Shown here: positions 1-64,000 of the stretch, piece by piece | Numbering within the stretch: the first letter of the stretch is position 1 | How the letters are laid out: the number at the start of each line of letters is the position of its first letter | NCBI RefSeq assembly: GCF_055900595.2 | Contig: NZ_CM148325.1 | Length of the DNA: 64,000 nucleotides | Direction: 5' to 3' (one strand) | Program-made: the position numbers and the translations under genes | The notes under the pieces: generated by a model | The model's input: the letters and a program-made list of their open reading frames with translations, nothing else | Database searches by the model: none | What the model was told of the DNA's origin: nothing

Positions 1-2400
1 CTGCTCAATTTTGGCAATTGAGCTTAGCGGCACCACGCCACCGTCGCTGCTGGTCAGGCGGATAGTATCCAGCGCCGCGAGGCCTGGGGTATTTTCGGTG
101 TTGTGTTCCAGCACCACGCGATACTGGTTGGCCTGAGTATAAATAGTGGAAATCAGTCGCTGACCAAACGCGTTGTACAGGGCGTTATCGACGTCCGCCA
201 TGCTGATCCCCAGACGGCTGGCGCTGTCGCGATCAACATTGACATACGCCACCAGCCCTTTGTCCTGCCAGTCACTGGAGACATCAGAAAGCTGTGGCAG
301 CTGCTGGAGTTTTTCCACGAGTTGCGGCACCCAGGTGCTGAGCGCATCCAGCGATGTGGCCTGCAAGGTAAACTGGTACTGGGTGCGGCTGACCTGAGTA
401 TCGATAGTCAGATCCTGCGTTGGTTGAAGGAAGAGATCGACACCCGGCACTTTATCGACCGCCGATTGTAGACGGGAGATAACTTTTTGCACCCGGTCAT
501 CACGTTCATCCAGCGGTTTGAGGTTGATTTGTAAACGCGCACTGTTCAGTGATGGGTTAGTGCCATCAACGCCAACAAATGAGGTCAGACTTTGCACTGC
601 CGGATCCTGCAAAATCACATCCGCGACCTGGCGTTGCCGCTGGGCCATATTGGCAAAGGAGCTGGACTGCGGTGCCTGCAAAGTGCCCTGAATAATGCCG
701 TTGTCCTGTACCGGGAAGAAACCTTTCGGAATGAACACCCATAAGAGAACGCTCAGCAGCAGCGTGCTGAGCGCCACGCTTAAGGTCAGCCACGGATGAT
801 TCAGCACTTTCGTAAGTCCACGACCATAGGCGGCAATTATCCTGTCGAACATTTTTTCCGAGGCCCGGGAGAAGCGGTTCTGTTTACGCAGCGACTCCTG
901 GCTGAGCATCCGCGCGCACATCATCGGTGTCAGGGTCAGAGACACCACGGCTGAGATCAAAATCGCGACGGCCAGAGTAATAGCAAATTCGCGGAACAGT
1001 CGCCCGACGATATCGCCCATAAACAGCAGTGGGATCAACACCGCAATCAGTGAGAAGGTCAGCGAGATAATGGTAAAGCCGATTTCACCCGCGCCCTTGA
1101 GCGCCGCCGCCAACGGTTTTTCGCCTTTTTCGATATAGCGGGAAATGTTTTCGATCACCACGATGGCGTCATCGACCACGAATCCGGTGGCGATAGTTAA
1201 CGCCATCAGCGTCAGGTTATTGATTGAAAAATCGAGAAACACCATAACCGCAAAGGTGCCAATTAACGACAGCGGCACGGCGACGCCAGGAATGATAGTC
1301 GCCGGAATATTGCGCAAAAACAGGTAGATAATCATGACTACCAGCGCGATAGCCATCATCAATTCAAACTGGGTATCGTTGACCGATGCGCGGATATTGG
1401 TAGTGCGATCGGAAAGTACCGTCACTTTTACCGATTTCGGCAGACTCTCGGTGAGCTGTGGCAGCATCTGCCGGATGCTGTCGGCGGTGGAGATAATGTT
1501 AGCACCAGGCTGGCGCTGAACATTCATCACAATGGCCTGTTCTTTGTTCGCCCATGCGCCAAGCCAACTGTTTTCTGCGCCTTGTTCAACGGTTGCGACA
1601 TCACCAAGACGAATCGGCGCGCCGTTCTGGTAGGCAATAATTAGCTGGCGATACTCTTCGGCGGATTGCATCTGGTCGTTCGCGGAAAGGGTGACCGCGC
1701 GGGAAGGGCCGTCGAGGCTACCTTTAGCCGAGTTAACGTTAGCACCGGTAATGGCGGTGCGCACGGTTTCGCTGGTCAGGCCGAGGGCGGCAATCGCCTG
1801 GGCGTTAAGTTTGACGCGAACAGCCGGACGCTGACCGCCGGAAAGCGTCACCAGCCCGACGCCGGAAATCTGCGAGATCTTCTGCGCGACGCGGGTTTCC
1901 ACCATATCTTCCACTTGCGTCATCGGCATGGCGGTTGATGTGACGGCAAGCGTCATGATCGGCGGATCTGCCGGATTCACTTTGCTGTATACCGGAGGGT
2001 TAGGCAGATCGCTCGGCAACAGGTTAGTGGCGGCGTTAATCGCGGCCTGCACTTCCTGCTCGGCGACATCCAGCGGCAATGTTAGCTGGAATTGCAAGGT
2101 GATAACTGACGCGCCGCCGGAACTTTGCGATGACATCTGTTTCAGGCCAGACATCTGCCCAAATTGGCGTTCGAGCGGCGCAGTAACGGCGGAGGTCATG
2201 ACATCCGGGCTGGCGCCAGGGTAGAGCGTGACCACCTGAATGGTCGGATAGTCCACTTCCGGCAGCGCCGAAACGGGCAGGGCGCGATATCCGATAATCC
2301 CGGCGAGTAAGATCGCCACCATCAGCAGCGTGGTGGCAACAGGACGCATAATAAACAGGCGCGACGGACCGCCTGTGCTGCTCGGGGGTAACACCTGCAT
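1..2400 (-). CDS. mdtB: Multidrug efflux RND permease MdtB, N-terminal part; gene continues beyond window start
   Basis: Reverse-strand ATG at 2400-2398 reads [20 protein letters not shown], which I recognise as the MdtB N-terminus. It overlaps the mdtA stop (ATGA). No stop codon in window, hence absent from ORF track. Confidence 0.85.
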
Positions 2401-3647
2401 CAGGAGCGTGCTCCTTTTTTCGCGTATTCGCGGCTGGTGGCTTTCTCTTCCGAAGTGGTGGCGCTCTGGGCTTCCACTACTTCCACTTTCGCCCCTTCGG
2501 TCAGGCGATCAATGCCGTCTGTCACTACGCGGTCGCCCGCAGAAATACCTGCGCGGATAACCACTTTCTCACTGTCCTGAATGCCCGGCGTCACCAGATG
2601 TTTGCTGACCTTGTTTTCGCTATTCAGCACCCAGACAAAATGGCCTTCATTGCCCATTTGCAGGGCGGCAGTTGGGATCACCACGGCGTTTTGTTCGGTG
2701 TCGACTAACATACGCGCGTTAACAAACTGATTGGGAAACAGTGCATCATCCTGATTATTAAAGCGTGCTTTCACTTTAATCGTACCGGTAGTGGCATCGA
2801 TTTGGTTATCGAGACTTAACAGCGTGCCTTCACTTAATTTCTTCGAGTTGGTGCGATCCCAGGCTTCTACCACCAGCGGTTTTCCGGCTTTTTGCGCCTG
2901 CACAACGGTAGCGATATCGCTTTCCGGCAGGGTAAAGACTAAATCGATAGGGTGCGTCTGGGTGATCACCACAATCCCGGTGGTATCACCACTGGAGATT
3001 TGGTTACCAACATCAACCTGCTTGAGACCAACGCGACCATCGACTGGCGCGGTGATGCGGCTCCAGTCGAGTTGCAGCTGTGCGCTGGCGACGCTTGCTT
3101 CATCAGCCTTAATGGTGCCTTCGGTTTCACTGACCAGCGCCTGTTGGGCATCCAGTTCCTGACGGGAGACGAGATTGGTTTTTGCCAGTTGCTGATAACG
3201 CGCTAAATCACGGCGGGCGTTGGCAAGCGTGGCTTTATCTTTTGCCAGTTGGCCCTGGGCTTGTGCTAATGCAACTTTGAACTGGCTGGGGTCAATTTCT
3301 GCCAGTAAATCGCCTGCTTTGACCTGCTGACCCTCCTGGAAATGTAATGCCATCAGTTGACCATCTACGCGACTGCGCACCGTAACGGTGTTAGCAGCGG
3401 TAATCGTACCAAGCCCGGTGAGGTAACGCGGAACTGCCTGTTCTACGGCTGTCGCCGCCTGAACCGGGGCTAATGGGCCGGAACGCATACCACGGCGACC
3501 ACCCGCTGGCGATTGCTGCGCTTGCTTCGTCGCACCTGGCGCTGCGCTCTGGGATTCATTGCGGCCTTGCCAGAACCAGAAAGCGGCGATGGCGGCGATA
3601 ACCACCACGATTACGATTACCCAACGGGATTTATTACTGCCTTTCAT
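2400..3647 (-). CDS. mdtA: Multidrug efflux membrane fusion protein MdtA (415 aa)
   Basis: Track ORF 2400..3794 trimmed to ATG at 3647 ([23 protein letters not shown]...). HlyD/RND adaptor-like coiled-coil sequence; synteny with mdtB. Confidence 0.9.
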
Positions 3648-3875
3648 CGTTAAGAGTTTCTCTTCCTGAAACGTTTCGCGGAATGATACTAGTGTAGCCA
3701 GCCAATAAGGGAGAAAAATGGAGGAATTATGAAACACTGTCGGGAATCGTCTGAATGGCAGGCACTTTTGCGAGCACGCATCCAGTAATAACACAGGAAA
3801 CTATTTTATCTGCGCGTTAGCGATAGACTGCATTCAGGGCAAAAGGAGGTAGGCCGACGATTTCAGCGGGACGCT

Positions 3876-4018
3876 GAAACGGGAAAGCCCCTCCCGAGGA
3901 AGGGGCCTTAAATAAGGAAAGGGTCATGATGAAGTGGATCATCATCGTGGTGCTCTTAGTCGTTAGCTACCCAGCTTACTAAGACTACCAGGGCGGGGGA
4001 AACCCCGCTCAACCCTCA
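3876..4018 (-). ncRNA. sib: Sib-family antisense sRNA (antitoxin), copy 1; ends approximate
   Basis: Reverse-strand promoter: -35 TTGACA (4053..4048), 17-bp spacer, -10 TATTTT (4030..4025). Fully antisense to ibs copy 1. Hairpin 3887..3907 plus U-rich tract on the minus strand is the candidate terminator. Confidence 0.6.
3926..3982 (+). CDS. ibs: Ibs-family type I toxin peptide, copy 1 (MMKWIIIVVLLVVSYPAY)
   Basis: 18-codon hydrophobic ORF with ATGATG start and RBS-like aggaaagg upstream, inside the first 328-bp tandem repeat. Matches Ibs toxin family features. Confidence 0.75.
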   Translation: MMKWIIIVVLLVVSYPAY

Positions 4019-4203
4019 CTCCTGAAAATATGCCTTCACGGTCAGAATGTCAATCCGCAGGCTTTGCAGTCTGCGATCCTGCCAGCAAATATTCTTTGCG
4101 AGTCGTTACGCAATAATCACAGATGAAACTATTTTATCTACGCGTTAGCGATAGACTGCATTCAGGGCAAAAGGAGGTAGGCCGACGATTTCAGCGGGAC
4201 GCT

Positions 4204-4346
4204 GAAACGGGAAAGCCCCTCCCGAGGAAGGGGCCTTAAATAAGGAAAGGGTCATGATGAAGCTACTCATCATCGTGGTGCTCTTAGTCATTAGCTTACC
4301 GGCTTACTAAGACTACCAGGGCGGGGGAAACCCCGCTCTACCCTCA
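4204..4346 (-). ncRNA. sib: Sib-family antisense sRNA, copy 2; ends approximate
   Basis: Reverse-strand -35 TTGACA at 4381..4376 with -10 TACTTT at 4358..4353 (17-bp spacer). Antisense to ibs copy 2. Confidence 0.55.
4254..4310 (+). CDS. ibs: Ibs-family type I toxin peptide, copy 2 (MMKLLIIVVLLVISLPAY)
   Basis: Same architecture as copy 1, displaced exactly 328 bp. Confidence 0.75.
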   Translation: MMKLLIIVVLLVISLPAY

Positions 4347-4531
4347 CTCCTGAAAGTATGCTTTCACAATCAGATTGTCAATCCGCAGGCTTTGTAGTCT
4401 GCGATCCTGCCAGCAAATATTCTTTGCGAGACGTTACGCAATAATCACATGTGAAACTATTTTATCTGCAAGTTAGCGATAGACTGCTTGCATGGCGAAA
4501 GGAGGTAGGCCGCCGATTTCAGCGGGACGCT

Positions 4532-4675
4532 GAAACGGGAAAGCCCCTCCCGAGGAAGGGGCCTTAAATAAGGAAAGGGTCATGATGAAGCTACTCATCA
4601 TCGTGGTGCTCTTAGTTATTAGCTGGCCAGCTTACTAAGACTACCAGGGCGGGGGGAAACCCCGCTCTACCCTCA
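4532..4675 (-). ncRNA. sib: Sib-family antisense sRNA, copy 3; ends approximate
   Basis: Reverse-strand -35 TTGACA at 4710..4705; weaker -10 (TAACTT). Antisense to ibs copy 3. Confidence 0.5.
4582..4638 (+). CDS. ibs: Ibs-family type I toxin peptide, copy 3 (MMKLLIIVVLLVISWPAY)
   Basis: Third repeat unit, 328 bp after copy 2; same start context. Confidence 0.75.
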   Translation: MMKLLIIVVLLVISWPAY

Positions 4676-4856
4676 CTCCTGAAGTTATGTTACTCCACCC
4701 TTATTGTCAATCTGTAAGTCCACGTTCTTGCGGGGCGAATAGCAAAACCCTCTGCGCTTATGGGCCGAATTCTGAAAGTTGCTTTGCCTGCTCTTATTTC
4801 ATTGTTGCAGTCGGTATGATACCGGACCTCAATAATTCTCTAAGAAAGGATTTCTT

Positions 4857-5516
4857 ATGAGCGAACAAATCACGTTTGCCACCAGCGATTTTGCCAGTAA
4901 CCCGGAACCACGTTGCCCCTGCATTTTGCTGTTGGATGTTTCTGGTTCGATGAGTGGTAGACCTATTAATGAACTTAACGCCGGATTGGTTGCCTTTCGC
5001 GATGAGCTGCTTGCCGATTCGCTGGCTTTAAAAAGAGTGGAACTCGGTATTGTGACGTTCGGCCCGGTGCATGTGGAACAACCATTTACCAGCGCCGCTA
5101 ATTTTTTCCCGCCCATCCTGTTTGCCCAGGGCGATACACCAATGGGGGCCGCCATTACCAAAGCCCTGGATATGGTTGAGGAGCGCAAACGTGAGTATCG
5201 AGCCAATGGTATTTCCTATTATCGTCCGTGGATTTTCCTGATTACCGATGGCGCACCAACCGATGAGTGGCAGGCTGCTGCCAACAAGGTGTTTCAGGGG
5301 GAAGAAGATAAGAAGTTTGCCTTCTTTTCCATCGGTGTTCAGGGGGCGGATATGAAGACGCTGGCCCAAATCAGCGTTCGTCAGCCTTTGCCTCTTCAAG
5401 GATTACAATTCCGCGAACTGTTTAGCTGGTTATCCAGTTCGCTGCGTTCGGTTTCCCGCTCCACGCCGGGAACGGAAGTTGTACTGGAAGCGCCAAAAGG
5501 CTGGACGTCAGTGTGA
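4857..5516 (+). CDS. yegL: von Willebrand factor A domain protein YegL (219 aa)
   Basis: ATG at 4857 with RBS aaagga. MIDAS-like motif DVSGSM near the N-terminus. Confidence 0.9.
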
Positions 5517-6274
5517 GCTGGCGTCTGGTTTATGCATCAGCCGTTGGAACGTCGCACATCAGCGCTGACTTGTCTTGCCAGGATGCCTGCCAGATGCAGG
5601 TTGCCTGGCTAGAAGACCAGCAGCCATTATTGTCGGTATTTGTCGCTGATGGCGCAGGCAGCGTCTCGCAGGGAGGCGAAGGTGCGAAGCTTGCCGTCAA
5701 TGAAGCGATGGCTTATATATCGCAAAAAGTGCAGGGTGGGGAATTGGAGCTTAATGATGTCCTCGCCACGGATATTGTACTGACTATTCGTCAGCGACTT
5801 TTTGCCGAGGCAGAGGCCAAAGAATTAGCGGTTCGTGATTTTGCCTGCACATTTCTGGGACTGATTTCATCACCTAACGGCACATTGATTATGCAGATTG
5901 GCGATGGTGGCGTGGTGGTAGATTTGGGGCACGGTCTGCAATTGCCGCTCACGCCGATGGTGGGTGAATATGCCAACATGACGCATTTCATTACCGATGA
6001 AGATGCCGTTTCCAGACTGGAAATTTTCACCAGCACTGAGCGTGCGCATAGAGTTGCAGCATTTACGGATGGTATTCAGAGACTGGCGTTAAATATGCTG
6101 GATAATTCTCCGCATGTGCCTTTCTTTACCCCGTTTTTCAATGGACTGGCGTCAGCAACGCAGGAACAACTCGATTTATTACCTGAATTGTTAAAGCAGT
6201 TTTTGTCCAGCCCGGCGGTAAACGAGCGTACGGATGATGATAAAACGTTGGCACTGGCGCTGTGGACAGAATGA
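5513..6274 (+). CDS. yegK: PP2C-family serine/threonine phosphatase YegK/PphC (253 aa)
   Basis: GTG start at 5513 overlapping the yegL stop (GTGA); translation [15 protein letters not shown].... PP2C assignment is from family knowledge. Confidence 0.85.
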
Positions 6275-6338
6275 ACATCGCATGGCGGTTGAAGACAACG
6301 GTTCAACCGCCAGTTTAAGCAATCAATATAATGGCTGG

Positions 6339-6800
6339 CTAGCGAACTAATTTTGCTCTTAGCTCGTCGGCTTCTTCTTTTGGATAGGTGACCAATAAAG
6401 GATCAATGGTATAACCACCGTAAATTTTATCTCCGCGCGTATACATCCAGTCTGAAATATCTTCTTTCTTGATTTTCCACTCCTGGCCATATTCTACGTT
6501 TGTAACAATACCAGGGTCATTGCTTATTATACCAATAAACATGCCGTTAGAATAAGTGACATCCGTGAGCCAGAAATGCTCGGTTTCTCCGCGATCGGTT
6601 ATCGGGGCTTTGACTGCGAAAGTATCAGCATCTTTTTTATTCATAACTTCGATGAATTGATCGGTTTCTTTCCGCGCATGTTGAATGGCGTCAGACATCG
6701 CCTTTTTATCATAACCTCCTGTCACTAACGTATCCGAAATCTCACAATAGCTTGCGGTAGTAAAAAATAGCAGACTCAACATAAGTAATATCTTTTTCAT
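6339..6800 (-). CDS. yegJ: Exported DUF2314-type protein YegJ (153 aa) with N-terminal signal peptide
   Basis: ATG at 6800; N-terminus MKKILLMLSLLFFTTASYC is signal-peptide-like. Lower GC than neighbours. Confidence 0.8.
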   Translation of the reverse strand: MKKILLMLSLLFFTTASYCEISDTLVTGGYDKKAMSDAIQHARKETDQFIEVMNKKDADTFAVKAPITDRGETEHFWLTDVTYSNGMFIGIISNDPGIVTNVEYGQEWKIKKEDISDWMYTRGDKIYGGYTIDPLLVTYPKEEADELRAKLVR

Positions 6801-7000
6801 TTTTTCTCCAGAATCCCTGTGTAGTAAAAGTTAGCAAAAAACCTGTGGAAGTGAATCATTATCAGGTTGGAATTGAATTGTATCCTGATGAAATTGCATT
6901 ATCATTTTTATTCTTGAGTGGGACTCTTCCAATATAGAAATAATTATAATGGACAGTGTTATTATTCATAGAAATATAATATAACTGCCCTTGAAACATT

Positions 7001-8947
7001 ATGAAGACAAATATAAAAGTATTTACATCGACAGGTGAATTGACCACTCTCGGGCGTGAACTGGGCAAAGGCGGCGAAGGTGCGGTTTATGATATCGAGG
7101 AGTTTGTCGATAGCGTTGCCAAGATTTATCACACGCCGCCACCCGCCTTAAAACAGGATAAACTTGCCTTTATGGCTGCGACAGTTGACGCGCAGTTGCT
7201 GAATTATGTCGCCTGGCCGCAGGCAACGCTTCATAGTGGACGAGGTGGGAAGGTTATCGGTTTTATGATGCCGAAGGTTTCAGGTAAAGAACCGATTCAT
7301 ATGATCTATAGCCCGGCACATCGTCGTCAGAGTTACCCTCATTGTGCGTGGGATTTTCTCCTCTATGTTGCGCGCAATATTGCTTCATCTTTTGCTACGG
7401 TTCACGAGCACGGGCACGTCGTGGGTGACGTAAACCAGAACAGCTTTATGGTAGGCCGTGACAGCAAAGTGGTGTTGATTGATAGCGACTCCTTTCAGAT
7501 TAACGCCAATGGAACGCTGCATTTATGCGAAGTGGGCGTGTCGCATTTTACGTCGCCAGAGCTGCAAACCTTGCCATCATTTGTTGGCTTTGAACGCACA
7601 GAAAATCACGATAATTTTGGCCTTGCATTGCTGATTTTTCACGTATTGTTTGGTGGGCGGCATCCTTATTCTGGTGTGCCGCTTATCTCTGATGCGGGTA
7701 ATGCGCTGGAGACGGATATTGCCCATTTTCGTTATGCCTACGCGTCAGACAATCAGAGACGTGGCTTAAAACCGCCGCCACGATCGATTCCGCTATCGAT
7801 GTTACCGGGTGATGTTGCAGCCATGTTTCAGCAGGCGTTCACGGAAAGTGGCGTGGCAACCGGGCGTCCGACGGCAAAAGCGTGGGTTGCGGCACTGGAT
7901 TCTCTACGCCAACAATTAAAGAAATGTACCGTTTCAGCAATGCATGTTTACCCTGGTCATTTAACCGACTGCCCGTGGTGTACACTGGATAATCAAGGCG
8001 TTATCTATTTTATTGATCTTGGCGAAGAGGTGATTACCACCGGCGGTGATTTTGTGCTGGCGAAAGTCTGGGCGATGGTGATGGCGTCAGTAGCACCGCC
8101 AGCACTACAGTTACCATTACCCGATCATTTCCAACCGACTGGCAGGCCGCTTCCTTTAGGCCTGTTACGGCGTGAATACATCATTCTGATTGAGATCGCA
8201 CTGTCAGCGTTATCGCTGTTGCTTTGCGGCCTTCAGGCAGAACCGCGTTATATTATTTTGGTTCCTGTGCTGGCGGCTATCTGGATTATTGGCAGCCTGA
8301 CAAGCAAAGCGTACAAAGCAGAAATCCAGCAACGCCGTGAGGCGTTTAATCGCGCGAAAATGGACTATGACCATTTAGTCAGCCAGATCCAACAGTTGGG
8401 CGGGTTGGAAGGTTTTATCGCCAAACGGACGATGCTCGACAAAATGAAGGACGAAATTCTCGGTTTACCGGAAGAAGAAAAGCGCGCGGTGGCAGCACTT
8501 CACGACACCGCAAGGGAACGGCAGAAGCAGAAGTTTCTGGAGGGATTTTTTATTGATGTTGCCTCTATTCCCGGCGTTGGCCCTGCGCGTAAAGCGGCGT
8601 TACGGTCCTTTGGTATTGAAACGGCGGCAGACGTTACCCGACGGAGCGTTAAGCAAGTTAAAGGTTTTGGTGATCATCTGACCCAGGCGGTTATTGACTG
8701 GAAAGCGAGTTGCGAACGCCGTTTTGTGTTCAGGCCGAATGAAGCGATAATGCCAGCAGACAGACAAGCGGTAATGGCGAAAATGACCGCCAAACGACAT
8801 CGGCTGGAATCGGCGTTGACTGTCGGCGCGACAGAGTTGCAGCGATTCCGCCTTCATGCTCCTGCACGGACCATTCCGTTGATGGAACCATTACGTCAGG
8901 CAGCGGAGAAACTGGCTCAGGCGCAGGCTGATTTAAGCCGCTGCTGA
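7001..8947 (+). CDS. yegI: Atypical Ser/Thr protein kinase-like membrane protein YegI (648 aa)
   Basis: ATG at 7001. Gly-rich loop GKGGEGAVY, catalytic-loop-like HGHVVGDVNQNS, two hydrophobic TM segments (around aa 385-440), C-terminal helix-hairpin-helix motif IPGVGPARKAALRSFG. Confidence 0.9.
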   Translation: MKTNIKVFTSTGELTTLGRELGKGGEGAVYDIEEFVDSVAKIYHTPPPALKQDKLAFMAATVDAQLLNYVAWPQATLHSGRGGKVIGFMMPKVSGKEPIHMIYSPAHRRQSYPHCAWDFLLYVARNIASSFATVHEHGHVVGDVNQNSFMVGRDSKVVLIDSDSFQINANGTLHLCEVGVSHFTSPELQTLPSFVGFERTENHDNFGLALLIFHVLFGGRHPYSGVPLISDAGNALETDIAHFRYAYASDNQRRGLKPPPRSIPLSMLPGDVAAMFQQAFTESGVATGRPTAKAWVAALDSLRQQLKKCTVSAMHVYPGHLTDCPWCTLDNQGVIYFIDLGEEVITTGGDFVLAKVWAMVMASVAPPALQLPLPDHFQPTGRPLPLGLLRREYIILIEIALSALSLLLCGLQAEPRYIILVPVLAAIWIIGSLTSKAYKAEIQQRREAFNRAKMDYDHLVSQIQQLGGLEGFIAKRTMLDKMKDEILGLPEEEKRAVAALHDTARERQKQKFLEGFFIDVASIPGVGPARKAALRSFGIETAADVTRRSVKQVKGFGDHLTQAVIDWKASCERRFVFRPNEAIMPADRQAVMAKMTAKRHRLESALTVGATELQRFRLHAPARTIPLMEPLRQAAEKLAQAQADLSRC

Positions 8948-8959
8948 GCCATTTTTCAA

Positions 8960-10312
8960 TTAACGAAACACCACTTCAGCCCAACGTGCCAGCCCGGCGG
9001 TAACCGACCCAAAGTCATCGCCGCCTGCAATCGGAATGCCCGGCAACTGTTCTGCCAGCGCTTTTTTAATCAGCGGGGATCGGGCGCTACCACCAGTCAG
9101 ATAGATGACATCCGGTTTTTCCTGGGCGTTATCCAGCGCCAGTTGCACCTGTTCCAGAATTCGCGCCAGCGGCTGACTGAGGGCGTTTTCCAGCCCTTGT
9201 TGGCTAATCAGTGTTGCCAGCTCATCGCTGATAAACGGCAGCGATGCGCGGGTTTCCGCTGCGCTGGAAAGGGCGATTTTGCTCTCTTCCGCGCTGCGTA
9301 CCAGCCGATAACTTAAACGCTGACGCCAGACTTTCTGTAACAGGGCCACTTTCGCCGGTTCGCGGGCGTCGCGTACCAGGTCGTTAAGCAGACGACCGTT
9401 AGCACTACTGTAGAAATCACTCTGCGCAGGTACATCGTTGATGGCAACCGCATTCCACCACGGCAGAATCGGCAGGGCGATGCCTTTTTCGGTTTCGCCA
9501 CCCATGCCCAGTAACGGCATCAGGTTTTTAAACGCCAGCGCGATATCCAGATCGTTACCACCAATACGGCAACCACTATGACCCAGCAGGCTGGCTTCAC
9601 GATCGAGACGCGAACGCCACTGTGGCCCCATTAGCAGTAAAGAACAGTCAGTCGTACCACCACCAATATCCACCACCAGCACCCGTTTTTCTTCCTGCAA
9701 GGTGGCTTCGTAATCCAGCCCAGCCGCCACCGGCTCGTACTGGAATACCACATCCTTAAACCCGGCACGCTTCGCTGCGCGCTCCAGAATCCCTTGTGCC
9801 TGGGCGTTTGCTTCATCGCCGCCCAGCCCCTGGAAGTTGATCGGGCGACCAATCACCGCCTGGGTAATCGCTTCTGGCAATTGCGCCTGTGCCTGTTGGC
9901 GAATGTGCAGCATCATTGCGCAGACCAGATCCTCAAACAGCGCTACCTGCTGCGGTTTTAAGCCGCTGGCACCGAGGAACGATTTTGGTGATTTCACAAA
10001 CCACACTTCTTCCGGATCATCAATGTATTGTGCCAGTGAAGAAAGACCGAACTGCACGCTTTTCGCCGTGACATCGATATCTTCTTCGCGGTTATAACGA
10101 ATCGCCCGACGCAGCAGCGCCTGCGTTTCATCGTCGTCTGCCGGAACATCATGATGGCGGTACAGCCATTCGCTTACGGCTTCACGCGTTGGCGCGCAAA
10201 GCATTGAAGGCAGCAGCGTGCTGTCGTTTTCCATTTTTAGCAAATGCGGTTTACCGTCACGCATGACCGCCACTGAACAGTTTGCTGTACCGTAATCAAA
10301 ACCAATAAACAC
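8960..10312 (-). CDS. yegD: Hsp70-like (actin-fold ATPase) protein YegD (450 aa)
   Basis: Track ORF 8960..10375 trimmed to GTG at 10312 (VFIGFDYGTANCSVAV...). DxG ATPase motifs FIGFDYGT and DIGGGTTD. Confidence 0.85.
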   Translation of the reverse strand: MFIGFDYGTANCSVAVMRDGKPHLLKMENDSTLLPSMLCAPTREAVSEWLYRHHDVPADDDETQALLRRAIRYNREEDIDVTAKSVQFGLSSLAQYIDDPEEVWFVKSPKSFLGASGLKPQQVALFEDLVCAMMLHIRQQAQAQLPEAITQAVIGRPINFQGLGGDEANAQAQGILERAAKRAGFKDVVFQYEPVAAGLDYEATLQEEKRVLVVDIGGGTTDCSLLLMGPQWRSRLDREASLLGHSGCRIGGNDLDIALAFKNLMPLLGMGGETEKGIALPILPWWNAVAINDVPAQSDFYSSANGRLLNDLVRDAREPAKVALLQKVWRQRLSYRLVRSAEESKIALSSAAETRASLPFISDELATLISQQGLENALSQPLARILEQVQLALDNAQEKPDVIYLTGGSARSPLIKKALAEQLPGIPIAGGDDFGSVTAGLARWAEVVFR

Positions 10313-10445
10313 GAAATAATCCCCATGCCGGTGAAGAAGGGGCGTGACTTTAGCGAAATGTTGCCGTCGCGACAACCGGAATATGAAAGCAAAGCGCAGC
10401 GTCTGAATAACGTTTATGCTGAAAGCGGATAAACAAGGAGAAGCG

Positions 10446-11294
10446 ATGTATACCCTGAACTGGCAGCCGCCGTATGACTGGTCGTGGATATTGGGATTTC
10501 TCGCCGCCCGCGCGGTGAGCGGCGTGGAAACGGTCGCTGACGATTTTTATGCCCGTAGTCTGGCGGTGGGCGAATATCGCGGCGTGGTGACTGCTATTCC
10601 GGATATAGCCAGCCTTACTCTGCACATAAATTTAAGTGCAGGTTTAGAACCTGTTGCCGCTGAGTGCCTGGCGAAAATGAGCCGCCTGTTTGATCTGCAA
10701 TGTAACCCGCAGATTGTTAATGGGGCGTTGGGCGAGTTAGGCGCAGCGCGGCCCGGATTGCGTTTACCTGGTTGTGTTGATGCTTTTGAGCAGGGCGTGC
10801 GGGCGATTTTAGGCCAACTGGTGAGCGTGGCGATGGCGGCAAAATTGACCGCCAGAGTGGCACAGCTTTATGGCGAACGGCTGGATGATTTTCCGGAGTA
10901 TGTCTGCTTCCCCACGCCTCAGCGGCTGGCTGCAGCCGACCCGCAGGCATTAAAAGCGTTAGGTATGCCGTTGAAACGGGCAGAGGCACTGATTCATCTG
11001 GCAAATGCGGCGCTGGAGGGCACCTTACCAATGACAATACCGGGCGACGTAGAACAAGCGATGAAAACGCTGCAAACTTTTCCGGGTATCGGGCGCTGGA
11101 CGGCGAATTATTTCGCCTTGCGCGGCTGGCAGGCGAAAGATGTTTTTCTACCGGATGATTATCTGATTAAACAGCGATTTCCGGGAATGACACCGGCACA
11201 AATCCGCCGATATGCCGAGCGCTGGAAGCCCTGGCGTTCTTATGCGCTGTTGCATATCTGGTATACGGAAGGCTGGCAACCCGACGAAGCATGA
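10446..11294 (+). CDS. alkA: DNA-3-methyladenine glycosylase II AlkA (282 aa)
   Basis: ATG at 10446 (MYTLNWQPPYDWSW...); track ORF started 10 codons upstream. HhH-GPD glycosylase. Confidence 0.9.
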   Translation: MYTLNWQPPYDWSWILGFLAARAVSGVETVADDFYARSLAVGEYRGVVTAIPDIASLTLHINLSAGLEPVAAECLAKMSRLFDLQCNPQIVNGALGELGAARPGLRLPGCVDAFEQGVRAILGQLVSVAMAAKLTARVAQLYGERLDDFPEYVCFPTPQRLAAADPQALKALGMPLKRAEALIHLANAALEGTLPMTIPGDVEQAMKTLQTFPGIGRWTANYFALRGWQAKDVFLPDDYLIKQRFPGMTPAQIRRYAERWKPWRSYALLHIWYTEGWQPDEA

Positions 11295-11302
11295 CGTTGG
11301 TC

Positions 11303-11390
11303 GCCGGATGCGGTGCGAGCGCCTTATCCGGCCTGGGGAATGAGCGATTTGTAGGCATGATAAGACGCGTTAGCGTCGCATCAGGCAATG
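11303..11390. repeat. REP (palindromic unit) pair between alkA and yegE
   Basis: gccggatgcgg... and gcatgataagacgcg...cgtcgcatcaggc REP consensus-like palindromes. Confidence 0.7.
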
Positions 11391-11403
11391 GGCAAACGCT
11401 CCC

Positions 11404-14400
11404 TCAGTTAATCGCGAAATAACTGCTATTCACCAGCAAATCCAACGGTTGGGCATCGGCAATCACATCGCCATAAATCAGATCGACGCCGATGCCAGAA
11501 AGCGTATCCATCACTAAGGGTAAAACAACTGGCCCGGCGATAGTCTTCACCCCGAGTCGCTGAGCGTGCCCCTGAATAATCGTAATCAGCATCTCATCCA
11601 TCAAATTACCCTGCACGCTGGCGCATAGCTCACCGTCAAGTAGCAGGTAATCTGCCATATTCGCTTTCAGCGTGTTGAAAATTTGCAGATCGCGACCCAC
11701 CTGGCTGAGTACGATCCTGCAACCGGCCAGCCGCAGTTTTTGCACGCTTTCTGCGTGATCGATAACCGCTTCTGCCGGAATAATCAGATGTAATAACCGT
11801 GGTTGTAGAGGGCTATTTTCCAGCTGCTCAAGCAGTTCATTCACCAGCGCGGCGCTACTCAAACCGGCAACAGAAAGGGGGAGGGCGATGCTTAAGCCTT
11901 TACTGGCAATCGCTTTTGCGGTCTGCTGGAAAAATTCATGGAATACCCGGCGGTCAAGAGCATGGTTAAGCGCCGGATCACCGAAGCTACGACGAAATGT
12001 TTGTTCATCAAAAATCTCGCCTTCGCAACCCCAGAGTTTTAGTGATATCAACCACAAATTACGCGCTTCCGGGATCCGTGGCGAAGCGACGCCGTGGGCG
12101 ATCATCATCAACTGATTCTCTTTAATCATCCGCCACTGTTCATCAAGCGACATCGCCGCCCGTTCGCTATGTGCGGCAGCTTGCTGTGGTTCGTAAACCG
12201 TCACCCGGCCCCGTCCACCATTTTTGGAGGCATAACAGGCGATATCAGCCTGCGACATCACTTCAACCGCCTGATGATTGTTGTCATCAATCAAGGTAAT
12301 CCCGGCACTGGCACCTACCCGATGTACACGTCCTTCCCATATAAAGTGATAGTCATTCACGGCGCTGATAATGCGTGTAGCGATAAAACGCGCACTTTCG
12401 ACATTACAATCTGGCAGCAGCAGACCAAATTCATCGCCACCGAGTCGCGCAAGTACGTCGCTGGAGCGCAGCATACTCAGCATCAATGATGCCAGTTCGC
12501 GCAGCAAAGCGTCGCCAGCGGCGTGCCCGGCGCTGTCATTCACCGCTTTAAAGCGATCAAGATCGATAAACACCAGGGCATGTCGCTGATGTGTACTGTT
12601 TACCGTTTGCAGCAGGATGCGTAGTTGCTTCTCAAAACTGGCGCGATTGGCGAGATGCGTCAGTGCATCATGGGAGGCGCTGTAGCTCAGCTGGCGCAGC
12701 ATTTTGCGTGATTCGGTGACGTCCTGAATCACCAGAACCGAGCCTATATTGCTGCCGTCCAGAGTACTTAACGGCGTAATACTGTAATGCACGTCGTAGC
12801 TGCCGCCGCTCCGGCAGTGCAACACCACATCTTGTTCAATCGCAGAACGTGAGGTGTCGGCACTGTAAATGTTCTCCATTAATGGCCCGTTGTCGCCAAA
12901 AGTAATATGCAACACCGTCAGGAGCGGAACACCTAACGCTTCTTCCTGCGTCCAGCCGCTCATCTTCTCCGCCACTGGATTCATAAAGGTAATTTTCATC
13001 GCCATGTCAATACAGACCACGGCTTCGCCGATGGAATCCAGCGTAATGTGCAGGCGCTCTTTTTCCTGAAACAATGCCTCGTTAAGCTGTTTCACTTCGG
13101 TCATATCCATATTAATGCCGAGCAGGCGTTCGACTTCGCCTTCTTTATTCAGTACCCGGTTGGCGAGGGCGCGGATATGGCGAATACCGTCTTTCACGTT
13201 AATGCGAAATTCCAGTTTAAAGGGAGAGCGCGATTGCAATGAATCGCGAATTACTTTTTCGGCGTGCTGGCGATCTTCCGGCAGCACGCACTCGTACCAC
13301 ACCTGCCAGTTCGGTTTGATATGCGGAGGAATTTCATACAGCTCGAACATCCGCTTATCCCAGCTAAAAATATTCGGCTTTAGCTCCCACTCCCAGATGC
13401 CAATCCCGCCCGCTTCGTTAGCCAGCGTGATGCGCTCCATCAGTTGCTGGTTCACCTGTTCGGTGCGTTTTAGCTCGTTAATGTCTTCAATCTGAGCGAT
13501 AAAATAGAGCGGCGTACCATCGGTGTGGCGCACCAGTGAGACGGCAAGCAACGCCCAGACAACATCGCCATTGCGGTTGTAGTAGCGTTTTTCCATTGAA
13601 TAGGTGTTTATTTCACCACTTATCAGCTTTTCAACCTGTTGGAGATCTTTATTGAGATCCTCCGGCCAGGTCAGTTGCTGAAAGGTGAGTCCGCGCAGTT
13701 CTTCCTGACTGTAACCGAGAAACTGGCAGAGCGCTTTGTTGGATTGCAGCCATTGCCCCTCGGTGCCCACTAATGCCATGCCGATGGCGGAATATTCCAT
13801 CGCGTTCCGAAAGCGGGTTTCGCTTTCGGAAATGTGTTTGCGTTCCGCACGAAAGGCATACATCACCATCGTCATGATGTTGGCGGGCAGCAGGATCAGC
13901 AAAAACGGTAGCCACGGCATATGGCTCATCAGGTATGTACGCGGCGTAGCAAGCAGGGAGGGATCAGCGGCCATCATCAGTGACACCATCATCACCGTGG
14001 TAAGGAAGATCAAAAAGGCTTCCATTCGTGGCAGGCGCACGGCGCTCCACATCAACAGCACAATAATGAAAGTAAAAGGCCACGGCAGATACAGCATCGA
14101 AAGCCAACTTAACGTCAGTGTGATGGCTAACGTGAGCAGCGACTCAAAAAGCAACCTTGGGTTGCGATGGCGCAGCAGATAGTGTGGTTTAAATAACAAT
14201 CCCAGCGGCACCAGTGCCAGTGCGCCGATGGATTCTGACAGTACCCATATCAAAAATGCCCTGAGAGGATCGTCTCCGGGCGTCAGCAGGACAACCAGAA
14301 CACCCCCTAACAGAGGTGGAACAATGGCGCTACCGAGTGCCAGACGCAGCCAGTCAGCCAGATTTTGCAATGGGTTATACCACGGCAGCAATTTACGCAG

Positions 14401-14721
14401 CAGCACTGCCCCGACCACGGCTTCAACAATATTGATGGTCGTCCAGGTCATGTTCAGCGAACTGGTGGAAAAAAGCAGGATGGATGCAGCGATATTTCCC
14501 AGCGAGCAGCTCAGTGCAATCCCTGGCCACATGCGTCCGGCATGGCGATAAAACGCCACCATCATGATGGACGTCGGGAACCACAATGGGGCGAGTTGGG
14601 TGCCAAACTGCGAAAGCTCAAGCGAGAAAAGGGTAAAGATAAACGAGACTAAACCTAAACTGACCAGGTGAAGCAGCGGGTGGGGCAGGGCAATTAATAC
14701 ATGCTGTGATTGTTTGCTCAT
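11404..14721 (-). CDS. dgcE: Diguanylate cyclase DgcE/YegE (1105 aa): membrane MASE1-like N-terminus, PAS repeats, GGDEF, degenerate EAL
   Basis: ATG at 14721; GGDEF motif present (LARLGGDEFGLL); long hydrophobic N-terminus. Length matches K-12 YegE. Confidence 0.9.
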   Translation of the reverse strand: MSKQSQHVLIALPHPLLHLVSLGLVSFIFTLFSLELSQFGTQLAPLWFPTSIMMVAFYRHAGRMWPGIALSCSLGNIAASILLFSTSSLNMTWTTINIVEAVVGAVLLRKLLPWYNPLQNLADWLRLALGSAIVPPLLGGVLVVLLTPGDDPLRAFLIWVLSESIGALALVPLGLLFKPHYLLRHRNPRLLFESLLTLAITLTLSWLSMLYLPWPFTFIIVLLMWSAVRLPRMEAFLIFLTTVMMVSLMMAADPSLLATPRTYLMSHMPWLPFLLILLPANIMTMVMYAFRAERKHISESETRFRNAMEYSAIGMALVGTEGQWLQSNKALCQFLGYSQEELRGLTFQQLTWPEDLNKDLQQVEKLISGEINTYSMEKRYYNRNGDVVWALLAVSLVRHTDGTPLYFIAQIEDINELKRTEQVNQQLMERITLANEAGGIGIWEWELKPNIFSWDKRMFELYEIPPHIKPNWQVWYECVLPEDRQHAEKVIRDSLQSRSPFKLEFRINVKDGIRHIRALANRVLNKEGEVERLLGINMDMTEVKQLNEALFQEKERLHITLDSIGEAVVCIDMAMKITFMNPVAEKMSGWTQEEALGVPLLTVLHITFGDNGPLMENIYSADTSRSAIEQDVVLHCRSGGSYDVHYSITPLSTLDGSNIGSVLVIQDVTESRKMLRQLSYSASHDALTHLANRASFEKQLRILLQTVNSTHQRHALVFIDLDRFKAVNDSAGHAAGDALLRELASLMLSMLRSSDVLARLGGDEFGLLLPDCNVESARFIATRIISAVNDYHFIWEGRVHRVGASAGITLIDDNNHQAVEVMSQADIACYASKNGGRGRVTVYEPQQAAAHSERAAMSLDEQWRMIKENQLMMIAHGVASPRIPEARNLWLISLKLWGCEGEIFDEQTFRRSFGDPALNHALDRRVFHEFFQQTAKAIASKGLSIALPLSVAGLSSAALVNELLEQLENSPLQPRLLHLIIPAEAVIDHAESVQKLRLAGCRIVLSQVGRDLQIFNTLKANMADYLLLDGELCASVQGNLMDEMLITIIQGHAQRLGVKTIAGPVVLPLVMDTLSGIGVDLIYGDVIADAQPLDLLVNSSYFAIN

Positions 14722-15038
14722 TACCGCTTTATCCGCAAGACCTGGTCGCCAGTATTCGTTTCTGTGTTTATGCTAGTACAAAAGTTTTACATTTTATATG
14801 CGAATTGCTCATAAAGTGACGTAAAGGCGGATAATTTGCGCAACTGCGTATAACATTTTTTACCTTGTATAAAACTGATCAACGTAATTTGCCACCGGGA
14901 ATTCTTCGTCAACAATTAACTCTGAGCGCGCGGCAACGCTATTCGACTGGTATCAGGCGGATGAAATCCCTATAATTGCCGCGTTTGGCGCTTCGTCGCC
15001 CCCTTCCTAACATCCAGGTTAATCAGGTCGCTAAATAT

Positions 15039-15680
15039 ATGACTGATCAGTCTCATCAGTGCGTCATTATCGGTATCGCTGGCGCATCGGCTTCCGGCAA
15101 GAGTCTTATTGCCAGTACCCTTTATCGTGAATTACGTGAGCAAGTCGGTGATGAACACATCGGCGTAATTCCCGAAGACTGCTATTACAAAGATCAAAGC
15201 CATCTGTCGATGGAAGAACGCGTTAAGACCAACTACGACCATCCCAGCGCGATGGATCACAGCCTGCTGCTTGAGCATTTACAAGCATTGAAACGCGGCT
15301 CGGCAATTGACCTGCCGGTTTACAGCTATGTTGAACATACGCGTATGAAAGAAACGGTAAAGGTTGAGCCGAAGAAGGTCATCATTCTCGAAGGCATTTT
15401 GCTGCTGACGGATGCGCGTTTGCGTGATGAACTTAACTTCTCAATTTTCGTTGATACCCCGCTGGATATCTGCTTGATGCGCCGCATCAAGCGTGATGTT
15501 AACGAGCGTGGGCGTTCAATGGATTCCGTGATGGCGCAATATCAAAAAACCGTGCGCCCGATGTTTCTGCAATTCATTGAGCCTTCTAAACAATATGCGG
15601 ACATTATCGTGCCGCGCGGCGGGAAAAACCGCATCGCCATCGATATATTGAAAGCGAAAATAAGTCAGTTCTTTGAATAA
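15039..15680 (+). CDS. udk: Uridine/cytidine kinase Udk (213 aa)
   Basis: ATG at 15039 ([23 protein letters not shown]-loop); track ORF over-extended upstream. Confidence 0.92.
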
Positions 15681-15771
15681 GCTTGATAAATTGTGTACCG
15701 TTCAGTGATAACCTGGTATGCCCTTGACGTAATTGGCGTTAAGGGAGTGATGCACGAAAGGAGAAAATGCC

Positions 15772-16353
15772 ATGCGTCTGTGTGACCGAGATATTGAAGC
15801 CTGGCTTGATGAAGGCCGTTTGTCGATCAACCCACGTCCGCCAGTGGAGCGTATTAATGGCGCGACGGTGGATGTGCGCCTGGGCAATAAATTTCGTACC
15901 TTCCGTGGTCACACGGCAGCGTTTATCGATCTGAGCGGTCCCAAAGATGAAGTGAGCGCCGCGCTTGACCGCGTGATGAGCGATGAGATCGTACTCGATG
16001 AAAGCGAGGCGTTTTATCTTCACCCAGGAGAGCTGGCGCTGGCGGTGACGCTGGAGTCGGTGACGCTGCCAGCCGATCTGGTGGGATGGCTGGACGGTCG
16101 TTCCTCACTGGCGCGTCTGGGGCTTATGGTGCACGTCACCGCGCACCGTATCGATCCGGGCTGGTCTGGCTGCATTGTGCTGGAGTTCTACAACTCCGGT
16201 AAGCTGCCGCTGGCGCTGCGTCCGGGCATGTTAATTGGTGCGCTGAGCTTTGAGCCGCTTTCCGGCCCGGCGGCGCGACCTTACAACCGCCGTGAAGATG
16301 CGAAATATCGCAACCAGCAGGGCGCGGTAGCCAGCCGAATCGATAAAGACTAA
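15772..16353 (+). CDS. dcd: dCTP deaminase Dcd (193 aa)
   Basis: ATG at 15772, RBS aaaggag; [17 protein letters not shown].... Confidence 0.95.
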
Positions 16354-16374
16354 TTCAGGCCCATTGAGGATACC

Positions 16375-18228
16375 ATGAGACGATTTCTGACGACGCTGAT
16401 GATACTCCTGGTCGTGCTGGTGGCCGGGTTATCTGCGTTAGTGTTGCTGGTGAATCCGAATGATTTCCGCGACTATATGGTCAAGCAAGTTGCTGCACGT
16501 AGCGGTTATCAATTGCAGCTCGACGGGCCACTGCGTTGGCACGTCTGGCCGCAACTTAGTATCCTCTCCGGGCGAATGTCTCTCACTGCCCAGGGCGCGA
16601 GCCAGCCACTGGTTCGCGCAGACAACATGCGTCTGGACGTGGCGCTTTTACCACTGCTGAGTCATCAACTGAGCGTTAAGCAGGTGATGCTAAAAGGGGC
16701 AGTGATCCAACTGACGCCGCAGACGGAAGCGGTACGCAGCGAAGATGCCCCGGTTGCACCGCGCGACAATACCTTGCCGGATCTGTCAGACGATCGCGGA
16801 TGGTCGTTTGATATATCCAGTCTTAAGGTGGCGGACAGCGTGCTGGTGTTCCAGCATGAAGATGACGAGCAGGTGACAATCCGTAATATCCGCCTGCAAA
16901 TGGAACAAGATCCCCAACATCGTGGTTCATTTGAGTTCTCCGGGCGGGTTAATCGCGATCAGCGCGATCTCACGATATCCCTTAACGGTACGGTAGATGC
17001 TTCTGATTATCCGCATGATTTAACGGCGGCTATTGAACAAATTAACTGGCAGTTGCAGGGTGCCGATTTACCAAAACAAGGTATTCAGGGGCAGGGGAGT
17101 TTCCAGGCCCAGTGGCAGGAGTCACATAAACGCCTTTCATTTAACCAAATTAGTTTGACCGCCAATGACAGTACGCTGAGCGGGCAAGCACAGGTCACGC
17201 TGACAGAGAAACCGGAATGGCAGCTGAGACTGCAATTCCCGCAACTGAATCTTGACAACCTCATCCCGCTTAAAGAAACAGCGAACGGTGAAAACGGTGC
17301 CGCGCAGCAGGGGCAGAGCCAATCCACGTTGCCGCGCCCGGTCATTTCTTCGCGTATTGATGAACCGGCCTATCAGGGATTGCAAGGCTTTACGGCTGAT
17401 ATTTTGTTGCAGGCCAGTAACGTGCGCTGGCGCGGAATGAATTTTACAGACGTTGCCACGCAAATGACCAACAAGTCGGGTTTGCTGGAAATTACTCAAC
17501 TGCAGGGCAAGCTTAACGGTGGACAGGTTTCACTGCCGGGCACGCTGGATGCAACATCAACAAATCCGCGGATAAACTTCCAGCCACGGCTGGAAAACGT
17601 TGAGATTGGCACCATTCTGAAGGCGTTTAACTATCCGATTTCGTTGACCGGAAAGATGTCACTGGCTGGTGATTTCTCCGGTGCTGACATAGATGCCGAC
17701 GCATTCCGCCACAACTGGCAAGGACAGGCGCATGTCGAAATGACGGACACACGTATGGAAGGGATGAACTTCCAGCAGATGATTCAGCAAGCGGTAGAGC
17801 GTAATGGTGGTGATGTGAAGGCCGCTGAAAACTTCGATAACGTGACGCGTCTTGACCGCTTTACCACCGATTTGACGTTGAAGGATGGCGTTGTGACGTT
17901 AAACGACATGCAAGGTCAATCGCCTGTGCTGGCGCTGACAGGGGAAGGCATGTTGAATTTGGCAGATCAAACCTGCGACACCCAGTTTGATATTCGGGTC
18001 GTGGGTGGCTGGAACGGGGAAAGCAAACTGATTGATTTCCTCAAAGAAACGCCAGTACCGCTGCGGGTTTATGGCAACTGGCAGCAACTTAATTACAGTC
18101 TGCAAGTGGACCAGCTGCTACGCAAACATCTACAGGACGAAGCCAAACGTCGCCTGAATGACTGGGCCGAGCGGAATAAAGATTCCCGCAATGGCAAAGA
18201 TGTGAAGAAGTTGCTGGAGAAGATGTAA
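16375..18228 (+). CDS. asmA: Outer-membrane assembly protein AsmA (617 aa)
   Basis: ATG at 16375; N-terminal TM anchor MRRFLTTLMILLVVLVAG; length and synteny after dcd. Confidence 0.92.
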   Translation: MRRFLTTLMILLVVLVAGLSALVLLVNPNDFRDYMVKQVAARSGYQLQLDGPLRWHVWPQLSILSGRMSLTAQGASQPLVRADNMRLDVALLPLLSHQLSVKQVMLKGAVIQLTPQTEAVRSEDAPVAPRDNTLPDLSDDRGWSFDISSLKVADSVLVFQHEDDEQVTIRNIRLQMEQDPQHRGSFEFSGRVNRDQRDLTISLNGTVDASDYPHDLTAAIEQINWQLQGADLPKQGIQGQGSFQAQWQESHKRLSFNQISLTANDSTLSGQAQVTLTEKPEWQLRLQFPQLNLDNLIPLKETANGENGAAQQGQSQSTLPRPVISSRIDEPAYQGLQGFTADILLQASNVRWRGMNFTDVATQMTNKSGLLEITQLQGKLNGGQVSLPGTLDATSTNPRINFQPRLENVEIGTILKAFNYPISLTGKMSLAGDFSGADIDADAFRHNWQGQAHVEMTDTRMEGMNFQQMIQQAVERNGGDVKAAENFDNVTRLDRFTTDLTLKDGVVTLNDMQGQSPVLALTGEGMLNLADQTCDTQFDIRVVGGWNGESKLIDFLKETPVPLRVYGNWQQLNYSLQVDQLLRKHLQDEAKRRLNDWAERNKDSRNGKDVKKLLEKM

Positions 18229-18249
18229 GTCATCCAGATGATATATGCT

Positions 18250-18286
18250 GTAGGCCTGATAAGACGCGTAAGCGTCGCATCAGGCA
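18250..18286. repeat. REP element downstream of asmA
   Basis: gcctgataagacgcgtaagcgtcgcatcaggc palindrome. Confidence 0.75.
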
Positions 18287-18644
18287 ATCACGTAGATTAC
18301 TTTCAGCAAAGATGAATCATCTGTATAAGTAAGATACTTCAGCGAGGGTGTTGGTCCGGCTGTAAATCGCCGAATCGTTTCCTGTAGGCCGGGGCAGCCC
18401 ACATGGATGTGGGCTGAGGGCGCGTTTTACAGGGATGTTACCTCGCGCCCGTACCCGATAGCCGAAAGGAATAAGATGAGGGGACCGCGCTAGCGGCGAT
18501 TTACCGCCGGGAGCCCGGGTTGCCAGGGTGGTGGCGATTGAGCCACCCTGGCACGTTCACCGGCTTGAGCGTTCCAAAGTAGCGAGGAACATAAAGTGAA
18601 CGGAACAGCCTCTAATGTCACATACTCTCCCGGTTGAATGAAAC

Positions 18645-18682
18645 GCCTGATGCGACGCTTACGCGTCTTATCAGGCCTACAT
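18645..18682. repeat. REP element downstream of yegH (inverted relative to 18250..18286)
   Basis: gcctgatgcgacgcttacgcgtcttatcaggc palindrome. Confidence 0.75.
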
Positions 18683-18686
18683 ACCA

Positions 18687-20270
18687 TCACACCTCGTACT
18701 CCATCTCGCCATCCTTATGCAGCGGAATAATCTGCACCTTCTGCACGCGATGGCTTTCCACCTGCAACGTTTTAAGCAAATAATCCCCCACCTGAACTTC
18801 TTCGCCAGGTTTTGGAATACGCTGTAAATATTCCATCAACAGCCCGGCAATGGTGTGATATTCACGTTTTTCATCCAGCGGCAGCGGCACATATTGCACC
18901 AGATCTTCCAGCGGCATATGACCATTCGCCGTCCAGGAACCGTCGGCATTCTTCTGAATATCATGGCGGGCGTCGATCTCTTCCACTTCGTTCGGTAAGT
19001 TACCGGCAATGGTTTCAGTGACGTCACTTAATGTCACAATCCCTTCCACCGAGCCAAACTCATCCACCACAAAAGCAAAGTGTGTGCGGGCATTACGGAA
19101 CTGCTCCAGGGCAGGTAACAACGGTAAAGTTTCCGGGAACACCAGCGGTTGGCGAATCAACACCCGCAGGTTGAGCGGTTCGCCGCGCAGTGACTGTTGT
19201 AACAGGTCGATAACGTGAACGACACCGAGCAAATCTTCTGCATCATCGCCGTCGGTAACGACCAGACGCGTGTGCTGATTTCGCTCCAGCAGCTGGCGGA
19301 TCTCCTCTTCTGGCGCGTTGAGATCGATATGCTCAATATCGTGGCGCGACGTCATGATGCTGCTGACAGTACGCTGGTTAAGATTAAGTACCCGCTCAAT
19401 CATCCGCCGTTCCTGCGGATTAAAGATCTGCTGGTTACCATGATCCACCAGCATGGACGCGGTTTCGGCATCCAGTTCCGCATCTTCTTTTTGCCCGCTA
19501 AGCAGGCGCATTACCGCTTCGGTAGTCCGCTGGCGCAGTGTCTGGTTAGCGGAAAGAAAACGTCGCCGGTTAAAGATAGCCAACTGATTGAGCGCCTCGA
19601 TCATCACCGAGAAACCAATGGCAGCATACAGATAGCCTTTCGGAATGACGAAGCCGAAACCTTCCGCCACCAGGCTAAAGCCAATCATCAACAGGAAACT
19701 TAGGCAGAGTATGACGATGGTCGGGTGACTGTTAACAAATTGCGTTAACGGCTTGCTTGCCATCAGCATCAGGCTGATCGCGATAACAACGGCGGCCATC
19801 ATGACCAGTAAATGGTCGACCATCCCGACGGCAGTAATCACCGAGTCAAGTGAGAAGATGGCGTCCAGTACCACAATTTGCGTCACCACGCCCCAGAACT
19901 TCGCACCTTTGCGTTGCGTGGGGTTATTGCTGTCTTTCCCCTCCAGCCGTTCGTTCAACTCCATCGTGGCTTTGAACAGCAGGAAGAAACCACCAAACAG
20001 CATGATTAAGTCGCGGGCGCTAAAGGTAAACGAGCGGAAGCTGAACAGTGGTTGAGTCAGGGTGACCAGCCAGGAGATTGACGCCAGCAGTAACAGGCGC
20101 ATTAACATTGCCAGCAGCAGCCCGGTAACCCGTGCGCGGTCGCGCTGCTTCGGCGGTAGTTTTTCGGCGAGGATGGCAATAAAGACCAGGTTATCAATGC
20201 CGAGGACCAGTTCGATCACAATCAGCGTGATTAACCCGGCCCAGATAGACGGATCGGCAATCCATTCCAT
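18687..20270 (-). CDS. yegH: TerC-family membrane protein with CBS/CorC domains YegH (527 aa)
   Basis: Track ORF 18687..20336 trimmed to ATG at 20270 ([18 protein letters not shown]...). Confidence 0.88.
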
Positions 20271-20511
20271 AGTAAGTACAAAACCTATTCGTTGTATGAC
20301 AAATGTCACAATTCGATCATGGATAAATCGGGGCAAAAATGCAATGTTGCAGCACTATTTATCTCATATTATTTGAGGTTTATAACCTCACATTATCCCT
20401 GAATTAAAAGTGGTAATAATAAAACATTATTTAAGAAATATCGCATGTGGAGACACTATATTAAATATTGTCAACCTAAAGAAACTCCTAAAAACCATAT
20501 TGAATGACACT

Positions 20512-20525
20512 TAATATAATTCTTA
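20512..20525 (+). promoter_or_regulatory. Candidate RcsAB box upstream of wza
   Basis: taatataattctta matches about 10 of 14 positions of the RcsAB-box consensus as I recall it; position about 400 bp upstream of wza is plausible. Confidence 0.3.
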
Positions 20526-20710
20526 AAAATAGCCAATTGCCGAATTGTTACCTTGCCTGCTATTCCGTTAGCTGTAACACTTCCTCCTGCATTATGGGAA
20601 GCCAATATTCAATTACCATAATGCCACCTTATATCTGGAAAATTAATTCACGGAATAACGCTTTTTCATAATCAACTGCATGATGAAAGAGTTAGAAAAT
20701 CTAAACTAAA

Positions 20711-20750
20711 TCAGTGTATTGGTAGCTAAAAAGCCAGGGGCGGTAGCGTG
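20711..20750 (+). promoter_or_regulatory. JUMPStart element with ops site (GGCGGTAGCGTG at 20739..20750) in the wza leader
   Basis: Exact ops motif; cagtg...ggtagc...ggcggtagcgtg arrangement typical of RfaH-dependent polysaccharide operons. Confidence 0.8.
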
Positions 20751-20928
20751 TCTGGACGCCTGAGAGACCAGTCTGAATTATTCTGTCAATAGCCTGCGGA
20801 TGAAATCAATTTTTTTAGGACTGATGCCAGTTAAATTTTTATTCAATTAACTGCAAGGTAAATGTGCATGGCGACATTGCTATTAATAGTGCACAGGATA
20901 ATTACTCTGCCAAAGTGATAAATAAACA

Positions 20929-22068
20929 ATGATGAAATCCAAAATGAAATTGATGCCATTATTGGTGTCAGTAACCTTGATAAGCGGTTGCACAGTACTT
21001 CCGGGCAGCAATATGTCGACGATGGGTAAAGACGTCATCAAACAGCAGGATGCTGATTTCGATCTCGACAAAATGGTGAATGTTTATCCGCTGACCCCGC
21101 GCCTGATTGATCAATTACGCCCACGACCCAACGTCGCGCGCCCCAATATGACGCTGGAAAGCGAGATTGCCAATTATCAATATCGTGTCGGGCCGGGCGA
21201 CGTTCTTAATGTCACCGTCTGGGATCACCCGGAACTCACCACTCCAGCTGGTCAGTACCGCAGCTCCAGCGACACCGGCAACTGGGTACAGCCTGACGGC
21301 ACTATGTTCTACCCGTATATCGGCAAGGTTCACGTGGTGGGGAAAACGCTCGCTGAAATCCGCAGTGATATTACCGGGCGCTTAGCGACGTACATCGCTG
21401 ACCCGCAGGTGGACGTTAATATCGCCGCCTTCCGCTCGCAAAAAGCCTATATCTCCGGTCAGGTGAATAAATCCGGTCAACAGGCGATCACCAACGTACC
21501 ATTGACCATTCTCGACGCCATTAACGCCGCAGGTGGCCTGACCGATACCGCTGACTGGCGCAACGTGGTGCTAACACACAATGGTCGTGAAGAACGCATT
21601 TCTTTGCAGGCGCTGATGCAAAACGGCGACCTCAATCAGAACCGACTGCTTTACCCCGGCGATATTCTCTACGTGCCGCGTAATGATGATCTGAAAGTAT
21701 TTGTGATGGGTGAAGTGAAGAAACAGAGCACCCTGAAAATGGACTTTAGCGGCATGACCCTGACTGAAGCCCTGGGCAATGCTGAAGGCATCGACATGAC
21801 CACCTCCAACGCCAGCGGCATCTTTGTCATTCGTCCGCTGAAAGGCGAGGGCGGGCGTAACGGCAAGATTGCCAATATCTATCAGCTGGATATGTCCGAT
21901 GCCACGTCGCTGGTGATGGCGACAGAATTCCGCCTGCAGCCTTATGACGTGGTGTATGTCACCACCGCTCCGGTTTCCCGCTGGAACCGTCTGATCAATC
22001 AGTTGCTGCCAACTATTAGCGGTGTCCGTTACATGACGGATACAGCCAGCGACATTCATAACTGGTAA
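20929..22068 (+). CDS. wza: Outer membrane polysaccharide export lipoprotein Wza (379 aa)
   Basis: ATGATG start at 20929; lipoprotein signal [21 protein letters not shown]. Confidence 0.95.
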
Positions 22069-22073
22069 TCGTC

Positions 22074-22517
22074 ATGTTTAACAACATCTTAGTTGTCTGT
22101 GTCGGCAATATTTGCCGTTCCCCGACGGCGGAACGCTTACTGCAACGTTATCACCCTGAGCTGAAAGTAGAATCCGCTGGACTCGGCGCGCTGGTCGGTA
22201 AGGGCGCTGATCCTACCGCTATCAGCGTCGCCGCAGAACATCAACTGTCTCTGGAAGGTCACTGTGCACGGCAAATCAGCCGCCGCCTGTGTCGCAACTA
22301 CGACCTGATATTGACTATGGAAAAGCGCCATATCGAACGCTTATGCGAGATGGCACCTGAGATGCGCGGCAAAGTGATGCTGTTTGGTCACTGGGATAAC
22401 GAATGTGAAATCCCCGATCCGTATCGCAAAAGCCGGGAAACGTTTGCAGCGGTGTACACATTACTTGAACGGTCTGCCCGCCAGTGGGCGCAGGCATTGA
22501 ACGCAGAGCAGGTATAA
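22074..22517 (+). CDS. wzb: Low-molecular-weight protein-tyrosine phosphatase Wzb (147 aa)
   Basis: ATG at 22074; CX5R P-loop motif VCVGNICRS. Confidence 0.95.
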   Translation: MFNNILVVCVGNICRSPTAERLLQRYHPELKVESAGLGALVGKGADPTAISVAAEHQLSLEGHCARQISRRLCRNYDLILTMEKRHIERLCEMAPEMRGKVMLFGHWDNECEIPDPYRKSRETFAAVYTLLERSARQWAQALNAEQV

Positions 22518-22519
22518 CA

Positions 22520-24682
22520 ATGACAGAAAAAGTAAAACAACATGCCGCTCCGGTAACGGGCAGTGATGAAATCGATATTGGTCGCCTGGTCGGCACCGTC
22601 ATTGAAGCGCGCTGGTGGGTAATTGGCATCACCGCCGTATTCGCCCTCTGTGCCGTGGTTTACACCTTCTTCGCCACGCCGATATACAGCGCCGACGCAC
22701 TGGTACAAATCGAGCAAAACAGCGGCAATTCGTTAGTGAAGGATATCGGCTCGGCATTAGCCAACAAACCGCCAGCATCGGATGCTGAGATCCAGTTGAT
22801 TCGTTCGCGCCTGGTGCTTGGTAAAACGGTGGACGATCTCGACCTCGATATTGCGGTGAGCAAAAACACGTTCCCGATTTTCGGTGCGGGCTGGGATCGC
22901 CTGATGGGACGTCAGAACGAGACCGTAAAAGTGACCACCTTTAACCGTCCAAAAGAGATGGTGGATCAGGTGTTTACGCTTAATGTGCTGGACAACAAAA
23001 ACTACACTTTGAGCAGCGACGGCGGCTTTAGCGCTCGTGGGCAAGCGGGTCAGATGCTGAAAAAAGAAGGCGTCACGCTGATGGTTGAAGCCATTCACGC
23101 CAGCCCGGGCAGTGAGTTTACCGTCACTAAATACTCCACGCTGGGGATGATCAATCAACTGCAAAACAGCCTGACGGTAACAGAGAATGGCAAAGACGCT
23201 GGCGTACTGAGCCTGACATATACCGGTGAAGATCGCGAACAGATCCGCGATATTCTTAACAGTATCGCCCGTAACTATCAGGAACAAAATATTGAGCGCA
23301 AATCGGCGGAAGCGTCGAAAAGCCTCGCCTTCCTCGCGCAACAGTTACCAGAAGTACGCAGCCGCCTTGATGTTGCTGAAAACAAACTGAATGCCTTCCG
23401 TCAGGATAAAGATTCTGTTGATCTGCCGCTGGAAGCGAAAGCGGTGCTTGATTCAATGGTGAACATCGACGCGCAGTTGAACGAACTGACCTTTAAAGAG
23501 GCGGAAATCTCCAAGCTGTACACCAAAGTTCACCCGGCGTACCGCACGCTGCTGGAGAAACGTCAGGCGCTGGAAGAAGAGAAGGCCAAACTTAACGGTC
23601 GCGTAACGGCGATGCCGAAAACCCAGCAGGAGATTGTGCGTCTGACGCGCGATGTCGAGTCTGGGCAGCAGGTCTATATGCAACTGTTGAATAAAGAGCA
23701 GGAGCTGAAAATTACCGAGGCCAGCACCGTCGGCGATGTGCGTATTGTTGACCCGGCAATCACCCAGCCTGGCGTGCTGAAACCGAAGAAAGGGCTGATT
23801 ATTCTCGGCGCAATCATCCTCGGCCTGATGCTTTCTATCGTGGGTGTGCTGCTGCGCTCGTTGTTCAATCGCGGCATTGAAAGCCCGCAGGTGCTGGAAG
23901 AACACGGTATCAGCGTCTATGCCAGCATCCCGTTGTCGGAATGGCAGAAAGCGCGCGATAGCGTCAAAACCATCAAAGGGGTTAAACGCTATAAACAGAG
24001 CCAGCTACTGGCGGTGGGGAATCCAACCGATCTGGCGATTGAAGCCATCCGTAGTCTGCGTACCAGTTTGCACTTCGCGATGATGCAGGCACAGAACAAT
24101 GTGTTGATGATGACCGGGGTTAGCCCGTCAATCGGTAAAACCTTTGTCTGCGCCAACCTGGCGGCGGTCATTAGCCAGACCAATAAACGGGTGTTGTTGA
24201 TCGACTGTGATATGCGCAAAGGCTACACCCACGAGCTGTTGGGCACCAATAACGTCAATGGCCTGTCGGAAATTCTGATTGGTCAGGGCGATATTACTAC
24301 CGCTGCTAAACCCACTTCGATTGCCAAATTTGACCTGATCCCGCGCGGCCAGGTGCCGCCAAATCCTTCTGAACTGTTGATGAGCGAACGCTTTACCGAA
24401 CTGGTGAACTGGGCGAGTAAAAACTACGACCTGGTGTTGATTGATACGCCGCCGATTCTGGCTGTGACCGATGCCGCAATTGTCGGGCGTCACGTCGGAA
24501 CCACGTTAATGGTGGCGCGTTATGCGGTCAACACCTTGAAAGAAGTGGAAACCAGTCTGAGCCGCTTTGAGCAAAACGGTATTCCGGTGAAAGGGGTGAT
24601 TCTGAACTCTATCTTCCGCCGCGCCAGCGCGTATCAGGATTATGGCTATTACGAATACGAATATAAGTCGGACGCGAAATAA
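22520..24682 (+). CDS. wzc: Tyrosine autokinase / polysaccharide co-polymerase Wzc (720 aa)
   Basis: ATG at 22520 (MTEKVKQHAAPVTG...); Walker A GVSPSIGKT; Tyr-rich C-terminus YQDYGYYEYEYKSD. Confidence 0.95.
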   Translation: MTEKVKQHAAPVTGSDEIDIGRLVGTVIEARWWVIGITAVFALCAVVYTFFATPIYSADALVQIEQNSGNSLVKDIGSALANKPPASDAEIQLIRSRLVLGKTVDDLDLDIAVSKNTFPIFGAGWDRLMGRQNETVKVTTFNRPKEMVDQVFTLNVLDNKNYTLSSDGGFSARGQAGQMLKKEGVTLMVEAIHASPGSEFTVTKYSTLGMINQLQNSLTVTENGKDAGVLSLTYTGEDREQIRDILNSIARNYQEQNIERKSAEASKSLAFLAQQLPEVRSRLDVAENKLNAFRQDKDSVDLPLEAKAVLDSMVNIDAQLNELTFKEAEISKLYTKVHPAYRTLLEKRQALEEEKAKLNGRVTAMPKTQQEIVRLTRDVESGQQVYMQLLNKEQELKITEASTVGDVRIVDPAITQPGVLKPKKGLIILGAIILGLMLSIVGVLLRSLFNRGIESPQVLEEHGISVYASIPLSEWQKARDSVKTIKGVKRYKQSQLLAVGNPTDLAIEAIRSLRTSLHFAMMQAQNNVLMMTGVSPSIGKTFVCANLAAVISQTNKRVLLIDCDMRKGYTHELLGTNNVNGLSEILIGQGDITTAAKPTSIAKFDLIPRGQVPPNPSELLMSERFTELVNWASKNYDLVLIDTPPILAVTDAAIVGRHVGTTLMVARYAVNTLKEVETSLSRFEQNGIPVKGVILNSIFRRASAYQDYGYYEYEYKSDAK

Positions 24683-24692
24683 CGAGATCCGC

Positions 24693-24815
<123 letters not shown>

Positions 24816-24859
24816 CTTATAAACCGGCAGAACATCTCGATACTCCGGGAGAACAACCT

Positions 24860-25699
24860 ATGAAAGACAATCCGCTGATCTCAATCTATATGCCGACCTG
24901 GAACCGCCAACAACTGGCGATTCGGGCGATAAAATCGGTCCTGCGCCAGGACTACAGCAACTGGGAGATGATCATCGTGGATGATTGCTCCACCTCCTGG
25001 GAACAACTGCAACAGTACGTCACCGCCCTCAACGATCCGCGTATTACGTACATTCACAACGACATTAACAGCGGGGCGTGCGCGGTACGTAACCAGGCGA
25101 TTATGCTGGCACAAGGGGAATACATCACCGGGATCGATGACGACGATGAATGGACACCCAACCGCCTGAGCGTCTTCCTCGCCCATAAACAGCAACTGGT
25201 CACACATGCGTTCTTGTACGCCAACGACTACGTTTGCCAGGGCGAAGTTTATTCCCAACCGGCAAGCTTGCCGCTGTATCCCAAATCGCCGTATTCACGC
25301 CGCCTGTTCTACAAACGCAATATCATTGGTAATCAGGTCTTTACCTGGGCTTGGCGTTTCAAAGAGTGCTTGTTCGATACCGAACTGAAAGCGGCACAGG
25401 ATTACGACATCTTCCTGCGAATGGTGGTGGAGTACGGCGAACCGTGGAAAGTGGAAGAGGCGACGCAGATCCTGCATATCAATCACGGCGAAATGCAGAT
25501 CACCTCGTCACCGAAAAAATTCTCCGGGTACTTCCACTTTTATCGTAAGCACAAAGACAAATTCGACCGCGCCAGCAAGAAATATCAGTTGTTTACCCTC
25601 TACCAGATCCGCAATAAACGCATGACCTGGCGCACCTTGTTGACGCTGCTGTCGGTGCGTAACGGCAAACGTCTGGCTGATGGAATTCGGGGGCGCTAA
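24860..25699 (+). CDS. wcaA: Colanic acid glycosyltransferase WcaA (GT2, 279 aa)
   Basis: ATG at 24860; GT2 DxD context; synteny. Confidence 0.9.
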   Translation: MKDNPLISIYMPTWNRQQLAIRAIKSVLRQDYSNWEMIIVDDCSTSWEQLQQYVTALNDPRITYIHNDINSGACAVRNQAIMLAQGEYITGIDDDDEWTPNRLSVFLAHKQQLVTHAFLYANDYVCQGEVYSQPASLPLYPKSPYSRRLFYKRNIIGNQVFTWAWRFKECLFDTELKAAQDYDIFLRMVVEYGEPWKVEEATQILHINHGEMQITSSPKKFSGYFHFYRKHKDKFDRASKKYQLFTLYQIRNKRMTWRTLLTLLSVRNGKRLADGIRGR

Positions 25700-25701
25700 A
25701 G

Positions 25702-26190
25702 ATGCTGGAAGATCTGCGCGCCAACAGCTGGAGTTTACGCCCGTGCTGCATGGTTCTTGCCTATCGCGTTGCTCATTTTTGTTCAGTGTGGCGCAAAAAA
25801 AACGTCCTCAACAATCTGTGGGCGGCCCCGCTGTTGGTGCTGTATCGCATTATCACCGAATGCATTTTCGGTTATGAAATCCAGGCCGCCGCGACCATTG
25901 GCCGACGCTTTACTATCCATCACGGCTATGCCGTAGTGATCAATAAAAACGTGGTCGCGGGGGATGATTTCACCATTCGCCACGGCGTCACTATCGGCAA
26001 TCGTGGTGCCGATAACATGGCATGTCCACACATTGGCAACGGCGTCGAACTCGGTGCCAACGTCATTATTCTCGGCGATATCACGATTGGTAACAACGTT
26101 ACCGTGGGGGCGGGCAGCGTGGTGCTCGACGCAATCCCGGACAACGCGCTGGTGGTGGGAGAAAAAGCGCGAGTGAAGGTAATTAAATGA
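25702..26190 (+). CDS. wcaB: Colanic acid acetyltransferase WcaB (hexapeptide repeat, 162 aa)
   Basis: Left-handed beta-helix hexapeptide repeats in translation. Confidence 0.9.
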   Translation: MLEDLRANSWSLRPCCMVLAYRVAHFCSVWRKKNVLNNLWAAPLLVLYRIITECIFGYEIQAAATIGRRFTIHHGYAVVINKNVVAGDDFTIRHGVTIGNRGADNMACPHIGNGVELGANVIILGDITIGNNVTVGAGSVVLDAIPDNALVVGEKARVKVIK

Positions 26191-27404
26191 ATATTCTGCA
26201 ATTTAATGTGCGACTGGCGGAAGGCGGGGCGGCAGGTGTGGCGTTAGATCTCCACCAGCGCGCGCTGCAACAGGGGCTGGCGTCACATTTTGTCTACGGC
26301 TACGGCAAAGGCGGCAAAGAGAGCGTCAGCCATCAGAACTATCCGCAGGTCATCAAACATACGCCGCGGATGACCGCGATGGCGAACATTGCCCTGTTTC
26401 GTCTGTTTAATCGCGATCTGTTCGGCAATTTCAATGAGTTATATCGCACCATTACTCGCACACCGGGACCGGTGGTCCTGCATTTTCATGTGCTACACAG
26501 CTACTGGTTGAATCTTAAGAGCGTGGTGCGCTTTTGCGAAAAAGTGAAAAACCACAAACCGGACGTCACTCTGGTCTGGACGCTACACGATCACTGGAGC
26601 GTTACCGGACGCTGCGCCTTTACCGACGGTTGTGAAGGCTGGAAAACGGGCTGCCAGAAATGCCCGACCTTAAATAACTATCCGCCGGTGAAGATTGATC
26701 GCGCACACCAGCTGGTGGCGGGCAAACGCCAGTTATTCCGCGAGATGCTGGCGCTGGGCTGTCAGTTTATTTCCCCCAGCCAGCATGTGGCTGATGCTTT
26801 CAATAGTCTGTACGGTCCAGGGCGTTGCCGGATTATCAATAATGGCATTGATATGGCAACCGAAGCGATTCTGGCGGACTTGCCTCCGGTGCGCGAAACC
26901 CAGGGCAAGCCGAAAATCGCGGTGGTGGCGCATGACCTGCGTTACGACGGCAAAACTAACCAGCAACTGGTGCGCGAGATGATAGCGCTGGGCGACAAAA
27001 TCGAACTGCATACCTTCGGTAAGTTCTCGCCGTTCACCGCTGGCAACGTGGTTAATCACGGCTTTGAAACTGACAAGCGCAAGTTGATGAGCGCGCTCAA
27101 TCAGATGGATGCGCTGGTATTCAGTTCTCGCGTCGATAACTACCCGCTGATTTTGTGTGAGGCGCTATCGATTGGTGTGCCGGTGATTGCCACCCATAGC
27201 GATGCGGCGCGGGAAGTGCTGCAAAAATCCGGCGGTCAAACCGTCAGCGAAGAAGAGGTGCTGAAACTGGTGCAGTTAAGCAAACCGGAAATCGCGCAGG
27301 CGATATTTGGTACCACGCTGGCTGAGTTCAGCCAACGCAGCCGCGCCGCCTACAGTGGACAACAGATGCTGGAGGAGTATGTCAACTTCTATCAGAATCT
27401 GTAG
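26187..27404 (+). CDS. wcaC: Colanic acid glycosyltransferase WcaC (GT1, 405 aa)
   Basis: ATG at 26187 overlapping the wcaB stop. Confidence 0.9.
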   Translation: MNILQFNVRLAEGGAAGVALDLHQRALQQGLASHFVYGYGKGGKESVSHQNYPQVIKHTPRMTAMANIALFRLFNRDLFGNFNELYRTITRTPGPVVLHFHVLHSYWLNLKSVVRFCEKVKNHKPDVTLVWTLHDHWSVTGRCAFTDGCEGWKTGCQKCPTLNNYPPVKIDRAHQLVAGKRQLFREMLALGCQFISPSQHVADAFNSLYGPGRCRIINNGIDMATEAILADLPPVRETQGKPKIAVVAHDLRYDGKTNQQLVREMIALGDKIELHTFGKFSPFTAGNVVNHGFETDKRKLMSALNQMDALVFSSRVDNYPLILCEALSIGVPVIATHSDAAREVLQKSGGQTVSEEEVLKLVQLSKPEIAQAIFGTTLAEFSQRSRAAYSGQQMLEEYVNFYQNL

Positions 27405-28596
27405 CTACCTGCTGCTGCCGCTGATTTACCTGCTGGTTAACGTCAAAATCGCCCAGCTTGGCGAAAGTTTCCCCATCACCATCGTCACTTTTTTACCTGT
27501 CTTGTTACTGCTGTTTTTAGAGCGCATCAGCGTTAAAAAATTGATGATTGCCTTAGGGATTGGTGCGGGACTCACGGCGTTTAACTACCTGTTTGGTCAG
27601 TCGCTGGATGCCAGTAAATACGTCACTTCAACTATGCTGTTTGTCTATATTGTGATCATTATTGGCATGGTGTGGAGTATTCGTTTTAAAACAATTTCGC
27701 CACACAACTATCGCAAGATATTACGTTTCTTTTATCTGGTGGTGGGGCTGGTGGTGGCGCTGGCGGCGGTGGAGATGGCGCAAATTATCCTCACTGGCGG
27801 CAGCAGTATTATGGAGTCGATTTCGAAATATCTGATTTACAGCAACAGTTATGTGCTGAATTTCATTAAATTCGGCGGCAAGCGCACGACAGCACTTTAT
27901 TTCGAACCGGCATTTTTCGCTCTGGCATTAATCTCAATTTGGCTCAGCATCAAACAGTTTGGTATCAAAACGCCTAAAACCGATGCTATGATTCTCGCAG
28001 GGATAATATTATCCGGATCGTTTTCAGGGGTTATGACCTTTATCCTGTTTTATTTGTTGGAGTGGGCGTTTCAATATCTGAACAAAGAGGCGATTAAGAA
28101 AAAGTTACCGTTAGCATTGATTTCTCTGGCTGTATTCCTGGTTGGTGTGGTAATCGCGTTTCCTTATATTTCCACCCGCTTGGGCGATTTAGGTACGGAA
28201 GGATCGTCATCGTATTATCGTATTGTCGGTCCACTGGTGATGGTCGGTTATTCTTTGAGCCATATTGACGGTGTAGTCAGATTTGGCTCACTTTATGAAT
28301 ATGTCGCATCATTCGGAATATTTAACGGTGCGGATGTCGGAAAAACCATAGACAATGGTTTGTATCTGCTGATTATTTATTTTTCCTGGTTCGCAGTGCT
28401 TTTATCACTGTGGTACATGGGGAAAGTGATAAAAATGATGATCAACGCTTTTGGTGATAACCGCAATTTTCGCGTGCAATTATATCTTTTCACTCCGGTA
28501 TCGCTGTTTTTTACCGGTTCGATATTTAGCCCGGAATATGCATTTTTAATCGTCTGTCCGTTTATTTTGCGAAAAGCGTTAAATATTACGAGGTAA
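27379..28596 (+). CDS. wcaD: Colanic acid polymerase WcaD (Wzy-like, 405 aa)
   Basis: ATG at 27379 ([15 protein letters not shown]...); polytopic membrane protein; overlaps the wcaC 3' end by 26 bp. Confidence 0.88.
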
Positions 28597-28606
28597 GAAT
28601 AAGAAC

Positions 28607-29353
28607 ATGTTGCTTAGCATAATCACTGTCGCGTTTCGTAACCTCGAAGGGATAGTCAAAACACATGCCTCGCTGGCGCATCTGGCGCAGGCGGAAGATA
28701 TCAGCTTCGAATGGATTGTTGTCGATGGCGGTTCCAACGACGGCACCCGTGAGTATCTGGAAAATCTCAATGGTATCTTTAACCTACGCTTTGTCAGCGA
28801 GCCAGATAACGGTATCTACGACGCCATGAACAAAGGCATTGCGATGGCACAAGGCAAGTTCGCGTTGTTTCTCAATTCGGGCGATATTTTTCATCAGGAT
28901 GCCGCAAATTTTGTCCGTAAGTTAAAAATGCAAAAAGATAACATGATGATCACCGGCGATGCGCTGCTGGATTTTGGCGACGGGCATAAAATTAAACGTA
29001 GCGCCAAACCTGGCTGGTATATTTATCACAGCCTGCCCGCCAGTCATCAGGCGATATTTTTCCCTGTATCCGGCTTGAAAAAATGGCGTTATGACCTGGA
29101 ATATAAAGTTTCTTCCGACTACGCGCTGGCAGCCAAAATGTATAAAGCCGGTTATGCATTTAAAAAACTCAATGGCCTGGTGTCTGAATTTTCCATGGGT
29201 GGGGTATCTACCACCAATAATATGGAATTGTGTGCTGACGCGAAAAAAGTCCAACGACAAATATTACATGTGCCTGGCTTTTGGGCTGAATTATCCTGGC
29301 ATTTACGCCAACGTACTACCTCAAAGACGAAAGCCTTATATAACAAAAGCTGA
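28607..29353 (+). CDS. wcaE: Colanic acid glycosyltransferase WcaE (GT2, 248 aa)
   Basis: ATG at 28607; synteny. Confidence 0.9.
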
Positions 29354-29368
29354 ATATAAGGGAAAACG

Positions 29369-29917
29369 ATGCAGGATTTAAGTGGATTCTCGGTGCCGAA
29401 AGGGTTCCGGGGTGGCAACGCTATTAAAGTGCAATTGTGGTGGGCAGTACAGGCAACATTATTTGCCTGGTCGCCACAAGTATTGTATCGCTGGCGGGCA
29501 TTTTTATTACGTTTATTCGGCGCAAAAATAGGGAAAAACGTAGTTATTCGTCCGTCAGTAAAAATTACCTATCCGTGGAAATTAACCTTAGGTGATTACG
29601 CGTGGGTCGGCGATGACGTCAATTTATATACCCTCGGTGAAATAACCATTGGCGCACATTCGGTGATATCGCAAAAAAGTTATTTATGCACCGGTAGCCA
29701 CGACCATGCAAGTCAACATTTCACCATTAATGCTACGCCTATTGTGATTGGCGAGAAATGCTGGCTGGCAACCGATGTTTTTGTTGCCCCTGGCGTCACG
29801 ATTGGCGACGGCACCGTCGTGGGTGCACGAAGCAGTGTTTTTAAAACGCTTCCGGCAAATGTGGTTTGCCGGGGGAATCCCGCAGTGGTGATACGCGAAC
29901 GCGTTGAAACTGAATAA
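29369..29917 (+). CDS. wcaF: Colanic acid acetyltransferase WcaF (182 aa)
   Basis: Hexapeptide acyltransferase repeats. Confidence 0.9.
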   Translation: MQDLSGFSVPKGFRGGNAIKVQLWWAVQATLFAWSPQVLYRWRAFLLRLFGAKIGKNVVIRPSVKITYPWKLTLGDYAWVGDDVNLYTLGEITIGAHSVISQKSYLCTGSHDHASQHFTINATPIVIGEKCWLATDVFVAPGVTIGDGTVVGARSSVFKTLPANVVCRGNPAVVIRERVETE

Positions 29918-29943
29918 ATTCAAAAAATACAGAGGAATAAGAC

Positions 29944-31065
29944 ATGTCAAAAGTCGCTCTCATCACCGGTGTAACCGGACAAGACGGTTCTTACCTGGCA
30001 GAGTTTCTGCTGGAAAAAGGTTACGAGGTGCATGGTATTAAGCGTCGTGCATCGTCATTCAACACCGAGCGCGTGGATCACATTTATCAGGATCCGCACA
30101 CCTGCAACCCGAAATTCCATCTGCATTATGGCGACCTGAGTGATACCTCCAACCTGACACGCATTTTGCGTGAAGTGCAGCCGGATGAAGTGTATAACCT
30201 GGGCGCAATGAGCCACGTTGCGGTCTCTTTTGAGTCACCGGAATATACCGCAGACGTTGATGCGATGGGTACGCTGCGCCTGCTCGAGGCGATCCGCTTC
30301 CTCGGTCTGGAAAAGAAAACCCGTTTTTATCAGGCTTCCACCTCTGAACTGTACGGTCTGGTGCAGGAAATTCCGCAGAAAGAAACTACGCCGTTCTACC
30401 CGCGATCTCCGTATGCGGTCGCCAAACTGTACGCCTACTGGATCACCGTTAACTACCGCGAATCCTACGGCATGTACGCCTGTAACGGTATTCTCTTCAA
30501 CCATGAATCCCCGCGCCGCGGTGAAACCTTCGTTACCCGCAAAATCACCCGCGCAATCGCCAATATCGCCCAGGGGCTGGAGTCGTGCCTGTACCTCGGC
30601 AATATGGATTCCCTGCGTGACTGGGGCCATGCCAAAGACTACGTAAAAATGCAGTGGATGATGCTGCAACAGGAACAGCCGGAAGATTTCGTTATTGCTA
30701 CCGGCGTTCAGTACTCCGTACGTCAGTTCGTGGAAATGGCGGCAGCACAGTTGGGCATCAAACTGCGCTTTGAAGGCACGGGTGTTGAAGAGAAGGGCAT
30801 TGTGGTTTCCGTCACCGGGCATGACGCGCCGGGCGTTAAACCGGGTGATGTGATTATCGCCGTTGACCCGCGTTACTTCCGTCCGGCAGAAGTTGAAACG
30901 CTGCTCGGCGACCCGACCAAAGCGCACGAAAAACTGGGCTGGAAACCGGAAATCACCCTCAGAGAGATGGTGTCTGAAATGGTGGCTAATGACCTCGAAG
31001 CGGCGAAAAAACACTCTCTGCTGAAATCTCACGGCTACGACGTGGCGATCGCGCTGGAGTCATAA
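29944..31065 (+). CDS. gmd: GDP-mannose 4,6-dehydratase Gmd (373 aa)
   Basis: Rossmann GxxGxxG ([17 protein letters not shown]); length. Confidence 0.95.
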
Positions 31066-31067
31066 GC

Positions 31068-32033
31068 ATGAGTAAACAACGAGTTTTTATTGCTGGTCAT
31101 CGCGGGATGGTCGGTTCTGCCATCAGGCGGCAGCTCGAACAGCGCGGTGATGTGGAACTGGTATTACGCACCCGCGACGAGCTGAACCTGTTGGACAGCC
31201 GCGCGGTGCATGATTTCTTTGCCAGCGAACGCATTGACCAGGTCTATCTGGCGGCGGCGAAAGTGGGCGGCATTGTTGCTAACAACACCTATCCGGCGGA
31301 TTTCATCTACCAGAACATGATGATTGAGAGCAACATCATTCACGCCGCGCATCAGAACGACGTGAACAAACTGCTGTTTCTCGGATCGTCCTGTATCTAC
31401 CCGAAACTGGCAAAACAGCCGATGGCAGAAAGCGAGTTGTTGCAGGGCACGCTGGAGCCGACTAACGAGCCTTATGCTATTGCCAAAATCGCCGGGATCA
31501 AACTGTGCGAATCTTACAATCGCCAGTACGGACGAGATTACCGTTCAGTCATGCCGACCAACCTGTACGGGCCGCACGACAACTTCCACCCGAGTAATTC
31601 GCATGTGATCCCAGCATTGCTGCGCCGCTTCCACGAGGCGACGGCACAGAATGCACCGGACGTGGTGGTATGGGGCAGCGGTACACCGATGCGTGAATTC
31701 CTGCACGTCGATGATATGGCGGCGGCGAGCATTCATGTCATGGAGCTGGCGCATGAAGTCTGGCTGGAGAACACCCAGCCGATGCTGTCGCACATTAACG
31801 TCGGCACGGGCGTTGACTGCACCATCCGTGAACTGGCGCAAACCATCGCCAAAGTGGTGGGTTACAAAGGTCGGGTGGTTTTTGATGCCAGCAAACCGGA
31901 TGGTACGCCGCGCAAACTGCTGGATGTGACGCGCCTGCATCAGCTTGGCTGGTATCACGAAATCTCACTGGAAGCGGGGCTTGCCAGCACTTACCAGTGG
32001 TTCCTTGAGAATCAAGACCGCTTTCGGGGGTAA
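31068..32033 (+). CDS. fcl: GDP-L-fucose synthase Fcl/WcaG (321 aa)
   Basis: SDR-fold epimerase/reductase; immediately follows gmd. Confidence 0.95.
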
Positions 32034-32035
32034 TG

Positions 32036-32515
32036 ATGTTTTTACGTCAGGAAGACTTTGCCACGGTAGTGCGCTCCACTCCGCTTGTCTCTCTCGACTT
32101 TATTGTCGAGAACAGTCGCGGCGAGTTTCTGCTTGGCAAAAGAACCAACCGCCCGGCGCAGGGTTACTGGTTTGTGCCGGGAGGGCGCGTGCAGAAAGAC
32201 GAAACGCTGGAAGCCGCATTTGAGCGGCTGACGATGGCGGAACTGGGGCTGCGTCTGCCGATAACAGCAGGCCAGTTTTACGGTGTCTGGCAGCACTTTT
32301 ATGACGATAACTTCTCCGGCACGGATTTCACCACTCACTATGTGGTGCTCGGTTTTCGCTTCAGAGTAGCGGAAGAAGAACTGTTACTGCCGGATGAGCA
32401 GCATGACGATTACCACTGGCTGACGCCGGACGCACTGCTCGCCAGTGACAATGTTCACGCTAACAGCCGCGCCTATTTTCTCGCTGAGAAGCGTGCCGGA
32501 GTACCCGGATTATGA
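32036..32515 (+). CDS. gmm: GDP-mannose mannosyl hydrolase Gmm/NudD (159 aa)
   Basis: Second ATG of an ATGATG pair; Nudix protein. Confidence 0.88.
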
Positions 32516-33735
32516 AAATTCTGGTCTACGGCATTAACTACTCGCCGGAGTTAACCGGCATCGGCAAATACACCGGCGAGATGGTGGAATGGCTGGCGGC
32601 ACAAGGTCATGAGGTGCGGGTTATTACCGCACCGCCTTACTACCCGCAGTGGCAGGTGGGCGAGAACTATTCCGCCTGGCGCTACAAACGAGAAGAGGGG
32701 GCCGCCACGGTGTGGCGCTGCCCGCTGTACGTGCCAAAACAGCCGAGCACCCTGAAACGCTTGTTGCATCTCGGCAGTTTTGCCGTCAGCAGTTTCTTTC
32801 CACTGATGGCGCAACGTCGCTGGAAGCCGGATCGCATTATCGGCGTAGTGCCAACGCTGTTTTGCACGCCGGGAATGCGCCTGCTGGCGAAGCTCTCTGG
32901 TGCGCGTACCGTGCTGCATATTCAGGATTACGAAGTGGACGCCATGCTGGGGCTGGGCCTTGCCGGAAAAGGCAAAGGCGGCAAAGTGGCACAGCTGGCG
33001 ACGGCGTTCGAACGTAGCGGACTGCATAACGTCGATAACGTCTCCACGATTTCGCGTTCGATGATGAATAAAGCCATCGAAAAAGGCGTGGCGGCGGATA
33101 ACATCATTTTCTTCCCCAACTGGTCGGAAATCGCCCGTTTTCAGCATGTTGCAGACGCCGATGTTGATGCCCTTCGTAACCAGCTTGGCCTGCCGGATAA
33201 CAAAAAAATCATTCTTTACTCCGGCAATATTGGTGAAAAGCAGGGACTGGAAAACGTTATTGAAGCTGCCGATCGCCTGCGCGATGAACCGCTGATTTTT
33301 GCCATTGTCGGGCAGGGCGGCGGCAAAGCGCGGCTGGAAAAAATGGCGCAGCAGCGTGGACTGCGCAACATGCAATTTTTCCCGCTGCAATCGTATGACG
33401 CTTTACCCGCACTGCTGAAGATGGGCGATTGCCATCTGGTGGTGCAAAAACGCGGCGCGGCAGATGCCGTATTGCCGTCGAAACTGACCAATATTCTGGC
33501 AGTAGGCGGTAACGCGGTGATTACTGCTGAAGCCTACACAGAACTGGGGCAGCTTTGCGAAACCTTTCCGGGCATTGCGGTTTGCGTAGAACCGGAATCG
33601 GTCGAGGCGCTGGTGGCGGGGATTCGTCAGGCGCTTCTGCTACCCAAACACAACACGGTGGCACGTGAATATGCCGAACGCACGCTCGATAAAGAGAACG
33701 TGTTACGTCAATTTATAAATGATATTCGGGGATAA
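32512..33735 (+). CDS. wcaI: Colanic acid glycosyltransferase WcaI (GT1, 407 aa)
   Basis: ATG at 32512 overlapping the gmm stop. Confidence 0.9.
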
Positions 33736-33737
33736 TT

Positions 33738-35174
33738 ATGGCGCAGTCGAAACTCTATCCAGTTGTGATGGCAGGTGGCTCCGGTAGCCGCTTATGGCCG
33801 CTTTCCCGCGTACTTTACCCCAAGCAGTTTTTATGCCTGAAAGGCGATCTCACCATGCTGCAAACCACCATCTGCCGCCTGAACGGTGTGGAGTGCGAAA
33901 GCCCGGTGGTGATTTGCAATGAGCAGCACCGCTTTATTGTCGCGGAACAGCTGCGTCAACTGAACAAACTCACCAAGAACATTATTCTCGAACCGGCAGG
34001 GCGTAACACTGCACCTGCCATTGCGCTGGCGGCGCTGGCGGCAAAACGTCATAGCCCGGAGAGCGACCCGTTAATGCTGGTCTTGGCGGCGGATCATGTG
34101 ATTGCCGATGAAGACGCGTTCCGTGCCGCCGTGCGTAATGCCATGCCGTATGCCAAAGCGGGCAAGCTGGTGACCTTCGGCATTGTGCCGGATCTACCTG
34201 AAACCGGTTATGGCTATATTCGTCGCGGTGAAGTGTCGGAGGGTGAGCAGGATACGGTGGCCTTTGAAGTGGCGCAGTTTGTCGAAAAACCGAATCTGGA
34301 AACCGCTCAGGCCTATGTGGCAAGCGGCGAATATTACTGGAACAGCGGTATGTTCCTGTTCCGCGCCGGACGCTATCTCGAAGAACTGAAAAAATATCGC
34401 CCGGATATTCTCGATGCCTGTGAAAAAGCGATGAGCGCCGTCGATCCGGATCTCGATTTTATTCGTGTGGATGAAGAAGCGTTTCTCGCCTGCCCGGAAG
34501 AGTCGGTGGATTACGCGGTCATGGAACGTACGGCAGATGCCGTTGTGGTGCCGATGGATGCGGGCTGGAGTGATGTCGGTTCTTGGTCTTCATTATGGGA
34601 GATCAGCGCCCACACCGCCGAGGGCAACGTTTGCCACGGCGATGTGATTAATCACAAAACTGAAAACAGCTATGTGTACGCCGAATCTGGCCTGGTCACC
34701 ACCGTCGGGGTGAAAGATTTGGTGGTAGTGCAGACCAAAGATGCAGTGCTGATTGCCGACCGTAACGCGGTGCAGGATGTGAAAAAAGTGGTCGAGCAGA
34801 TCAAAGCCGATGGTCGCCATGAGCATCGGGTACATCGCGAAGTGTATCGTCCGTGGGGCAAATATGACTCTATCGACGCGGGCGACCGCTACCAGGTGAA
34901 ACGCATCACCGTGAAACCGGGCGAGGGCTTGTCGGTACAGATGCACCATCACCGCGCGGAACACTGGGTAGTGGTCGCGGGAACGGCAAAAGTCACTATT
35001 GACGGTGATATCAAACTGCTTGGTGAAAACGAGTCCATTTATATTCCGCTGGGGGCGACGCACTGCCTGGAAAACCCGGGGAAAATTCCGCTCGATTTAA
35101 TTGAAGTGCGGTCCGGCTCTTATCTCGAAGAGGATGATGTGGTGCGCTTCGCGGATCGCTACGGACGGGTGTAA
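33738..35174 (+). CDS. cpsB: Mannose-1-phosphate guanylyltransferase CpsB/ManC (478 aa)
   Basis: N-terminal nucleotidyltransferase motif [12 protein letters not shown]; C-terminal cupin. Confidence 0.95.
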
Positions 35175-35177
35175 ACG

Positions 35178-35285
<108 letters not shown>

Positions 35286-35366
35286 GAAACCGCGGTGTAA
35301 ATAACGACAAATATAAAATTGGCCGTTTCGGTCAGGGCCAACTATTGCCTGAAAAAGGGTAACGAC

Positions 35367-36737
35367 ATGAAAAAATTAACCTGCTTTAAAGCCTATGATA
35401 TTCGTGGAAAATTAGGCGAAGAACTGAATGAAGATATTGCCTGGCGCATTGGTCGCGCTTATGGCGAATTTCTCAAACCGAAAACCATTGTGTTAGGCGG
35501 TGATGTCCGCCTCACCAGCGAAACCTTAAAACTGGCGCTGGCGAAAGGTTTACAGGATGCGGGCGTCGATGTGCTGGATATTGGCATGTCCGGCACCGAA
35601 GAGATCTATTTCGCCACGTTCCATCTCGGTGTGGATGGCGGCATTGAAGTTACCGCCAGCCATAATCCGATGGATTATAACGGCATGAAGCTGGTGCGCG
35701 AAGGGGCTCGCCCGATCAGCGGTGATACCGGACTGCGCGATGTCCAGCGTCTGGCAGAAGCCAACGACTTTCCTCCCGTTGATGAAACCAAACGCGGTCG
35801 CTATCAGCAAATCAATCTGCGTGACGCTTACGTTGATCACCTGTTCGGTTATATCAACGTCAAAAACCTCACGCCGCTCAAGCTGGTGATCAACTCCGGG
35901 AACGGCGCAGCGGGTCCGGTGGTGGACGCTATCGAAGCCCGCTTTAACGCCCTCGGCGCTCCGGTGGAATTAATCAAAGTGCACAACACGCCGGACGGCA
36001 ATTTCCCCAACGGTATTCCTAACCCGCTGCTGCCGGAATGCCGCGACGACACCCGCAATGCGGTCATCAAACACGGCGCGGATATGGGCATTGCCTTTGA
36101 TGGCGATTTTGACCGCTGCTTCCTGTTTGACGAAAAAGGGCAGTTTATCGAAGGCTACTACATTGTCGGCCTGCTGGCAGAAGCGTTCCTCGAAAAAAAT
36201 CCCGGCGCGAAGATCATCCACGATCCACGTCTCTCCTGGAACACCGTTGATGTGGTGACTGCCGCTGGCGGCACGCCGGTGATGTCGAAAACCGGACACG
36301 CCTTTATTAAAGAACGTATGCGCAAGGAAGACGCCATCTACGGTGGCGAAATGAGCGCCCACCATTACTTCCGTGATTTCGCTTACTGCGACAGCGGCAT
36401 GATCCCGTGGCTGCTGGTCGCCGAACTGGTGTGCCTGAAAGATAAAACGCTGGGCGAACTGGTACGCGACCGGATGGCGGCGTTTCCGGCAAGCGGTGAG
36501 ATCAACAGCAAACTGGCGCAACCCGTTGAGGCGATTAACCGCGTGGAACAGCATTTTAGCCGTGAGGCGCTGGCGGTGGATCGCACCGATGGCATCAGCA
36601 TGACCTTTGCCGACTGGCGCTTTAACCTGCGCTCCTCCAACACCGAACCGGTGGTGCGGTTGAATGTGGAATCGCGCGGTGATGTGCCGCTGATGGAAGC
36701 GCGAACGCGAACTCTGCTGGCGTTGCTGAACGAGTAA
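35367..36737 (+). CDS. cpsG: Phosphomannomutase CpsG/ManB (456 aa)
   Basis: ATG at 35367 ([14 protein letters not shown]...); track ORF used an upstream TTG. Active-site context TASHNP. Confidence 0.95.
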
Positions 36738-36791
36738 TGTCGGATCTTCCCTTACCCCATTGCGGGTAAGGGGCTAATAACAGGAACAACG

Positions 36792-38186
36792 ATGACAAAT
36801 CTAAAAAAGCGCGAGCGAGCGAAAACCAATGCATCGTTAATCTCTATGGTGCAACGCTTTTCAGATATCACCATCATGTTTGCCGGACTATGGCTGGTTT
36901 GCGAAGTGAGCGGACTGTCATTCCTCTACATGCACCTGTTGGTGGCGCTGATTACGCTGGTGGTGTTCCAGATGCTGGGCGGCATCACCGATTTTTATCG
37001 CTCATGGCGCGGTGTTCGGGCAGCGACAGAATTTGCCCTGTTGCTACAAAACTGGACCTTAAGCGTGATTTTCAGCGCCGGACTGGTGGCGTTCAACAAT
37101 GATTTCGACACGCAACTGAAAATCTGGCTGGCGTGGTATGGGCTGACCAGCATCGGACTGGTGGTTTGCCGTTCATGTATTCGCATTGGGGCGGGCTGGC
37201 TGCGTAATCATGGCTATAACAAGCGCATGGTCGCGGTGGCGGGGGATTTAGCCGCCGGACAAATGCTGATGGAGAGCTTCCGTAATCAGCCGTGGTTAGG
37301 GTTTGAAGTGGTGGGTATATACCACGACCCGAAACCGGGCGGCGTTTCTAACGACTGGGCGGGCAATCTGCAACAGCTGGTCGAGGATGCGAAAGCGGGC
37401 AAGATTCATAACGTCTATATCGCGATGCAAATGTGCGACGGCGCGCGAGTGAAAAAACTGGTCCATCAACTGGCGGACACCACCTGTTCGGTGCTGCTGA
37501 TCCCCGATGTCTTTACCTTCAACATTCTCCATTCACGTCTCGAAGAGATGAACGGCGTTCCGGTGGTGCCGCTTTACGACACGCCGCTTTCCGGGGTTAA
37601 CCGCCTGCTCAAACGTGCGGAAGACATTGTGCTGGCGACGCTTATCCTGCTGCTGATCTCTCCGGTGCTGTGCTGTATTGCGCTGGCGGTGAAACTCAGT
37701 TCACCAGGACCGGTTATTTTCCGCCAGACTCGCTATGGCATGGATGGTAAACCGATCAAAGTGTGGAAGTTTCGTTCCATGAAAGTGATGGAGAACGACA
37801 AAGTCGTGACTCAGGCGACGCAGAACGATCCGCGCGTCACCAAAGTGGGGAACTTTCTGCGCCGCACCTCGCTGGATGAATTGCCGCAGTTTATCAATGT
37901 GCTGACCGGCGGGATGTCGATTGTCGGGCCACGTCCACACGCGGTGGCGCATAACGAACAGTATCGACAGCTCATTGAAGGCTACATGCTGCGCCATAAG
38001 GTGAAACCGGGCATTACCGGCTGGGCGCAGATTAACGGCTGGCGCGGCGAAACCGACACACTGGAGAAAATGGAAAAACGCGTCGAGTTCGACCTTGAGT
38101 ACATCCGCGAATGGAGCGTCTGGTTCGATATCAAAATCGTTTTCCTGACGGTGTTCAAAGGTTTCGTTAACAAAGCGGCATATTGA
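36792..38186 (+). CDS. wcaJ: UDP-glucose:undecaprenyl-phosphate glucose-1-phosphate transferase WcaJ (464 aa)
   Basis: Polyisoprenyl-phosphate hexose-1-phosphate transferase C-terminal domain; synteny. Confidence 0.92.
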   Translation: MTNLKKRERAKTNASLISMVQRFSDITIMFAGLWLVCEVSGLSFLYMHLLVALITLVVFQMLGGITDFYRSWRGVRAATEFALLLQNWTLSVIFSAGLVAFNNDFDTQLKIWLAWYGLTSIGLVVCRSCIRIGAGWLRNHGYNKRMVAVAGDLAAGQMLMESFRNQPWLGFEVVGIYHDPKPGGVSNDWAGNLQQLVEDAKAGKIHNVYIAMQMCDGARVKKLVHQLADTTCSVLLIPDVFTFNILHSRLEEMNGVPVVPLYDTPLSGVNRLLKRAEDIVLATLILLLISPVLCCIALAVKLSSPGPVIFRQTRYGMDGKPIKVWKFRSMKVMENDKVVTQATQNDPRVTKVGNFLRRTSLDELPQFINVLTGGMSIVGPRPHAVAHNEQYRQLIEGYMLRHKVKPGITGWAQINGWRGETDTLEKMEKRVEFDLEYIREWSVWFDIKIVFLTVFKGFVNKAAY

Positions 38187-38187
38187 T

Positions 38188-39666
38188 ATGAGCTTACGTG
38201 AAAAAACCATCAGCGGCGCGAAGTGGTCGGCGATTGCCACGGTGATCATCATCGGCCTCGGGCTGGTGCAGATGACCGTGCTGGCGCGGATTATCGACAA
38301 CCACCAGTTCGGCTTGCTGACTGTGTCGCTGGTAATCATCGCGCTGGCAGATACGCTTTCTGACTTCGGTATCGCTAACTCCATTATTCAGCGAAAAGAA
38401 ATCAGTCACCTGGAACTTACCACGTTGTACTGGCTGAACGTCGGGCTGGGGCTTGTGGTGTGCGTGGCGGTGTTTTTGTTGAGTGATGCCATTGGTGACG
38501 TGCTGAATAACCCGGACCTAGCACCGTTGATTAAAACATTGTCGCTGGCGTTTGTGGTGATCCCCCACGGGCAGCAGTTCCGCGCGTTGATGCAGAAGGA
38601 GCTGGAGTTCAACAAAATCGGCATGATCGAAACCAGCGCGGTGCTGGCGGGCTTCACTTTTACGGTGGTTAGCGCCCATTTCTGGCCGCTGGCGATGACC
38701 GCGATCCTCGGTTATCTGGTCAATAGTGCGGTGAGAACGCTGCTGTTTGGCTACTTTGGTCGAAAAATTTATCGCCCCGGTCTACATTTCTCGCTGGCGT
38801 CGGTGGCACCGAACTTACGCTTTGGTGCCTGGCTGACGGCGGACAGCATCATCAACTATCTCAACACCAACCTTTCAACGCTGGTGCTGGCGCGTATTCT
38901 CGGCGCGGGCGTGGCAGGGGGCTACAACCTGGCTTACAACGTGGCCGTTGTGCCGCCGATGAAGCTGAACCCCATCATCACCCGCGTGTTATTTCCGGCA
39001 TTCGCCAAAATTCAGGACGACACCGAAAAGCTGCGCGTGAACTTCTACAAGCTGCTGTCGGTGGTGGGGATTATCAACTTTCCGGCGCTGCTCGGGCTGA
39101 TGGTGGTGTCGAATAACTTTGTACCGCTGGTCTTTGGTGAGAAGTGGAACAGCATTATTCCGGTGCTGCAATTGCTGTGTGTGGTGGGTCTGCTGCGTTC
39201 CGTAGGTAACCCGATTGGTTCGCTGCTGATGGCGAAAGCGCGGGTCGATATCAGCTTTAAATTCAACGTATTCAAAACCTTTCTGTTTGTTCCGGCGATT
39301 GTTATTGGTGGGCAGATGGCGGGCGCAATCGGCGTCACGCTCGGTTTCCTGTTGGTGCAGATTATCAACACCATTCTGAGTTACTTCGTGATGATTAAAC
39401 CGGTTCTTGGTTCCAGTTATCGCCAGTACATCCTGAGTTTGTGGCTGCCGTTTTATCTCTCGCTGCCGACGCTGGTGGTCAGTTATGTGCTGGGCATTGT
39501 GCTGAAAGGGCAACTGGCGCTGGGGATGCTGCTGGCGGTGCAAATAGCCGCGGGCGTGCTGGCGTTTGTGGTGATGATTGTGCCGTCGCGCCATCCGCTG
39601 GTGGTGGAAGTGAAGCGTCAGTTTTGTCGCAGCGAAAAAATGAAAATGCTTTTACGGGCGGGGTGA
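38188..39666 (+). CDS. wzxC: Colanic acid repeat-unit flippase WzxC (492 aa)
   Basis: Polytopic membrane protein; synteny. Confidence 0.92.
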   Translation: MSLREKTISGAKWSAIATVIIIGLGLVQMTVLARIIDNHQFGLLTVSLVIIALADTLSDFGIANSIIQRKEISHLELTTLYWLNVGLGLVVCVAVFLLSDAIGDVLNNPDLAPLIKTLSLAFVVIPHGQQFRALMQKELEFNKIGMIETSAVLAGFTFTVVSAHFWPLAMTAILGYLVNSAVRTLLFGYFGRKIYRPGLHFSLASVAPNLRFGAWLTADSIINYLNTNLSTLVLARILGAGVAGGYNLAYNVAVVPPMKLNPIITRVLFPAFAKIQDDTEKLRVNFYKLLSVVGIINFPALLGLMVVSNNFVPLVFGEKWNSIIPVLQLLCVVGLLRSVGNPIGSLLMAKARVDISFKFNVFKTFLFVPAIVIGGQMAGAIGVTLGFLLVQIINTILSYFVMIKPVLGSSYRQYILSLWLPFYLSLPTLVVSYVLGIVLKGQLALGMLLAVQIAAGVLAFVVMIVPSRHPLVVEVKRQFCRSEKMKMLLRAG

Positions 39667-39694
39667 GTTGTTGTTTTCGGTTCCGACAACGGTT

Positions 39695-40172
39695 GCCGGG
39701 TGCAGCGTAAAACGCCTTATCCATCCTACGGTTCTGTGCTCGGGACCTGTAGGCCTGATAAGACGCGTCAGCGTCGCATCAGGCACTGAATGCCGGATGC
39801 GGTGTGAACGCCTTATCCGGCCTACGGTTCAGGGCTTGGATCTTGTAGGCCCGATAAGACGCGCCAGCGTCGCATCAGGCACTGAATGCCGGATGCGGCG
39901 TAAAACGCCTTATCCGGCCTACGGTTCTGTGCTCGGGTCTTGTAGGCCTGATAAGACGCGCCAGCGTCGCATCAGGCACTGAATGCCGGATGCGGCGTGA
40001 ACGCCTTATCCATCCTACGGTTCTGTGCTCGGGACCTGTAGGCCTGATAAGACGCGTCAGCGTCGCATCAGGCACTGAATGCCGGATGCGGCGTGAACGC
40101 CTTATCCGGCCTACGGTTCTGTGCTTGGATCTTGTAGGCCTGATAAGAGGCGTCAGCGTCGCATCAGGCAAA
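39695..40172. repeat. Large BIME array: about five tandem units (period about 94-101 bp) of alternating REP palindromes
   Basis: Repeated gcctgataagacgcg...cgtcgcatcaggc and gccggatgcggcg...gccttatccggcctacgg units between wzxC and wcaK. Confidence 0.85.
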
Positions 40173-40230
40173 AAGCGGCAACGAACAAAACAAACGCAGC
40201 CTCACCTGGCATCAAATTTATGAGGAAAAA

Positions 40231-41511
40231 ATGAAATTACTTATTCTGGGCAACCACACTTGCGGCAATCGTGGCGACAGCGCCATCCTGCGCGGCTTAC
40301 TTGATGCCATCAACATCCTCAATCCACAAGCCGAAGTGGACGTGATGAGCCGCTATCCGGTCAGTTCTTCCTGGCTGCTCAACCGCCCGGTAATGGGTGA
40401 TCCGCTGTTCCTTCAAATGAAACAACACAACAGCGCGGCGGGCGTTGTCGGGCGCGTTAAAAAAGTCCTCCGTCGCCGCTATCAGCACCAGGTACTGCTC
40501 TCGCGCGTCACCGACACTGGCAAGCTGCGTAATATCGCCATCGCCCAGGGATTCACCGACTTCGTGCGCCTGCTGTCAGGTTACGACGCCATTATCCAGG
40601 TCGGCGGATCGTTTTTTGTCGATCTCTATGGCGTGCCGCAGTTTGAACATGCACTTTGCACGTTTATGGCGAAAAAGCCGCTGTTTATGATTGGTCACAG
40701 TGTTGGCCCGTTCCAGGATGAGCAATTTAACCAACTGGCGAACTATGTTTTTGGTCACTGTGACGCGCTGATCCTGCGCGAATCGGTCAGCCTTGATTTG
40801 ATGAAACGCAGCAATATCACCACTGCAAAAGTGGAACATGGCGTCGATACTGCGTGGCTGGTCGATCACCACACCGAAGATTTCACCGCCAGCTATGCCG
40901 TCCAACACTGGCTGGACGTTGCCGCACAACAGAAAACGGTGGCAATTACCCTGCGCGAACTGGCACCGTTCGACAAACGTCTCGGCACCACTCAACAAGC
41001 GTATGAAAAAGCCTTTGCCGGGGTGGTCAATCGCATTCTCGACGAAGGCTATCAGGTTATTGCGCTCTCCACCTGTACGGGTATCGACAGCTATAACAAA
41101 GACGACCGCATGGTGGCGCTCAACCTGCGCCAGCACATCAGCGATCCTGCCCGTTACCACGTAGTGATGGATGAACTCAACGATCTGGAAATGGGCAAAA
41201 TTCTCGGAGCCTGTGAACTCACCGTCGGTACGCGCCTGCACTCCGCCATTATCTCAATGAACTTTGCTACTCCGGCGATTGCCATCAATTATGAACATAA
41301 ATCCGCCGGGATTATGCAGCAGCTGGGACTACCGGAGATGGCAATTGATATCCGTCATTTATTAGACGGCAGCCTGCAAGCGATGGTTGCGGATACCTTA
41401 GGCCAGCTTCCGGCGCTGAACGCACGACTTAGCGAAGCCGTCAGTCGTGAGCGTCAGACGGGAATGCAGATGGTGCAGTCCGTACTGGAACGCATCGGGG
41501 AGGTGAAATGA
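40231..41511 (+). CDS. wcaK: Colanic acid pyruvyltransferase WcaK (426 aa)
   Basis: ATG at 40231; synteny and length. Confidence 0.9.
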   Translation: MKLLILGNHTCGNRGDSAILRGLLDAINILNPQAEVDVMSRYPVSSSWLLNRPVMGDPLFLQMKQHNSAAGVVGRVKKVLRRRYQHQVLLSRVTDTGKLRNIAIAQGFTDFVRLLSGYDAIIQVGGSFFVDLYGVPQFEHALCTFMAKKPLFMIGHSVGPFQDEQFNQLANYVFGHCDALILRESVSLDLMKRSNITTAKVEHGVDTAWLVDHHTEDFTASYAVQHWLDVAAQQKTVAITLRELAPFDKRLGTTQQAYEKAFAGVVNRILDEGYQVIALSTCTGIDSYNKDDRMVALNLRQHISDPARYHVVMDELNDLEMGKILGACELTVGTRLHSAIISMNFATPAIAINYEHKSAGIMQQLGLPEMAIDIRHLLDGSLQAMVADTLGQLPALNARLSEAVSRERQTGMQMVQSVLERIGEVK

Positions 41512-42728
41512 AGGTCGGCTTCTTCTTATTGAAATTTCCGCTGTCGTCAGAAACCTTCGTTCTTAACCAAATCACTGCGTTTATTGATATGGGCTTTGAA
41601 GTGGAGATTGTCGCGCTGCAAAAAGGCGACACACAAAACACCCACGCGGCATGGACGAAATACAACCTTGCCGCCAGAACCCGCTGGTTACAGGACGAAC
41701 CTACGGGCAAAGTGGCGAAACTGCGCCACCGAGCCAGTCAGACCTTGCGCGGCATTCATCGTAAAAATACCTGGCAGGCGCTCAACCTCAAACGCTATGG
41801 TGCCGAGTCGCGGAACCTGATTTTGTCTGCCATTTGCGGTCAGGTCGCAACACCGTTTCGCGCCGATGTGTTCATCGCTCATTTTGGCCCGGCGGGGGTA
41901 ACCGCAGCAAAACTACGCGAACTGGGTGTCATTCGCGGCAAAATTGCCACTATTTTCCACGGCATTGATATTTCCAGTCGGGAAGTGCTCAACCATTACA
42001 CTCCCGAATATCAACAACTGTTTCGACGTGGCGACCTGATGTTACCGATAAGCGATCTGTGGGCCGGAAGGCTGCAAAAAATGGGCTGCCCGAGGGAAAA
42101 AATCGCCGTATCGCGCATGGGCGTAGATATGACGCGCTTTAGCCCGCGTCCGGTGAAAGCGCCCGCAACACCGCTGGAGATTATTTCCGTCGCACGCTTA
42201 ACCGAGAAAAAAGGCCTGCATGTGGCGATTGAAGCCTGCCGTCAGTTGAAAGAGCAGGGCGTGGCATTTCGCTATCGCATCCTCGGCATTGGCCCGTGGG
42301 AACGACGCCTGCGTACCCTCATCGAACAATATCAACTGGAAGATGTGGTAGAGATGCCTGGCTTTAAACCGAGCCATGAAGTGAAAGCGATGCTCGACGA
42401 CGCGGATGTCTTCCTGTTGCCATCGGTAACGGGCGCGGATGGTGATATGGAAGGCATTCCGGTAGCGCTCATGGAAGCGATGGCGGTCGGCATTCCAGTA
42501 GTTTCCACTCTGCATAGCGGAATACCGGAACTGGTGGAGGCCGATAAATCCGGCTGGCTGGTGCCTGAGAACGATGCTCGCGCACTGGCACAACGTCTGG
42601 CGGCATTTAGCCAACTGGACACTGACGAACTGGCTCCGGTTGTCAAAAGTGCGCGCGAAAAAGTCGAACACGATTTTAACCAGCAGGTGATCAATCGAGA
42701 ACTCGCCAGCTTGCTGCAGGCTTTATAG
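41508..42728 (+). CDS. wcaL: Colanic acid glycosyltransferase WcaL (GT1, 406 aa)
   Basis: ATG at 41508 overlapping the wcaK stop. Confidence 0.9.
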
Positions 42729-42738
42729 AGGAGAACGC

Positions 42739-44133
42739 ATGCCATTTAAAACACTCTCCCGACGCACCTTCCTGACGGCAAGCTCGGCGCTTGCCTTCCT
42801 CCATACCCCTTTCGCTCGCGCACTTCCCGCCCGACAAAGCGTTAACATTAACGACTACAACCCTCACGACTGGATCGCCTCATTTAAACAAGCCTTCAGC
42901 GAAGGGCAAACGGTCGTCGTGCCTGCTGGATTCGTTTGTGACAATATCAACACCGGCATCTTCATCCCTCCCGGCAAAACGTTACACATCCTTGGAAGCC
43001 TGCGCGGCAACGGCAGAGGGCGATTTGTCTTACAGGACGGCAGCCAGGTGACAGGGGAGGAGGGCGGCAGTATGCATAACATCACCCTGGATGTGCGTGG
43101 TTCTGACTGCACCATCAAAGGGCTGGCGATGAGCGGCTTTGGCCCGGTAACGCAGATTTATATCGGCGGCAAAAACAAACGGGTCATGCGCAACCTGACC
43201 ATCGATAACCTCACTGTCAGCCACGCTAATTACGCCATCTTACGCCAGGGATTTCATAACCAGATAATCGGTGCCAACATCACCAACTGTAAATTTAGTG
43301 ATTTACAGGGCGACGCCATTGAATGGAACGTGGCGATTAACGACCGTGATATTTTGATATCTGACCATGTCATCGAGCGCATCAACTGTACTAATGGCAA
43401 AATCAACTGGGGCATTGGCATAGGCCTTGCTGGAAGCACTTATGATAATAATTACCCGGAAGACCAGACAGTGAAAAACTTTGTCGTGGCGAATATCACG
43501 GGATCGGATTGTCGGCAGTTGATCCATGTTGAAAATGGCAAACATTTTGTTATCCGTAATATCAAAGCCCGCAATATCACGCCGGATTTCAGTAAGAAAG
43601 CAGGTATTGATAACGCGACGGTCGCTATTTACGGTTGTGACAATTTTGTGATTGATAATATTGAAATGATTAATAGCGCCGGAATGTTAATCGGCTATGG
43701 GGTAATTAAAGGCAAATATCTCTCGATACCGCAAAATTTCAGAGTGAATAATATTCAACTGGATAATACCCACCTTGCTTACAAATTGCGCGGCATCCAA
43801 ATCTCTGCCGGGAATGCCGTCTCCTTTGTGGCACTGACTAACATTGAGATGAAGCGTGCGTCGCTGGAGTTACACAACAAACCGCAACATCTTTTTATGC
43901 GTAATATCAAGGTGATGCAGGAATCCTCAATTGGACCCGCATTGAGCATGAACTTCGACATGCGCAAAGACGTTCGCGGCGTCTTTATGGCGAAAAAAGA
44001 AACACTGCTGTCACTTGCAAATGTTCATGCGGTGAATGAAAGAGGGCAAAGCTCCGTCGATATCGACAGGATTAATCACCATATTGTTAATGTGGAAAAG
44101 ATTAACTTTAGATTGCCGGAACGGAGAGAGTAG
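42739..44133 (+). CDS. wcaM: Colanic acid biosynthesis protein WcaM (464 aa) with Tat-like signal
   Basis: N-terminus [21 protein letters not shown] (twin-arginine-like); beta-helix-like repeats. Confidence 0.9.
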
Positions 44134-44307
44134 ATTTGCGACCATTCCTGGAAAAATGGAGCCATACTTAGGAACAATGCTACTGCAATCCACAACGAAG
44201 CGGCGTAACATCACAAGTAATTCAGTAATCAATTCAGGGTAATTGATGCTGGCGAAAAAAATCGAACAAGCTATAATTCAGCAACCATTTTACAGGTGGA
44301 TGAAATA

Positions 44308-45201
44308 ATGACGAATTTAAAAGCAGTTATTCCTGTAGCGGGTCTTGGGATGCATATGTTGCCTGCCACTAAGGCGATTCCCAAAGAGATGCTACCGATC
44401 GTCGACAAGCCAATGATTCAGTACATTGTTGACGAGATTGTGGCTGCAGGGATCAAAGAAATCCTCCTGGTAACTCACGCGTCCAAGAACGCGGTCGAAA
44501 ACCACTTCGACACCTCTTATGAATTAGAATCTCTTCTTGAGCAGCGCGTGAAGCGTCAACTGCTTGCGGAAGTGCAGTCCATCTGTCCACCGGGCGTGAC
44601 CATTATGAACGTGCGTCAGGGCGAACCTTTAGGTTTAGGCCACTCCATTTTATGTGCACGACCCGCCATTGGTGACAATCCATTTGTCGTGGTGCTGCCA
44701 GACGTTGTGATCGACGACGCCAGCGCCGACCCGCTGCGCTACAACCTTGCTGCCATGATTGCACGATTCAACGAAACGGGTCGTAGCCAGGTGCTGGCAA
44801 AACGTATGCCGGGTGACCTCTCTGAATACTCGGTCATCCAGACCAAAGAACCACTGGACCGTGAAGGTAAAGTCAGCCGCATTGTTGAATTTATCGAAAA
44901 ACCGGATCAGCCGCAGACGTTGGACTCAGACATCATGGCCGTTGGTCGCTATGTGCTTTCTGCCGATATTTGGCCGGAACTTGAATGCACGCAGCCAGGT
45001 GCATGGGGGCGTATTCAGCTGACTGATGCCATCGCTGAACTGGCGAAAAAACAGTCCGTTGATGCCATGCTGATGACAGGTGACAGCTACGACTGCGGTA
45101 AAAAAATGGGTTATATGCAGGCATTTGTGAAGTATGGACTACGCAACCTGAAAGAAGGGGCGAAGTTCCGTAAAGGGATTGAGAAGCTGTTAAGCGAATA
45201 A
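44308..45201 (+). CDS. galF: UTP-glucose-1-phosphate uridylyltransferase-like regulatory subunit GalF (297 aa)
   Basis: ATG at 44308 ([28 protein letters not shown]...); track ORF used an upstream GTG. Confidence 0.93.
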
Positions 45202-45458
45202 TGAAATCTGACCGGATGTAACGGTTGATAAGAAAATTATAACGGCAGTGAAGATTCGTGGCGAAAGTAATTTGTTGCGAATATTCCTGCCGTTGTTTTA
45301 TATAAACAATCAGAATAACAACGAGTTAGCAATAGGATTTTAGTCAAAGTTTTCCAGGATTTTCCTTGTTTCCAGAGCGGATTGGTAAGACAATTAGCGT
45401 TTGAATTTTTCGAGCTAAGCGCGAGTGGGTAACGCTCGTCACATCGTAGACATGCATG

Positions 45459-45497
45459 CAGTGCACTGGTAGCTGTAAAGCCTGGGGCGGTAGCGTG
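45459..45497 (+). promoter_or_regulatory. JUMPStart element with ops site (GGCGGTAGCGTG at 45486..45497) for the O-antigen operon
   Basis: Near-identical to the wza-leader JUMPStart at 20711..20750. Confidence 0.8.
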
Positions 45498-45505
45498 TCT
45501 AGGGG

Positions 45506-46796
45506 CAGGGAAAGATTATCAGAAGTACACTTTTTGTACTAAATAATTCGCATTTTATGTTCAAAAATTGAGATATCCCTCATTACCTAAAACTGTTTTT
45601 CACAGCTTATATATGATCAAATACTCCTTGCTTAAATAAGGAGAACAAAATGGAACTTAAAAAATTGATGGAACATATTTCTGTTATTCCCGATTACAGA
45701 CAAGCCTGGAAAGTGGAATATAATTTGTCGGATATTCTACTGTTGACTATTTGTGCCGTCATTTCTGGTGCAGAAGGCTGGGAAGATATAGAGGATTTTG
45801 GGGAAACACATCTCGATTTTTTGAAGCAATATGGTGATTTTGAAAATGGTATTCCTGTTCACGATACCATTGCCAGAGTTGTATCCTGTATCAGTCCTGC
45901 AAAATTTCACGAGTGCTTTATTAACTGGATGCGTGACTGCCATTCTTCAGATGATAAAGACGTCATTGCAATTGATGGAAAAACGCTCCGGCACTCTTAT
46001 GACAAGAGTCGCCGCAGGGGAGCGATTCATGTCATTAGTGCGTTCTCAACAATGCACAGTCTGGTCATCGGACAGATCAGGACGGATGAGAAATCCAATG
46101 AGATTACAGCTATCCCTGAACTTATTAACATGCTGGATATTAAAGGAAAAATCATCACAACTGATGCGATGGGTTGCCAGAAAGATATTGCAGAGAAGAT
46201 ACAAAAACAGGGAGGTGATTATTTATTCGCTGTAAAAGGAAACCAGGGGCGGCTAAATAAAGCCTTTGAGGAAAAATTTCCGCTGAAAGAATTAAATAAT
46301 CCAGAGCATGACAGTTACGCAATGAGTGAAAAGAGTCACGGCAGAGAAGAAATCCGTCTTCATATTGTTTGCGATGTCCCTGATGAACTTATTGATTTCA
46401 CGTTTGAATGGAAAGGACTGAAAAAATTATGTGTGGCAGCCTCCTTTCGGTCAATAATAGCAGAACAAAAGAAAGAGCCAGAAATGACGGTCAGATATTA
46501 TATCAGTTCTGCTGATTTAACCGCAGAGAAGTTCGCCACAGCAATCCGAAACCACTGGCACGTGGAGAATAAGCTGCACTGGCGTCTGGACGTGGTAATG
46601 AATGAAGACGACTGCAAAATAAGAAGAGGAAATGCAGCAGAATTATTTTCAGGGATACGGCACATCGCTATTAATATTTTGACGAATGATAAGGTATTCA
46701 AGGCAGGGTTAAGACGTAAGATGCGAAAAGCAGCCATGGACAGAAACTATCTGGCGTCAGTCCTTGCGGGGAGCGGGCTTTCGTAATCTTGCCCTG
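45506..46796 (+). mobile_element. ISAs1-family insertion sequence (H-repeat-like), about 1.29 kb
   Basis: Imperfect terminal inverted repeats: cagggaaagatta at 45506..45518, and cagggcaagatta as the reverse complement of 46784..46796. Encloses a single intact transposase ORF. Boundaries approximate. Confidence 0.75.
45650..46786 (+). CDS. ISAs1-family transposase (H-repeat-associated protein, 378 aa)
   Basis: ATG at 45650 with RBS aaggag. The sequence [50 protein letters not shown]... is characteristic of H-repeat/YhhI-family DDE transposases. Confidence 0.85.
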
Positions 46797-46864
46797 AATA
46801 AACAACTTATTGATTCATGTGAATAAGTTACTCGAATGATATCTGTTGTATATGGGGCACTTCA

Positions 46865-48109
46865 TTGAGCAAAACTAAACTAAATGTTCTTTACCTTGCA
46901 ATAAGTCAGGGTGCCAATTACCTACTGCCATTATTAATTTTTCCTTATCTTGTTAGAGTCATTGGTGTATCGAATTTTGGTGATCTGAGTTTTTCATTGA
47001 TAACTATACAAGTGTTGTTAATGGTTGTTGAATATGGTTTTGGATATAGTGGGACAAGAGAAATAGCACTAAATAACGATAAAAAATACCATTCTGAATT
47101 TTTTTGCGGTGTGGTGCTTGCTCGTTTTATATTAATGCTAATTGCAGCTATTATACTCATAATACTCTGTTTTTTTTATGTTTTTAACGACGTTAAGTAT
47201 TTGTTATGTGTTGGTTTTCTGTCCGTAATTGCAGGTGTTTTCAATCCAAATTGGTTTTTGCAAGGTAAGGAAATGATGAGTGTGATGGCTGTGCTGTCAC
47301 TATTTTCACGAGGCATAGCAGTCGTTGCAGTTTATCTAATTATAAAACCCGCAACGCCGATGTACATCAGTGCCTTATTATTGAGCATGCCATATATTTT
47401 GTATTCATTCTGTGGCGTTGCCTACTTACTTATTATCAAGGAGATTTTTTTATGTAGGCCACCGATAAAGAAAATTCAAGTAATTTTAAAAAATGGATTT
47501 CATTTTTTTTGTTCAACACTTGCGACTAGTGCATACACAATGTTGACCCCTCTTGTATTGGGTGGCGTATCTGGAAAGTTTGATGTAGGCATCTTTAACT
47601 CAGCTAACATGATCAAACAAGGTTTGGCTGGACTTGCATCACCATTAGTCCAAGCTTTTTATCCAAGAATTAACATTTTGCAAAGAGAGAATCCATATAT
47701 TGCAAACTTAAAATCTAGAATGATTCTTAAATACTTGCTTGTTTTTTACATGGCTTTAGCAATGCCATTTTTACTTTTTGCCAACCAATTATCATTATTA
47801 ATATTCGGCATGAAAGGTGAAGTAATTGCAGGTGCAATGCAATTAATGACATTGCTTCCTATATTCATAGGTTTTAATACAGTTGTCGGGTTACTTGTAT
47901 TAGTACCTAATGGGATGCAAAAACAGTATTTCAAATCTATTTTCCTAGGAACTATTACTTGTTTAAGCATAGTTTATCCAGCATGTAAATATTATGGAGC
48001 AACGGGTGCGATTGTGAGTCTTATTGTAGCTGAAATTTTCGTTGGCATGGGAATGCTTAAACAATTCATTAAAGTAAATAAAACTGTATGTAGGCCTCAT
48101 AAATTATGA
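46865..48109 (+). CDS. wzx: O-antigen flippase Wzx (about 414 aa); start codon uncertain (TTG at 46865)
   Basis: Polytopic membrane protein, low GC; first gene after the JUMPStart/IS. No in-frame ATG upstream. Confidence 0.8.
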   Translation: MSKTKLNVLYLAISQGANYLLPLLIFPYLVRVIGVSNFGDLSFSLITIQVLLMVVEYGFGYSGTREIALNNDKKYHSEFFCGVVLARFILMLIAAIILIILCFFYVFNDVKYLLCVGFLSVIAGVFNPNWFLQGKEMMSVMAVLSLFSRGIAVVAVYLIIKPATPMYISALLLSMPYILYSFCGVAYLLIIKEIFLCRPPIKKIQVILKNGFHFFCSTLATSAYTMLTPLVLGGVSGKFDVGIFNSANMIKQGLAGLASPLVQAFYPRINILQRENPYIANLKSRMILKYLLVFYMALAMPFLLFANQLSLLIFGMKGEVIAGAMQLMTLLPIFIGFNTVVGLLVLVPNGMQKQYFKSIFLGTITCLSIVYPACKYYGATGAIVSLIVAEIFVGMGMLKQFIKVNKTVCRPHKL

Positions 48110-49092
48110 ATATCTCGGTAATAATATCTGTTTGGAAACGCCCAGTTCAATTAGAATTGATTCTCTCTGAGCTCGATTCTCAGGCTAAAGACAATAGTCT
48201 ACACCTAGAAGTAATTGTTTCCGATAGTCATAGTGGTAAAGAAATTGATGATGTAGTTGCTGATAATATTCATAAAAAGAAAAATATTAATATTATCCAT
48301 CAACATACTAAAAATATACTCTCCGCTAAGCGCAATTTCGGAGCATCCCTAGCCCATGGGGATTATTTAATATTTCTTGATGATGATTGTATACCCGCAA
48401 GTGGATATATATCATCGTTGCTGAACTATTTAAAAAAAATGAATAGTAAAAGCGTATTATGTGGGGAAGTTAGATTCGAAAATGAACTCATTGAGACCAG
48501 CAATTACTATCGCTACAGGAACTCTTTACACCCTAAGTTTAGTGATAGTCATGATATCTCTATGAATGCCTGGACTTTTGTCGCAATGAATTGTGTTCTT
48601 GATAGAAAGGCATTTTCATCAGGTATAGTTTCATATAATGAAAATTTTATTGGTTATGGTTGTGAAGATCATGAGTTTGGGTGGCAACTTGAAAAAAATG
48701 ACTTCAAAATTATTTTTGCTGATTTTAAAATATTACATCACGAATACAGTGGCGATATAGAAGGATATACAAAAAAAATTCGTGCTACAGCACGTGATGG
48801 TATGAATGTATTAAGCAAAGTAAGACCTGAAATGTTTTCTACTAATAAAAAATTATTCCTGGTTGAGAAAATATTTAGTAAACACAAAACGTTTAGTAAA
48901 ATATGCCAATCAATATTTTTCAATAAATTTATTTTTAAAAAAATAATACAATTTTTAAAAAAAACAGATGCAAATAAAAAACTCTATTTCCCAATTCTTT
49001 ACAGATATGTGTTGATTTCGGCATATATACATGGTATTGGAGAGCGTGGCACCTCAAAAACAGATGAATTGCTTAAGAACTGGTATATATAG
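48106..49092 (+). CDS. Family-2 glycosyltransferase of the O-antigen cluster (328 aa)
   Basis: ATG at 48106 overlapping the wzx stop; GT2-like N-terminus with DDD motif (IFLDDDCIP). Confidence 0.8.
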   Translation: MNISVIISVWKRPVQLELILSELDSQAKDNSLHLEVIVSDSHSGKEIDDVVADNIHKKKNINIIHQHTKNILSAKRNFGASLAHGDYLIFLDDDCIPASGYISSLLNYLKKMNSKSVLCGEVRFENELIETSNYYRYRNSLHPKFSDSHDISMNAWTFVAMNCVLDRKAFSSGIVSYNENFIGYGCEDHEFGWQLEKNDFKIIFADFKILHHEYSGDIEGYTKKIRATARDGMNVLSKVRPEMFSTNKKLFLVEKIFSKHKTFSKICQSIFFNKFIFKKIIQFLKKTDANKKLYFPILYRYVLISAYIHGIGERGTSKTDELLKNWYI

Positions 49093-49141
49093 ATGATGCT
49101 ATCTTCATTTATTAAGACATTTGTATGGAAGGTAAAAGACA

Positions 49142-50320
49142 ATGAAGTATAATGCATTGATGGCTTTTTTATTATTTTTTGTTGTTTTTTTTAGATTGTC
49201 GCTGATAATACCTTTCTTATATTTGGCATTTATTCCTGCATTTTTTGGTATTATGTATTTAGTGCGTAATTTTATGATTACTATGGGCAATGGATTGGTA
49301 TCTATAGATCGTAAAAATTTGTTGCTGTTATCTATATTCATAATTATTTTTTTATTTTGTATGGTTTTCGATTCGTTTCAAAAAAGCCAATCTTTTCAAA
49401 GCTATTTCACCGTTAGATTATTTATGTTGTTTTTATTTTCATTTGTTCCTGCGTATTATTTAGTAAATAGATTCATAAAGGGTGACTTGAAATTAATGGA
49501 GCGAATATTAGTGTATTCTCTCTGGGTTCAAATAGTTATTTTTTTTGGTATGTATATAAGTCCAGAGTTAAAAAGATTGTTATATACTTTCTTTGGTATG
49601 TCTGACTCAGTTAATCTTTGGGAACAAAATGCTAAAGTAAGAGGATTTGGGTTGTCGGGTGAAATAAATTTCATGACACCATTTTTGATGATCTATATGT
49701 CATTTTTTATGATGAAAAGGCGTTATGCTTTAATTACTTTAATTTGTCTTACTCAAATCGTAAATTCTAACATGGCTGTGATTGCAGCCATTATTGGTAT
49801 CGGTTGCTCTAGACTTAATATTAATATAAAAATTGCAACAGTATTGGTTTTGGGAGTTTTAGTTTATAGCTTAGGAGCGGTGTTCTTCCCTCGATTTTAT
49901 GATGAGTTCGTTTCTGGAGATGGCACAAGAACTCTGGATATCTTATTACAGCAACATGTGTTTGTTGTAGGTAATTTAGATTTTTTTAATATTATATTTG
50001 GATTACAGCAAAACATATCTTCATCAATCCCCGATATTAAACAAAGTTCGGATATGGGCTGGGTTATACTGTTTAATTACGGTGGGTTAACATTTATTAC
50101 ACTCTTTTTATTTTTAATCTTTACTATTTCTATTGCGACATTTGGAATGACATATCAAGCAATTATATGGATGTTAATTGGGATAATTTTCAATACCAAA
50201 GGTTTAGTTTTAGGATCTAACGGCTATTTCTTTCTATCTTTTATATATATGTTTTTGAATAGAGTAACACTTAGTGGACAGAGTTCAATTACTAATAAGT
50301 TAGGCCAAGTAAGTAAATAG
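49142..50320 (+). CDS. wzy: O-antigen polymerase Wzy (392 aa)
   Basis: Highly hydrophobic multi-TM protein, very AT-rich; position between the GT and sugar-synthesis genes. Confidence 0.75.
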   Translation: MKYNALMAFLLFFVVFFRLSLIIPFLYLAFIPAFFGIMYLVRNFMITMGNGLVSIDRKNLLLLSIFIIIFLFCMVFDSFQKSQSFQSYFTVRLFMLFLFSFVPAYYLVNRFIKGDLKLMERILVYSLWVQIVIFFGMYISPELKRLLYTFFGMSDSVNLWEQNAKVRGFGLSGEINFMTPFLMIYMSFFMMKRRYALITLICLTQIVNSNMAVIAAIIGIGCSRLNINIKIATVLVLGVLVYSLGAVFFPRFYDEFVSGDGTRTLDILLQQHVFVVGNLDFFNIIFGLQQNISSSIPDIKQSSDMGWVILFNYGGLTFITLFLFLIFTISIATFGMTYQAIIWMLIGIIFNTKGLVLGSNGYFFLSFIYMFLNRVTLSGQSSITNKLGQVSK

Positions 50321-50361
50321 CTTCCAGAGTATATTTGTCAATAATTTGAGGTTCGGTTATT

Positions 50362-51396
50362 ATGTTTTCATCTAAAACACTGTTAATTACTGGTGGTACT
50401 GGCTCTTTCGGGAATGCTGTATTAAATAGATTTCTTGATACAGATATTGCAGAAATCCGTATATTTAGTCGTGATGAAAAAAAACAAGATGATATGCGGA
50501 AAAAATACAATAATCAAAAATTAAAGTTCTATATTGGTGATGTCAGAGATTACCGTAGTATTTTGAATGCGACTCGCGGTGTTGATTTTATATATCATGC
50601 AGCGGCACTTAAGCAAGTTCCATCATGTGAATTTCATCCTATGGAAGCCGTTAAAACTAATATCCTTGGTACGGAAAATGTTCTTGAAGCAGCTATAGCG
50701 AATGAAGTGAAGAGGGTTGTATGCCTAAGTACTGATAAAGCTGTATACCCGATTAACGCAATGGGTATTTCAAAAGCTATGATGGAAAAGGTCATGGTCG
50801 CGAAATCCCGTAATGTTGATCGCAATAAAACAGTAATATGTGGTACCCGTTATGGGAATGTTATGGCATCTCGCGGTTCAGTTATTCCATTATTTGTTGA
50901 TCTTATTAGAGCGGGCAAGCCACTCACAATAACTGATCCTAATATGACCCGCTTTATGATGACTCTTGAGGATGCGGTAGATTTAGTTCTTTATGCGTTT
51001 GAACATGGTAATAATGGTGATATCTTTGTGCAAAAAGCACCTGCAGCAACTATTGACACATTAGCTATTGCTTTAAAGGAATTACTAAATGTTCCAGACC
51101 ATCCGGTAAATGTCATTGGAACGCGTCATGGCGAGAAATTATATGAAGCTCTACTTAGTCGTGAGGAAATGATCGCTGCTATAGATATGGGTGATTATTA
51201 CCGTGTCCCGCCAGATCTTCGTGACCTTAATTATGGCAAATATGTTGAGCAAGGTGATAGCCGAATATCTGAAATAGAAGATTATAACTCTCATAATACT
51301 CAACGGTTAGATGTTGAAGGCATGAAAGAGCTCTTGCTAAAATTAGCCTTTATTCGAGCAATTCGTGCTGGTGAAAAATATAATCTGGATTCATGA
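50362..51396 (+). CDS. fnlA: UDP-GlcNAc 4,6-dehydratase/5-epimerase FnlA (344 aa)
   Basis: N-terminus MFSSKTLLITGGTGSFG; CapE/WbjB-type SDR. Confidence 0.88.
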   Translation: MFSSKTLLITGGTGSFGNAVLNRFLDTDIAEIRIFSRDEKKQDDMRKKYNNQKLKFYIGDVRDYRSILNATRGVDFIYHAAALKQVPSCEFHPMEAVKTNILGTENVLEAAIANEVKRVVCLSTDKAVYPINAMGISKAMMEKVMVAKSRNVDRNKTVICGTRYGNVMASRGSVIPLFVDLIRAGKPLTITDPNMTRFMMTLEDAVDLVLYAFEHGNNGDIFVQKAPAATIDTLAIALKELLNVPDHPVNVIGTRHGEKLYEALLSREEMIAAIDMGDYYRVPPDLRDLNYGKYVEQGDSRISEIEDYNSHNTQRLDVEGMKELLLKLAFIRAIRAGEKYNLDS

Positions 51397-51397
51397 T

Positions 51398-52501
51398 ATG
51401 AAAATATTAGTTACTGGTGCAAATGGTTTTATTGGTCGTAATTTATGTTTGAGGCTTGAGGAACTTGGTTATAAAGATCTTATTAGAATCGATCGAGAAT
51501 CAACGAAGCAAGATCTTGAACAAGGCTTACAGGATGCCGATTTTATTTATCACTTAGCTGGTATCAATAGACCTAAGACTGATGATGAGTTTATTTCTGG
51601 AAACAGTGATTTAACAAAGCATATAGTTGAGTATCTCCTTTCTATTGGTAAGAATACACCAATTATGCTAAGTTCTTCGATACAAGCTGAACTTAATAAT
51701 GCTTATGGGGTTAGCAAAGCTGTAGCTGAAAGCTATGTCCAAAAATATGCTGCTGCTAGTGGTTCTTCGTATTATATTTTCAGATATCCAAACGTTTTTG
51801 GTAAATGGTGTAAGCCAAACTATAATTCTTTTATAGCAACTTTTTGCTACAATATTTCCAATGATATTGAGATTACTATCAATGATGCATCAGCGCCAGT
51901 CAAACTGGTCTATATTGATGATGTTTGTACTGATGCTATAGCTCTTCTCTCTGGGACGGTTGAAAGCGGATATAAAGTTGTTGCACCAATTTATTCAACA
52001 ACAGTTGGTGAAGTTGCAGAATTAATTTATAGCTTCAAAAATAGCCGTTCCACCCTGATCACAGAGGCTGTCGGGGCGGGATTTACCCGTGCATTGTATT
52101 CTACATGGCTGAGTTATTTACCAGCAGAGAAGTTTGCGTACAAGGTACCTTTTTATGGGGATGCCCGCGGAGTCTTTTGTGAGATGTTGAAAACGCCTTC
52201 AGCGGGGCAGTTTTCATTTTTTACTGCTCACCCTGGTATTACGCGTGGCGGACATTACCATCACAGTAAAAATGAGAAGTTTTTGGTCATTCGAGGTCAG
52301 GCATGCTTTAAATTTGAACATGTGATTACCGGTGAGCGATATGAACTGCAAGTTTCATCGGGTGAGTTTAAGATTGTTGAAACAGTTCCTGGTTGGACAC
52401 ATGACATTACAAATATTGGAACTGATGAATTAATAGTCATGCTCTGGGCAAATGAAATTTTCAACCGTGATGAGCCCGATACTATTGCGAGACCTCTATA
52501 A
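51398..52501 (+). CDS. fnlB: UDP-L-FucNAc pathway reductase/3-epimerase FnlB (367 aa)
   Basis: ATG at 51398 (MKILVTGANGFIGRNL...), 2 nt after the fnlA stop; C-terminal cupin-like extension. Confidence 0.85.
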   Translation: MKILVTGANGFIGRNLCLRLEELGYKDLIRIDRESTKQDLEQGLQDADFIYHLAGINRPKTDDEFISGNSDLTKHIVEYLLSIGKNTPIMLSSSIQAELNNAYGVSKAVAESYVQKYAAASGSSYYIFRYPNVFGKWCKPNYNSFIATFCYNISNDIEITINDASAPVKLVYIDDVCTDAIALLSGTVESGYKVVAPIYSTTVGEVAELIYSFKNSRSTLITEAVGAGFTRALYSTWLSYLPAEKFAYKVPFYGDARGVFCEMLKTPSAGQFSFFTAHPGITRGGHYHHSKNEKFLVIRGQACFKFEHVITGERYELQVSSGEFKIVETVPGWTHDITNIGTDELIVMLWANEIFNRDEPDTIARPL

Positions 52502-53631
52502 TGAAAAAATTAAAAGTTATGTCTGTTGTTGGAACCCGTCCTGAGATTATCCGTTTGTCGAGGGTTCTTGCTAAGTTTGATGAATACTGCGAGCATATTA
52601 TTGTCCATACTGGTCAAAATTATGATTACGAATTAAATGAAGTGTTCTTCAATGACTTGGGTGTTCGAAAACCTGATTATTTTTTAAATGCAGCGGGTAA
52701 AAATGCGGCGGAAACCATTGGCCAGGTTATTATTAAGGTAGATGAAGTATTAGAAATCGAAAAACCTGAAGCAATACTGGTATTGGGCGATACGAATTCA
52801 TGTATTTCTGCCATTCCGGCCAAACGCCGTAAAGTGCCTATATTTCATATGGAAGCAGGTAACCGGTGTTTCGATCAACGCGTGCCTGAAGAAACCAACA
52901 GACGTATTGTTGACCATACGGCTGATATCAATATGACCTACAGTGATATTGCTCGTGAATATCTCTTGGCTGAAGGTATCCCAGCTGATCGGATCATAAA
53001 AACTGGTAGCCCTATGTTTGAGGTTCTTTCATATTATATGCCCCAAATTGATGGTTCAGATGTGCTATCGCGTTTGAATCTACAGTCTGGTGAGTTTTTT
53101 GTAGTAAGTGCGCATCGTGAAGAGAATGTTGATTCGCCAAAACAGCTCGTAAAGCTTGCGAACATTCTAAATACTGTTGCTGAAAAATATAATCTTCCAG
53201 TTATTGTCTCCACACACCCAAGGACACGTAACCGAATCCGTGAGCAAGGAATTGAATTTCATTCAAATATAAATCTACTAAAACCATTGGGTTTCCATGA
53301 TTATAACCACTTGCAGAAGAACTCACGAGCTGTGCTTTCAGATAGCGGTACTATCACTGAAGAGTCATCCATCATGAATTTCCCAGCGGTAAACATCCGG
53401 GAAGCGCATGAGCGTCCGGAAGGCTTTGAGGAAGCATCCGTCATGATGGTGGGGTTAGAGTGTGAACGCGTATTACAAGCGCTGGATATTCTGGCAACAC
53501 AACCGAGAGGTGAAGTCCGTCTTTTACGTCAGGTTAGTGATTACAGCATGCCAAATGTGTCGGATAAAGTTGTCAGAATTGTTCACTCTTACACAGATTA
53601 TGTTAAGAGAGTCGTCTGGAAAGAATATTGA
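52501..53631 (+). CDS. fnlC: UDP-N-acetylglucosamine/UDP-L-PneNAc 2-epimerase FnlC (376 aa)
   Basis: ATG at 52501 overlapping the fnlB stop; non-hydrolysing 2-epimerase fold (MKKLKVMSVVGTRPEIIRL...). Confidence 0.88.
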   Translation: MKKLKVMSVVGTRPEIIRLSRVLAKFDEYCEHIIVHTGQNYDYELNEVFFNDLGVRKPDYFLNAAGKNAAETIGQVIIKVDEVLEIEKPEAILVLGDTNSCISAIPAKRRKVPIFHMEAGNRCFDQRVPEETNRRIVDHTADINMTYSDIAREYLLAEGIPADRIIKTGSPMFEVLSYYMPQIDGSDVLSRLNLQSGEFFVVSAHREENVDSPKQLVKLANILNTVAEKYNLPVIVSTHPRTRNRIREQGIEFHSNINLLKPLGFHDYNHLQKNSRAVLSDSGTITEESSIMNFPAVNIREAHERPEGFEEASVMMVGLECERVLQALDILATQPRGEVRLLRQVSDYSMPNVSDKVVRIVHSYTDYVKRVVWKEY

Positions 53632-54842
53632 TGAAACTTGCTTTAATCATAGATGATTACCTGCCCAACAGTACTCGTGTTGGTGCAAAAATGTTTCATG
53701 AACTTGCTCAAGAATTTATCCAGCGTGGGCACGATGTTACGGTAATTACTCCTGGTACGGGCATGCAAGAAGAGATTTCTTTTGATACCTTTCAGGGGGT
53801 AAAAACATGGCGTTTTAAAAGCGGGCCGCTCAAGGATGTAAGTAAAATTCAGCGAGCGATCAATGAAACGCTTTTGTCCTATCGGGCGTGGAAAGCCATC
53901 AAAAAATGGGTAAAAAAAGAGACCTTTGAGGGGGTGATTTATTATTCACCTTCCATATTCTGGGGGCATTTAGTTAAAAAAATTAAAGCTCGTTGCCAAT
54001 GTCCTGCTTATCTTATTTTAAGAGATATGTTTCCACAATGGGTAATTGATGCAGGAATGCTTAATGCTGGTTCCCCAATAGAACGCTACTTTCGTCTTTT
54101 TGAAAAAATATCTTATCGTCAGGCAAATTTTATTGGACTTATGTCTGATAAGAATCTTGATGTTTTTCGGAAAGATAATAAAGGCTATCCGTGCGAAGTT
54201 TTGCGTAATTGGGCCTCCCTAACACCAACGATCATACCCAAGGATTATATACCACTACGTAAGCGACTTGGCCTAGAGGATAAAACCATTTTCTTCTATG
54301 GTGGAAACATAGGTCATGCACAGGACATGACAAACTTGATGCGACTTGTGAGAAACATGGCAGCATATCCTCAAGCTCATTTCCTATTTATTGGCCAGGG
54401 GGATGAAGTTGAATTAATTAATTCATTAGCCTCTGAGTGGGCATTGACGAATTTCACCTATTTGCCCTCGGTTAATCAGGATGAATTTAAGTTCATTTTG
54501 TCGGAAATGGATATCGGCTTGTTTTCTCTTTCCGCTAGACACTCTTCCCATAATTTTCCTGGTAAGTTATTAGGCTATATGGTTCAGTCGCTACCTATTT
54601 TAGGTAGCGTAAATGCCGGAAATGATTTGCTCGACATTGTCAATCAAAATAATGCCGGATTAATCCATGTCAATGGTGAGGATGATAAATTATGTCAATC
54701 TGCGCTATTAATGTTGCATGATATTGATGTGCGCCGGCAACTTGGTTCGGGGGCGAATATATTGTTGAAAGAACAATTCTCCGTTGAGTCTGCGGCACAG
54801 ACGATAGAAATGAGGTTGGAGGCATGCAATGCGATTAATTGA
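53631..54842 (+). CDS. wbuB: L-FucNAc transferase WbuB (GT1/GT4, about 403 aa)
   Basis: ATG at 53631 overlapping the fnlC stop (TGATG); GT4-type glycosyltransferase following fnlABC. Confidence 0.82.
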   Translation: MKLALIIDDYLPNSTRVGAKMFHELAQEFIQRGHDVTVITPGTGMQEEISFDTFQGVKTWRFKSGPLKDVSKIQRAINETLLSYRAWKAIKKWVKKETFEGVIYYSPSIFWGHLVKKIKARCQCPAYLILRDMFPQWVIDAGMLNAGSPIERYFRLFEKISYRQANFIGLMSDKNLDVFRKDNKGYPCEVLRNWASLTPTIIPKDYIPLRKRLGLEDKTIFFYGGNIGHAQDMTNLMRLVRNMAAYPQAHFLFIGQGDEVELINSLASEWALTNFTYLPSVNQDEFKFILSEMDIGLFSLSARHSSHNFPGKLLGYMVQSLPILGSVNAGNDLLDIVNQNNAGLIHVNGEDDKLCQSALLMLHDIDVRRQLGSGANILLKEQFSVESAAQTIEMRLEACNAIN

Positions 54843-55227
54843 TAATGACCAACTCGACGAATTATATGATCAAGCCGGGCAATCGGAACGTTTACGTTCC
54901 CACCTTATGATGCACGGCTCGCATCAAGAAAAGGTACAGCGTTTACTTATTGCATTAGTAAAGGGCAGCTATGTTGAACCGCATTATCACGAACTTCCTC
55001 ATCAGTGGGAAATGTTCATTGTTATGGAGGGGCAACTTAAGGTTTGTTTATATGGTAGAAATGGTGAGGTTATAAAGCAATTTATAGCAGGAGATAATAC
55101 TGGAATAAGCATTGTGGAGTTTTCTCCGGGCGATATACACAGTGTCGAATGCCTATCTCCGCGTGCTCTTATGGTGGAAGTTAAGGAGGGGCCATTTGAC
55201 CCTTCTTTTGCAAAATCGTTCGTGTGA
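54829..55227 (+). CDS. wbuC: WbuC, small cupin-like protein of unknown function (132 aa)
   Basis: ATG at 54829 overlapping the wbuB 3' end; conserved partner of fnlABC/wbuB clusters. Confidence 0.75.
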   Translation: MRLIDNDQLDELYDQAGQSERLRSHLMMHGSHQEKVQRLLIALVKGSYVEPHYHELPHQWEMFIVMEGQLKVCLYGRNGEVIKQFIAGDNTGISIVEFSPGDIHSVECLSPRALMVEVKEGPFDPSFAKSFV

Positions 55228-55343
55228 TGCTTGTCTAAAGTACATCTTCTGCTATCTACCCAAGCTAAACCTGAGTTAACATCCATACCATATTTCAAGC
55301 TGCGCATATCTTGCGCGGTGACCACCCCTGACAGGAGTAAACA

Positions 55344-56750
55344 ATGTCAAAGCAACAGATCGGCGTCGTCGGTATGGCAGTGATGGGGCGCAATCTTGCG
55401 CTTAACATCGAAAGCCGTGGTTATACCGTCTCTATTTTCAACCGTTCCCGTGAAAAGACGGAAGAAGTGATTGCCGAAAATCCAGGCAAAAAACTGGTTC
55501 CTTACTATACGGTGAAAGAGTTCGTTGAATCTCTGGAAACGCCTCGTCGCATCCTGTTAATGGTTAAAGCAGGTGCAGGCACGGATGCTGCTATTGATTC
55601 CCTCAAACCATATCTCGATAAAGGTGACATCATCATTGATGGTGGTAACACCTTCTTCCAGGACACTATTCGTCGTAACCGTGAGCTTTCTGCAGAAGGC
55701 TTTAACTTCATCGGTACCGGTGTTTCCGGCGGTGAAGAGGGGGCGCTGAAAGGGCCTTCCATTATGCCTGGTGGGCAGAAAGAAGCCTATGAACTGGTTG
55801 CTCCGATCCTGACCAAAATCGCCGCCGTTGCTGAAGATGGCGAACCGTGCGTTACCTATATTGGTGCCGATGGCGCGGGTCACTATGTGAAGATGGTTCA
55901 CAACGGTATTGAATACGGTGATATGCAACTGATTGCTGAAGCCTATTCTCTGCTTAAAGGTGGCCTGAATCTTTCCAACGAAGAACTGGCGCAGACGTTT
56001 ACCGAGTGGAATAACGGTGAACTGAGCAGCTACCTGATCGACATCACCAAAGACATCTTCACTAAAAAAGATGAAGACGGTAACTACCTGGTTGATGTGA
56101 TCCTGGATGAAGCGGCTAACAAAGGTACCGGTAAATGGACCAGCCAGAGCGCGCTTGATCTCGGCGAACCGCTGTCGCTGATTACCGAGTCTGTGTTTGC
56201 ACGATACATCTCTTCTCTGAAAGAGCAGCGTGTTGCCGCATCTAAAGTTCTTTCTGGTCCGCAAGCGCAGCCTGCTGGCGACAAAGGTGAATTCATCGAA
56301 AAAGTTCGCCGTGCGCTGTATCTGGGTAAAATCGTTTCTTACGCTCAGGGCTTCTCTCAGCTACGCGCTGCGTCTGAAGAGTACAACTGGGATCTGAACT
56401 ACGGTGAAATCGCGAAGATTTTCCGTGCTGGCTGCATCATCCGTGCGCAGTTCCTGCAGAAAATCACCGATGCTTATGCCGAAAATCCGCAGATCGCTAA
56501 CCTGTTGCTGGCTCCTTACTTCAAGCAAATTGCCGATGACTACCAGCAGGCGCTGCGCGATGTCGTCGCTTACGCAGTACAGAACGGTATCCCGGTGCCG
56601 ACCTTCGCCGCTGCTGTTGCCTATTACGACAGCTACCGCGCCGCTGTTCTGCCTGCGAACCTGATCCAGGCACAGCGTGACTATTTCGGTGCGCATACTT
56701 ATAAGCGCATTGATAAAGAAGGTGTGTTCCATACTGAATGGCTGGATTAA
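55344..56750 (+). CDS. gnd: 6-phosphogluconate dehydrogenase (decarboxylating) Gnd (468 aa)
   Basis: [27 protein letters not shown]...; higher GC than the upstream O-antigen genes. Confidence 0.97.
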
Positions 56751-56777
56751 TCTGATTTAACCAACAATAAAATTGAG

Positions 56778-56808
56778 GCCCGGCGTATATTGCACCGGGC
56801 TTTTTTTT
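56778..56808 (+). terminator. Rho-independent terminator of gnd
   Basis: Hairpin gcccgg...ccgggc followed by TTTTTTTT at 56801..56808. Confidence 0.8.
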
Positions 56809-56989
56809 GCCAATTATCTTATAGACTAAATTTCACTGCTTAATATTAACTTAATAAATATCAGCTATTCTTATAAAGAAAATCTGAATTGTTTTTCGTT
56901 GCGTTGACCATCGAACAACGTAGCGTTAAAACTTTTAGCTCTTATCAGGATGCTAAAAACATCATGATTCACAGTTAAGTTAATTCTGA

Positions 56990-58165
<1,176 letters not shown>

Positions 58166-58310
58166 CATCTTGTTATCAGGGCTATTTACGCCCTGATTGT
58201 CTTTTGTTACCTCCGCAATAATTCATTATTTTTATCGCTTATCCTATAGCATTCACGGGGATTATCGCTAAACTATGTGGACTTGGAAATTTCCGTCAGT
58301 TAGGGTAATG

Positions 58311-59288
58311 ATGAGAGTAGAAAATAATAATGTTTCTGGGCAAAACCATGACCCGGAACAGATTGATTTGATTGATTTACTAGTGCAGTTGTGGCGTGGC
58401 AAGATGACAATCATCATTTCCGTCATTGTGGCTATTGCCCTGGCTATTGGATATTTGGCAGTAGCGAAGGAGAAATGGACGTCAACAGCAATTATCACTC
58501 AGCCCGACGTGGGGCAAATTGCTGGCTATAACAATGCCATGAATGTTATCTATGGTCAGGCTGCGCCGAAAGTATCGGATTTACAGGAAACGTTGATTGG
58601 TCGCTTCAGTTCTGCCTTCTCTGCATTAGCAGAAACGCTGGATAATCAGGAAGAGCCAGAAAAGCTTACCATCGAACCTTCTGTTAAGAACCAGCAATTA
58701 CCATTGACTGTTTCTTATGTTGGGCAAACTGCAGAGGGCGCACAAATGAAGTTGGCCCAATACATTCAGCAAGTTGACGATAAAGTGAATCAAGAGCTAG
58801 AAAAGGATCTCAAGGACAACATTGCTCTGGGACGGAAAAACTTGCAGGACTCTTTAAGAACGCAGGAAGTGGTTGCGCAGGAGCAGAAAGATCTGCGTAT
58901 CCGTCAGATTCAGGAAGCGTTGCAGTATGCGAATCAGGCGCAGGTGACAAAGCCGCAGATTCAGCAGACACAGGACGTAACCCAAGATACTATGTTCCTT
59001 TTGGGGAGCGAAGCGCTGGAGTCGATGATTAAGCACGAGGCGACTCGTCCGTTGGTGTTCTCATCAAACTACTATCAGACTCGTCAAAACCTGCTGGATA
59101 TCGAAAGCTTAAAAGTTGATGATCTTGATATTCATGCTTACCGCTATGTGATGAAACCGACGTTACCTATTCGTCGCGATAGCCCGAAAAAGGCAATTAC
59201 CTTGATTCTGGCGGTGCTGCTGGGCGGCATGGTTGGCGCGGGGATTGTGTTGGGGCGTAATGCTCTGCGTAATTACAACGCGAAGTAA
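58311..59288 (+). CDS. wzzB: O-antigen chain-length determinant WzzB (about 325 aa; start could be ATG at 58308)
   Basis: MRVENNNVSGQNHDPEQIDLIDL...; PCP-1 family with N- and C-terminal TM segments. Track ORF begins 12 codons upstream. Confidence 0.9.
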   Translation: MRVENNNVSGQNHDPEQIDLIDLLVQLWRGKMTIIISVIVAIALAIGYLAVAKEKWTSTAIITQPDVGQIAGYNNAMNVIYGQAAPKVSDLQETLIGRFSSAFSALAETLDNQEEPEKLTIEPSVKNQQLPLTVSYVGQTAEGAQMKLAQYIQQVDDKVNQELEKDLKDNIALGRKNLQDSLRTQEVVAQEQKDLRIRQIQEALQYANQAQVTKPQIQQTQDVTQDTMFLLGSEALESMIKHEATRPLVFSSNYYQTRQNLLDIESLKVDDLDIHAYRYVMKPTLPIRRDSPKKAITLILAVLLGGMVGAGIVLGRNALRNYNAK

Positions 59289-59305
59289 TCTTTGCAGCTT
59301 TAAAG

Positions 59306-59372
59306 AAAACGGGCAGGGTGGTGACACCTTGCCCGTTTTTTTTGCCGGATGCGACAACAACATCGCATCCGC
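59306..59372. terminator. Bidirectional terminator region between convergent wzzB and the his operon
   Basis: Hairpin cgggcagggtg...caccttgcccg flanked by A-run and T-run, followed by a second hairpin ggatgcga...tcgcatcc. Confidence 0.75.
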
Positions 59373-59384
59373 TTACCCCGCAAC

Positions 59385-59989
59385 TCACTGATGCCGTTTA
59401 CGCAGGTTCTCAATTACTGTCGTTAAATCCAGATCCTGATCCTGCAACAGCACCAGCAGGTGATACATCAAATCAGATGCCTCGTTGGTCAGCTCAAAGC
59501 GGTCATGTACAGTCGCGGCCAGTGCGGTTTCCACGCCTTCTTCGCCCACTTTCTGCGCAATGCGTTTGGTGCCGCTGGCATACAGTTTGGCAGTGTAAGA
59601 GGTTTCCGGGTCGGCAGATTTGCGTTCGGCGAGCAGTTGTTCCAGTTGATAAAGGAACAGCCACTGGTGAGCGGTGTCGCCGAAGCAGCTGCTGGTGCCT
59701 TTGTGGCAGGTCGGGCCGATGGGATTCGCCAGCAACAGTAACGTGTCGTTGTCGCAGTCCGGCGTAATATTTACTACGTTGAGGAAATTGCCCGACGTTT
59801 CGCCTTTGGTCCACAGTCGCTGTTTAGTGCGCGAGAAGAAGGTGACTTTGCCGCTTTCGATGGTTTTATCTAAGGCTTCCGGGTTCATATAGCCCAGCAT
59901 TAACACTTCACCGGATACCGCGTGTTGCACAATCACCGGCATAAGTCCGTCGGTTTTTTCCCAGTCCAGTTCGCGGCGTTGTTGTTCTG

Positions 59990-59996
<7 letters not shown>
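59385..59996 (-). CDS. hisI: Bifunctional phosphoribosyl-AMP cyclohydrolase / phosphoribosyl-ATP pyrophosphatase HisIE (203 aa)
   Basis: ATG at 59996; [25 protein letters not shown].... Confidence 0.96.
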
Positions 59997-62074
<2,078 letters not shown>

Positions 62075-62075
<1 letters not shown>

Positions 62076-63141
62076 TACAGCACTCCTTTCGACGAGGGCA
62101 GGGTGTCGCCTTCCACGCGGATGGCCTGGCGCAGGGTGCGACCAAAGGCTTTGAACAGGCTCTCTACACGGTGATGATCGTTTTTACCTTTGGTTTTCAG
62201 GTGCAGGGTCACGCCCATGGTGTATGAGAGCGAACGGAAGAAGTGCTCGATCATCTCGGTGCTGAGATCGCCCACGCGCTGGTAGGTAAATTCAGCTTTA
62301 TATTCCAGGTGCGGGCGACCAGATATATCCAGCGCGCAGCGGGCAAGGCATTCGTCCATCGGCAGCACAAAACCAAAGCGGCAAATACCGCGTTTGTCGC
62401 CGAGGGCGATTTTTAACGCTTCGCCCAGCGCCAGGCCGGTATCTTCGACGGTGTGGTGATCGTCGATATAGAGGTCGCCTTTGACGTTGATTTCCATGCG
62501 GAAACCGCCGTGGGTGGCGATCTGATCCAGCATGTGATCAAAGAAGCCAACGCCGGTATTAATCTTGCTGCCACCTTCACGATCCAGCCACACCTGGACG
62601 TCAATTTGCGTCTCTTTGGTGTTGCGCACTACATGGGCGTAACGGTCTCGTTTAGTGAGTTGCTCGCCAATCATCGGCCAGTTCAGGGTTTCGCGGTCGT
62701 AGCGTAAACCATTAATGCCCATGTTTTCCGCCAGTTGAATGTCGGTCGCGCGATCGCCAATCACATAACTGTTAGCGCGATCCATCGCTTGCTCAGCGAG
62801 ATAACGCTCCACCAGTTTTACTTTCGGCTTACGGCAGTCGCACTCATCGGCGGGCAGGTGCGGACAAATCAGCACTTCATCAAACTGTACGCCTTGCGAG
62901 GTGAAGATCTGCATCATCAGGTTGTGCGGGCCATCGAAATCCGCCTGTGGGAAACTTTGTGTTCCCAGACCATCCTGATTAGTGATCATCACCAGCTTGT
63001 AGCCCGCTTTTTGCAGCTTCAGCAGTTCCGGGATCACGCCCGGTTCAAAGGCGAGTTTGTCAAAACGGTCCACCTGAAAATCACTCGGCGGTTCGCTAAT
63101 CAGGGTTCCATCGCGATCGATAAAAAGATACTTCTGACTCA

Positions 63142-63142
<1 letters not shown>
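62075..63142 (-). CDS. hisB: Bifunctional histidinol-phosphatase / imidazoleglycerol-phosphate dehydratase HisB (355 aa)
   Basis: ATG at 63142 ([14 protein letters not shown]...); track ORF used the TTG one codon upstream. Confidence 0.95.

Positions 63143-64000
<858 letters not shown>

What the first reader, a model, noticed from the sequence alone, without database searches (positions are those of the whole stretch)
59300..59375. Compact bidirectional terminator shared by wzzB and the his operon
One hairpin is flanked by an A-run on one side and a T-run on the other, so it can terminate both convergent transcription units, and an adjacent second hairpin follows. This is a compact arrangement at the boundary between the polysaccharide region and the his operon, a known recombination hot-spot for O-antigen exchange.
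Basis: seen in the sequence. Interest (0 to 1): 0.15.

Follow-up and report, generated by a model that had tools for sequence, protein, structure and literature searches.

The report
Shared wzzB–his operon transcription terminator
This is the textbook two-way transcription stop signal that sits between the E. coli O-antigen chain-length gene wzzB and the end of the histidine operon, followed by a leftover of a common repeat element; it is real but ordinary and already described.

Summary
The window is E. coli, 99.994% identical to the O15 strain M160133.

**What is there**
- The 96-nt spacer lies between the wzzB stop (59286-88) and the hisIE stop (59385-87).
- Hairpin 1 has an 11-bp GC-rich stem (59310-20 / 59325-35, loop GTGA). 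It is flanked by AAAGAAAA (59302-09) and T8 (59336-43).
- It is the only such two-way terminator-like hairpin in the 64 kb. None of comparable strength appeared in 20 shuffles.

**Evidence for function**
- In K-12, Term-seq and SMRT-Cappable-seq both place the wzzB mRNA 3' end inside this T-run.
- An A-tract/hairpin/T-tract at the same position follows hisI in 54 of 61 enterobacterial loci that have a convergent wzz. These use more than 25 different stem sequences.
- The Salmonella his terminator was described as "convergently functional" in 1985.
- The his-direction 3' end in E. coli is not in the datasets I could read. On that strand the stem has a C·A mismatch and the U-tract is interrupted, so it looks weaker.

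**Hairpin 2 (59344-72)**
- It is not a terminator. It is a single-copy, REP-like palindrome.
- Roughly a quarter of sampled E. coli carry about 89 extra bases with two canonical REPs at this point. That polymorphism, and this spacer as a recombination junction, were published in 2011.

**Verdict:** already known; low interest.

The parts
58310..59288 (+). wzzB coding sequence (O-antigen chain-length determinant); stop TAA at 59286-59288.
   Evidence: ORF list. RefSeq annotation of the near-identical strain M160133. The K-12 transcription start 2098331 lies about 30 nt upstream of the annotated start codon, which supports 58310 rather than the ATG at 58275.
59302..59309 (.). A-tract AAAGAAAA. 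On the - strand it reads as the U-tract UUUUCUUU, which follows the hairpin in his mRNA.
   Evidence: Sequence. Always present but always interrupted in Escherichia alleles.
59310..59335 (.). Hairpin 1, the terminator stem-loop. Arms are CGGGCAGGGTG and CACCTTGCCCG; the loop is GTGA. Stem position 7 (59316/59329) is G·U in wzzB RNA and C·A in his RNA.
   Evidence: Folds. Core stem energy is -21.7 kcal/mol in the wzzB sense and -16.3 in the his sense. It is the only two-way terminator-like hairpin in the window.
59336..59343 (.). T8 run, the U-tract of the wzzB transcript. On the - strand it is the A8 run that precedes the hairpin in his RNA. The K-12 Term-seq 3' end corresponds to the 4th T, about 59339.
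   Evidence: Sequence. Term-seq 2097270(-) and the table layout. SMRT-Cappable-seq end 2097269. K-12 coordinates.
59344..59372 (.). Hairpin 2, a single-copy REP-like palindrome (GCCGGATGCGA...TCGCATCCGC). It lies in the his 3' UTR between the hisI stop and the terminator, and it is not itself a terminator.
   Evidence: Folds. Its head matches the REP head with 1 mismatch. No T-run on either strand and a negative terminator discriminant. One copy per genome. In long alleles two canonical REPs sit just upstream of it, and a 10-bp direct repeat CCGGATGCGA flanks the extra segment.
59385..59996 (-). hisIE coding sequence, the last gene of the his operon; its stop codon reads TCA on the + strand at 59385-59387.
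   Evidence: ORF list; annotation.

Best explanation
Hairpin 1 with its two flanking tracts (59302-59343) is a bidirectional intrinsic (Rho-independent) terminator shared by two convergent transcription units.

wzzB direction. RNA polymerase coming from wzzB transcribes the A-tract, the 11-bp GC-rich hairpin (with one G·U pair) and a U8 tract, and releases within the U-tract. This step is shown for K-12.

his direction. Polymerase coming from the his operon first transcribes hairpin 2. It then transcribes an A8 run, the same hairpin read on the other strand (with one C·A mismatch) and UUUUCUUU, and terminates there, probably less efficiently. This step is inferred from anatomy, cross-species conservation and the Salmonella precedent.

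Hairpin 2 (59344-59372) is a REP-derived palindrome that ended up between the hisI stop and the terminator in the Escherichia lineage.
- It has no U-tract and is not a terminator.
- It is part of the his 3' UTR. At most it adds a stable 3' structure to his mRNA.
- It provides short repeats for the REP insertion/deletion polymorphism and for recombination at this boundary.
For: Anatomy and statistics:
- Folding z-scores are -8.3 and -5.6 for hairpin 1 with its tracts.
- It is the only two-way terminator-like hairpin in 64 kb, and none of comparable strength occurs in 20 shuffles.
- A terminator discriminant is positive on both strands, about +57 in the wzzB sense and +18 in the his sense. It is negative for hairpin 2, at -36 and -59.

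Experimental data for K-12:
- A Term-seq 3' end lies at 2097270(-), the 4th T of the T-run, in 2 of 3 growth conditions.
- SMRT-Cappable-seq shows a full-length monocistronic wzzB transcript from 2098331 to 2097269 in both conditions.
- The hisBHAFI unit ends with hisI.

Conservation:
- The spacer is present at 80% coverage or more in 4529 of 5426 complete E. coli genomes.
- A scan anchored on hisI codons gave 120 species loci. In the 122 loci analysed (these plus E. coli alleles and the window), 72 have a two-way terminator-like hairpin within about 200 nt of the hisI stop.
- That is 54 of 61 loci with a convergent wzz, against 18 of 61 without.
- These hairpins use more than 25 different complementary arm sequences.
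- Trabulsiella has AAAAAAACGGGCA-TTAC-TGCCCGTTTTTTT, which has the same outer stem as E. coli.

Precedent: the Salmonella his operon terminator was published as convergently functional and Rho-independent, and is reused as a strong terminator 'His-T'.
Against: - No his-strand 3' end at this site appears in the curated Term-seq lists for three conditions, including minimal medium. The held SMRT-Cappable-seq tables give no end position for the his unit either.
- On the his strand the stem carries a C·A mismatch, and the U-tract is interrupted in every Escherichia allele seen (TTTTCTTT, TTTCTCTT, TTTCCCTT and others). The discriminant falls to about +3 in the Nord8-type allele.
- A bicyclomycin-sensitive region at K-12 2096632(-), antisense to hisI/hisF, suggests that some wzzB-strand transcription passes the hairpin. 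The 800-nt window used there also covers the wzzB 3' end, so this evidence is weak.
- I could not read the 1985 and 1988 primary papers. That the tested Salmonella sequence equals the hairpin I see in S. arizonae and S. diarizonae is inferred from position.
- The discriminant formula (d'Aubenton-Carafa type) was recalled from memory and used with modern energy parameters, so its values are approximate.
Confidence: 0.85

Rival explanations
1. In E. coli the hairpin works as an efficient terminator only for wzzB. His transcripts mostly read through into antisense wzzB, or are ended by Rho or by 3' processing. The A-tract is then an inherited remnant with little function.
For: - Only the wzzB-strand 3' end is listed in Term-seq and SMRT-Cappable-seq.
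- On the his strand the stem has a mismatch and the U-tract is always interrupted. The discriminant is +18 here and about +3 in the long Nord8-type allele.
- Conway et al. 2014 report that 276 of 370 convergent E. coli operons terminate inefficiently.
Against: - The A-tract is retained in all Escherichia alleles.
- The architecture is strongly tied to the presence of a convergent wzz: 54 of 61 loci against 18 of 61.
- The his-strand fold is still -16 to -21 kcal/mol and is followed by 7 U in 8 positions.
- The curated 3'-end lists are thresholded, so absence from them is not evidence of absence.
Confidence: 0.12
2. Termination here is driven or assisted by head-on collisions between converging RNA polymerases at a stem-loop. 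This is the 'overlapping bidirectional terminator' model of Ju et al. 2019 and Wang et al. 2022, as opposed to two independent intrinsic termination events.
For: The site lies between a convergent gene pair and contains a stem-loop. The preprint states that such sites control hundreds of E. coli genes.
Against: - That class is described as not resembling intrinsic terminators. This site has canonical U-tracts on both strands.
- The wzzB 3' end falls inside the U-tract, as expected for intrinsic release.
- I could not read the SEnd-seq site list, so whether this pair is on it is unknown.
Confidence: 0.08
3. Hairpin 2 is itself functional. It could be a REP-type stabiliser or processing barrier for the 3' end of his mRNA, or a back-up block for polymerases that read through from wzzB.
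For: - It is a stable palindrome (-15 to -17 kcal/mol) and is retained in both the short and the long alleles.
- Two stem pairs show changes on both sides in some alleles (UPEC 26-1, E69). The covariation score was reached by 14 of 500 shuffles.
- Similar GCCGGATG...CATCCGGC hairpins coincide with mapped 3' ends at other E. coli loci, such as can/hpt in the Term-seq table.
Against: - The covariation is weak: 3 cells among 10 related sequences, and the other measures do not exceed the shuffles. Broken intermediates exist (MP1, Z142-3).
- It is absent from every non-Escherichia genus examined.
- No 3' end is listed at it on either strand.
- It is not annotated as a REP in NC_000913.3.
Confidence: 0.15
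4. The palindromes are chance features of an intergenic spacer.
For: None beyond the general abundance of short inverted repeats.
Against: - No shuffle folded as well, on either strand.
- No shuffled window gave a comparable two-way hairpin.
- Conservation holds in thousands of E. coli genomes and across genera.
- A mapped RNA 3' end lies in the T-run.
Confidence: 0.01

Closest known systems
Terminator of the Salmonella typhimurium histidine operon ('convergently functional, Rho-independent terminator', Carlomagno, Riccio & Bruni 1985, J Bacteriol 163:362), reused as 'His-T'
   Same: - Same genomic position, between the hisI(E) stop and a convergent wzz gene.
- Same architecture: A-tract, GC-rich stem-loop, T-tract.
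- S. arizonae and S. diarizonae show AAAAAAACCGGGC-AACG-GCCCGGTTTTTT, beginning 3-5 nt after the hisI stop.
   Different: - The E. coli stem is longer (11 versus 6 bp) and has a different sequence (CGGGCAGGGTG...). It carries a non-Watson-Crick position in the middle.
- Its his-side U-tract is interrupted.
- It lies 49 nt from the hisI stop rather than a few nt, because hairpin 2 sits in between.
- I could not read the 1985 paper itself.
Generic bidirectional intrinsic terminators between convergent genes (A-tract upstream, U-tract downstream)
   Same: It has all the sequence features. A-rich tracts upstream of terminator hairpins are described as the hallmark of bidirectional terminators in Term-seq surveys (PMC12207403).
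   Different: Nothing substantive. The strength is asymmetric: the wzzB side is stronger than the his side.
REP/BIME elements of E. coli (repetitive extragenic palindromes), including the published REP insertions and deletions in the hisI-wzz spacer (Iguchi et al. 2011, PMC3158064)
   Same: - The head of hairpin 2, GCCGGATGCGAC, is the REP head.
- Long alleles carry two canonical inverted REPs immediately next to it.
- The REP insertion/deletion in hisI-wzz, and its coincidence with a recombination junction, are published.
   Different: - The 3' arm of hairpin 2 is perfectly complementary to the head (TCGCATCCGC) instead of the REP tail CTTATCCGGCCTAC.
- As a 33-mer it is single-copy per genome.
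- It is not annotated as a REP in the K-12 reference record.
Collision-dependent 'overlapping bidirectional terminators' (Ju et al. 2019; Wang et al. 2022 preprint, 10.1101/2022.10.23.513370)
   Same: A convergent gene pair with a stem-loop between the two genes.
   Different: That class is described as lacking intrinsic-terminator features. This site has them on both strands.

Membership tests
Bidirectional intrinsic (Rho-independent) terminator | Stable GC-rich stem-loop | tested here: met
   The stem is 11 bp with 8 G-C pairs. Core energy is -21.7 kcal/mol (+ strand RNA) and -16.3 (- strand RNA). No shuffle folds as well.
Bidirectional intrinsic (Rho-independent) terminator | U-rich tract immediately 3' of the stem on both strands (A-tract on one side of the DNA, T-tract on the other) | tested here: met
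   T8 on the + strand (59336-43). TTTTCTTT on the - strand (59309-02), which is 7 of 8 and interrupted.
Bidirectional intrinsic (Rho-independent) terminator | Lies between convergent transcription units, just downstream of both stop codons | tested here: met
   The stem begins 21 nt after the wzzB stop, and 49 nt after the hisIE stop when read on the his strand.
Bidirectional intrinsic (Rho-independent) terminator | RNA 3' end maps in the U-tract, wzzB strand | tested here: met
   Published K-12 data: Term-seq 2097270(-), the 4th T of the run, and SMRT-Cappable-seq end 2097269. The K-12 allele differs from the window by a few bases.
Bidirectional intrinsic (Rho-independent) terminator | RNA 3' end maps in the U-tract, his strand | tested here: inconclusive
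   No his-strand 3' end near 20973xx appears in the Term-seq lists or in the held SMRT-Cappable-seq tables. Both lists are thresholded. The primary S1-mapping papers are not held.
Bidirectional intrinsic (Rho-independent) terminator | Termination by RNA polymerase alone, independent of Rho | not testable with these tools
   This needs in vitro transcription or Rho inhibition at this site. The only Rho-related datum is a bicyclomycin-sensitive region about 640 nt further on, antisense to hisI/hisF.
Ortholog of the Salmonella his operon terminator | Same position and flanking genes (hisI stop, then terminator, then convergent wzz) | tested here: met
   S. arizonae, S. diarizonae and most Enterobacteriaceae loci have the same layout.
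Ortholog of the Salmonella his operon terminator | Recognisable sequence homology of the hairpin | tested here: inconclusive
   The stems differ: CCGGGC in Salmonella against CGGGCA...GGTG in E. coli. Trabulsiella (CGGGCA-TTAC-TGCCCG) shares the E. coli outer stem, which suggests descent with an extended stem. The element is too short to prove this.
REP (repetitive extragenic palindrome) element, for hairpin 2 | Match to the REP consensus head GCCGGATGCG(A/G)CG | tested here: met
   12 of 13 positions match at 59344-59356. The window has 31 such matches against 4.4 expected.
REP (repetitive extragenic palindrome) element, for hairpin 2 | REP tail (...CTTATCCGGCCTAC) and membership of a multi-copy family | tested here: not met
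   The tail is ATCGCATCCGCTTAC. The 33-mer occurs once per genome. No REP feature is annotated here in NC_000913.3. It is therefore REP-like or REP-derived, not a canonical REP.

The most novel reading that the evidence does not exclude
The least ordinary reading not excluded concerns the Escherichia-specific features of this spacer. Those features are the extended stem with a position that is never Watson-Crick paired (G opposite T, A or G, never C), the always-interrupted his-side U-tract, and the REP-like hairpin 2 with its polymorphic neighbouring REP pair. Under this reading they together tune an asymmetric terminator: tight for wzzB and leaky for his. Antisense transcription into wzzB would then vary between alleles and influence O-antigen chain-length control. 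The REP repeats would at the same time set the recombination boundary for O-antigen exchange.
Probability: 0.07. Interest if true: 0.3.

Novelty: already known. Interest (0 to 1): 0.07.

Why it matters
It matters little beyond correct annotation.
- The element marks the true 3' ends of wzzB and of the his operon.
- It explains why the two convergent units are largely insulated from each other.
- It lies at a documented junction for the recombination events that swap O-antigen clusters.
- The cross-genus comparison shows a terminator whose structure is conserved while its sequence turns over. That principle is already established.

Tried and rejected
**RNA families**
- Rfam at permissive thresholds gave only sub-threshold hits. 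The best were snoR135 at 21.6 bits and Ysr276 at 19.4 bits against a gathering score of 100.
- All are driven by the generic terminator hairpin or by the wzz coding sequence. I rejected them as family assignments.

**Built-in terminator scan**
- It reported only a truncated + strand stem and missed the - strand, because the C·A mismatch splits the stem. I replaced it with my own scan.

**Literature that was not held or gave nothing**
- Not held: Carlomagno 1985, Alifano 1996, Winkler & Ramos-Montañez 2009, Ju 2019 and Batchelor 1992.
- Dar & Sorek 2018 and Conway 2014 have no held supplements.
- The TERMITe supplements mention neither gene.
- Searches for 'bidirectional terminator' plus 'his operon', and for 'hisLGDCBHAFI', gave nothing relevant.

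**Other checks**
- Hairpin 1 as a REP: rejected. It does not match the REP consensus and is single-copy.
- Covariation within Escherichia for hairpin 1: none, because the stem is nearly invariant. For hairpin 2 it is weak.

Full report
**What the window is**

The 64-kb window is E. coli chromosome. It matches strain M160133 (an O15 urinary isolate) over its whole length with 3 mismatches and 1 gap.

The gene order is mdtB, then the colanic acid cluster, galF, an ISAs1 element, the O15 O-antigen cluster, gnd, ugd and wzzB, all followed by the convergent hisIE-hisF-hisA-hisH-hisB-hisC. The finding lies in the 96-nt spacer between the wzzB stop (TAA, 59286-59288) and the hisIE stop (59385-59387 on the - strand).

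**Checking the observation**

The spacer reads...TTT AAAGAAAA CGGGCAGGGTG GTGA CACCTTGCCCG TTTTTTTT GCCGGATGCGA CAACAAC ATCGCATCCGC TTACCCCGCAAC.

Hairpin 1 has these parts:

| Part | Sequence | Coordinates |
|---|---|---|
| A-tract | AAAGAAAA | 59302-59309 |
| 5' arm | CGGGCAGGGTG | 59310-59320 |
| Loop | GTGA | 59321-59324 |
| 3' arm | CACCTTGCCCG | 59325-59335 |
| T-run | T8 | 59336-59343 |

- Stem position 7 (59316/59329) is a G·U pair in the + strand RNA and a C·A mismatch in the - strand RNA.
- With its tracts, hairpin 1 folds at -30.0 kcal/mol (z = -8.3) on the + strand and -21.4 kcal/mol (z = -5.6) on the - strand. No shuffle did as well.
- Hairpin 2 (59344-59372) folds at -14.9 and -17.4 kcal/mol.
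- A scan I wrote for hairpins with a T-rich tail on both strands finds exactly one in the window, this one. Twenty dinucleotide shuffles gave 0.3 weak hits on average, and none with both strands at or below -15 kcal/mol.

**What hairpin 1 does**

A terminator discriminant (hairpin energy per nucleotide plus a weighted T-tail score) gave these values. I recalled the formula from memory, so the numbers are approximate.

| Element | wzzB sense | his sense |
|---|---|---|
| Hairpin 1 | about +57 | about +18 |
| Hairpin 2 | about -36 | about -59 |

Published K-12 data fix the wzzB-strand 3' end.
- Term-seq lists a 3' end at 2097270(-) in LB at OD 0.4 and in M63 glucose. The table layout (50 nt, then the 3' end, then 10 nt) puts it on the 4th T of the T-run.
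- SMRT-Cappable-seq reports a monocistronic wzzB transcript from 2098331 to 2097269 in both conditions.
- In window coordinates this 3' end is at about 59339.

For the his strand the evidence is thinner.
- The same studies list no 3' end position. SMRT-Cappable-seq only shows that the hisBHAFI unit ends with hisI.
- His-direction function in E. coli therefore rests on anatomy, on conservation and on the Salmonella precedent.

**Related sequences**

*Within E. coli*
- The spacer is present at 80% coverage or more in 4529 of 5426 complete genomes.
- The core GGGCAGGGTGGTGACACC(T/A/G)TGCCC is almost invariant.
- The base opposite G at stem position 7 is T, A or G in different alleles, never C.
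- The wzzB-side T-run has 6-9 T.
- The his-side tract is always interrupted.

*Across species*
- A scan of one genome per species, anchored on conserved hisI codons rather than on the terminator, returned 120 loci.
- Of the 122 loci analysed (these plus E. coli alleles and the window), 72 have a two-way terminator-like hairpin within about 200 nt of the hisI stop.
- That is 54 of 61 loci with a convergent wzz gene within 1.6 kb, against 18 of 61 without.
- Several of the 7 misses are obvious A/T-flanked hairpins with long loops that my criteria excluded.
- The stems differ by clade, with more than 25 complementary arm types overall:
  - CCGGGC in Salmonella, Citrobacter and Kosakonia;
  - CCGGGG or GACCGG in Enterobacter;
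  - GGCCGC in Cedecea;
  - CGCCCTCGA in Yersinia;
  - CGGGCA in Trabulsiella and Escherichia.
- The structure has been kept while the sequence turned over.
- S. arizonae and S. diarizonae carry AAAAAAACCGGGC-AACG-GCCCGGTTTTTT a few nucleotides after the hisI stop.

*Precedent*
- The Salmonella his terminator was published in 1985 as 'convergently functional, Rho-independent'. It is used as a strong terminator, 'His-T'.
- I could not read that paper. That the tested sequence is this hairpin is inferred from position.

**What hairpin 2 is**

- It has no T-run on either strand, so it is not a terminator.
- Its head, GCCGGATGCGAC, is the REP head. The window holds 31 such matches against 4.4 expected.
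- Its 3' arm is perfectly complementary to the head rather than the REP tail.
- The 33-mer is single-copy per genome.
- The K-12 reference record annotates no REP here.
- It occurs only in Escherichia, where it separates the hisI stop from the terminator.

A longer allele exists.
- It was seen in roughly a quarter of an evenly spaced sample of E. coli matches (11 of 40 rows). It also occurs in E. albertii and in Escherichia sp. E1V33.
- In it the spacer is about 89 nt longer. Two canonical inverted REPs sit between the T-run and hairpin 2.
- The extra segment is bounded by a 10-bp direct repeat, CCGGATGCGA. The short allele therefore looks like a deletion between the repeats, or the long allele like an insertion.

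Evidence for selection on the hairpin 2 stem is weak.
- Two stem pairs change on both sides in some alleles.
- Broken intermediates also exist, and the covariation statistics are weak.

Iguchi et al. 2011 already reported REP insertions and deletions in hisI-wzz, and this spacer as a junction of sequence similarity between strains.

**Mechanism and rivals**

The best explanation (confidence 0.85) is one intrinsic terminator read in both directions.
- It is strong for wzzB; this direction is shown by mapped 3' ends.
- It is weaker for his; this direction is inferred.
- Hairpin 2 is a REP-derived passenger in the his 3' UTR.

The rivals are:
- The terminator is effectively one-way in E. coli (0.12). 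This fits the missing his 3' end and the imperfect his-side features, but the lists are thresholded.
- Termination is assisted by polymerase collisions (0.08). That class is described as lacking intrinsic features, which this site has.
- Hairpin 2 has a function of its own (0.15, and not exclusive of the main explanation).
- Chance (about 0.01).

A bicyclomycin-sensitive region about 640 nt downstream on the wzzB strand hints at some read-through. Its measuring window overlaps the end of wzzB, so the hint is weak.

**Comparison with the known, and verdict**

- The element meets the sequence-level criteria for a bidirectional intrinsic terminator.
- It occupies the same position as the characterised Salmonella his terminator.
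- The accompanying REP polymorphism and the recombination junction are published.
- No Rfam family applies.

Interest is low. The remaining open point is a direct map of the his-strand 3' end in E. coli.

Noticed in passing
window 59316 and 59329; loci L002, L008, L089: In the terminator stem, the base opposite G at position 7 is T (window, K-12), A (Nord8 type) or G (strain E69), never the pairing C. The 11-bp stem is therefore never a perfect palindrome. In several alleles the changes are G·U-compatible on the wzzB strand but create mismatches on the his strand.
   Followed up: partly
L004 (E. coli PEC131, O8/O9-type) 2424-2461 and the hisIE 3' end: In this strain wbdC replaces wzzB. The spacer is 38 nt with a different hairpin (CCCCCGC...GCGGGGG, no T-run), like those of Klebsiella oxytoca and K. 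spallanzanii (L053, L058). The HisIE C-terminus is also Klebsiella-like. The exchange breakpoint therefore lies inside hisI, not in the spacer.
   Followed up: partly
L014 (E. coli strain a7): An IS1 element is inserted between the wzzB stop and the A-tract. It separates wzzB from the terminator, which stays attached to the his side.
   Followed up: no
window about 58280-58370 (wzzB 5' end): The longest ORF starts at 58275. The K-12 transcription start (2098331, about window 58280) supports the annotated start at 58310. Term-seq also lists 3' ends just inside the wzzB 5' end (K-12 2098289 and 2098243, about window 58322 and 58368). This hints at premature termination or processing.
   Followed up: no
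window 39694-40170: An array of about five tandem units of roughly 97 nt, built of REP elements (a BIME cluster), lies between wzxC and wcaK. REP insertions and deletions at this spot are reported by Iguchi et al. 2011.
   Followed up: no
window 3767-4683: Three tandem, diverged copies (about 90-94% identical) of an Ibs-family type I toxin locus lie between mdtA and yegL.
   Followed up: no
window 45650-46786: An ISAs1-family transposase gene sits between galF and the first gene (wzx) of the O15 O-antigen cluster.
   Followed up: no
window 50477-50484: An A8 run lies in fnlA. The otherwise near-identical strain M160133 has A7 and its fnlA is annotated as frameshifted. This is either a homopolymer slip site or a sequencing error in one of the two records.
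   Followed up: no
window 58175-58197: A terminator-like hairpin (ATCAGGGC...GCCCTGAT followed by a T-rich tail) lies directly after ugd and upstream of the wzzB promoter. This is consistent with wzzB being transcribed on its own.
   Followed up: no
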